A stretch of 64,000 bases of DNA from Hydrolagus affinis (GCA_012026655.1 JAAILG010000602.1:1-64000); one strand, 5' to 3'. Shown: positions 1-64,000, counted from the first letter of the stretch. The notes: a model not told the origin generated them from the sequence alone. Made by a program: numbers and translations.

Positions 1-55
1 TCGTTTTTTTTAATGGCAAACAGTACCAATGTGTGGGGCTGAGATTTATCTTTGA

Positions 56-110
56 GGAGGGAGAGAGAGGGAGACAGACAGAGAGAGAGACAGAGAGACA
101 GACAGAGTAG
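56..110. repeat. (GA)n/(GACA)n microsatellite at the start of LAMC1 intron 1
   Basis: gagagagagggagacagacagagagagagacagagagacagacagag. Confidence 0.8.
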
Positions 111-137
111 GGGATGAGAAGAGATTTTCGGACTTAC

Positions 138-522
138 CCAAGTGCAAAGTCAGGTTGATGGTGGTGGGGTACTGGATTCCAGCCAACATGGTCTGACTCT
201 GCCACCAGGTCGTGGCGGCTTGGTTGTTGTAGTCGGTCAGGTAGACAGCGCTGTGGTGAATCCGGGGGTCGCTGGCGTCGCACAGGTGGCAGGACTTGGT
301 CACCCCGGTCACCCCGGTCTGCACACAGTACTCTTCAAGCGGCGAACCGCAGGTGTTGGTGGCCACCACGGTCACGTTAAACGCGGCGTTGACGAACTCG
401 GGCATGCAGCGCTGTGCTCTCCGCTGCGGCGGCTCGGATCCCTCGTAACACTCGTCCATCGCCGCCCGGCACTGACCGAGCAACAGGCAGCCGAGCAGGG
501 AGACCCGCAAACCCCACCGCAT
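138..522 (-). CDS. LAMC1: Laminin subunit gamma-1, coding exon 1 (signal peptide and start of the laminin N-terminal domain); gene continues beyond window start
   Basis: ATG at 522 in context [34 protein letters not shown]...[44 protein letters not shown]...[22 protein letters not shown] matches LAMC1. Donor G|GTAAGT at 138/137. Position next to SHCBP1L and DHX9 as in mammals. Confidence 0.95.
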
Positions 523-729
523 GGTGCCGAGAGACCGACACAGCCCGCGCTCTCCTCTCCTCCACTTCCCCGATGCCTCCAGCGCCATCACCAGCCCCCC
601 TCCCCTAGTGAGAGAGAGAGATATAAACACACACACACTGTACAGCGGGTAAATCACAGCGCTCCCAGTGCAATGTGGGGCCCAGCAATCTGTGCACTGC
701 ACTCACTTAACACATGACCACTTCCGCAA

Positions 730-965
730 GGAGGAGCGGAGGGGGGGTGGGTGGGGAGAGGTGGGGGGACTGAGAGAGGACAGGGAGGGAGGGGGTGGAG
801 GGCGAGAGAGAGAGGGAGGGTGGGAGAATGAGAGGAGGGAGAGTGAGAGAAAGGAGGGAGGTGGCAGAGAGAAGGGAGAGTGAGAGAATGAGAGGAGAGT
901 GAGAGAGATGGGAGGAAGATGGAGAAGGCAGAGGGAGAGTGAGGATGGAGAGTGGAGGGAGAGAA
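730..965. promoter_or_regulatory. Polypurine/polypyrimidine, G-run-rich tract in the LAMC1 proximal promoter or 5' region
   Basis: About 230 nt of mostly G/A on the + strand with many GGG runs, 210-440 nt upstream of the LAMC1 ATG. Confidence 0.55.
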
Positions 966-1169
966 ACTTACATTCATCAGCTTTTTTTTAAAAAAGGTCC
1001 CAAGATCATTACAGCCAATAACTAATCTGTACATTCTGATACAGCGCCTCACATGTCTCCCCCTGCACTTTGCAGGGTTTTACAACTTGCATTTACACCC
1101 TTTACACGGGGAAGTGTCTCAGAATCCTTGTGCATTAATGTTGTAACTGTATTTTGTGGACGAACGCGG

Positions 1170-1506
1170 CAGCTGGATTGCACGCAGCATTTTCCCACCA
1201 ACAGCCGTGAAATGAACAAGTGTTTTTTTTTAAAATAATTAATCTTTAAGGAGAAAAAATTAATAAACTCGCCTCTCCTTTTCGAGTACCAGCACCGCGG
1301 GAGCTGCCAATGTCTCCCCGAACAGTAGACAGGACCTCGGTTTGACATCTGAACCGAAGGACGCCACCTCCCAACAAATGCAGCGTACCCCCACTGAAAC
1401 ACTGAACTGGATTGTTAGCCTGGACTACGAATTCCGAGCCCTGATGTGGCACTTGAACTCACAATTTTCTGATTGACTCAGAGGCAAGAGTGCTACTCGC
1501 TGAGCC
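1170..1506 (-). mobile_element. Old Deu-domain SINE (SacSINE1/AmnSINE1-like), degraded
   Basis: ggacctcggtttgacatctgaaccgaaggacgccacctcc...cactgaactggattgttagcctggac...cagaggcaagagtgctactcgctgagcca resembles the recalled DeuSINE body and head in reverse. Confidence 0.55.
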
Positions 1507-4224
1507 ATGCCAACACTTTTCTTCCCTTATTTTCTTCTCCCTACCCCGACCCCTCCTCCCCTACCTTGGGACATTGTTGTATTCTTTGAGCTGTCAATAA
1601 GACGTGGAAAGTGCTATATAAATGTGAGGATTATTATTATTATTATAACACTGGTAATGGTGATCACAAATGTATTCTAAGTAATGGGTGCCAATGGGAC
1701 TCTGAAAATGAACCCCCCCTAATTTTACTCTCCCAACTCTTCTTTAGTTAAAAATCTCTTTTGCTGTGTTGAAGTTGAGAGAGAGTCCTCCACATATGCC
1801 ATCGTTAACATGACTACAGGAGGGTGTGGAATAATTGTTTGGTGACAGGGAATCCTCCCTCCGTGGAGAAGAGCCGGTCCTGGCCTCAGCATCCATCTGG
1901 AATAGAGATCGAGAACTCAACAAAAGAGAGAAGAGTTGCCCTGACCTCCACCAATTCTGTTTCCATATGCGGGAGCTCTGACTCACTCCTGCTCTGCAAT
2001 CCCTGGCCTCTGCACTTGTTAACATGCCTGTGTGGAAGGAGAAACTGAGTTTGGTGTCAGCTGGGATGTATCCAGGGACACTGCAATCTGCCCTAAACAG
2101 TACAATAATCTAAAACTGCTCTCTTAAAAAAAACACATGATATACAAGGGAATAGTATCCTCTGTAAATATTTTTTTTCGGATGTCAGATTTCATTTTTT
2201 AAAGATAGGTTTGGGTTAAACAAGTAGAAACACTTCACCAGAAATTTGTTCTGAATTTAGTGACCCAGAACTGACCACACATTTTGCCAATGTAAGCAAC
2301 TACTCGCTGCTTTCCCACATGTTCTGCTGAAGAAGACCTCACAGCTGAAATATTCCTAAGCATTTTCATTGCAGACCACAGAACAAGAGAAACCAAAGTA
2401 TCTGACACAAATAGGATCTTTGAGAATTCTGATCTGAGTGAATGTTATTGCAAACCTATACCCAGGTTTGCAATGAAAATCAATTGAGATAATGCTGAAT
2501 CTAAGGGTGCCATGGCACCTCCTAGAGGCTTAGATCAGCAGTAGCAACGATAGTGGTCACAGATAAAATAAGACAATTCATCGCTTCCTGCCCAGGAGGA
2601 ATAAATGAGACCATGGGAGTCCGTCAAAAAGTGGAGAGGATGAACAGAAGGGGAATTAATCAATTGTAAAAAAAAATTAGCAATCTAGTTAATTCAGTTC
2701 TGTGTTGTTCAGTGATGAAAAGGCCTTGAAGTCAAACTAGGTTTAGGCTGCAGGTCTGTCTGCCTGTGTCAATACCCTAGCTTACCCCAATAATACTAGA
2801 TGTGCTTGTTCTGAAACCTGAACTGAATATGCTCCTTGTTCTCCACAAGTGCCTACAAAAAGTTGCCTCACTTAACAATAATTGCTGTAACATGATCTTA
2901 GATGTGATAAGGCATGATTAAAAACCAACTTTTTACTGTATAGTATAATAATATACATTATAACAGAGTAATTCCTGTAATTGTAACAGGGTAACAGAAG
3001 CTTTTTGGTCAGCTAGGTGTCTAACACATGTGGAAACCCATCATTGTGCTTAAGAGCATCAAACCAAGCTGAGAATTCCATGCATCCACACATGGAAATC
3101 CAAGAGATAGATTGTTGGAATGGAATGCACACTCTCTCCCTGGAGGGACGCATTCTGCTTATCTAATTCCGGAAAGTATTAATAACAACACCAACAAAAT
3201 TACATTTGTATAGTGCCTTTCATGTCGAGAGGATTGTAAGCACAGATTGTCAAGAGCCAAGGCTTGGGGTGTATGTTGGGGATAATGCTGCAGCCTAACT
3301 AGCCCCCAAACCCATAGCTTGCTATGATATTGCTGTCCAGCAAGGTTTCCCACGGCTTGTCCAGCTAGGACCACCCCAGCACCTTTCAATAAGGCTTTGA
3401 CTTGCAGGATTAACAGGAGCTGAGTGAGATGACTCCCTGTCTCCAGTGACCGGTCTGCCATTCCAGGACCTGCTGATGAGCCAGGCTGGCTGGAGTACTG
3501 CAGCCATCAAAGCGATCCTTAATGCCCTGAAATACCATGGACCCACATGGCTCAGGAATGGACTATCAAGGCCACAACAGAGGGCTGGCTCAATTCCGAC
3601 ATCCCATTGCCATGCATGTCTCCTTGGCGGCAGTTCATTTCGAGGAGACCCAACTTACCTCACCCCAAGGAGGATAACACGATGCAGTTGAAAGAGCCCA
3701 TTTTGTAAAATAAACAAGGTATCTGACCTTTTTTGTCAGATACACTCATTGATTTGTAATAAACCAATCAGCACAGTTTATCTTTAAGAATCTAGCCTTC
3801 CCAAACTGATTGAAGCAGTTTCAAAGAAAACAGCCATTTGGAAGCAACAATGTAATCTTTTGACAGACTTGCAAATAGGAGTGATAAATGGTTTCTGTTG
3901 TATCAGTTTCTTTCATTAGAGCATACAAACTTTATGATAAAGCAAACAAAATGCATTAGTGGACTCAGATATTTTCCTCCTTGCTTTAGTAGCCACACTA
4001 TAGAAGGAATGTAAATTAAACGGCACTTTTTTTAAAATTAATTTCTCTCTCTTCAGTGGCCTAGTGTGTAAATGTTGAATGGTGTAAGCAGTGAGCCACA
4101 TAGATCAAAAAACTGCAGTTTTAAGGCACCATCTATTGCTGAATTAGCGTATCACAGCTCTCAAGCAGTGCAGAGGTTGGAGGCATGACTATCAACATCA
4201 GCAACTGTCAACAAGAGGTGGAAA

Positions 4225-4546
4225 AATAATAACAATAATAATAATAATCCTACATTTGATATAGCGTTTTTCATGTCTTTTAGACGTCCCAAAGCACTTC
4301 ACAGATTATACTGTAAAGTAAATTGACTGCATATTTGTGGGCGAAATGGAGAAGCCAATTGTGCACAGCAGTGTCCCACAAACCATCGTAGATTGAAACG
4401 ATCAATTGTTTTTTTTAGGGATTATTATCACACATGTGGAGTAAGGGAACTTGCCCAGGATGCTCAGTTTCACCCTGCCTGGAATTGAAGCCAGGTTTCT
4501 CACTTGCAAGGCAAGTGCTCTAATCACTGAGCTACAGGAATCCACA
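4225..4546 (-). mobile_element. Full-length tRNA-head/Deu-domain/L2-tail SINE
   Basis: On - strand: tRNA-like head TGTAGCTCAGTGATTAGAGC..GGCTTCAATTCC, Deu-like core TTTGTGGGACACTGCTGTGCACAATTGGCT, (TTA)n tail; many copies in the window. Confidence 0.85.
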
Positions 4547-4794
4547 AATATGTTGGTTCCCACTAATGATTTATATCCAAGAGAGTGAATTGATTTTGGT
4601 TGAATCGGGAGATGACATACTGATGAATTTTGCATATTGAACTCTCATAACATCCCGATCATCTCAAAATGACTTGTACTGTGCTGGGCATGAGTTGTCT
4701 AGCAGTCAGTTGGCTAGTATGTCATTTCATCTCTTGCATCTAATCTGAATTTAACCAGTGAAAAGGAAGGCTCAAAGGTCCCTCTTTGATAATT

Positions 4795-5098
4795 ACAATC
4801 ATCCTTACATTTGATATAGTGCCTTATCAAGTCTTAGATATGTTTCAAAGCTCTTCCAGAATATATTGTAAAGTGAATTGACTGATATTTTGTGGGAAAT
4901 TGCACATAGTAATATCCCACAAACAATCGTGAATTATTGAGTGACCAAATTATTATTATTTATATCTTACTTTTTTTTAAAGGGATTACTATCCATGGAA
5001 AAGCAATCCACCAATCAACTGCTTACTGCAAGGTAAACAGAGGTGTGTGGGGTAAGGAAACTTGCCCAATGTTTCTCACTGCCCAGGAATCGAACCCA
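4795..5098 (-). mobile_element. Same SINE family, diverged copy
   Basis: atccttacatttgatatagtg...cccacaaacaatcgtg...gtaaggaaacttgcccaa...ggaatcgaaccc. Confidence 0.75.
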
Positions 5099-5649
5099 AA
5101 TTGAAAATATGTTTTGAGAGAGTAAGACATGCTCTTTCTACAAGCCCTTGGCCTTTCCAAAATACCCTGTTAACTTCCCCCGCTTCTTCCTATTATATTG
5201 TTATATGACCAGGCAATGCCACATGTTCTTTTCCTCCTTTCTTATGGAGCTTTACCCGCGGCCTGGAATTTCACCTATTTTGACCATTTTTATCTTTAAA
5301 AACTCTTACGTGTGTGTGCTGTTGGGGCAATAAAGAGAGCTTTGATGGCTGTAGGATGCAAAACAAAATGTGTTTAGAAACCTTAACGTATTTCCTAGTA
5401 GGTGGAAGACCAGATCATAAAACTGTCTATAATTCACATCAGTTCTCACTCAGGAAAGCCATAGAATTAGCTGATGTGGGAAATCTCACATGAGGGTGAT
5501 GAACGGAGCCATAAAGATCAGGATGATCCTTGTTTGCTCCCCAGCCTGTGCTAAGATGGCTGATCCCAACTGTAGCATTTACCTCAGCAATGTTGAAATT
5601 TGTTGAGTTGGTTGGCCAGCACAACTGAGGAATCAATGGTTAATTCTAT

Positions 5650-5905
5650 ACAACAACAAAATTACATTTATAGACCGCCTTTCATGCTGGGAGGATGTCC
5701 CAAGGCGCTGAACAGTTAGGTCAGGACCCGAGCGGGTGGGGGGGTGGCAGGGTAGGGGAAAGGAGAGTTGGAAAAGGGGGAGAGTTAGGAGGGGAGCAGA
5801 AGGCACTGTCAAAGAGGAAGGTTTTGAGACCAGCCTTAAAGAAGGAAAGGGAGGAAGCGAGGCAAAGGGATTGCAGGATGGAGTTCCAGAGTGGGGGCAG
5901 AGATG
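5650..5905 (-). mobile_element. L2-clade LINE 3' fragment with (TTG)n tail
   Basis: caacaacaaaattacatttatagaccgcctttcatgctgggaggatgtcccaaggcgctg; - strand reads LWNSILQSLCLASSLSFFKAGLKTFLF, typical of the L2 ORF2 end. Confidence 0.8.
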
Positions 5906-7489
5906 GACTCCAGTTCATAAAAATGGACTCCAGCACACTGCTTCAATAAGTAAAACATAGCAATCCCGATTCTTTAATAGCCTTGGAGTAAATTAACTAA
6001 TCGTTGCTGAGGAATTTGTCCTCCTGTTTGTGGAAGGAAATTAAGGGTGACCAATTGAGTCTTTTTAATCTCATTTAGAGGAGATGGGCAGGTTGAGTCT
6101 GGTAAAGATTACATGAAAATGGTGGAAGGATAAGAATGCTGATAAGCAGTCGGCATCTGTCAACATTTGCATTACTTGACTGAAATTGTCGTACTGCAAG
6201 ATTTTTTCCACCCTCCTAGAAATAAACAGATATTATATATTGCAAATGAAAAGCCGGAACCTGGACTAAATAATAATGGTTCAGTAATTAATTATGTTAT
6301 GAAATGGGAAAGCAAAGGTATTTTCAGTGATGTGAGATCTTCACACTGGTTACATGTCATTGCTTATGGTTAAATTTACACAGCCATTTTATTTCTGGAA
6401 CCGATACGATAAAGTTTTCTGCTGCATCAGTGTCTTTTCTTAGTTCATTACCTCATTAAAATGTGTCCATATAGTTACTCTTCTCATAGTATCCCAAATC
6501 TCTGAACGTTTCTGAGCTCAGCTGCAACATGATTATTAGAGCAATTCCATCTGTTATTTTCTTTACTGTATTAACTTATTTAGCAGTTATCAGCAATATA
6601 GCAAATATGTTTGACCAATACATCTGAGATCATACATCAACATACTTTGTACTGAAAAACATCTAAATTTCCTAAAATAAGGCAAAATCTCTTTAAAAGC
6701 AAGTAAATTGGACACATTGCAGACACACCAAACATGTGAAATTTCAGTACAGTACTAATTTGTGGGAAGAAACCATTTCTTCACACAGAGTTGTGAGAAT
6801 ATGAAAATGAACTATTCCAAGAAGGCTGTGGATATTAAACTGATTTGGATGCTTGAAAAGAACTTATGAACGATAAATTATCTTCATTTTCTCACCAATA
6901 TTTAACCCCCCAACCTTTCAGGATATATAACTTTGTACCAGACCATTGAAAGAGCTTTAATTTATCCTTCATGTTTAGAACTGTTGATACCAATAAATGT
7001 TGGGACTGCTCAATATAAGTAACAAGTTACTATAACTTGCTCCAATGTCATTTCCACAATTTCAGTTAGAAAATTAATCTTGTCAAAGTAATTCATTCTC
7101 AATGTATATGTAACAATTCCATACACCACTTTCACATGTATTCAGTCTGGAGTTTTGAGTACGGTAATATGTTTATTCTCATCATCTGTAGCGAGATAGG
7201 AATTGCCAGCCAACATACTCTCATGAGATCATCTGAGCTTGTGTTTGCAAAATAGTACAGTACTTGGCACTTTTTACTTGCCAATTTCTGAAACTTGTTT
7301 GCACGTAAATACCTTCTATTTTCAGGGGTTATACTACTGTTGACGTTATTCTAACCTCTTAAAATACACATCTTCTTAGAATATGTATTTTCAGCTGATC
7401 TACAACAAATGAAGATAAAATAAAAGCATCTGAATAATCTCCAATTATCACGATAGCCAATCATTCACATGCCTGGGGCAGCAGTAAGT

Positions 7490-7725
7490 CTGCAGACCAG
7501 AAGAATGTAGGTTTGATTCAGTCTTGGCGTTATCTGCCAAAACAGAGGTGAACAATTGAGTTGTTTTAACTGGCCTTAGCACTCCTGGCTAGCAAGGGGG
7601 ATGGTGAACGCAGGTTCCCTCTTGAAAGTTAGCTTCTGTTAGGCTGGAACCTGTGTGGGATGTTGGATGGAAGAAGATTATGAATGATGCACTGTTCAAC
7701 AGAATAGCCTACTGGAACTCAGTGC
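7490..7725 (+). mobile_element. LF-SINE-like ancient SINE, degraded
   Basis: gaccagaag..ggtttgattc..ctggccttagcactcctggctag..caggttccc..gaatagcctactggaactca follows the recalled LF-SINE motif order. Confidence 0.5.
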
Positions 7726-9194
7726 ATTTGAAAAAGGGGCTACTTGCACATTGTGCCATAGGATTACTGGCCTTTGAAATCATAATCCAGAATCAGTTTT
7801 CTGGGGAAAAGGTAAGGAAAGAGAAAACAGCTGACAAAAATAAAATGGAATCAATTGTAAGTAGACATATAATAGAGAATGTTCTTTGATTGTAGATCAC
7901 ATGATGAACTAATCCTCTGATGAGGGTTTCCAGAGATCTTTACTGCAATGGGTATTCAGCTTTATTGGTAAAATGATAAGGTTCAAGATTTTTCATGTAA
8001 AACCGTCACGATTATTGGTCTAATTTGGTCTAACTCAAAAAAAGTAACAGCATTACTAGCACAAGACAAAACGTGAAGAATGACAAGTCCACCTGTTCTG
8101 TAGTTAGGTCTGGCCATTGAAATTACAATCCATTAGAAAGGACTTGTGTCAGCTTGTTAATTAGATTGTCTGAGAACAAGTTGTATACCATGAAATACCC
8201 AACAAGGTCCTGCACTAAAATCCAAGCATTTAGGAGGAAGATTTATTTCCAAGTTTAAAGCTAGAAAAATAAATGAATTTGAAGCTTTTCTACTGTGTGA
8301 ATAGCAATTTTATGGAAACAATTACAGTAATACTCAGAAGTGAAGGCTAACAAAGAACCAATTACATTTGATATACAAACCATTTAGTAGCTTTCAACAA
8401 TCCTATTTTCACTAAGATTTTTATTTCCTAACCATTTTTCTATAAACAGTGCCTCCTTTCTTAACACGTTTAGCTTGCTGTCTGGAGACAAGCAGAAACC
8501 TCTGTTTGTGGAAGGAAATGCCTCTCTGCATTTATAAGCACAGCCTTCAAGACAGAACTAACTGCACACAATTTTCCACTGCAGCAACGCTGCTCAGTTC
8601 TACACAAACAAAAGACTAACTTTAGCTGGAAGTGCTCTTTTATTTTCCCCTGACAAGCAGGGTGGAGACATTGTTCAAAAGCTGAAAACAAATTTGTATG
8701 TTCAGGGAAATCAGATGAACAGAGGTGGCTTTGTGCTCAGTTAATTAATCACTTATTCTAATTCACCTGAATTAAATGCAACATCTGCAACCAGAAAGTC
8801 TTAGGAATATGGTACGAAGACAATAATGGAAGCAAAACTATCAAATCTTTATTTGGAGAGTTTAAAAAGGTAATGCTTATGTAAAATATTTCTTATGAGC
8901 ATTCCAATTTCAAAACTTTTCCCAAACATTCATTTTACATATTTACCACTTGTTTCTATTACCATAAAAACTGCAGTTACATTGAGTAGATAGATGCCTT
9001 TGCCGTTTTGACAACAGTGCTTTTGCTATCTTCACCTCCTATGGTGACAGCTTTGTATGTGTGTATGCTATCCATACATTAACACTAACTTGCATTTATA
9101 GAGCGCTGGGCAGCATCCAAGAGCGTTTAACAATGATGTAACTAACTACACTAAACATGCAAGCATAATTATTAAAAGAAAGAGGGAGGTGAGG

Positions 9195-9410
9195 AGAAAT
9201 TGTTTTCACACAGCCAGTTGTTCAAATCTGAAATGCGCTGTCTGAAAGGGTGGTAGAAGCTGAATCGATAACAACATTTAAAAGATTATTTGGGGAGGAT
9301 AAGTTTGCAGGGCAGATGGCAGGGGAATGGGATTGTTTTGGATAGCTCTTTCAAAGAGCTGGTGCAGACACGATGGGCTGAATGGCATCCTTCTGTGCTA
9401 TATAATTCTA
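9195..9410 (+). mobile_element. CR1-clade LINE 3' fragment
   Basis: gaggagaaattgttttcacacag..gtggtagaagctgaatcgataacaacatttaaaag..gatgggctgaatggcatccttctgtgctatataattctatg. Confidence 0.7.
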
Positions 9411-9464
9411 TGTGGGTCTTGTTGGCATCATATTTTTCTAGCTGTGGGCAGAATAAAATATCAA

Positions 9465-9556
9465 AACAACAAAATTACATTTTATAGCGCCTTTCACGTC
9501 GGGAGGATGTCCCAAGACGCTGAAAGCGCTATACAAATGTAATTTTGTTGTTGTTT
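9465..9556. repeat. Inverted pair of L2 tails forming a palindrome
   Basis: aacaacaaaattacattttatagcgcctttca ... tgaaagcgctatacaaatgtaattttgttgtt. Confidence 0.8.
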
Positions 9557-10661
9557 CAGCAATGCTGCTGGCCTGCACAAAACCTTTTCAAAGTCAGGTG
9601 TTGTCAAACGGCAACTAAAAAAGTACGTGGACTCGAATCATTGCCAATTCCTTCTTTTTCCTCCCTTTATCCTGGCACCATCAGTCAATTGGTAAATGGT
9701 TCTATCGTAAGCAGTTCCCAAGTAGAATGCATGGTAAATGCAGAAGACTGTATCAAGCAAGTGCCAGAGCAACTGGAACATAAAACTCCCATTTAAGTCA
9801 TCACAACACAAGTCACTACACAACTTTTCTCACTGTTGTTGTACAAGTCTTTACATAATTTCCTTCACAAAAAATAAAATTCTGGCATGAGATTCTTATT
9901 TTTGTTGTGAATTTTTCAGTTATGGAGTATTCAATTATTATTTTTCAAAGCAAATTCTTTGCATCATTGTTAATCTTGATGCAGAGATTTAATTACATTA
10001 GGCAAGTAAACAACCAGTACAGTCCACATCCTCTTCTATTCGCAAGCCTGATGACACCTGACGCATATACACAAAATTCTTGATCTACAGCGAATATATC
10101 CCCTTTTTCATTTCTATGTTAATTCAGCTTCATTTTGCTAAATTAAAAAAATTCTTTGTTAATCCTGCAAATGAAAAACTTTTTCAGCAACAATAAAATT
10201 TGTTTGATATAAATACAAGTACACATCTAAAATACTGTTTAAAAAATACTTTAATTGAAAAAACAAGGATTTCTATTACAACAATGATAGGTAAAATACC
10301 TGTATATCATTGGCAAAGCAATATTTGACTCCTGTTTGAAGAAATCTTATAGAAAACAAATGAAATAGGCGTTGGTAAATATAATACTGTCACATACAAT
10401 AAAAGCATTTGCATTCAATATAGTGCCTTATTATTTCATCAAAACATCTCAAAGCACTTCATGTGATGTTACTGTGTAGTGACGGCAGTTGAAGGCAACC
10501 GGTGCGGCCAATTTACACACTGTAGTGTCCCACAAACAAACTTCAATATTACATATCAATATTGGATATTTCATTACCAGTTAACTGCTAACAATCAGGG
10601 AACAATTCAAAAAAGATGGAAATTTGGACTCCAACTTCTCCCAAACATTTCATGACATAAA

Positions 10662-10862
10662 ATGTGTTTGTGGGTGAAATGTGGCAGCCAATTGTGCACT
10701 GTTTGTGGGACACTACTGCGCAAAATCGGCTGTCGAGTTTTGCCCACAGAATATACAGTCAATTTACTTTCAGTTTATTCCGTGAAGCACTATGAAACAT
10801 CTCGAAGACTTGATAAGGTGTTATATCAAATGCAAGGATTAGTATTATTATTATTTATTATT
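10662..10862 (+). mobile_element. Deu-type SINE 3' half with an inverted 5' piece
   Basis: 10662-10699 is a - orientation fragment joined directly to a + copy (tgtttgtgggacactactgcgc...aaatgcaaggattagtattattatt). Confidence 0.7.
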
Positions 10863-11937
10863 ACTGATGCTGTCATGTCTCTTCCATGAAGAATGGACAA
10901 TTGTGCAAATTACCAATAGGAGAGCTGGCATCTGTGTAGCCACGCCTAGCATGCATGGGAAAAGAACATATTCTTCAAATTTGCTTGAATACCAACCAAG
11001 TACCTTGTTGCCTCTAGAGGGCTTTTCATCTGCGCTAGATGTGATAGCAATATAAGTCTTTTATACTTCAATCACTAATGATGACATGCAATGGCAAATA
11101 ATGATCAACCAAAAAAATTACTACTTTTAGTGGTCGGCACACAATAAGCCTAATTATCCTGGCCCTGCCAAACCGAGGAAGCAAGATTAACCTTTTTACT
11201 CCAAACTATTTCAGGAATTTAGAGCAAATCACTGGCTTGAGCAATAGTTTGAAATGAACAGAAAAAGTTTCTCAGAAACAAAATTATATGCAACATGAGC
11301 ATTTACAAATACTGACTTAATTGAGAACAAACTGGAAATGTACTTTAATTTACTTTTACATAATTACGTACTGTATACAGTAAATTCTAACCATCCATGG
11401 AGGGATCGTCGAGGCACAGAATCTTGCAAGCTCAACAAATTTTCTGCGTTACAAGCATAGCCTTTCCATCTTTCAACAATTTGCTTAGACACAATCCAGT
11501 ATTCAGTTTTGCCACTGAAATACATTTTAAGAAATGATTCAAGATGTTTCCTGGTGCTTACGGGTATGTAAAGTAAATTGAATGGGAAGTGTTGACATTA
11601 ATCTGATCAAAGATGTATATGATTCAAACTGCACTGAAGTCTTTGAAAGGCTTCGAAAAGGACCTTGTGTTTCACATTTGGACTAACATGTTTGTCTGCC
11701 TTTTTATGTGCATAGAAGCAAGCTGTACTGTAATTTGTACCCAGATTTCAAACTGCATTTTATGCTCAAACTTTATTTTCAGTCAAATTTTCTGACTTTT
11801 ATCCTTTTTCACTGAAGATTTAATTATACCTTCTCTTTTAGTCTAGCATGGTCTATAGTTTCATTAATGCAGTGACATTTACACATTCATGTACAAATAC
11901 AAGACCTCCAATACCTCATTCTCTGTATTATCCAAAT

Positions 11938-12150
11938 AGTGAGTGTTGACTCGCTATGTGATGGGGATAGCAGTCGGGCCTGATCCTGTCTACATGATAT
12001 CTACGCATACTTACTTTTCAGCTGGTCATGGATAACAATCAGGAACCATACCTGATTTTCCCTTTTATAGGTGCTGAGGCACTGTATTACTGCTACCATA
12101 GCTGAGCTCTTTATTTGGTCAGCTGACACATGCGGAAATTCACTAACATG
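11938..12150 (-). mobile_element. LF-SINE-like ancient SINE
   Basis: gtgagtgttgac..gggcctgatcctgtc..catggataacaatcaggaacc..ctgattttcccc..gtgctgaggc..gctgag matches the reverse of the recalled LF-SINE consensus. Confidence 0.6.
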
Positions 12151-12513
12151 CTTCCAAATATCCAACCGAGACTGAGGGTTAGTACTAAACTAGGCTGAAC
12201 ATGAACGGCCTCTTGGGGGAAAAAAAGATAGTTGGTATAGAACCATAATGTAACAACAAAATTACATTGTATAGTGCAGGAGGAGTTATATCTTTTGGAG
12301 AAGGAAAGAACACTGGGTGGGGGGGTGCAAGCGCAAATACTGAATTTATGTGGACAAAAAGTAGCTGATAAAATATAGCTAAACTTTATCACGACTTCCT
12401 TCTGACAAAATATAGTACTATAAATTGGATCCAGAACATTAGTTTTGGTTTTGCTTCCTGTTGTATCCATTGCTAATTTGCATAAAGGTAATTACATTAA
12501 TTTGAGTATAATA

Positions 12514-12710
12514 AACTCCCTCCTTCAATCTCTTCGCCTCATGCCCTCCTTTTCCATTTTCAGATTATGCCTGAAGACCTTTCTGTTCGACCGCGCCTAC
12601 GGTCACCTTCCACTTCCCTCAGGCTCAGCCCCAGGCTCCGCTATTGCGAAGCACCCTGAGCCACTATTTGGCGTGGAGGGAGCTAAATTCAAGTTGAAGT
12701 AATATTGTTG
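12514..12710 (+). mobile_element. L2 3' fragment
   Basis: NSLLQSLRLMPSFSIFRLCLKTFLFDRAY; homologous to 58510-58708. Confidence 0.75.
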
Positions 12711-13235
12711 CCATTCTATTCATTACAAGAGAGCCATCAAATATTAACATTTGAGCAAAGGGTTACTGGATACTAGCCTTCCTCCTCGTTACCCATTAGG
12801 ATGTAGAGCTTCTTCTCCCACTCTGGATGAATTCAATTAAAACAGTACATAAATACAAATATAAAATTAAAAAATTCCATCTGGAAAGCACCTTTCAAGT
12901 TGAGAGGAAGTTCCAAGGCGCTGAACAGTCAGGAATTAGGATCCGAGTTGGGGTGGAGGTGAGGTAGGAGGAATAAATACATGTAAACGCACATACATAA
13001 TGACATACTTATATCTATAGCAATTCCTATTCTGTTTTGATGGTGCTATGTTCGAACTGTTAATCTTCCAGAAAGCCATCAAGTTCCTGTAAAGAAAATA
13101 ACACTCAGTTGAAAGTACTACTAGATATTATTAGAAATCTATACTTTATCATTTTAGACATATTAAGGATTAATTTGTAATGTTATTATGTCCATTTATT
13201 ATGGACAATTACATTTTACTGTATAATGTAAGCAA

Positions 13236-13248
13236 TGCCCTCTAGTGG
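13236..13248. promoter_or_regulatory. CTCF core motif between the LAMC1 and SHCBP1L promoters
   Basis: TGCCCTCTAGTGG (reverse CCACTAGAGGGCA), a close match to the CTCF core, in AT-rich non-repeat sequence. Confidence 0.55.
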
Positions 13249-14499
13249 AGGATAATATGTTTGTTATAATAGAGCAGTTCTGCCTCCTTGGAAATGATGT
13301 TCCACAAATTTCATATGAAGTTTTTACTTCAATGGAGAAAGAGTTTTACACAATACAATTTACATTCAGATGGCCCTTTCACATTAGTAGGGCAAATGGG
13401 TAGGGGAAGCTGGTGGGGGGGATTGGGGGGTTGGTGAGGGGAAAGATGACCAAAAGCTTGGACAGAGGTAAGTAAATGTTAAGGCGAGTTTTAAAAGCTT
13501 GAGAAGTGTTTCTTCATAGATAGTTTTGAAAGTGTTTCTTCATAGATTTTGACAACCTTTGGATACTTAATAATCCTTGCATTCGATATACTGTTGTGTG
13601 TTATCAAATCTTCAAGATGTATCAAAGCGTTTCACAGAATATAATGCAACGTGAATTGTCTATATATTTTCTGGGCGAAACGATTGTAAATGAACAAGAC
13701 AAATTATAAATTTGTGTTTCCATTTTTGTTCCGAGAAAATTCATGTCACCTAACAGCAAGGAGCCCTTGCCAGTGATGAGGGCTCCAAAGTGAACTCCAG
13801 CAATCAAATGAATGAATATCGCACAATCATAGATAGATGGACCACAACTGTCCTCAGGCTATAGCTTGGGAAAGACTTGTGGGATCTGAACTCGACTAAT
13901 TTTTGCCAGTATCGTCCAGTGTCACTGACGTTCAGCTTCAGTATTGTTACCTCAAACCACTTGAACATGGTGAGCGACGGGTCAAACCACCACCAATAAC
14001 AACCGTCAATAATAATAATCCTCGCATTTGATATATCATGTCTTTGAGATATCTCAAAGCACTTCAGAGTATACTGTAAAGTGAATTGAGTGTATATCTT
14101 GTGGGGGGGAAACATTATAAAGCCTTTTTTTAAAAAAAAAGTGGTGATGGATTTATTTGCCTTCTCTTGAGAAAGGATGCACATTTTACATCAAAACGTT
14201 GTGTGTGTGGTGGGTGGGAGAAAAAGAAATGGGTGGGTGTCACAGAAATTAAAATACGTTTATAGCCAAAAAAAAATCTGCCAGAAACTAGCCCCAAATA
14301 ATGCGTCGCCTCCTATGGGGTAGCAGCCAGTATAGCGTTGGTTGCTTCTGAAACTGTGTGTTTGAAAAAGCTTCGTCACATGTGGTGGGGACACAAATTT
14401 TGCAGATTTAAATGCACAATGAAGTGACGGTAGGAACAGTAACAATACATATATATTATTTTTAAAACACGCGCTCTCCACAAATTCTACATTTTCCTA

Positions 14500-14870
14500 C
14501 CAGGGAGAGCCCTCGGTCTCCCGCAGGCGAAGGTGGCGCTAACCTGAGGTCAAGTGCGCGTGCGCTCGCGCATGGCAGTTTGAATTATTTTTTAAAGAAG
14601 CATGTGGCCAACTGTCGCTGCGCAAGGGCTTCTCCCCGCCCACACCAACCAGCGCGAGAGCTCCCCCGCCCACACCAACCAGCGCGAGAGACCCTCCCCG
14701 AACAACCAGTGTACCAGCTCCACCCCACCAACAACAAGCAACCAGTGCACCGTCCTCCCCCCCCTCCACCCACCAGCCAACGATCAACCGTTCGCTCCGA
14801 ATTTACGTCTCCTGGGGGCGGTTGGACGGCGCCTGTTTGAGTAGAACCAGTTAGTTGTGGTGTGTGCGTT
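14500..14870 (+). promoter_or_regulatory. SHCBP1L CpG-rich promoter with NRF1-like, MYB and CHR motifs
   Basis: TGCGCGTGCGCT 14555-14566; TGGCAGTT 14573-14580 overlapping TTTGAA 14579-14584; CAACTG 14609-14614; GGCGGTTG 14817-14824; GC boxes. Confidence 0.6.
14631..14700 (+). repeat. 30-bp tandem repeat (2 copies plus degenerate continuation) containing GC boxes
   Basis: ccccgcccacaccaaccagcgcgagag occurs twice. Confidence 0.85.
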
Positions 14871-23666
<8,796 letters not shown>

Positions 23667-23833
23667 TTACTCAGATGCAAAGATATATTGCAGAGTTAGA
23701 AACTCTGTTTGTTTAACATTCTTACCTTGACTCAAAAATATATTTGTAATTACCTGTTCAATATTTGTTTCTTAATATTTTATTGGAGAATGAAAAATTG
23801 TCATTTTAGAACAGTTCAAATATAAATGCATAC

Positions 23834-23839
23834 AATAAA
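23834..23839 (+). terminator. Probable SHCBP1L polyadenylation signal
   Basis: First AATAAA I found after the stop codon, about 170 nt downstream. Confidence 0.5.
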
Positions 23840-24231
23840 CAGTTTTAAGTTACCTCTGAACTAACTTGTTTACACACTTGCTTTGTTTATACGTTGGGCA
23901 ATAATGGTGGTCCTTATTAATCTGTGCTCCAGATAAACTTTAAACTTCTGTGGTTACACAGCATATTACCAACACCTTCACTAAAGATCTTCAGCTAAAA
24001 GTAGATTTACAAGTCGAGACAAACAACCCACATCTTCATTATATTTCTTCATTTTAGTGAAATGCAAACATTCAAAGTTGTCTCAGCTTGCCACATTTTA
24101 ATCTCAACACCAGTAAAATGTAACAAAACTAGTATGAATGGCTGCTAATTTGGAAAAAAGCAAGAAAATGCCTTGAATATTCATCACAATGATATACAAC
24201 ACAGGGTTTCAGGGTCAGAAACTGATATTCT

Positions 24232-24480
24232 ACAACAATAATCCTTGTATTTGATATAGCGCATTTCACGTTTCTTAGACGTTTCAAAGCTCTTCACAGA
24301 ATATACTGTAAAGTGAATTGACTATTTGTGGGCGAAATACAGCAGCCAATTGCACACAGCAGTATCCCATAAACAGTCATGGATTGAGTGACTAATTTCT
24401 TACTGTTTTTCTTCTTGAGGGATTATTATCAGGCATGTCGAGTAAGGAAACTTGCCCAAGGTTTCACCCTGCCGGGAATC
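24232..24480 (-). mobile_element. tRNA/Deu SINE, 5'-truncated
   Basis: aataatccttgtatttgatatagcg...cagccaattgcacacagcag...aacttgcccaaggtttcaccctgccgggaatc. Confidence 0.85.
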
Positions 24481-25328
24481 ATTATCACTGAACCATAAAA
24501 TAAAAGGTCTTCACAGCATAATGACAATACTGATCATCCATATGAAATAATGTATTTTTTCATTGTTTGTATTTTAGGGTATAATACAATATATGCATTA
24601 ATATGTGTCACTATCAGATACATTAAATTAGAAATAGGATTAGTGACAGTCTATGGGTGTGTGAATTCTGCAGATGTAAACGTTTTGTGCAAATTTAGTT
24701 GAGACTTATACACCCCAGCTTTTAAATAAAATATAGCTACATCAACATCAGACTTAAGAATTTGGATTTGTCTTATTGTATCTCAGCTTTCACATTCCCT
24801 TGCAGAAAATTAAATGGCTACACATCAACATTTTATACATATTGATTCCACTTGGCATTCCTTTATACTTTAGCCATTTCAGACAACCTTAGACCTGAAG
24901 GAATGTATCTTTCAGCTTCAAAGACTGACAAAGAATACAGCTGTATCTATGTTGTGGGTGCCCCCCACCGCCCCCATATTAAAATCAAGATAAAAGAAAT
25001 GTCTTTCTAAATAGTAAGATTATCTACATTTATAATGTTATGCTGCCCTTTCAGATTCTGCAACATTGGCCTAACAGAAAAATTAATAAATGTATTGTTT
25101 TGAGTGCTGTCTCCCCAAGACAAAGGTCTGAGAGAATACTTCAGATCAAATTGTTAAAATCTGAAATCAAACTTTTTTAAATTGATCATTTAAATTGCTA
25201 ATTCCCACAGCATCCTTAATTTCTCAACAAAGGTTCGATTTGAATACCTGTACTATTTAGTGCAATGCGAGCCTTACACTTAAAATAAGCACTACTGAAA
25301 TCCAGGTATTCTTGTTCTGTAGTTGTAC

Positions 25329-25334
25329 TTTATT
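25329..25334 (-). terminator. Probable DHX9 polyadenylation signal
   Basis: AATAAA on - strand about 305 nt after the DHX9 stop. Confidence 0.45.
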
Positions 25335-25639
25335 TTTTAAAGACAACTAGAATCAAATGAAAACATTTTAAACTAGACGATTAATTACAGTAGTACTTGC
25401 TTCAGTATTCTAAATTTAGAGATGCTACAAGTATATTTCCTAATCTTCAGCATTCAAGCAGCACACTCGCGTGCACATTAATCAAAAACATTAGGAGACA
25501 ACGAACAAACTGGTTACAACATTTGCAAATAGGTATGCAGTGTTGGCTCTTTTCTAAAAAATAATTAAATACAAAGCTGTATTACTGTATTAATCCGTAA
25601 AAATTGTGCACCAATGCAATTTTGGTCTTTTGTCTTTTT

Positions 25640-28600
25640 CTAATAACCACTTCTGCCTCCCCCGTAGCTTCCTCCACTGCTTCCATAGCTACCTGCTCCA
25701 CCTCCACTGGTATAACCACCTGCACTACTGTAGCTCCCTCCACCTACACTACTGTAGCTTGCCCCTCCTGCAGTACCATAGGCCCCACCTACTCCACTAC
25801 TGTAGCCCCCTCCTGCAGTACCTACTCCACTACTGTAGCTCTCTCCTGCTCCACTACTGTAGCCTCCTCCTGCTGAACTAGTGTATCCCTTTCCTCCACT
25901 ACTATACCCGCCTCCTCCTCCACTTCCATAACCCTCTGTCCCACCACTATTGTAGCCACCTCCTCCGCCACTACTGGAACCACCTGTCCTTCCACTACTG
26001 TAACCTCCTGCCCCTCCAGCATAACTTGCTGCCCCACCACTAGCAGTCCCTCCACTTACAAAACCCCCTCCACTACCATAGCCCCCACCTCTGTTATAGC
26101 CACCTCCTCTGCCATAGCCACCATAACCACTACTTTGATAGCTGCTACCACCACCGCTGTAGTAACCTCTAGAGTTACCATATCCTCCTCCTCTTCCATA
26201 TCCTCTCCCTCCCCTATAACCAGAACCTCTTACACCAAATCCTTGGCTGTCAAAACGTGCCATTTTGGGAGGACGAGGACCATCACCAAATCTGCAACCA
26301 AAACAGATTATATTATAGAAAGAAACCCAAACCGAGTAACACCTAAGGGTAATAAAAATATTAGGTGGGAATAATTCCTCACATTCAAGATAGCAGAAGA
26401 AAAGGAATACAAAATGCTGGTAAAATGAGCAATCTACCCCTCTATAATAATGGGTTTCTCCTAAACTTATTTGGACTATCAATGCGCAAGGAAAACCTTT
26501 CAGTATCAATGTTTTGTTTTGCATCACCACTGGTTAATTAAGTAAATTTCTAATCAGAATGCTACCAAAAACCAGCAATAAAAATTGCAATACCCAATCC
26601 CCACCTGCAAGAATATGTTCACCTGGAAAAAAACTTGCACACAAAAAAAAATTGACATCTTTGTTGGATTACATTTCTTATTTGCCAAATATATAAAGAT
26701 GGCCAAGCTGTTTGCACCTCGCTCAAAACAAATTTCAGTTTGCAGGTTGATGAAGCTTCTTTGTAGTTGCAGCAAGTGTGCAGCATAAAATTACTTGTGC
26801 ACAGGCAAGCTCAGAAATATGGAACAAAAAAATCACAACTTATTTTAACTTTGAAGTTAGGACAGAAGTTATTAAATGTTTACGCAACCATTGCAGCTGC
26901 AGGGAAAATGGATGAACGGTGGAGACTTCATTGTATTTTGGGGGCATTTCTATTTGCCTTTCCCCCCCACCCATTACAAATTACTGTTAAAAAGCAGCTT
27001 GGCTTATAGCTCTGTCAGAAGCCTTTTGAGTATAGATGCGATAACTCCTTTAGAATTATTACTACTAAAGTTCTAAAGCAGCATCATAATTATATCCAAA
27101 GAGCTGTCTGAAATGGCTGTCTCAACTGGAAGGTTTGAAAAACACGTGGTTAGAATTACAGGTTCAGACTGCTCGAAAATGCAGCAAAAGCATCAGAAGA
27201 ATGCAATTTACCTTGCGTTCGACAGGAGGTTGATGCCCGCTGCTCCAGGCTTTGAAATCTGACGGATCATGTTCAGCATGCGCTCATGTGTGGGATCCAT
27301 TTGCCGTATGAATTCAGGATCCTTTGCTACTTCAACTACGAGAGCCTCCATGGCTGCACGTAAAGCAACAATTGCAGAGGCCGCAGAGTGAGACATTCGC
27401 AGCTTTATCCTAAAGCAAGACATTATGAACCGTATGTAGTAAAAAATAGTAACCATGGACTGATGATCGAATGGAATAAAAGGTGTTCATCGAAGCTCCG
27501 CAAAGAACAAGGAATTCTCACAAACTAATCTGGGCAAGTAACCCTCCACCCTTGGCAAGCTAGCCAAAGTAAAACCTCAAAAGTAATAGGTTTCCCTCCC
27601 CACCCTCCCAAATACATCTTATCCAAAAGGTCAGTTAATTTTAAAAGAGTATTGTAATGTAAACTTGTTGTTTTCTTCTATCTCATGATGGTAACTTTCA
27701 ATAATGAATCTTCACCCAACTCACAAAATGACTCAAGCAGCAAAGTTAAAATGATTCTTCCTATCATTTTAATACATAATAATAATCCTTTCATTTTGAT
27801 ATAGCGCTTTTCATGTCTTCTAGACATCTCAAAGCACTTCACAGAATATACTGTAAAGTGAAATGACTATATATTTGTGGGCGAAGAGCTTTTTTTCCAT
27901 CTTTCCTAAAGGGCTGACTTGTGTTGAATTACTTCTGACAAACACCAATCAACCCTCCAGTCCTCATCCAAGTGACAATGTTTACTTTGCATAAATAAAG
28001 TCATGAAACTGGGACATACCAGGTCTGAATGCCTGTTTCACTCAGCCAGAAAGAAGGAACCCCTAAATTTTTAGTTTGTTAATCCCACAAAATTTGCGGT
28101 CAATTTATTTTACATTTCATTCTGTGAATCTCTTTGAGATGTCTCACCTTTGAGATAAGGTGCTATATCAAATGCAAGGATTATTATTATTATTTTAGAA
28201 TACAACTAAGGGGATTGAACTGTCGGTCACCTGTACCAATAGCTCTTACCACTCATCCATCAAAACGATTGTTCCATCTGACATCACCTTCTTTGAGCCA
28301 TAGAAGAGAAGCTGGAGGGGACTCACCAAAGTCATCCCTTTTGCAGACACAGCCCGAGTGCGAATCTGAAGAGGAATGCATAACATCAGTTCCAGTTTTT
28401 TTTTGAGTCACAATTTACAACAAACTGCAATCATGATAAAACTTCTCATGAAGGAAATTTGACTTTTCTGTCTATTCAGTACTGCTTTCTACAAGCATTA
28501 TACACACAATACCCACACAAACAAGTTGCACACACTACATAATCTATGAATTTTAGACAGCTGAAACTTCTGCTTCATGAACAGATTTGTTAGCTAACAG

Positions 28601-31600
28601 CTATAACATTTTTTAATCTTTCCCTCAAAAGTATATTTAACCTCCAAGAAAATCGGTCTTTCAATAAAGATTACAGTGCGGATGTCATCCGAACCTGAAG
28701 AACGCTTAACAAGGTACCGGGACATTGTTCTTTGGACATTGATTCCGTTTTTAAAGACTGAGATGTTAACAATTCAGGAATGACCTTTTTGCTAAATTAT
28801 CTGTCAACAAAGCCTCCATCAAACAGTAGTTTGTTTTTAGGGGAGGGAAGAAAAGGGAATAGAGTAGCATACAGATCCCACTGAACTATTAATGCTTCTG
28901 GCAAACAAAACTCCTAAAAAGAAATCTTGTGAAAAGCTACAGTTTGAACAACCAAATGCAGTGCAGCATTCACGCATTGCCTGTCAAATAAAAAGAAATG
29001 TTGTTGCTTTGCTCACCTTCTCCCCAAACACAAAGAAAGGGGAAGGGTACTTCATATCTTGACTACTGAAGGGACAATTTACGGATGATTTATGGATAAG
29101 TGCATTGCGCCCCTCTGTGGTTAAGATTTTTCTCTTCTCCTTGTGATAGCAGACATTGGGGTAAAGACCAAAGCAGAGGAGCGTGATCACCACATCCAGA
29201 TTATTATCTGGTCCAGTGTTGTTAAATACTTGAGTCATCAGGCTCTCTGTTGGGAAAGAAAGAAAAGCTGTTGCTCTGTATTCACAATATATTGGAAAAC
29301 CGGGTACATGATTGATATCACAGCTGCTTCACAGCATCATTATTTAAATAAGCCCCTGTATGCAAAACAAAATCCTAACTTTGCAATTTGAGACAAATAT
29401 AATCCCCAAATGACAAGTAGAACATGCAAAAACAGGCGTTTCAAGATTCTCTTGGCTGCCTCTGACTTAGAAGGATCCACGATCTCCTGAATGAACCAAT
29501 ATGTAACGAATGAGTGCATGCAGTGATCAAAGGGGAATCTGTGACAAGCAACTGAGTCCTACAACTTTTGAGTTATTAGCAGACCATGTCTCACTACACT
29601 CCCATGAGCATGTTTATCTTTAAAAAGCCTTTCCTTTAGGAAGGCAAGATAATCAATATGAAATAATTTCCCAGACATCAGCATTACATTCCATAAGATC
29701 CGTCTAAGTGCAGTTTAAGAGCTTCAATCTTACCTTCAGGGAAACCAGCATTTACCAGGATATCCTTTAGCTGTACCTTAGCTTCCCAGGTCATTCTCAA
29801 GGTGGCAATGTTAAGCCTTTTATGTTCACAAAATCTTACTTCTGCTTCTTCACCTCCCATTCTACCAAGAAATAAAATTGCAAACATGTTTTAGATGATG
29901 AAATGTATATCAAAAATAAATTGAAAGATAGAGGAGCTAATGTAGACAATGACACAATAAAGACACAATTAAGTTACAACTGAATAAAAAATAGATTCCT
30001 TAAGTAATCATTATTACATCTTACCAACATGCAGGAGCTTTGCTATACAAATCCATAATCATCCAAATCAGAGTTCCTATAAATTGGCATGATCTACCAC
30101 AAAGGAAATTCAAAGGAAAAAGAAACATCTGCTAACTTGATGCTCCAGAGTACACATTTTGGTGCTTGAAAAATAAGATACGAATCTAGTAAAATCTGCA
30201 TGTACCATAGCTGATATTTGGGGATTGTCAATAGGATTGAGCAACATCTAAGCAAGCAGAAGTTACCACAAGCCCAATCACATAACTTAGCTGCACAAGT
30301 CTAGAACATAATTTAACTCTTTTATGTTAACAACAACAAAATTACACTTGCATAGATAGCACCTTTCATGTCAGGAGGACGCCCCAAGACATAAGAACAT
30401 AAGAATTAGGAGCAGGAGTAGGCCATTTGGCCCTTCGAGCCTGCTCTGCCATTCAATAAGATCATGGCTGATCTTCTCACCTAACTTTGATTACCTGCCC
30501 TATCCCCATGTCCCCTAATCCCTCTATGTTTCAAAAATCTATCAGTCTCAGCCTTGAAAATGTTCAAGGACTGAGCATCTACAGCCTTCTGGGGTAGTGA
30601 ATTCCATAAATTCACCACCCTCTAAGTGAAGAAATGTTTCCTCAACTCTGTTCTAAAAGGCTGACCCTTGATTTTAAGACTGTGACCACTGGTAATAGAT
30701 TCTCCTACCAGGGGAAACAGTCCCTCAGTGCCTACTTTATCTAGCCCTTTAAGAATCTTATATGTTTCAATAAGATGCCCCCTAATTCTTCTGTATTCTA
30801 GAGAATACAGCCCTAGCCCTAGACGTTGGACAGTCACTGTTTCAGACCCAAGCTGGGGACAGTGGGGTGGAGGGAATGGGGGGGATTTGGAGTAGCTGAT
30901 GGGACCATTGAAGAGGAGGGTCTTGAGGCGGCACTTGAAGGCCAGGGAGGGAGCAAGGTGGAGGGCTTGTAGGATGGAGATTGGGGGCAGAGTGCCTAAA
31001 GACTCGCCTACCAATGGTGGGGCGGGTGAGTTGGGGGACATAGAGCAGGCTGGAACCTGCTGAACAGAAGGTGGGGGGGGCAAGTTGGTAGGAGGTCATA
31101 GATGTAGGGTGGGGCGAGGCTGTGGAGGGTTTTAAATGTGAGGACCAGGATCTTGAATTGGATCTCTGGATGATGGGGAGCCAATGAAGTTGGGTAAGGA
31201 TAGGGGAGATGGGGTCACGAAGCTTGGAGTGGTAGAGGACATAGGCTGCAGAATTCTGGATCATCTGCAACCTATGGTGGGAGGAACTCGGAAGGTCGAC
31301 AAGCAGGGCGTTTGCATAGTCGAGCCGGGATGTAATGCAGGCATGAGTAACAACAACGAACAAAATTACATTGATAGAGGGCCTTTCACGTAAGGAGGAA
31401 TAAGGGTTTCAGCAGCCTTGGGGGTAAGGTAATGGTGGAATCAGGTAATATTGCGGAGGTGACGGAAGGCAGAGCGAGTCATTGCTTGGATATGAGGGAG
31501 GAAAGACAGTTGAGGATGGAACAAGACACTTTCTTGTTCCTGACTGGCTTGGTGAGGCCAAGTGAGCAACCATGGAGGTTGATGCTGCCAGTGCCTTACT

Positions 31601-34600
31601 AAATCAGATTCCTTTCAAGTTATTTTGCATAATTTGTCTCCATTGCATTTCACAATTGGCATGCTCAGCAACAGTATAAATAAATATTTTCATACAACTC
31701 CATCTATTTTGGCATTTCCAACTCAGAATTAAAATGATTTGCTTTTGATTTTATGCTGCCTTCCTTCCAGTATAAATAATGAATGTAAATGTTGGCACTG
31801 ATGAACTGATGTGGGAGGAGAGGCTATTCATATCAGAAATTGCTGGATTACAACATCGCCCTTTGATTTTCAGTCTTAGGACCAAAAGATTGGTCAGGAA
31901 AAGTACCGAGCCACCACACAATCTATTTGCACATTAGCAGTCTGACAAATACCTTGCATCGTCCCAGGCCTGGAAAACTGAAAGTAGAGCTACATGATCT
32001 GAGAAACGGGTTCCTGCAAAGTTCCGATGCATGTAGCCAAGTCGTTTGCCTTCATTAATAAAAGGCTCTGGAAAACAGGTGGCAGCAGATATGGTGCACA
32101 CAGCATCCCCAACACTACAACAAGAAAAGAGCCCATTAGTAACATGTCAATCAACAACATTAGCTTCTAAATTAAATCTACAACAAATGGTTAAAAATTG
32201 CTGCACAAATGTGAAAACTAATATACTTATCTTAACTGCACCCCCATCCCACCCACACATCAGATATTTCCTCTGGCACTAATCCCAGAACATTGTGTGT
32301 TGCATTGTATTAACCTTCAGTATTTTTTAAAAAAAAGGAATTAGAAAAACACTTTTTAGCCCACTCAAGCTCCTTGGTGCCTTATATCTGGAGTTAAAGA
32401 AAAAAACAACAATCTTAAACTACAATTAGTCCTCAAGGTGGCAGTCAATTCCATTGTGTGAAGATCGTTAACATATCAACTGTTTAACCCATAAATATGT
32501 TCCAAGATTTGGACAATTTAAGTTTTATTCTAAATGCATTGGTTATATGGACCTAACCCAATCTCCCAGCACCCCTCTCCCCTCAACTAAACTCAGATTC
32601 TACCTACCCTGTTGTGGGAATGGTTCAGTTTACAATCCGAGCAGTGCGGATTGAACCTTGACCTTTCCCAGCTACGATGCTATTGTTACGAATCATGAGA
32701 AATTTCAGATACAGGTGTTATAAAAAAATTCTCAGTAAGCTTGTCGTCTCCATTCTGCCCCTGGGCACTCTCGTAGGTCACGGACAAGATGATAAAACTT
32801 TGGTTATTCCACGTTGCTTATGAAATGTAACAGAAACACAACACAATGCACCAGGAAAACCAGCCAAATGCTCACTGCATCCTTCAAACCATCGGCCACT
32901 TCACACTCTGCCTCAACTCACTCTAGTGTGCAATGAACAACAAACATAGAATGATTTCAAGTCAGGCAATTTCACTGCTAAAGCAAACGTTGAAAGGCCT
33001 CATTCTTTTTTTGAATAAAAATTGAGTTCCAGGAACACAGCACAATAAACTAGCTTTAAACTCATCTCTACCGATAATTTTAATGCAACTGAAAATAGTG
33101 TCATGTTTTAGTAGAGAATGAGTTGGCCAACAACAGATAAAACATGTAGTTCAGAGTATTCGGGCGAATTTACAGTGGAGGAATTATTCTAAGGGTGGAC
33201 CTTATGTGGCTCTGCAGCGTTTTCTTCCTCTAAAGTAGTTATTTGTTACTCACTGGAATATGCAACCCATTATCATCATCTTGCCAAGACGTGGTTCAAT
33301 TGGAAGCCTTGCCAAGATTCGGCCCAGAGGTGTCAGTTCATCATTGATGTCGAGAGCATCAAGTTCTGAGAAAGACAAATAACACATTTAGATTTTCCAG
33401 TTGATCATGTTCTGCAGATGGATGCATTACTGTGTAAACGGTAAGAAACAACTTATTAAAGATGTCAGAATTGGATTGAGATCAATTTATTACATTGGAA
33501 ACCATGAGTTTATCAAATAAACAAAGGACAGCTATAACTGTCTCTGTAGAAGACTTGTCTAAAAGAATGACCATAATTGGTATCCCTGAAGCAATCAGGG
33601 AAGCTTTAGGTGCAACATATTTATGAGGTAAAAAAATGAGCAGGTTGCAAACCAATGGAAACATGGAGCTGTGTTTCTTTTTCAACGACAATATATAAAA
33701 GGATGACCTGACAAGAGTTCAATTGTGAAGGAATAAGATGTGTGAACGGACTTGAGATACAGTAATATTGTTGGGCCTGAACTATTTTTAAGAACCAATT
33801 CACAACAGAATTTGTGAGAATGTGTACGAATAATATAACTTTTGGTACGATCGAGAAGCCTGCTGACCACTCACTGTTTAGGATCATCCATGGACAATGG
33901 TGAATTAGCTGAGGTACTGTGTGGAATATATACCCATAGAACTCAGATTAAGCATGAACCACTGCCTTCAAGAGACTTACTTTAGTATTTCTTATTTTTA
34001 TGCAAAATATTAATGTGCAGTATAAATGCTTTTTTATTAAGTATTGTTATCTTGACCCGACTTATTTGAATGTCACCGCTGTGAAAGTCCCACTGCTAGC
34101 TTTTGTAATATAATGGTTCAACTTGTAGGACTGCTAAGTTTGAAACAATTATCAGTCTTCACTTTCAATTCTTTTGAATTAAGTATAATTTCCACATATA
34201 ATGCTCCACTGAATCATCCTTAACAATACTTTTAAAAACTCGTCATTTCAATCCTCGATTGTTTGTGGGACGCTGCTGTGTGCAATTGCCTGTTGGAGTT
34301 TTCCCACAAATATAGTTAATTCACTTTACAGTATATTCTGTGATGCGTTTTGAGACGTCTAGAACACTCGAAAAGCACATCAAATGCAATTATTATTATG
34401 ACTTCATAGGTTTGATGACATTAACATGACTGGGTATTAATTACCTCGCAGAGTGTGTTCTGCCTCAATAACTGCATCGAGTGGTGGAGGTTCAATAGCT
34501 TTCGCCAAGAATGGTCCAATTCCCCCCAGACGAAGAAGCTTGATGCTCAGAGCGACTTCATGAAGAGGTGTACGGAATATCTCTGGAGTCATGTGGGTTT

Positions 34601-37600
34601 CAAGTCTGAAAAGCAGGCAAAAAAAATGTTAAAGGTAATAATAATATTAATCCTTGTATTTGATAAAGCGCTTTTCACGTCTTATCAATATCTCAAAGCG
34701 CTTCACAGAATATACTGTAAAGTGAACTGACTGTATATTTTGTGGGCGAAACATGGCAGCCAATTGCGCACAGCAGTGTCCCACAATTGTGGATTGAAAT
34801 GACCAATTTTATTGTGTTTTTTTTTGGACGGATTACTATTAGGTGTGTGGAGTAAGCGATGAGCTGAGAATACAGGTACTGTTCACAACTCAATCCTGGA
34901 GTCCCTCGCTCCTTCATCTTATTCTTTGTCCATCTTAAGACACACCACTTTCGATCATTATTCGCCTTGCCTACCCTTTGGCTCAGGTGCCCAGCCAGCA
35001 GTATCCAGAGCGTAGAACCATCATCCTGACATGAAAGCCATTTGTATTAATGTAAACTAAATTGTTTTATTGCTCTTTCAGTAATAGCATTCTTTGATTT
35101 ACTGTTACAAAGAAACAGGAAGCTGCATGGAAACACCAATCTTATGCCTTAGAATACAATTGGTCTCCTAACCTCTCAAAGCGTGCCTTGCTGCACAGAT
35201 GGTAGCAGAAGCCAGGCCGCACACGTCCAGCTCTGCCTCGTCGCTGCTCCAAATTTGTCTTGGAAGCCCACACTGTGGCATAGTTGGTCATGTTGTTATG
35301 AGATGTGAAAAGCTTCACTTTTTGCCTGGAAAAAATATAAGCAAGTGAATCCAAAATCTAATAACCGGCTGCCACTATAAACAAAATGGGTCCCAAACTG
35401 TCTGATAGCCATTAGTTACACAAATACTTAAAATTATATCTGAATGAATGTCATCTGCTACAGAGTTGATTATGAATCTTTTGTGCAACAACAACTTTCA
35501 TTTATGTAGCGCCCTCCACACTAAACAGCATCTCAGAGCACTTCGCAATAGCGGAGCCCGAGGCTGAACCAGGGTGAGGGGAATGGTCTTCAGGCTCAAC
35601 CTGAAGATGGAAAAGAAGGGGGTGAGGCAAAGGGATTGAAGAAGGGAGTTCTAGAGCGTAGTGCCTGAAAGCACAGCCGCTGATGGTGGAGCAGAGGATT
35701 TGGGGGACAAAGAAGGGCCCAGACCCAGTAGAGCAGAGGCAGCGGGTACTGCTGTGGGGAGAGAGGTTGGAGAGGTAGGGAGGTGCAGAGGAGTGAAGGG
35801 ATTTAAATACAAGAGTGAGGATCTTGGAAGTCAATCCGCTCTGTTACAGGAAGCCAGTGAAGTCTGGAGAGGGATCAGGGATAGAAGTTTTATTTGGATG
35901 AGAATGCGGGCGGCGAAGTTTGAGCTGGATTTAATGAATTGTGGCGGAGGGAAGACTGGCGAGGAAGGCATTGGAGTAGTCCAGCTGAGAGGTGACAAAG
36001 GCATGGACCAGGGTTTCAGCAGCTTTTGGGGTGAGATATTGGCGGGGATAGGCAATGTGGTGGAGATGGAATAAGGTGGTGCTGATGAGGGACCAGATGT
36101 GGGGGAGGAAAGATAATTGGGGGTTGAACCTGACCCCTAGGCTGCATATGGGTTCGGAAAGTTTTAGGGGCAGGTCGGGTAGATGGAGAAGGTGAGAACT
36201 GTGGGACTGAAGATGTCAATTAGAGCCAAAGAGTATACCTCTGTCTTGTCAACGTTTAGTTGCAGGAAGTTTGCGCTCATCCAGCTCTTTTATACATTGC
36301 AATGCAAATAAGACTCATCTTTCACACAGACTTGAAAACTGTATATTTGTAAAACATGTGCTCTTAGGCTCAGAAAGGTTACTAAAGTCTCAGCTACCTT
36401 TCTGCAGAATCCTAAACCCAGAGAAACTAGTCACTCACTTGCATGAATCAATGACATAAACCACATCATTAATGGTGATACTGGTTTCTGCAATGTTTGT
36501 TGCCAAAATAACCTGCAAATAAAATGGAACAGGATTAATCCTCACCATTTAAGGAGCTTCAAAAACAAGACTACTGCTTATATGCCGCAATTCCATATAA
36601 TAGTTACCAAACAAAAAAAATTATATTTAGAATCACAGATACAGTTGTTGAAAGTGATTGATTGGCATTAATTTCTTAAACTATTGACACCATCGTTTTT
36701 CAGAAGATTCCCAAATACCGAAAATGTTTCTACACAAAACAAAAAAGGGGAAGATAACAAGGTCAGTTTCTCCTTCTTCCCACACCCCGTCAAACCGCCA
36801 CTGCCAAATTACATTTGTCTAGTGCCTTTCACATCAAGAGGACGTCCCAAGGCACTGGACAGTCAGGGAAAAGGACCCGATCTGGGAGTTGGGGTCAGGG
36901 TGGGTGAAGGGCAGGAAGGAAGGGATAGGAAGGTGACCAAAGAGTAGGGTTTTGAGATGTGCCTTGAGTGAATAAGGTTATTATTTCCATCTTAAGAGTA
37001 TTGTAGTTGAGCGATATGAGTGTTCGAACCTTTATGACGCCTGGTGGCACTGGATCAAACACCCTTCGCTGTTCTTCCCTTGGAATCTGGGAATGCAATG
37101 GCAAAATCCGATACCTGTGGCTGCCTGCAGGTGGAAAAAGTGAAACTGTATTTAATACAGCAACATAATGTGTTATAAACAACCTCAGATTAGCCAAGTA
37201 AATAGAACCTTGAGCAAATGCAGTCACTTTACCTTATTAATTTGGTTTAAGATCCTCATCCTCACTTTCAAAGCCCTCCACAATCTTGCTCCTTCCTAAC
37301 TCTGAGAGCTACTAACATTTTACCAAGTTTCCCACTCTCAGCACACTTGCCTACTCCATGTCCCCCACCCTGCTGGCACCATCATCAGTGGTCAGCCTTC
37401 AGCCCACACCCCCTGAAACTCCATGCCAGAATCCCTTCGCCTTGCCCCCACCATTGGCTCTTTCAGTATCCATCTCAAGATCTTGCTCTTTGACCGTGAC
37501 TTTGGATATCCTCCCAGCCCTATCCCTCTTGATTCTAACGCCCAGCTTGGGTGCTAACCCTTCACTCTTCAGTGCCTTGGGACATCAATCTACAATCAGT

Positions 37601-40600
37601 TGTTGTTGCAGATAGACATTATGTGTCTCTTAACATATCCATTTAATGATACATTCAATGCTTGAAGGAAAAATAACCCAGTTTCAGTTTTTCACGTTAT
37701 CACTGCTTTAAGTTATTTCTGAGCAGATACGAAGTCACACAACGGTTGAAAGTGTTCAGCCACTACACCCTGAAACTCTGGAACATTCTCACTCAATCCC
37801 TCCACTTTGCCCCCTCCCTTCCTTCAAATCCCACACAATCCCCGGCTCGGCTTCAGATTCCGCCAGTGTCAAGCGCTCCAGGACGCTATATAAATATATG
37901 AAGGGTGCTATATAAGTGCAAGTTGTTGTTTCCGCAATGGGACCTCAGTATAAGCACCATTTATTGATATGTCAAGAGTGCAAACCAGACAGAACTAAAG
38001 CTTAACAGAGACATACCAAAGTGAGGGTTTGATTCCAGATGTCTCTGCATCGCAAAAATCAAGTTCCAGCCTGGCAAGAAAATGAGAACGGCACCATCTA
38101 CACCATCCAGTGTTTCAATGTACTTGAGCAAAGCTTCAATAAGCTCAAATGGCGTCTCCTTTTCACTCATCTGGGCCATAACACGCTTCGTTTCCGGACC
38201 ATAGTCATCACTGCAGATGTTGTTACAATTCACCTAGCAATACAGACGTTCATTATTATATCCTAGGAAGCTTGGCTCCAGCAGCAATGTTTAAATTAGA
38301 CATGTTGAAATCGGGGACAGTTTTCTAATCCACTGCCTCATAGTTCAGGAAAAACACTGATTACTGAATAACTTCCTAATTCAAATATAATTTAAATTGT
38401 ATCAGGTCAGCTTTGCTTTCAAATTTTATGCAAACATTACCACTACTGTTTTGAAACAGAATACTTTTGTTTGCTGCAGCTATAAGTTGATAATCAATAG
38501 TCCTTCAAGCAGAATTCAACTCACTTTCCTTACCAATTCATAATCCAATTAACACCATGTAAATTTGTTTCAATGCTTTCATCTGTCTGAAAAATAGTTT
38601 ATTGTTTCATTTTGCAGTTGACTGAATAATTTCTAACCAAATATGTGGATAATATCAGTTTGTACCTCCTCATCTTCTCCTCCATCCTCATCTCGGTCCT
38701 TTTTCTTTTTGTCTCTTGGCGGAGGGATGAACTGAGTCATCTGCACACAGTCTTCGAGGAAATATTCTGGAAGAACAAAAGGTGCTTCAACTAAGTGGAA
38801 AGCAGAAACTGAAGCTTCAAAAAACTACTGATATGAAGAAAACCAGAAAAGGAAGTAAAAATTATACGGGTTTAATTTAGCAATGTTCGCCTAAAGAAAA
38901 ACTATGCAGTAAATCCATGAAGTGCTTTGGACACTCTCATGATGCAAAAGATGTAATAAAAATTATTCTTGTATTTTATATAGTGCTTTTCACATCTTCT
39001 AGACATCTCAAAGCACTTCACTAAGTGAAGATAATCTTCACTTCAGATTGTAAAGTGAATTGACTGTATATTTTGTGGGCAAAATGCAGCAGCCAATTGC
39101 ACACAGCAGTGTTCCACAAACAGTTGTGGTTCCAAATGATGCAATTTATTATGGATTTATTATGCTTTCCCACCCCCCACAACCGAGCGATTATCAGGCC
39201 AGGAATTGAAGCCAGGTCTCTCGCTTGGAAGACAAGTGCTCTAACCACTGAGCTATAAGGACTCCACAAATAATTTTGTTACGATAATAATAATCCTTGT
39301 ATTTGAAATAGCGATTTTCAAGTCTTCTAGACATCTCAAAACGCTTCACAGAATATACTGTAAAATTAAATGACTGTATAATTGTGGGTGAAACATGGCA
39401 ACCAATTGCGCACAACAGTGTCCCACAAACAGTCGTGGAATTGAAATAATCAAATTATTAGTTTTTTTTAAATAACAGATTGGTTTGAGTGTATCAAATA
39501 GGAACAACCCAAGAACAGTTAACTAAACAAATCATTCATTGACAAAAATAAAATAAATATTTGTGGCTCTTAATATGGCTAACTTTAGCCATCTCAAATA
39601 GCCATAATACGGCTAACTTTAACCAAATCAAATACTGTACTGTATAAGAATTCTTATTATAAAGGGCAGTGCATGCACATATGCATGTATTTCAAATTGA
39701 AGTCTAGTAAAACTCCCATTGAATTCAACTTCGAAATTACCTTTTCATACACATGTAAATGCAAAAGACAGTTGTATTTTGGAAACAAAAATAATGAATC
39801 AAAAAAGACTTAGATGGGGCAGTTAGTATGAATACATATGAGGCATTATTATTTAAATTTGCTCTGGGAAGAAATACAGATTTTGCACAATGGTTTTATG
39901 ATAGTGAAAAATATATGGCAGTTTCACACATTTTCCTTCAAGGCCAAATTGTGGTCATTGAAAATGACAAGATTTAAAGCTGTCTTTAAAGCTTTGATTT
40001 AAAAATGATTAGGATCCTTCAAATGAAGAAACATCCACGTTTCCTATAACTCACCTTGAACAGGGAATGTTCTTCCAAACACCTCTATGATTGGACAGTC
40101 AAAAAAGTATTCTTTGAACATGGTGGTATCAATAGTGGCAGACATGAGAACGATACGGACATCAGGATAAGCTTGGACAACATCCCTCAGAACCACGAGA
40201 AGGAAATCCGTCTGAAGGACAAAGTAGAATCATTTTAGTTTAACAAACAATATTCATTAGATAACAACGAAGAGGGGTGCATCCATCAAATCTATGACAA
40301 TGAAATAAAACCAAGGATTTGTAAATATATAATAATCCTTGATAACAAATAAAAAGATCTACATTATAATGTGAATATATATTTTTGCTGGCTATACACT
40401 ATATTTTGAGGACAAGACAAAAATGAAATGAATAAAATCCCCCAGCTGAAAAAGCAAATATGAAAATTAAAATAGCTACATTATAAATCCACGTGGAACC
40501 ATTTAACATTACTCACATTAATATCTCGCTCATGGATCTCATCCACTATTACATGGCTGATGCCCCGAATGCCAGCTTCCAATTTCCTCAGGAGTACACC

Positions 40601-43600
40601 TGAAAGATCATAAATCACTTACTTTTAAAAAGAAAGCAATTTATTTGGATGCATACATCAAATTCATATGCTGGTATTTAATGTCACCAAATCAGTTCGA
40701 CACTCTTTTAATCCAAAACAACAAATTACAACTCATCTATTAAGAATCCTGCATTGACTCATGTTGATGCGCCAAAGCTCTCTTAAATGCTCAACAACTG
40801 GATTATGTGAAACAGAAAGGTACAAGATCTCTACTCTGCGATAAGTTAACTAATCTGATCTGCAGATTGCTAAACTCCAGGGACAACAATTTTGAAATTA
40901 GACTTGCCTGAAACACCTCACTATTGTTACCCAGCTTCCTAGAATCCTTCTTGATAACCATCAAAACTTCATTCAAAACACAAAGTCTGCTCTTTCTGAG
41001 AAGAAGCTCAGTTTCCTTTATATTTGTTCATATCAATTAATCCTTTGAGGATTGCATATAATCTTATCCACAACACAATACTAACCTACAGTACAGAACA
41101 TTATGCTGCCATGGGGTCTTGGCAGTACAGATTCAAAACGAACACTGTAACCACAGCTGGTACCCAGCTCTTCTCCACGCTCACATGCTACACGCTCCGC
41201 AACTGAAACAGCACTAATCCTTCGAGGCTGCAAAACAGAACAAGATGAGTACAGTGACGGAGGACATAAGAATTTGCATCCATACACAGAAGTGTGCCCT
41301 TTATGGATTTTGAGGTAAAATTTTAATGTATTACTAAGAAAATAATTTGAATAGGAAAGAAAAATAAATAATAGGCAGAAAGAAAAAAAGTATTCACTCA
41401 TATTTAAAGGCAAACTGTAAAACACTGATTTTTAAGGGGTACTTGGAAATTACCCATTAAGCAGTTTTAATCTTACTAATGTTGTGAACACAATGTTATA
41501 TTTTGTAAAGGAAGAATGTAAACATTCATAATTATATGCTCATCAAATTCTATATAATACAGACATGTTGAAGCATTTAACACAGCTGGCTGGGTACTTA
41601 AAATTAAGGGGAAGTTGAAAGGAAAGAGGTAAGATGACTGAATGCAAAGTCTAGAGTTCAGTCTTGAGGGGGACTATGCAATTAGGGAGCAAGTGGGAAA
41701 GACTCCAGGATGGCGTTCCAAAGAGCGGGAGAAGCAGTGGAAGGAGAAAGTTTTTTCTCTAACGTGGACTGAATGGTGTGAAATATATCTGACATTGACC
41801 TCAATAACTCTGTTCACATCTGTATAACTAGCTTCCTGCAGACCCACCTGTGTGACAACAATATTACAGTCAGAACCTCGGTTATTTTTGACGAAGTAAT
41901 CGAGGATGAATTGAGGAACTTGAGTTGTTTTACCACAACCTGTTTGACCTCGAATGATAATAACTGAATTGAAGCTGATAGCTTTGAGGATGTCGTCTTC
42001 AAATTTTTTCACTGGCAACAATTCTCTTTCATTTAGTATCTAAAGTGAAAAAAAGCACAATCAGCAACATCCAGGGCTTTTTTAAAAAAAAACACACACT
42101 CCCCTCATTCTCTTCCAAGAATACACAATCCTAGAATTTCTAAAAAGGAACATAAGGATATAATGGTGGATGGCTTCGTACAAACTATTATAGATATCCA
42201 GAATCTCATCTATGGACCAGAAGCTAATTGGTTTCATCCTTGGCTGGATGGAAATGCTAAATTGTCTCTAACATTCCCAGGATAAGAGATGAAACCTTGT
42301 ATTTGTGGAGTAGCCAAGTGGGGAGAAGGTCAGGGCAGGCAGTGTCGCCCTCTGCGGTAGTGGTCTACCAACGCTCACTACCATGGCTTACACATAAACA
42401 CGTGCCATTTAGCAGGTTATCAGAGAATAACCAAGAATTGTGGAATCACATCCCAGTAAGTGGAGAGGCAATATGGTAGCGGGGAGAGAATAAGAAAAAA
42501 AAATTGGAGCACAATGAATTTGCATTAAAAATACAGCCTATACATAATGCAATAATACATAATGAAACCTTATTGATGAGTTCATGAGAAATAATTCATC
42601 AGATGAAATAAACTTTTTGTGAGAACTCATGATATGGATATGCAAATTATACAAGAAAGGTACCTACTTGTTGTAGGTTGGTATCATTCTGCAGCTGGTA
42701 TTGTAGCTCATTCTTTAGGTCAGTGCTGATTTGCTCAGAAGTAGCCTATAAATATAAATATTTTGCATTTGAGTATAAATGTCGCTCGTGGAATATAAAC
42801 ACCGGCACGGATTAGCTGGACCAAATGGCCTGTTTTTATGCTGTACATTCTGAGTGATTGCCGTTATAGAATTGAAAGCTTTTGAAGAAAAGTTCAACTA
42901 TAATAATCCAATATTGTGCTTGCAAAACCTTCACGATTAGTAACCCACTTAAAGCACACAATGTGGATGGGAAAGATCCCGACTAATAGACAGATGGAGA
43001 ATATAGGAACAGGTCTAGGCAATTCAGCCCTTCAAGCCTGTTCCACCATTCAATTAGATCATGGCTGATCTGCACCTCAACTTATCCTGTCAATTACAAT
43101 TTCCCACTTTTTCACCCCATATCCCTTGATACCCTGACCTACCAATTTCCATGAATACTTGTATGACTATTTGTTTTCTAGTGAAAAAATAACAAACAGT
43201 TTGCGAATAATTAAGGAAATGTTGACTCTTAAAATGTAGTTTTTAACGACAGTTACTGTATTTCTACACCACATACATATGCAAGAGGTCCTTCATCTAT
43301 GTTGCTGCTGGTCCATGGATTCCAGTTCACTTGTGGCGGTGACCATGGCACAACCCCTGCTTGGCTCTGACGAAGAGACGGCTCAAAATGAGCAAGTTTT
43401 CCAACAGTAAGTGAAACTGGATTGCTGGGGTCTTCTGGCTGCAGAGATCAAACATTGCAGGTTAATATTTGTAATTGTTTGGTATAATTATACAGTTTTG
43501 CAAAGTCCATTAGACATTGAGAAAGCCAATGAGAATAAATCACATCAAAATGACTGAAAAAAACAGACCACTTAGGTCAACCACCATGAGATTTGATTTT

Positions 43601-46600
43601 CTATGAATATTTGACCGAAAAATAAGCGCAAGCAGAAATCTTCCGTGCCATTCTTTGGATAAGATTCAGGACTGAGGTCCTGAATGCCCATTGAGGTGGA
43701 TGGTAAAGATCCCACAATACTATTTGAAGAGAAAGCAATTACTCCAGGTGTCCTGGCTGACAATCTCCAGATGAAATTTGGCATTCGCTTCATGGCTGCG
43801 TGTGGGATATTGCGGTTCTCAAATTGGCTGCCGACTTTGCCAACAAAATACACAGTGATTACACTCAACAATAAAATCCAATGAATTATTTTAAGATGTT
43901 TTGAAATGTGATAAGATGCTACATAATATGTAAGCATTGCTATTCTGTGACTGTGAATGATTAGGGCCAGATTTCTGCACCATTTCCATAAAATTTGTTA
44001 CATTCCAAATGAACACACTGTGAGAAATATTCAAAGCAATTACTTACTGATAATGCAAGCTCCAACCCCAATTCGTGCACAGTACTTTCAAGCTGACGCT
44101 CCAATTCGTTTGTAAGGTTTAAATCGTAAGGCGCCACCTGAGTGATCAAGGATATCACACATTTTCAATGTAAAAATACTAACCAAATCAATCAGAAACA
44201 TTTCAGAAAAAACTTCCGCAAATCAGAATAAACAATTGCAACATAAAAAAAATTGAGAAAAGCATTTCAACTGGACACTTTTCTGGCAAAATGCACATAT
44301 TCAGGTGCATCTCAATCAGCAACCAGAGGATAATTTGAAGGCAATCTGCACCACATCCAGCAAAACAATTTGCCTCATTGAAAGGTGCAGAGAACTGGAA
44401 GGTGGGTCTCTGGCAGGCTTGTCATTCTGCAGGAACGTCTTGTGTAAGATCACTCATTTCATATCCTCCCATTTACAAATTGTGGATCACGCCTCTATAA
44501 TCATACTAGCCCAAAGCTGTACTATGTTCAATTTTCCATAAGACAACTCACCTTTTCTATGTCTTTCTTCTTTGTGTGTCCAGTGAAAGCTTCAATGATC
44601 CCTAGATGGTAAAGCTGCCTGACTAATGACAGAGCACATGACTGTGCAGCCAGTTTCTTATTTGAACCATGTTCACGGGCACTGATTTCTTAAAGGGAAA
44701 AAAATAACATTAATTTCATGTTCCAGCACATTTCAGATTGATTTTTGCAGCCACTCATTTCTATTGGGTGCGCAATAGAGCAGCAGGTCAAAGACAGATA
44801 AAAACCCAATTCAAATCACCCCCAGAATGCTAATGTTGTTCTATTTTGCAATTCGCCCACAAATATACAGTCAATTCACTTTACAGTTTATTCTGTGAAG
44901 CACTTTGAGACATCTAGAAGACGTGAAAAGCACTATATCAAAATGCAAAAACTATTATTACACTGTACAGTTCGCTCATAATATGAATTGAAATAAGTGT
45001 CCACTAATGAACACTAATTGTTTATTAGACCAATGACCACCCATCCCTGAAAATGAAAGAATCAGAAGGCTACTACCTGCGCAGAATTGAAATTTTCTGT
45101 TTCACTCTCAAAGTTAATTATTTAAGCTACAAAATTATTTCCTTTGTTCAATATTCCTTATAAAGGAGCCTTATTTCAATTCCTTAAAGATTTCCTATTA
45201 CTTTCCATCTAGAATACCTGGGGATACCTGGGAAAAAAGTCAGCACTTACTTCTTCCCAGCTGTCTCACATGAAGTGTCATCTCTGCAATAAAACTCCTG
45301 TAATGACATGCACAATATCAAATTAACCATAATTTCAAGCTGCGTAACAATATAACACACAAGTAAAGAAATAATTGATTGAATTTGATTCAATTTTATT
45401 TACCAGTCATAAAACACACCACAAATGAACATAGTTAGAACCAACTTCTGAGGCACAAGTGTGGAAGACATGTAATACATTTGATATTAGTTTATTTTTG
45501 GTACACACAATATGAAAATATGTATTATTATGTATACAGGTTACAGGAACTCTGCATTTTCCGGAGAACCTTTATATCCCAATGTTTCAGGTATGAACAC
45601 TTTTTGCTTTCAAAGGAGTTAAGGTAAATAAAACTGCCCCGTTGGCTCACATCAATATATTTAAACATATTTTCATGCAATGTAGTATGAAATAAAATAA
45701 ATGCATGTTTTTCAACCCATTGTTCAGTAGTTGCACATGATAAAACAATGCACAGTCTTCTGGGTGGGAAAATGCTGAACATCCCTGGAACTAGATTCTC
45801 TTCACTGGACTGTTGCAAACAGATAGTGATCACAAACACAACATGGTGTGTGAAACACTGAAGCATACAAGCATCTTAAATTGTTTTTTACATGCATTTA
45901 CCAAAACAGAAGCTTTAGTCCTGTGGTTCTTAATTTGCGATAAATAAATTATCTGTTGAAAGGAATTTACTTTTGAATAGGTCATTCATTCCCAGAATCT
46001 AGCTCCGGATCTACACATTTCTCCGCAGTTACTGAACATTCTTCCTTTTATCTGTGTCGCTCGCTTCCATTTCTGTATTTGGTAAACTGACCTCAAGCAC
46101 AGCAACTTCACGATTCAGAGAAGCCTGCTTATAAGCCCATTATCCACCATTCTTGGATGCCAGTATGTTTCTCTGCCAAACTCAGTAAAGTTCCAATCTC
46201 CAGCAGCCCTAGGACCCCTAGAATACCTACAGGAAAAGTGACACCAGAAATCAACAGCTGTGTATACCTGCTTGTACCATCATTCCTATAATGGAAGGAT
46301 ACCATGTGACAGCTTAGTGCAGCCTAAGCAACATCACATGTTTGCAAACGAGATTTCTGGTGTCACCAAACATACACACATAACCTTCCAGTAAAGAGAT
46401 TAGAACGAGTGACAACCTTGCGTCACTTAGATTCAAGTCAATAAATATTCTTATGACTTGGTCAAATGATTGTAGCCTACATAAACAAGTGAAACTTTCT
46501 GAAATTAAAGGACATGTACTGTATTCAAGTACCTTTCCCTAATAACTAGAAGGCTTGAAAACCTTTAATCACACAGCTATCAAAGAAGTGTACATAGTTT

Positions 46601-49600
46601 TGTCTTCAAAAAGCAACTAAGAATTCTACATGCTAAAGTACCAAGATGCTCAAAATAATCAGGAGTTTTGGCAGTCGCAATTTACTACAGCTCGCATATA
46701 ATACAATCCACTCAGCGGACACATTGGTATTGGAGTCACATAGAATTGCAATTTTTTAGAAGTTACCAAGTTGTACTGTTGTGTACAAAAAGCAAGGACC
46801 AACAGAAATTCACCAATTAGCAGATGTCTACTGTATTATATTAAATGCTCTTAGCATTCATGGGGGTAGTGGATAATTACCCCGTTGAAAGCTCTATGTA
46901 TCAATGCAAGCTGGCTGAGAAATATACTGGCACCATAAGTGGAATATCCCCAAATAGCTCTTCAATAGAACAGATTTTTCCCCCCAAAACCTCTTCTTGG
47001 ATAATTTGTTCCATAAAGATAGTTTGTTTTTTAAAAAAAAGTTAGTCTTTTATTCAGACTTCCTTTCTTTGCAGTCGAGTTCAGTAATTTTTGCATCTGT
47101 GCCCATTTGGGGTTGAATATATAAGAATTAAAACTCCCAACACTTTTGATAGCCGTAAGGGCCAGCAGAACTCTCACGAATCCCCTTGCTTCAATGTTCA
47201 AAGCCAACTATAAAACCTGCAAAGAAAACATTCAAAGAAGTGATATGTACATTTGTCTAACTCCTCTTTCCTGCTTAAACTAACTAAATATAAAAATAAA
47301 GAGATTAGAATACAACCAATGCAAAAATGTTTTAACTACTAAACTAAAACACTTGCAAAACAATGAGGCTCTTCATTGAACTGATTGGATCAGTGTCAAC
47401 TGATAAAAGCCTGCAATTATTTTTGGCTTTAGATGTACTTGGCATTTCTATAATTCAAATGCACTAAATCATGACGATGGAATTAACCACTGTGTCAACT
47501 ATTCCAATAATTTAAATAATTTTAAACCAGTTTTCACAACAAAACATACACAAACAGTCGTATACTCAACAGTGAAATTTTAACAGTGAAAAATGTAGTT
47601 AAAATGGTATAATTTAGAATCCAGTAAAACGTTTTCCAATGTGGGAACAAGACACAGAAAATGAGAAAGATAGTTAACATGGGGCGGAGGGTAAATAGTA
47701 TGAAACTAATATCTGGTCATCGTCATGCGGAATGAAGCCTGTGTGAGAATGATTATGCAATTTCTCTAACTAACGATAGGCATAAACAACCAAGATATGC
47801 CAAACCTGTTATGGTCAGGTCCAACTTGTGCGTATTTATAATCTGCTTGAATCTTCTCTTTTTGGAAGTACTGGTTAAGTTGAGCTTTAGCATTTTCAAG
47901 GGTCCAGTTGCCATGAAGACCAGCATTTAAATCTAGGCCTTCCGATTCCAGGGTCTTTTTGAAACAAAAGAGGTAATTAACTACAGATATTCACCCAAAT
48001 ACACTTCACTGCTCACATTTTGAATGGGGAGAGAGAGACGCCATACATTTTTAATACAAAATGATATATATTATAGAGTGATTTTCACATTGGAAGGATA
48101 TCTCAAAAAGTGATAATTGAATCATAGAATCACTAGAATTTTTCAGCACAAAAGGAAGTCCATCAAATTGAATTGGGCCATTCGGCCCATCAATTGAAAT
48201 GCTTTATATGCAAATAGCTGGAGTCTTAACTTCAAACATTGCAAAGCTCTTGCATCCTGGTCGAGTTATTCATGCATGATGTGTGAGCACTATAAACTGC
48301 CTCACTCAGATTAGCAAAGTTTGATAGAGTAAACAATTCTTTATATAGTCCTCTCACTGAATATGGCAAAGCTATTTGAACAGGTTATGATAAGATTGTA
48401 TTTGTGAAGCCACTTACTGCTTGCGCTTCCTGTTCATCCCTTTTCTCATAATACTCCTTCAGGTTGGCTCCACGTTCCCAATAACCAGTGAATCCTCCTG
48501 CCTTGCCCATTCCAAATTCAGAGTCTGTATTGGAGAAATAGTTTTTTTCAAAAACTGATCAAAGAAGAACTGTTTTCAATCTCAGTAATGTATACAATCT
48601 TTTCCAACATTATCATGTTTCATGCAGGACATTCACCTAGTTTTCGGTTGGAAATAAAATTCTACGTGAATTTTCAATAACCAGTACTCAGTTCTCTTTA
48701 CGTATTGTTCAGTTGATAATAAAGACACTTGATTAAATAAAATTTGTCATTTACTCTCTCCTTACTGGAGGTGCTAAAATGGTAAATAAGCTCAGCAAAA
48801 AATTATTAAGTAAATCTAATGAAATGTTCATTTATTTCCTCCCCCATGCTTTTATTTATATACTCCCCATTCCTGAAATAGGCACAGTAGTTTTTAATTA
48901 CTAATGTAGAAAGTAGTCTCACCCGCTTCGCTAGCTATCTGTGGAGGATACGGTAAATTTGCTGGCAATGACCCCAGCACACCACCTTCTCCGCTCGCAT
49001 CAGCACCATCAACAGCGTCAGGTTGAACAGCCTGCAAAATTAAACAGATAGCAACAGAATTATTGCAACTACAATATATTTCTTTATGCACATACATGAG
49101 ATGAAAAGTTGAAAAACATTCAGAAGTCCATTACTTTCACTCCTGGCATACTTTTCCCAGTCTACTCCCTACTCAACATGAACAATACTCCCCTCCAGTT
49201 ACCAGCCATACATCTTTAGCTTGGCTCTATGTTCCTATGGGTGGCAAAACAAAAATGACAAAAATCCAGTCAATTCTGAGGAAATTGAAAATACCTTCTC
49301 AACCATCAAAGGCGGTTAGACATGCTCCACATGTCTACAATCGACAATAGATTGTTGCAAATCCTAACCTGTCTGAGATTGCAAATCCTAACCTGTCTGA
49401 GGCCATCAATTAAAGGCACAATTCTGTATTGAAGTGTGCAGCGAACTTCAATATTTGATTTTTGTCAGGATTGCAAATTTTAAAAAAAGTTGTTTAAAAT
49501 GCTTATTGTTAACCAGCAGTGATACTATTATGCTCCCTGAGTCAGAAGATTAAAAGGGTTCAGGCCACACCTCAGAACTTGGAATCATACAGCCTAAGCT

Positions 49601-51087
49601 GTTACTACAATACTGTGCCAGAGGTATATAAGCCTGTTTAGTTGGAAGTTAAAGATACCCGCGGCACTATTCGAAAAGAACAGTTTCTCCCAATGTCCTG
49701 ACCAACCATCTCCCAAATAAAATGGGTTATTCACTAATTGTGGCACATTCCTGTGCGAAAAAACATCCGAAGCAGTGACTGTCCAGCGCCTTGGGACGTC
49801 CTCCTGACGTGAAAGGCGCTATACAAATGTAATTTTGCTGTTGTTGCCACGTTTAGCATACAAATTACACATCAACGACTTGATCAGGCACTGTATCAAA
49901 TGCTAAGATTATTATTATTGTTGGCCTCAAGTCAAGAAAACTGGCAAAAGTAGAAACCTAGATCCTACTACTCCTTGATAAATCCGATTAGAATACATTC
50001 TGTCCTAAAATGCAGTACAAAAAATGCATCAGAACGTTAGACAGAGTAAGTGGGTACTCACAGTTGTGTTAGGAACCTCTTCTGCTTTCATCTCCCCAGT
50101 TCTCACAAGGTAATTAACGAAATCTCTTGCAGCATTAGTTTGAGCATCCTTCTTACTGGTTGAGTTTCCCATTCCAGTGTAATTAAACCCATCTACTCGA
50201 ACCTAAACAAGAGAGTATACTTAAGCGAAAATAACAGTGTACCACTTAAGTATAGGCCTTTCATCCATGTAGTTAAAAAGGGATAATACCATTACCCACA
50301 AATCCAAAAAGGGTTACCTAATATTAAATTTAACCTAATTGGTTGTGATAATTTTCATGTTTGGTTTCTCACAAAAATTGTAGTCAAGAATGTTTGTATG
50401 TTAAAGCGAAGGTTTTGTTCTCCAATCTGAGTTCCCGACCTCGTCCACAGGATTATATGCTGCCTAGTTGGGCAAACAATATGCAGTCTACACCAAGGCA
50501 TGCCTCTTACTAATAATATTATTGATAATATTATCCATATTATTCTCATTGATAATATAAGGATTATCAATGGTAGTTATCCTATCCTCTCGAGCCTGTG
50601 CTCCTGCCAATCTGTGCCTGATACTCTCCAGATTTAGGGAAGCAGGATGACTACAGGGAGAAAGTGTAGATTCCATTCCAGATAGGAACTTCCACATGTA
50701 GGTGACATTGAATTCTGTACGGTTTGGATCCTATTAAGCGTGGTGATGGGATTCTGCATGCATCAGATACCAGCAGATAAAATAAAAATACTAATACCGA
50801 AAAGTTTCAAAAGAACATTGGTTTATACATCTCCAATGTGCTTGGAACCATTTTAATGTCTAAAGTATGCTTGTGAATAATGGGGCCATTGTTATCAGAA
50901 CAGAATCAACATCCTTCCTACATTTGCCAAGTCATATTTAGAACAATTAAAATTAGTTCAATGTTTAATATCTTACCTCACAGACAAACTTTTGCCGGTT
51001 CTTGTTACCAGCTGCACGGATATCATAGTTCGGAGTGACCTTACGTTTTCCACACCAAGCGTAGAGAAAGTTTTTTATGTCAGTCAT
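25640..51087 (-). CDS. DHX9: DExH-box helicase 9 (RNA helicase A), 27 coding exons, 1367 aa
   Basis: Coding exons 5'->3': 50977-51087, 50062-50202, 48923-49031, 48418-48524, 47806-47954, 45251-45297, 44552-44688, 44048-44137, 43277-43438, 42668-42745, 41848-42039, 41086-41227, 40517-40599, 40055-40211, 38666-38766, 38017-38233, 37030-37124, 36439-36512, 35173-35325, 34445-34605, 33254-33365, 31953-32114, 29734-29861, 29017-29246, 28250-28365, 27212-27409, 25640-26291. All GT-AG with consistent phases (4104 nt). Contains two dsRBDs ([14 protein letters not shown]..; [16 protein letters not shown]), [49 protein letters not shown] and an RGG/GY tail. Confidence 0.97.
27777..28193. mobile_element. 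Two partial SINE 3' ends in opposite orientation (about 27777-27885 on -, about 28083-28193 on +)
   Basis: aataataatcctttcattttgatatagcgc..tgtgggcg and cccacaaa..aaatgcaaggattattattatt. Confidence 0.7.
30330..31560 (-). mobile_element. L2 LINE 3' fragment carrying nested insertions
   Basis: L2 tail 30330-30390, resuming at 30821; - strand [44 protein letters not shown] is a typical L2 ORF2 end. Confidence 0.85.
30391..30820 (-). mobile_element. CR1 LINE 3' fragment nested in L2
   Basis: ataagaacataagaattaggagcaggagtaggccat tail; - strand [51 protein letters not shown]; agac repeated on both sides. Confidence 0.9.
34243..34398 (+). mobile_element. Deu SINE 3' half, just downstream of DHX9 exon 21 in transcript orientation
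   Basis: gtcatttcaatcctcgattgtttgtgggacgctgctgtgtgcaattg...caaatgcaattattattat. Confidence 0.8.
34636..34855 (-). mobile_element. Deu SINE 3' part, just upstream of DHX9 exon 21 in transcript orientation
   Basis: taataataatattaatccttgtatttgata...cagccaattgcgcacagcagtgtcccaca..ggattgaaatgacc. Confidence 0.85.
35486..36275 (-). mobile_element. L2 LINE 3' fragment, frameshifted
   Basis: (CAA)n tail; - strand [21 protein letters not shown] and other L2 ORF2 end motifs. Confidence 0.8.
37240..37610 (+). mobile_element. L2 3' fragment
   Basis: tttaagatcctcatcctcactttcaaagccctccacaatcttgctccttcctaac..agtgccttgggac..ttgttgttg. Confidence 0.7.
38955..39455 (-). mobile_element. Two tandem tRNA/Deu SINE copies (about 38955-39267 near full length; 39283-39455 3' half)
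   Basis: Repeated tail and core motifs; head ..ctaaccactgagctataaggactccaca. Confidence 0.85.
42995..43145 (-). mobile_element. CR1 3' tail fragment
   Basis: taggaacaggtctaggcaattcagcccttcaagcctgttccaccattcaattagatcatggctgatc, homologous to 30400-30480. Confidence 0.75.
46092..46226 (-). other. Candidate PTC-containing (poison) cassette exon in DHX9 intron 6
   Basis: Acceptor cacttttcctgtag| at 46227/46226 and donor TTGAG|gtcagt at 46092/46091. Read in frame from exon 6 it reaches TGA at 46117-46115. Same intron as the PTC exon 6A reported for human DHX9. Confidence 0.55.
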
Positions 51088-51299
51088 GGTTCCACCAGAT
51101 TGTCAATCACTCCCAACATCAACTGTTTGTTCCCTGTGGAAATAAAGGAGTGCAAAATAGAATAAATATTCTGTGGCATTTTGGCTATTGTTTACTAGAT
51201 TATTTTCATACAGACAATCTTCTATTTTGCTCTATTAATTGATCCAATTGTTTCCAAATTCTTTCGACATGGCCAATCCCTACACGCAGTAAGCACTAT

Positions 51300-52200
51300 C
51301 CCACTTCACGTCCGCAGGCTTGAAATCTCATAAAGTGGAGGAAACCTCAACCATTGCCAACCAGCTCCTCTGCCCATCCTCTCATGTCTCATCCATTCTC
51401 TACTCCAGCAACAATTGGAAGCAATGCTGGAAACCGAAGTCAAGGGGATCTGCTCAGCTGCCTTTGCCCTTTTGTCTACTATCACGTTACATCTCCCCCT
51501 CACACCCCGACCCCTACCCATCCCTCCCTCCACACCTTTGAACATGTCTTCCACTCCTCTCCCTCCACATCTCAGGCCCTGACAGCATCACCCATCACCA
51601 AGGATACACACTCCCACCTCATTAAGCTAGTCCAGAATCGTAGCATCTTGTTTGACCCTCCTTTTTACCCTATCCACATCCATTCCATAACCCACTCTAC
51701 CTTCCCCCATCACCCCAACATCTCCCAGCTCTGCCACTGTCTCATATTGCAGACCGCCAAAACCCCCATACACTAATTCATAACATCCAGGCTAGACTAT
51801 GCAAACTCCCTGCTTGTTTAGTAGCCAGGAGTATAGGCCTGCTTGTTTAGTAGCCAGGGTTATAAGCCTGTATAGTTGGAAGTTAAAGATCCCTGCGGCG
51901 CTATTCGAAGAGAACAGTTTCTTCCGATGGCCTGACCAACCATCTCCCAAATAAAATGGATTATTCACTGTTTGTGGCACTGGGACGTCCTCCTGATGCG
52001 AAAGGCGCTATACAAGTGTATTTTTATTGTTGTTGGCCTCCCCAACTCTCCCTCCATAGGCTGCAGATCATCCTGAACTCTGCAGATAGGAGGGCTTCGT
52101 AGCTCTATCACCCCCACCCTCACCTGATTCCACTGGCTTCCCATCACGCTGAGGATACAGTTCAGGATCCTGGTCTTCACCATCAAAGCCCTCCCACTTA
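51300..52200 (+). mobile_element. Degraded L2 ORF2 fragments with a nested SINE-like insertion (about 51820-52034)
   Basis: [14 protein letters not shown]|GLP split by an insert; cactggcttcccatc..ttcaggatcctggtcttcaccatcaaagccctcc. Confidence 0.7.
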
Positions 52201-52229
52201 CCTATTTAACAATAGGTAAATAATAAGTA

Positions 52230-52535
52230 AAAAATAATCCTTGCATTTGATATACCGCTTCTCATGTCTTCTAGATGTCTCAAAGCGCTTCACAGAATTC
52301 ACTGTAAGGTGAATTGACTGCATATTTGTGGGTGAAATATGGCAGCCAATTACGCCCTGCAGTGTCCCACAAATAGTCGTGAATTGAGTGCCAAAATTAT
52401 TATTGTTTTTTTTTGACGGATTATTATCGGGCATGAAGAGTAAGGAAACTTGCCCAAGGTTTCACCCTGCCTGGAATCGAACCCAGGACTCTCACTTGCT
52501 AGGCGAGTGCTCTAATCACTGATCTGCAGGACTCT
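52230..52535 (-). mobile_element. Full-length tRNA/Deu SINE
   Basis: Head with B box GGTTCGATTCC, Deu core and (TTA)n tail. Confidence 0.88.
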
Positions 52536-53982
52536 GCGCAACAAATGCATCAACAACATGCATTTAGGTAGCGCTCTTCACGAAGGGTACTGTCCCGGAG
52601 ATCTTCACAGTGGCGGAATCTGACAACGAGCCACGGAGAGATCTTTGATCGGCTAACCCCCTACCAGCCTACCCGCTCCCTCCACTGCTTCACGTCCCCT
52701 GCCCCGCCCTCCTCACTGTCTGGACCTCCATCCCTCAGTTCCTCTACCTCCCTCTTCCCTCCTTCAAGATTGGTCTGAAGACCCTCCTCTTCGACTGTGC
52801 CTTTGATCACCCTCCTTTCACCCCACCCACCCCCCGCCCTTCACACTGCCTGATCCTGACCCCTCCCCAACACTCTGTCGAAAACACTGATTGTCCAGCA
52901 CCTTCAGATGTACTCCCGACGTGAAAGGCAAATGTTGTTGTTGAAGGGCTTCCATGCATGTTGGGACACCCTGCTGTCCCAGAAAACTGTAGAGATGAGA
53001 TTAAACAAGACGGCCTCCCAAAAAAAGTATTGTATCATCTGAAATACTTTGGCTAAGTTGATACTCCAATGCAGCGTTTGGGGGTGGGGTGAGAGTTGCA
53101 TGAAAGGAGGTGTCATCCTTTGAGTGAACCATTATGCAGTATTAAGAACCCATCTGCCTGTTCAGGGCAACATTAAAGATCCCACAGTACTATTCGAAGA
53201 GAGAAGCAAGGTTCTTCTGGTTTTTTGGTCAATCATTCTACGGCTGTCAGTGAGACATTACTGTGTACAACTGACTCTCGCAAAATACTTTCTAATAAGA
53301 TTCTGTGAAGCGCTTTGACTTGACGTGAGAAGGCGCTATTGTTTATTCACAAGTCACCTGCACTGCAAGTCACTTCTACCATTCCCACCCCCACCGTTCA
53401 CCCACCCACCACCATCTCTTTGGGAGGCTTTCAGTCACCAAACACCACATAACACGAAGAGCTTCGAGGCTTTTCACCCTGCAGGATGTTTTCTCAAAAT
53501 CCTCTTAGCCCCTCGTTGCAAAACACTGGTACGAGACTACGGGGAGGGGGCTGAAACAAGCTGGCAAGAGATGCATTTCATCTCATCACCCCATCCATCC
53601 ATGTTGCGGAAGATGTCCCACGGAACATTGCGCCTGATCATTATCTACCATGAAAATTGATAGCGCTCTCACGCATACACACACATCCTCTGTCACAAGT
53701 CAACCATTTGTACTGAGTGCAATGAGTACACATGTTGTCTGTCGGTCAGCGCTGTTTAGAGGGGGGGGGGGGAGGGAACCTGAGAGTAACGGGACTTAAT
53801 AGACTGCCCTCTGTTTGTGGTACTAAGAGAAGGGGGCGTTTGTCGCAACAATAAACGGGAAAGCGGCTTCGACCCGAGTTTACAGGCCGGGCAGGTAGAA
53901 TCTGGGTTTACAAGAACGACCAACCGAACCGACCAACCGGCTAAAAGGGGCCGACACCCGGCTCGCTGATCCTCACACTCAC

Positions 53983-54210
53983 CGGGAGAAGAGACGGGAG
54001 GTTGTGGTCAAAGGGTCTTGTTGTCCCCGGGCGGCGCGCTGACCGCGAAAAGCCGGGACCTCAAAATCGAGTCAAAAGACAGAGCTTCCCTTCTTCCTCC
54101 TCCTCCTCCTCTCAGCGCTGTCCGCTGGTGTTTCTACCCCCGATCACCGGCCTCCGTCTCCAGGAACCGCCGTCACCACCACCGCTCCGGTTAAACAAAA
54201 TGGCGCCCGC
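53983..54210 (-). promoter_or_regulatory. DHX9 non-coding exon 1 and CpG-island promoter with YY1 motif
   Basis: CpG-rich 53850-54260; donor CG|GTGAGT at 53983/53982; YY1-type AAAATGGCG at 54197-54205; exon 2 acceptor at about 51133. The start site is inferred. Confidence 0.65.
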
Positions 54211-54644
54211 GCCAAAGCACCGCCGGCGCTCCCACTGAGAGGGAGAGGGGTCCCCACACGTACATGACTCACAACAATCCTGTGGGGTTTTTTTTAAAAA
54301 ACATTCTGGGTCACTTGTACTTTCCCTGTGTATTTATATTAAAAAATAATTCTACCTAATATTCAGACTGTCGCTGTGGTTAATGGTAATGGCATTGTTT
54401 TTGGTGCGTGTACTCCCTCCCTCCCTTTGGTTTGTCCCGGTCCAGTGCCGGTGATGGGCAGCTTGCCGGTGACGTCGGAGCCGCGAGGCTGAGGTGGAGG
54501 AGCGTGTGGCTGGGCAGGGCAGAGACCCAGGATGTCACACTGCTATTATCATCGCTGTGGCGGGCGTGTGTTGCGTTCTGCTCGGCGTCCATTTCTTTTT
54601 TGCTTGAGAACAACGCATGTTCCTGTTAACGCACCCTCCAGTAA

Positions 54645-54744
54645 NNNNNNNNNNNNNNNNNNNNNNNNNNNNNNNNNNNNNNNNNNNNNNNNNNNNNNNN
54701 NNNNNNNNNNNNNNNNNNNNNNNNNNNNNNNNNNNNNNNNNNNN
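54645..54744. other. Assembly gap (100 N)
   Basis: Run of exactly 100 n. Confidence 1.
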
Positions 54745-55361
54745 CAACAACAACAACAAAACTACACTTGTGCAGCGCCTTTCACATCAGGAGGGCGTCC
54801 CAAGGCGCTGGACAGACATTATTTCGGACCTGAGCTGGGATCTGGGACGGGGAGGGAAAGGGGGGGAAAGCAGCTGCTAATTTGCACACAGCAGGTCCAA
54901 CAAACAGATACACTTCGACCATTTTATCCAGGATTGTTGGCCAAGACGCCAGAAGAATCTCCTCTTTTCGAACAGTGCGAAAGGATCTTAAACATCCATC
55001 TGTTAAATCAATCCACGACTGCAGTGCGCAATTGGCTGCCCTGTTTCGCCCACATATAAACAAGTCAATTCACTTTACAATATACTCTGTGAAGCGGTTT
55101 GAGATGTCTAGAAGACATGAAAAACGCAATATCAAATGCATGGATTATTATCTGAACAGGCAGATTGGACCTGTGTTTAACATCTGTGAAAGATCTTGCC
55201 ACCTCTGACATTGCAGTGCTCCCGAACAAGGTGTGGGTTCAAGCCCCACACTAGGACCTGACACTCAAATCATCAAAACTGACAGTTCAATGTACCGCTG
55301 GAGATGCTCAGAGCTATGATTCTTTGACTGAGAATAAACTGAAGTCTCAGCTGCCTGTTCT

Positions 55362-55620
55362 GCTGTTGCTAATGATTGTCTCTCTGCCCCAGGTTTGCAG
55401 GATTCAGGCACAAGCTTCATTCTTGTCAATGGTGCTGGTCACAAGAATAACCAGGAATAAATAGTGTTAACATTACACCTGGAATCTGGCACCAACAGGA
55501 AACCCTTGTGTTCATACGGAGTGAAAATTTGTCTCATATCTGTACAGCAAGTAAAAGAGGAGCAAAGCAAGAACACCCAGCAAACTACATTCCTTCCTTC
55601 GGTGCAAAGCAGATAATATG
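55362..55620 (-). pseudogene. B3GALT5-like 5' fragment, frameshifted relic
   Basis: Colinear with about 57490-57750 (PYEHKGFLLVPDSRCNVN vs PYEHNSFLLVPDSRCNVN); frame breaks after CNVN; SINE fragments on both sides. Confidence 0.8.
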
Positions 55621-55629
55621 AACATATAA

Positions 55630-55846
55630 TAATAAACAACCTTTGTATTTCATGTAGCGCTTTCATGTTTTTGTAGATGTTTCATAGCGCTTCACAGAGT
55701 ATACTGTAAGGTGAATTCACTATATGGGTGAAATGCGGCAGTCAATTGCGCACAGCAGTGTCCCACAAACAGTCGTGGATTGAAATGACCAATTTATTAT
55801 TGTTTTTTGGAGGGATTATTATTAGGCATGTGGAGTAAGGAAACTT
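55630..55846 (-). mobile_element. tRNA/Deu SINE, 5'-truncated
   Basis: agcgcttcacagagtatactgtaagg..cagcagtgtcccacaaacagtcgtggattgaaatgacc..gtggagtaaggaaactt. Confidence 0.8.
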
Positions 55847-56752
55847 AATATATAATATATGAAATACTGTCTGTCCAGTGCCTTGGGATATACTCCTGAT
55901 GTGAAAGACACTATGCAAATGTAATTTTTTTGTTTTTTAGTCCAAGTATCACTCAATTGTAATAAAAATAGTCAATCAACATTCCTTACACTTTACAAAG
56001 AGTTTCCTACCTTAGTCATGATGTTGCATGGAACTCTCAGTTTGGTTTGGATACTCTTAAGCATGGTGGTGCGTTCCCGCATTTATCAGACACCGAGTTG
56101 ACGAAAAAGAAGAGTAAACACATGTAGCTTGAGCAAGAAAATGTTTATTAGAAAAATGTTTGAGATTACTACATTACATGGTTTTCCCCCCACTTTTATG
56201 CCACAGCTTAGTTGAATATATGAATGCATTAAATGACAAGAAACTAAGAGTACTAAACTACACAGAACACACTGGTTTATCATGTAGAATCTATGCATGA
56301 ACATCTTAACGATAGGATTTAAGGCACAAGATGTGACTGGCAGTCAGTTTGCGAGTCCATGTGGACAGAGGACATATACATCATTGAACAAAAAATTAAT
56401 AAGAGAAACTCTTAAGAGTTAAGCAAATCTGCTTCTACAATCACAATATTACAAGATTGGTCCAGATAAAGAACGTTCTTCAAACATTTTGAGCTCATCC
56501 TTCTCCAAGACCATCTTCCCATTACAACATTCTTTCCATTCCCATCAAGCTGTTTAAAAATGAGTCCAGCATCCTGACCTTTACCATCCTTCCTGGTAAT
56601 CTGTTCGAACCTATTGTTACCTGGTTCAATGTTAATTGTAATTCCCCTTGTTAATATTATGATCCATGTAAAGTAAAGTACACATACTCTATCCACGTGG
56701 GCTCACAATCTCTTTGATCTTATCCATTCTGCATCCTATGTTCACCCTTCGA

Positions 56753-57781
56753 TTAATGTATTTTTTCTTTGGGACATTCCTCGCTGATGGAGTTCATCAT
56801 AGTTTCCCAAATTATCTGTATCTCCGAGGGACTCATTCCGTGAATGACCGCCAGTTTCCGATAGCGACAAACAGAGAATTTTACCTTTCCGGCATAAAAT
56901 GTTCTCACTGAGTGCATTTCCACCGGAATGACATTCAGCTTTGCCAGGCACATGCCAATATAAATATCCTCCAGTTTAAATTTGGGCACTTGTGCTGAAA
57001 CCTCCAAAATTTTCTTTCCAACATCAGCTGAGAAAACGTAGCCAGTTCCTGAGCAAAATGGTGGATATGTTGGATGGGGATAATCTCCTTCACTTATGTA
57101 CCATTTAGAATTTGCTAACCTTATTGGCCTGCAGTTAAACCTGATGTCCCCAGTGAAGAAGTTGCTCTGATTCTTTGTGGCTAGAAGCTCCTGCAGGTAA
57201 TAGATGTTCACAAATATGTCAGTATCTGTCTTCATGACAACAACAACAACAACAACAAATTACATTTATAGAGCGCCTTTCACGTCGGGAGGACGTCCCA
57301 AGGCGCTGACAAATGAGGCAGATGGACAGAACTGTGTTACCCATTCGATCCCCATTAGCACTTTGGTTGTCAGGTTGAAGTAGGAATCAGTGAAATTCTG
57401 CTGGATTATATCATTATGTTGCAAACTCTCACCCAGGAGCTGTTGCTGGTAATGTGCACTATACCCAAGAAGGAAATAGGTGACAATTCTGCTGTTGTTA
57501 ATGGTTGTCTCTTTGCCCCAGGTTTGCCGGATTGCCGCACGAGCTTCAGTCTTGTCCATGGCGCTGGTCACAAGAATAACCAGGAATGGAGGGTTGACAT
57601 TACACCTGGAATCTGGCACTAACAGGAAACTGTTGTGTTCATATGGGGTGAGAATATGCTTTTCATATCTGTACAGCAAGCAACAGAGGAGCAAAGCAAG
57701 AACATCCAGCAACTTGTGTTTCTTTCTTCGGTGCAAAACAGATAATATGGCCATGAAACAGAGTTTCACATGTTGTATCAT
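56753..57781 (-). pseudogene. B3GALT5: Beta-1,3-galactosyltransferase 5-like (GT31) single coding exon, disrupted by a 72-nt retroposon insertion with an in-frame stop; 318 aa if the insert is removed
   Basis: cag|ATG at 57781. PPFLVILVTS, AIRQTWG, DIIQQNFTDSYFNLTTKVLMGIEWV..FCP, FV|MKTDTD, SKWYIS, YPPFCSGTGYVFS and KLEDIYIGMCL match B3GALT5. Both halves are otherwise open. One-to-one orthology is not established. Confidence 0.85.
57241..57306 (-). mobile_element. Young L2-type 3' tail insertion with 6-bp TSD
   Basis: TGACAA at 57235-57240 and 57307-57312; (CAA)n tail; stem-loop AGCGCCTTGGGACGTCCTCCCGACGTGAAAGGCGCT. Confidence 0.92.
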
Positions 57782-58060
57782 CTGTGAGATATAATAAAGA
57801 CATGGTTATTGTAATACCTATATATTCCAGGGTGAATATCAACAGGCTCAAAGGGAATGAAACAATAAAATCAACAACAACATCGAACAGAAAGACATTG
57901 ATAGAGTGAAATGGACAGATAGACTGGCAGAACTTTCAAAAAAGTTAATGGCCTTACCATAAAATAAATCATGGTCAAAGTTGTATCTCCTGAGAAATCA
58001 ACCGAGCTCTGTAGCGATGATAGTCCCACGTTAAAACAGTGTCCTTTCTATCTGTAATCA

Positions 58061-58708
58061 GGACTCCCTCTGCCTCCCTGTCCTCCTGGAACTCTCCACT
58101 GCCTTGACATAGTTGATCACGCCATTCTCCTCCACCACTCCGTCCTCCATGCCTTTGTTACCTCTCAGCTGGACCACTCCAACACCCTCCTCGCTGGTGG
58201 TCTTCCCTCCGCCAACCATTCACAAAATCCAGCTCATACATAACTCTACCGCCCGCATTCTCACCTGCACTTTACTCCTCAATTACCCCAATCCGCGCCA
58301 GACTTCACTGGCTCCCTGTTACAGAATGGATTGACTTCAAGTTCTTCACTCTTGCGTTCAAATCCCTCCATTCATCCGCACCCTCTTCCTCCCTAACCTA
58401 CTCTCTCCTCACAGCAGTATCCACTGTCTCAGCTCTATTGTGTCTGGCCTCCTCGTCCCCCGAATCCTCCACCATCGGCAGCTATGCTTTCAGTCACTAT
58501 GCCCCGAAACTCTGGAAATTCCTCCCTCAATCTCTCTGTCTCATGCCCTCCTTTTTCATTTTCATGTCTGGCCTGAAGACCTTTCTGTTCGACCGGGCCA
58601 ATGTTCACCTTCCCCCTTCACCCACTCGGTCTCGGGCTCCGCTATTGAGAAACACTCCTAGACGCCATCTGGCATGGAGGGTACCATATATAAATCCAAA
58701 TTGTTGTT
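58061..58708 (+). mobile_element. L2 LINE 3' fragment
   Basis: IQLIHNSTARILT, AFSHYAPKLWKFLPQSL..LKTFLFDRA and ttgttgtt tail. Confidence 0.82.
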
Positions 58709-59057
58709 AAACATCCCCATTCTCAAAACAAGTATCAACTGAATTAACGGTAATACTAATGGGGAGTTTTAAATGGATTTACCTTTATCTTTACTGACTT
58801 TGTTCTTCTGTTCCTGATTAAAAATTTGACTGAACAGGATAAGCTGTTTTGTTTTAACAGGATTGAACACAGTGGCCAACTTCACAACTGGCTGAACCTT
58901 TAAACTATACCTGGCAGTCATTGGGTATCAGATGAAAAAAGGCAGGTACCGTTCATCTCTGGCAACGTTACAAATCTCACTGAAGGCTCAGTTAGCAATA
59001 TAAGGCATGGCAGTACAAATGTTTAGTAACTTTCCATTACAAGCAATCTGCATAGCA

Positions 59058-59595
59058 GTAATAATAATCCTTGCATTTGGTATTGTGCTTTTCATACCTT
59101 CTAAACGTCTCAAAGCGTTTCAAAGAATATACTGTAAAATGAGTTGACTATATTTGTGGGCGAAATACGTGAGCCAGTCATGGATTGAATTGACCAATCT
59201 ATTATTGTTTTTTGGAGGGATTATTATTAGGCTTGTGGAGTAAAGAATCTTGTCCAAGGTTTTGCCCTGCCTGGAATCAAACCCAGGTCTCTCGCATATA
59301 AGGCAAGTGCTCTAACCACTGATCTACAGAACTCTTGCATTTCAGATAGCACCTTGTCAGATTGTTGAGACATCACAGAAAAAACTGTGAAGTGAATTAG
59401 CTGTATATTTTGTGAGAGAAATGCAGCAGCCAATTGCCCACTTCTGTGTCCCACAAATAGACTTGGATTGAGTGACCACATTTTTTTTTTAAAAAGGAGT
59501 TATTATGTCTTAGGTTTAGCTCTGTCTGGGTAGCAAACCCATGTCATCTCACTTGCGAGACAAGCACTCTAACCAATAGGTTACAGGATTCCACA
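59058..59595 (-). mobile_element. Two tandem tRNA/Deu SINE copies
   Basis: Tails at about 59058 and 59333; heads ..gctctaaccactgatctacag and ..ggttacaggattccaca. Confidence 0.8.
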
Positions 59596-60149
59596 GTATG
59601 CAGAATGGTGCACTCTGTTCACCATTGCAGTATTATGCAGTATTACTGCAGTATTATTCACAGGGGATTAATGCTTGCCTGCGAGCAATAGTTTGAGGCA
59701 CAAGCTTTTTTGTGACCGGCCGACACAGCACCAAAGGTTTTACCACGTAAACAGCAAAAAGGGTTGGCTGATTCTCTTTACAAAAAGCGGAGTTAAAAAT
59801 CCCTTATAAGGCAAGTAAGTACATTTAATGATGGAACCCGCTTGGGATCAACTGGTGATGGGGCCTAGGTGGGGGTAAAACGAGAAAGCAGTTATTCACA
59901 GACAACTGCAGTTCCACGGTGCCTCTCAAGAGAGAGGCAAGCTTTCAACAATAATAATATTAATCCTTGGATGTGGTATAGAACCTTATCACATTATTGA
60001 GATTTCTCAAAGCTCGTGACAGAATATATTGTAAAGTGAGTTAGTTGACAGTATAACAGCACACCCATGATGCATCAGAAACAACTCGTGTAAAGCACCA
60101 ATTTGTGCCAGGACAACTGTTTTGTTAGTGAAGTGTTTCTGATGAATCA

Positions 60150-60305
60150 AATATTTTCTTCTCTTTTGGGCAGTCCTCCCTGGTAGAATTCATCAATACT
60201 TTCCAAGACATCAGTAACTCCCCTGGATTCATTCCTGGTTTCCAAAAGCGACAAACGGAGAACTTTGCAGTATGGAATAGGTTTTATCGAGTGCATTTCC
60301 ATTGC
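60150..60305 (-). pseudogene. B3GALT5-like 3' end relic
   Basis: ttgggcagtcctccctggtagaattcatcaatactttccaagacatcagtaactcccctgga closely matches 63757-63817; has indels and lies between SINE pieces. Confidence 0.75.
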
Positions 60306-61959
60306 CCACAAATATTTCACTTTACAGTAAGTGAAATATTACTGTGGAGTAAGGAAACTTTTGCCCTTTTGAAGGTTCTGCCCTGCTGGGAATTGAAACC
60401 ATGTCTCTCGCTTGTAAGGCAAGGGCTCTAACCACTGAGCTACACGATTCCACAAGAGTCTGAATGGAGCAGATATTCAGTATGTGGAGTCTCCCATCGT
60501 CTCCCTTCATTGATTGAATCAGATCAAAGGACGCATTTCTAACTACAATCCTTGCATTTGATACAGTGCCTAGTCAAGTTATTGAGAGTTTCAAACAATA
60601 TATTGTAAAGTGGAATACTGTAACTGTGTATATTGTGGGTGAACAAGTGATTAAGTTGTTTTACAGAAATTAAGGATCAAACAGAAAATTAATATTCGCC
60701 AACAACTATCTACACAGAGAGAAAGAGCTAACAGATCCATATTGAAAATCATATCACTAAACAGTAAAAATTGGGACAGCCTCCAACCTATGATTTTGAG
60801 GGCTATCAGAGGAACTGCTTCTGATGCTACAAATGTACCTCTTTCAGAGTATGACTGGTAGAGGGATGAGGAATCCGGAACATTTGTGGTTTGACCTAAG
60901 ATCGCTGAGCAGCAAAGGGTTAACAGCAATTCACAGTAATCTTAGTGCATGTAGTTACAACAGAGTGTAATAAATAGATTTATCTTCTTCCGCTTCTTGA
61001 TAATGATGATCTCAGTTTTACAGTTACAATTTATTGACCTTGGAGGGAGTTTGAAATAGGCTGGTAACATCGGCAGTGATGCGATGTGAAGATAAGAGCT
61101 GTAGATTGGGTCCGCGGTAAATTGGGCTTGTGGTATATTGGGTTTCTTAATTTAAAACCTTTACTTTTGAACAGCAAAATAGAGATTCATTCTATTTTTC
61201 TCTGTGATCATCCGATTTCTCTGGTAAAAAAGAATAAATGTCCCACAAATTGTCATTTCAACGTGGAGCATTTAATTTAGTCTAGCTCAGAGGACATTGA
61301 AAACCTTCACTAAAAGCCATTTGACCCATATATCTCAGTTGGAAACAGTTTTCTTTTTATCACAGTTGTAATCGACAAAGATGTTATCAACAACAACAAA
61401 ATTGCACTTATATAGCGCCTTTCACGTCGGGAGGACGTCCCAAAGGGGTCATATACTAAATGATAAATATTAACAACATGTTCTGAGCATCGCTTGGTGT
61501 CTGAAGTTTATATAAACTATTGAATGAATTTCTTCTGGATTGCCTCAATAAATCTCACATCTAATCCAAGTGACACAATTTATTCAGTACAGTACAACAT
61601 ATATTTATATAACGTCTTTCAGGATAAAAGGACAAAGTTGATTAACAATGCTGGACTGGGAATCCGAACTGGGGGTGAGAACAGAGAGGGTTGAGGGATA
61701 GGGAAAGAAAAGACGATTTAAATTGTGTTACATTTTGTTTGTTTTTAATTTCAGATATACCTTGAAAGAGAGGAGGGAGGTAGCCAGTCACGTCACCTTT
61801 TGTGAGTCACTCATTGTGCAAACATCAAACAGGATGTTATTAGCCCTTTAGTATGTTCTTGTTTCACATATATCAAACTTTACAGCTGTATGTTCAATCA
61901 AGGCAATTGTGGGGTTTATTTAGGTGCATGTAAATAATGTTGGACTTATAGTTACACCC

Positions 61960-62500
61960 TCCCTGAATACAATAACTGAAAAACTATCTCTCTTGTACCA
62001 CTCTCTCCAGGAAACTAAGACCCTCACCTACAGTTTTATCACATCCAGGTTCAATTATTCAAACGCCCCGCTTGCCGGAATACTCAGCCCCTCCATACTT
62101 AAACTTCAGAGCATCCGGGATACTAATCTCATGTCCTCTCCCGCTACAGAGCCTATCATCCTTGTTTGAATCCAATGGCTCCCCAACTCCGAGCAGATCA
62201 AATTGAAGATCCACGTCCATGCAATGAAATCTGCCCATGACCTCTGCCCACCTTCCATTGTGAACTCCTACCACCTACCACCTATCTCCTACCCTAACAC
62301 CTTCGCCACTCAATTAACACTAATTGTTTTACAGCTCCTGCCCGATCCTTTACACCAGTGGTAGAGCGTTAATTCTTCTGCCCTAAATCCCTGGAATTCC
62401 ATCCCAGAATCCCTCTGACTTACTCCCTCCCTCCCCACTTTTAAAATTATCCTTAAGATTTATCTTTGTGTCACCTTCCTCCAGCCCCATCCTTCTGGGT
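61960..62500 (+). mobile_element. Old L2 ORF2 3' fragment
   Basis: TKTLTYSFITSRFNYSNAPLAG..LQSI; ccctggaattccatcccagaatccctc. Confidence 0.65.
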
Positions 62501-63732
62501 CTTAAAACAACAATACACTTTTATCTATAAAGTACGTATCTGTATGTGTTTGAATAATCATTAAATCTAAACAATGAAATTGCAAGAAATAATTAAGTGA
62601 ATTAAAATGCATATCATTTAATAGCTCTAATAATGACCAAAATGATGATAACACTGGAAAATGTTTCTCTTGAGCCAGAGCTCCAATGTCCTCTATTTTC
62701 TACAGGTATCTTGTGTTTCTTACTGAGACTCGTAGTTTCTGCAGTTTTTGAATTGCAAAATATACAACAATACATTTTAAAATATAGTAGAACTCATGTA
62801 AATCTGATGTGTATCAATTATGTAATCGTCAAGGACCTAGGTTATGCATCCACCCAATTCTCATTCAAAAGTCAATAATCTGTGCCCGTTTTACTCATAC
62901 TTCACATAAGTCGTATCAAATGTGTGATCCCACTGATTCGACTTGTGTGAGGTTTACTACACCCCCATTCCCCCCCTCTTCCCATCACTGACTGGAAGAG
63001 AGGCACAGCTGGGACATAAAACAAAGAAGCCGGAATTGGTTGACATGCCGGATGATATCATCCCCCGGGCCAGATGAAACCCATTGGTTGCCAGTTGGAC
63101 CAACCTCCTGTAAAATATATATATTTTTGATAACCAGCTTCTAACATCTGTGGAAACCCATCACTATACTTTGGACTTTCAATAAAGCATTGAAGCTGGC
63201 CTGCATCACATTATACAAAACAAGTTACATTTATCGAGTGCTTTTCATGTTGGAAGAACAGGGGAATAAAAAATGAGTTGAAACTATTACCCAAAGGAGG
63301 CAACTACAACAATTTGCTGCTCTAATATGTATCTTACTGGAATTCAACCGAAGTACAGTAATTAGTTCAAATAGTAGTGTGGAGCTGGACAGGTACAAGG
63401 AAGTTAATTGTTCTTAACTCAACGGACAATCAACGAATGGAACAGGCTGCCAGGAAAACAAGTTGAGGCCAGATGCTGTAGATGGGCGGACAGTTGGGTG
63501 GGTGTTCTGGAATGATGAGATTGGATGGGCCGAAGGGTCTTCTTCATCCGAATCGATCTTGTGATCTTGTGTTAATGTGCAATGACCGTGTATTTTGCAA
63601 ATCTGTTGCATGCATCAATAAATGTTATATCCTGCTGCATACAAAAATATATTCCGCAGTGAAGTAATAAGTCATAACTTGGGGGACAAAATAACATGTG
63701 CAGCAGCAAATTTGTTATCAATGCGTTCCCGA

Positions 63733-64000
63733 TCAATATGGATTTTTTCTGTTGTTTGGGCAGTCGTTCCTGGTAGAATTCATCAGAGCTTTCCAAGACA
63801 ACAGTAATTCCTCTGGACTGATTCGGTGGAAGGTCACCAGTTTCCGAATGCGGCAGACATGGAACTTTACCTTATTAGTAAAAAATACTTGACTTGAATA
63901 GATTTCCACTGGAACGATCTTCAGTTCAGCCAAGCACAACCCGATGTATACGTCCTCCAGCTTAAACTTGGCCATTTGCGCTGAAACCTTCCAAATTTTT
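63733..64000 (-). CDS. B3GALT5-like paralog, 3' part of the coding exon (5' part lies beyond the window)
   Basis: KIWKVSAQMAKFKLEDVYIGLCLAELKIVPVEIYSSQVFFTNKVKFHVCRIRKLVTFHRISPEELLLSWKAL..CP is open to the stop at 63733; paralogous to 56753-57020. Confidence 0.8.
   Translation of the reverse strand, partial: KIWKVSAQMAKFKLEDVYIGLCLAELKIVPVEIYSSQVFFTNKVKFHVCRIRKLVTFHRISPEELLLSWKALMNSTRNDCPNNRKNPY

Follow-up and report, generated by a model that had tools for sequence, protein, structure and literature searches.

Intron 6 of the DHX9 gene of Hydrolagus affinis harbours a poison exon that is real and old, and over which a non-random, conserved structure is predicted at two levels, namely a stem covering the candidate branch point and a long-range duplex between the exon and a block further upstream in the intron. 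The window analysed is a stretch of 64,000 nt (JAAILG010000602.1:1-64000), to which all coordinates refer; its tblastn gene map places DHX9 on the - strand, with 26 coding segments. The exon 6 peptide matches structures of human RNA helicase A (E 1.6e-25); its identity is 100% with a chimaera DHX9 and 94-98% with DHX9 of sharks and rays. Intron 6 (2508 nt) lies between exon 6 and exon 7, and splicing of exon 6 to exon 7 was seen in 3 of the 4 sequencing runs (out of 24 listed) that were aligned on 44540-48000. The exons and splicing signals concerned are the following.

47806..47954, - strand: DHX9 exon 6, 149 nt, encoding the linker and the start of dsRBD2; the upstream constitutive exon
46227..46228, - strand: acceptor AG of the poison exon; raw-read depth is 2 at 46224 and 0 at the listed sites in 46255-46333
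46092..46226, - strand: poison exon, counterpart of mammalian exon 6A by sequence; 135 nt, AG/GT ends, donor joined to exon 7 in raw reads, in-frame stop
46219-46218, - strand: second AG, in frame; an organism C contig starts exactly at 46219
46115..46117, - strand: premature stop TGA, in frame after exon 6; none of the listed differences of organism D falls here
45251..45297, - strand: DHX9 exon 7, 47 nt; junctions 6/7, 6A/7 and 7/8 occur in the RNA data

The 135-nt exon and its in-frame TGA, proposed in the initial annotation, were recovered in the sequence check at exactly these positions. The best RNA evidence for the exon comes from run X21 (about 27% of it read), which contains raw RNA reads of organism B, a very close relative whose DNA run shares 95% of words. 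Here 4 reads with 3 different starts join donor 46092 to exon 7, and exon 6 is joined to exon 7 in 6 reads and exon 7 to exon 8 in 16. Thus, of the two junctions that had been predicted, 46092->45297 was found and 47806->46226 is not among the junctions listed for this run (threshold 3 reads), so that the acceptor was placed by the coverage, which is 2-5 at the listed exon positions. The apparent inclusion is 4 in 10 (95% interval 12-74%), a value that is high for a tightly closed acceptor. Runs X11, X17 and X19 are presumed to be RNA, and their contigs are spliced. In organism C a 194-nt contig spanning 46026-46219 shows 0 differences and a depth of 31 vs 81 for the skipping contig; its start hints at an alternative acceptor at the second in-frame AG. 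Another contig from organism C is unspliced across 45980-46487. In the distant organism D the exon is joined to exon 7 via a donor about 27 nt further downstream, in a contig that is unspliced at the acceptor. The unspliced acceptors in C and D suggest a slow upstream intron, and no more than suggest it, since contigs are not single molecules. We infer that the cartilaginous-fish exon is included in a fraction of transcripts, on the direct evidence of the reads for its donor and on that of coverage for its acceptor.

From the TGA at 46117-46115 it is 23 nt to the 6A/7 junction and 70 nt to the 7/8 junction; the stop thus precedes a later junction by more than 50 nt, and about 20 further junctions come after it. 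A protein search with the in-frame 54-aa ORF of the exon found none among longer proteins, and with the 64-aa ORF in another frame HMMER returned, from 1.84 billion representatives, a single match, a spurious one to a tandem-repeat protein.

The initial annotation had pointed to the reported human exon 6A, which bears a premature termination codon (PTC), in the same intron, and this relationship was supported by the analysis of DHX9 proteins that read through into the exon. Among the best 120 of 213 DHX9 proteins, 6 continue past exon 6 with a poison-exon tail, and with cluster members added 6A-derived tails were found in 20 of 31 proteins, 6 short and 14 long; a search with the tail for further proteins returned only the 3 already known. 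Three of the short tails belong to proteins closest to those of primates, mouse or pangolin (98-100%), a fourth is also primate-like and the remaining 2 are unplaced (about 90%), while 13 of the long tails are closest to bats and 1 is unplaced. The ten residues coded at 46185-46156 are identical (10/10) in all 14 long tails, where the reading frame is not that of the fish exon; the block is therefore hardly under protein selection, as the frames differ in the two lineages. By inspection, the human 6A forward primers fit the starting residues of all 20 tails, and a motif in the long tails fits the human 6A reverse primer, in 13 cases exactly and in 1 with one change. Because the residues of the bat tails are identical and the flanks fit the human primers, the cartilaginous-fish exon is, as judged from sequence, the counterpart of mammalian 6A, and the flanking primer sites imply that the ten-codon block is probably present in human 6A itself. 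Exon 6A has been described as a stress-responsive event in human Ewing sarcoma cells; in PMC4741636 it is reported to carry a PTC, to be sensitive to UPF1 knockdown and to rise with slow Pol II. The human exon (NR_033302; PMC4741636, PMC7072589) is a PTC cassette in the same intron, following the same exon 6 end. The human exon differs from that of the fish in its start (GTGG vs GTAT), in its stop (UAA vs TGA) and in its 3' half.

The predicted structure, all of it on the transcribed strand, consists of the following elements.

46908..46935, - strand: 5' arm of the predicted long-range duplex P1; 26 bp with one A.C and one A.A mismatch and two bulges
46799..46937, - strand: second conserved intronic block, matched by an organism D contig; single copy in genome G000
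46352..46367, - strand: 5' arm of the main stem P3; pair probability p 0.97-1.0 in every folding context
46303..46340, - strand: hairpin H1, 8 bp plus 6 bp; p 0.95-1.0
46274..46302, - strand: hairpin H2, with a 4-bp core of p 0.65-0.73 and a weak outer helix
46237..46252, - strand: 3' arm of P3, where the pyrimidine tract begins and the candidate branch A 46251 lies; no listed organism D difference
46154..46185, - strand: exon core, in which the P1 3' arm (46183-46154) overlaps the 30-nt block 46185-46156

The perfect 15-bp inverted repeat noted earlier (46366-46352 with 46252-46238), which ends 11 nt before the splice junction, was reproduced and grows to 16 bp with an added G.U pair. Of 1000 dinucleotide shuffles of intron 6, 5 produced a perfect inverted repeat of at least 15 bp at any loop length; for the 201-nt region the fold has z = -3.74, and none of 200 shuffles folded as well. 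According to the predictions, P3 and H1 form with p 0.95-1.0 in all five contexts folded, with H1 at the position first given for it, and what the AG and the end of the pyrimidine tract pair with depends on the context. The tandem G.U pairs attributed to H1 held up by half: one is well supported (p 0.95) and corresponds to C-G in organisms C and D, the other is doubtful (p 0.26). In H2 the 4-bp core survived and the outer helix is poorly defined (p 0.30-0.43). The argument that such pairs make the structure specific to the transcribed strand carries little weight, the + strand having a fold of z = -4.55 against -3.74. In the 40 nt upstream of the acceptor the yUnAy consensus is matched by one motif alone, TTGAT with A 46251, which sits in the 3' arm of P3, as had been claimed; it is thus, by its consensus, the candidate branch point. 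Opening the last 30 nt of intron 6 at the poison acceptor was calculated to cost 23.8 kcal/mol, more than at any of 26 constitutive DHX9 acceptors (4.1-18.3, mean 9.5, sd 3.2 kcal/mol), which were chosen by a heuristic and of which a few are possibly misplaced. Two helices (46406-46395/46201-46190 and 46393-46385/46236-46228) are confined to the longest fold, where p is about 0.8 as opposed to 0.0 in a shorter fold, and are not claimed. An anti-stem between the upstream block and the P3 5' arm (-12.8 kcal/mol) was rejected, being matched or beaten by 249 of 300 shuffles.

The second level of the structure, P1, as well as the second conserved block, is absent from the initial annotation. A 21-nt inverted repeat connects 46912-46932 with the exon interior at 46158-46178, and folding of 46960-46000 extends it to the 26-bp P1 (46935-46908 with 46183-46154, -35.3 kcal/mol, core pair probabilities 0.82-0.99), which encloses P3. 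With the 30-nt block as a query, i.e. an arm picked from mammalian conservation and not from the fold, the P1 5' arm was the best of 4255 - strand tiles of the window (-34.1 kcal/mol, the next being -29.0), and none of 400 shuffles of the upstream intron reached this value (mean -21.3, sd 2.1 kcal/mol). A blind scan with the whole exon gave -38.0 vs -29.1 +/- 2.4 (0 of 36). The overlap between the mammal-conserved block and the P1 3' arm amounts to 28 of 30 nt. The P1 5' arm is situated about 730 nt upstream of the exon core, at the upstream edge of organism D's second block, which ends 2 nt beyond the arm. A 6-bp helix, 46943-46938/46148-46143, is not claimed; its 5' arm falls just outside D's matched block.

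Organism D also supplies the evidence for conservation of the structure beyond close relatives. Its contig shows 20 differences from 46076-46368 in 293 nt (93% identity), compared with 32 differences in 327 nt in coding exons (87-94% identical), so its conservation does not significantly exceed that of coding sequence (Fisher P 0.19). The match ends at 46368, 2 nt beyond the 5' arm of the 15-bp stem, and the 97 letters upstream do not fit. A second, 969-nt contig of D fits the window only at 46799-46937 (140 letters, 15 differences, 1 gap), with unmatched flanks. The intronic arms (P3 and the P1 5' arm) were examined within cartilaginous fishes only. Individually listed are 15 of the 20 differences in the first block and 2 of the 15 in the second; the unlisted ones could lie in the 5' arms of P1 or P3. 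Among those listed, none falls in the P3 3' arm and none in 46202-46141, an unchanged run of 62 nt that on its own has P 0.10. In H1, the U.G pair 46333/46310 is C-G in C and D, and the other listed D change, at 46331, is at an unpaired site; in H2, the U-A pair 46296/46283 has become G.U in D by changes on both sides. The compensatory signs are therefore one double change in H2 and one U.G to C-G change in H1, with none in P1 or P3 among the listed differences. Strong helices (p at least 0.9, length at least 6 bp; 59 of the 224 sites) contain 1 listed difference and 0 broken pairs, against expectations of 3.95 differences and 2.7 breaks (P 0.059 and about 0.045); for all helices with p above 0.5, 3 pairs are broken and the values are not significant (P 0.34 and 0.14). 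A third hairpin (46272-46253) was excluded, as 3 of its pairs are broken in D. In sum, the complementary arms of both duplexes are stronger than chance and lie within stretches matched in one distant organism, whose pattern of substitutions lends weak support to paired structure; conservation of the structure over the branch point is supported in this one relative, with covariation that is thin and limited to two informative pairs.

Two other origins were rejected. For a known ncRNA family (snoRNA, miRNA or other Rfam family), the Rfam covariance models gave no match at gathering score in intron 6 and one chance match at E = 7 in 45900-47100; for a transposon-derived inverted repeat, a single match was found in genome G000 for each of the stem region and the second block, with copy counts that are lower bounds. 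A metagenome scan with the exon 6 peptide yielded 2 loci from 388 candidates: one (L002) includes no more than about 465 nt of intron, of which 420 nt were aligned without a recognisable match, and the other (L003) has 57% identity. Scans for sequence patterns that would betray host contamination returned 0 hits in contigs of viruses and prokaryotes.

The model towards which we lean, as somewhat probable, is that of a structure-gated poison exon whose acceptor is closed by default. The exon would be included in a fraction of DHX9 transcripts, and these would be directed to NMD, as expected from the position of the stop and from the human data. By pairing the branch point and the beginning of the pyrimidine tract, P3 would keep U2 snRNP and U2AF from loading, and P1 would tie the conserved exon core to the intronic block about 730 nt upstream; the closed structure would result in exon skipping or in a lingering upstream intron. 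For inclusion P3 would have to be opened, and since its barrier is about 20-24 kcal/mol an active opener seems to be implied, the most plausible single one being a dsRNA-binding helicase loading on the U-rich tail that follows the stem on its 3' side. DHX9 carries two dsRBDs, and its loading sites are single-stranded 3' tails. DHX9 itself is the first candidate for the opener, a possibility that we put forward only tentatively; slow Pol II would give it time, and a negative feedback loop would be closed. In the broader form of this proposal, which we regard as doubtful to much the same degree, DHX9 would gauge its own helicase activity on its own pre-mRNA, more activity giving more poison inclusion and less DHX9, in a circuit as old as the jawed vertebrates. 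The literature searched yielded no link of DHX9 to its own splicing.

Alternatively, the gate could work without DHX9, as a timer read by Pol II speed together with SR and hnRNP proteins (hnRNPM, SRSF3, FUS, hnRNPK), a special case of the gate model that competes with its opener step and that we consider rather unlikely. This is how control of human 6A is presented in the available text of the two human studies: inclusion goes up with UV, etoposide and DRB (PMC4741636) and on knockdown of SRSF1/3/10, hnRNPM and FUS, with hnRNPM and SRSF3 acting as repressors (PMC7072589). The BRD2/BRD3 study (PMC10789245) likewise combines structure with control by elongation rate, and no helicase is mentioned in its available text. 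However, the 16-bp stem, with about 20-24 kcal/mol, would be in place after about 130 nt of transcription and would probably stay shut without an active factor, and the siRNA library of the screen behind the list of regulators contained SR and hnRNP genes only (PMC7072589). The terms 'branch point', 'autoregulat' and 'feedback' do not occur in the available text of that paper.

The structure could also act in the opposite sense and enable the acceptor, the fold 46367-46237 bringing a distant branch point nearer and hiding AGs, in which case unwinding would lower inclusion. The sequence TTTAC, a consensus match whose A at 46392 is 166 nt from the acceptor on the upstream side, would come to about 36 effective nucleotides from the AG once the region is folded, seven AGs lie inside the folded region, the stem does not reach the final 10 nt of the intron, most of which have no partner in the shortest fold, and inclusion is apparently substantial (4 vs 6 reads). 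Shortening of branch distances by structure is known in yeast. Nevertheless, we judge this reading improbable, given that the D match stops at 46368 and reveals no conserved upstream branch site, that the contigs of C and D are unspliced at the acceptor, and that the tract and AG are paired in longer folds.

Similarly improbable in our view is that the region is conserved for protein sites and splice signals, with the complementarity being incidental, or else peculiar to cartilaginous fishes. Almost every paired position is invariant and therefore silent on pairing as such, with only two informative pairs; against this, the two duplexes are independent and each is stronger than its shuffles, the conserved blocks both stop no more than 2 nt from a 5' arm, and the mammal-conserved block covers the P1 3' arm almost entirely. 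Finally, the duplexes could be ADAR substrates, with P1 as an editing-complementary sequence and A-to-I editing of P1 or of the branch region altering exon use, an explanation that we consider very unlikely. In its favour, P1 connects intron and exon and has an A.C and an A.A mismatch, as is typical of sites that are edited selectively, and DHX9 and ADAR2 have been linked in the coordination of editing and splicing (PMC5173168, available text). Against it, though weakly, the organism C contig over 46026-46219 shows no differences (contigs drop minor variants), and A-to-G changes in the exon are absent from the listed raw-read rows (depth 2-5, a further 63 rows being outside the listing, and the intronic arm being covered only by D).

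The presence of the 6A core in cartilaginous fishes, where it falls on an arm of the predicted long-range duplex P1, points to an old function in dosage control, and the exact arms are now defined for mutation or blocking. What would be new is structure-controlled unproductive splicing for DHX9 6A, through an intron-exon duplex combined with a branch-point stem. If DHX9 is indeed the opener, a helicase would sense its own unwinding through splicing, for which we found no description; compensatory up-regulation of DHX9 would then be expected under the helicase inhibitors in development (PMC11831107), and oligonucleotides directed at the arms could serve to reduce or increase DHX9 in disease. 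The earlier remark that no description of the structure was known agrees with a literature search (one that misses most subscription papers), which found no title or abstract on structure in 6A, nor on 6A in fishes, its deep conservation or DHX9 autoregulation. The available text of the DHX9-inhibitor papers PMC11831107 and PMC12067447 has nothing on DHX9's own mRNA, with 0 occurrences of 'DHX9 mRNA', and the word 'DHX9' is absent from the available parts of the supplements of PMC6547761 and PMC11632617 and of the main text of PMC10573301, a paper whose supplement, a table of 97,398 PCCRs, may include these arms for human.

Close known systems are BRD2 exon 3b and BRD3 exon 5b, where, according to the available text of PMC10789245, conserved complementary regions around a poison exon tune unproductive splicing. 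In BRD2 both arms lie in the flanking introns and the exon is looped out, whereas in DHX9 P3 is wholly within the upstream intron, over the branch point, and P1 connects intron and exon. The effect of slow Pol II is also opposite, favouring skipping in BRD2/BRD3 and inclusion of human 6A (PMC10789245 and PMC4741636, available text). With respect to the putative opener, a precedent is MLE, the Drosophila orthologue of DHX9, which resolves RNA structure that hides splice sites in the para pre-mRNA (PMC5173168) and prefers tandem stem-loops and U/A-rich RNA (PMC7528653), as stated in the available portions of these papers. However, para and roX RNAs are products of other genes, and MLE acts on them without self-regulation and without a poison exon. 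Structure-based self-sensors are exemplified by ADAR2, which edits its own acceptor, by Drosha, which cleaves hairpins of DGCR8, and by METTL16, which acts on hairpins of MAT2A. The proposed DHX9 circuit resembles them in that an RNA element is read by an RNA enzyme with feedback on its pathway, but these sensors are proven and use covalent chemistry, whereas DHX9 would take its read-out from unwinding.

The DHX9 poison exon (46226–46092, minus strand) contains a second, in-frame AG (46219–46218, minus strand), 9 nt inside its start. The A of this inner AG is the exact first base of one contig assembled from organism C, as would be expected if the poison exon used two acceptors; read in frame, the inner acceptor would lead to the same TGA (46117–46115) as the outer one. 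On the opposite side, the join of the exon to exon 7 in the distant relative, organism D (run X19), uses a donor about 27 nt downstream of that of the window (46076–46092, minus strand), so the donor has shifted, with the acceptor region conserved. In the very close relative, organism B, and in organism C, RNA coverage extends beyond the donor, to about 45980–46026 (region 45932–46091, minus strand), which reflects either retention or an additional donor. A further GT lies downstream of the poison exon donor, at 46032–46031 (minus strand).

Within intron 6, two local folds are predicted in the second conserved block (46937–46799, minus strand), which is matched in organism D:

46883–46863, minus strand, small local hairpin, predicted with very high confidence (p 0.98)
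46860–46842, minus strand, small local hairpin, predicted with fairly good confidence (p 0.74)

The 5' arm of P3, the predicted main stem over the candidate branch point, is itself predicted to self-fold (46348–46374, minus strand; -3.9 kcal/mol), possibly as a brief state during transcription of the 3' arm.

Elsewhere in the window, intron 7 carries a high-copy repeat fragment (44850–44950), to which thousands of reads from the B and C runs map, and Rfam reports five tRNA-like matches, probably SINE heads.

Among mammalian DHX9 proteins that continue after exon 6 into a tail derived from exon 6A, the counterpart of the poison exon, the primate-, mouse- and pangolin-like translations (P0012, P0015) contain an early stop. 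The bat-like translations (P0014, P0017) are 34 residues long and lack it, their longer tail being due either to a deletion close to the exon start in bats or to internal splicing of 6A.
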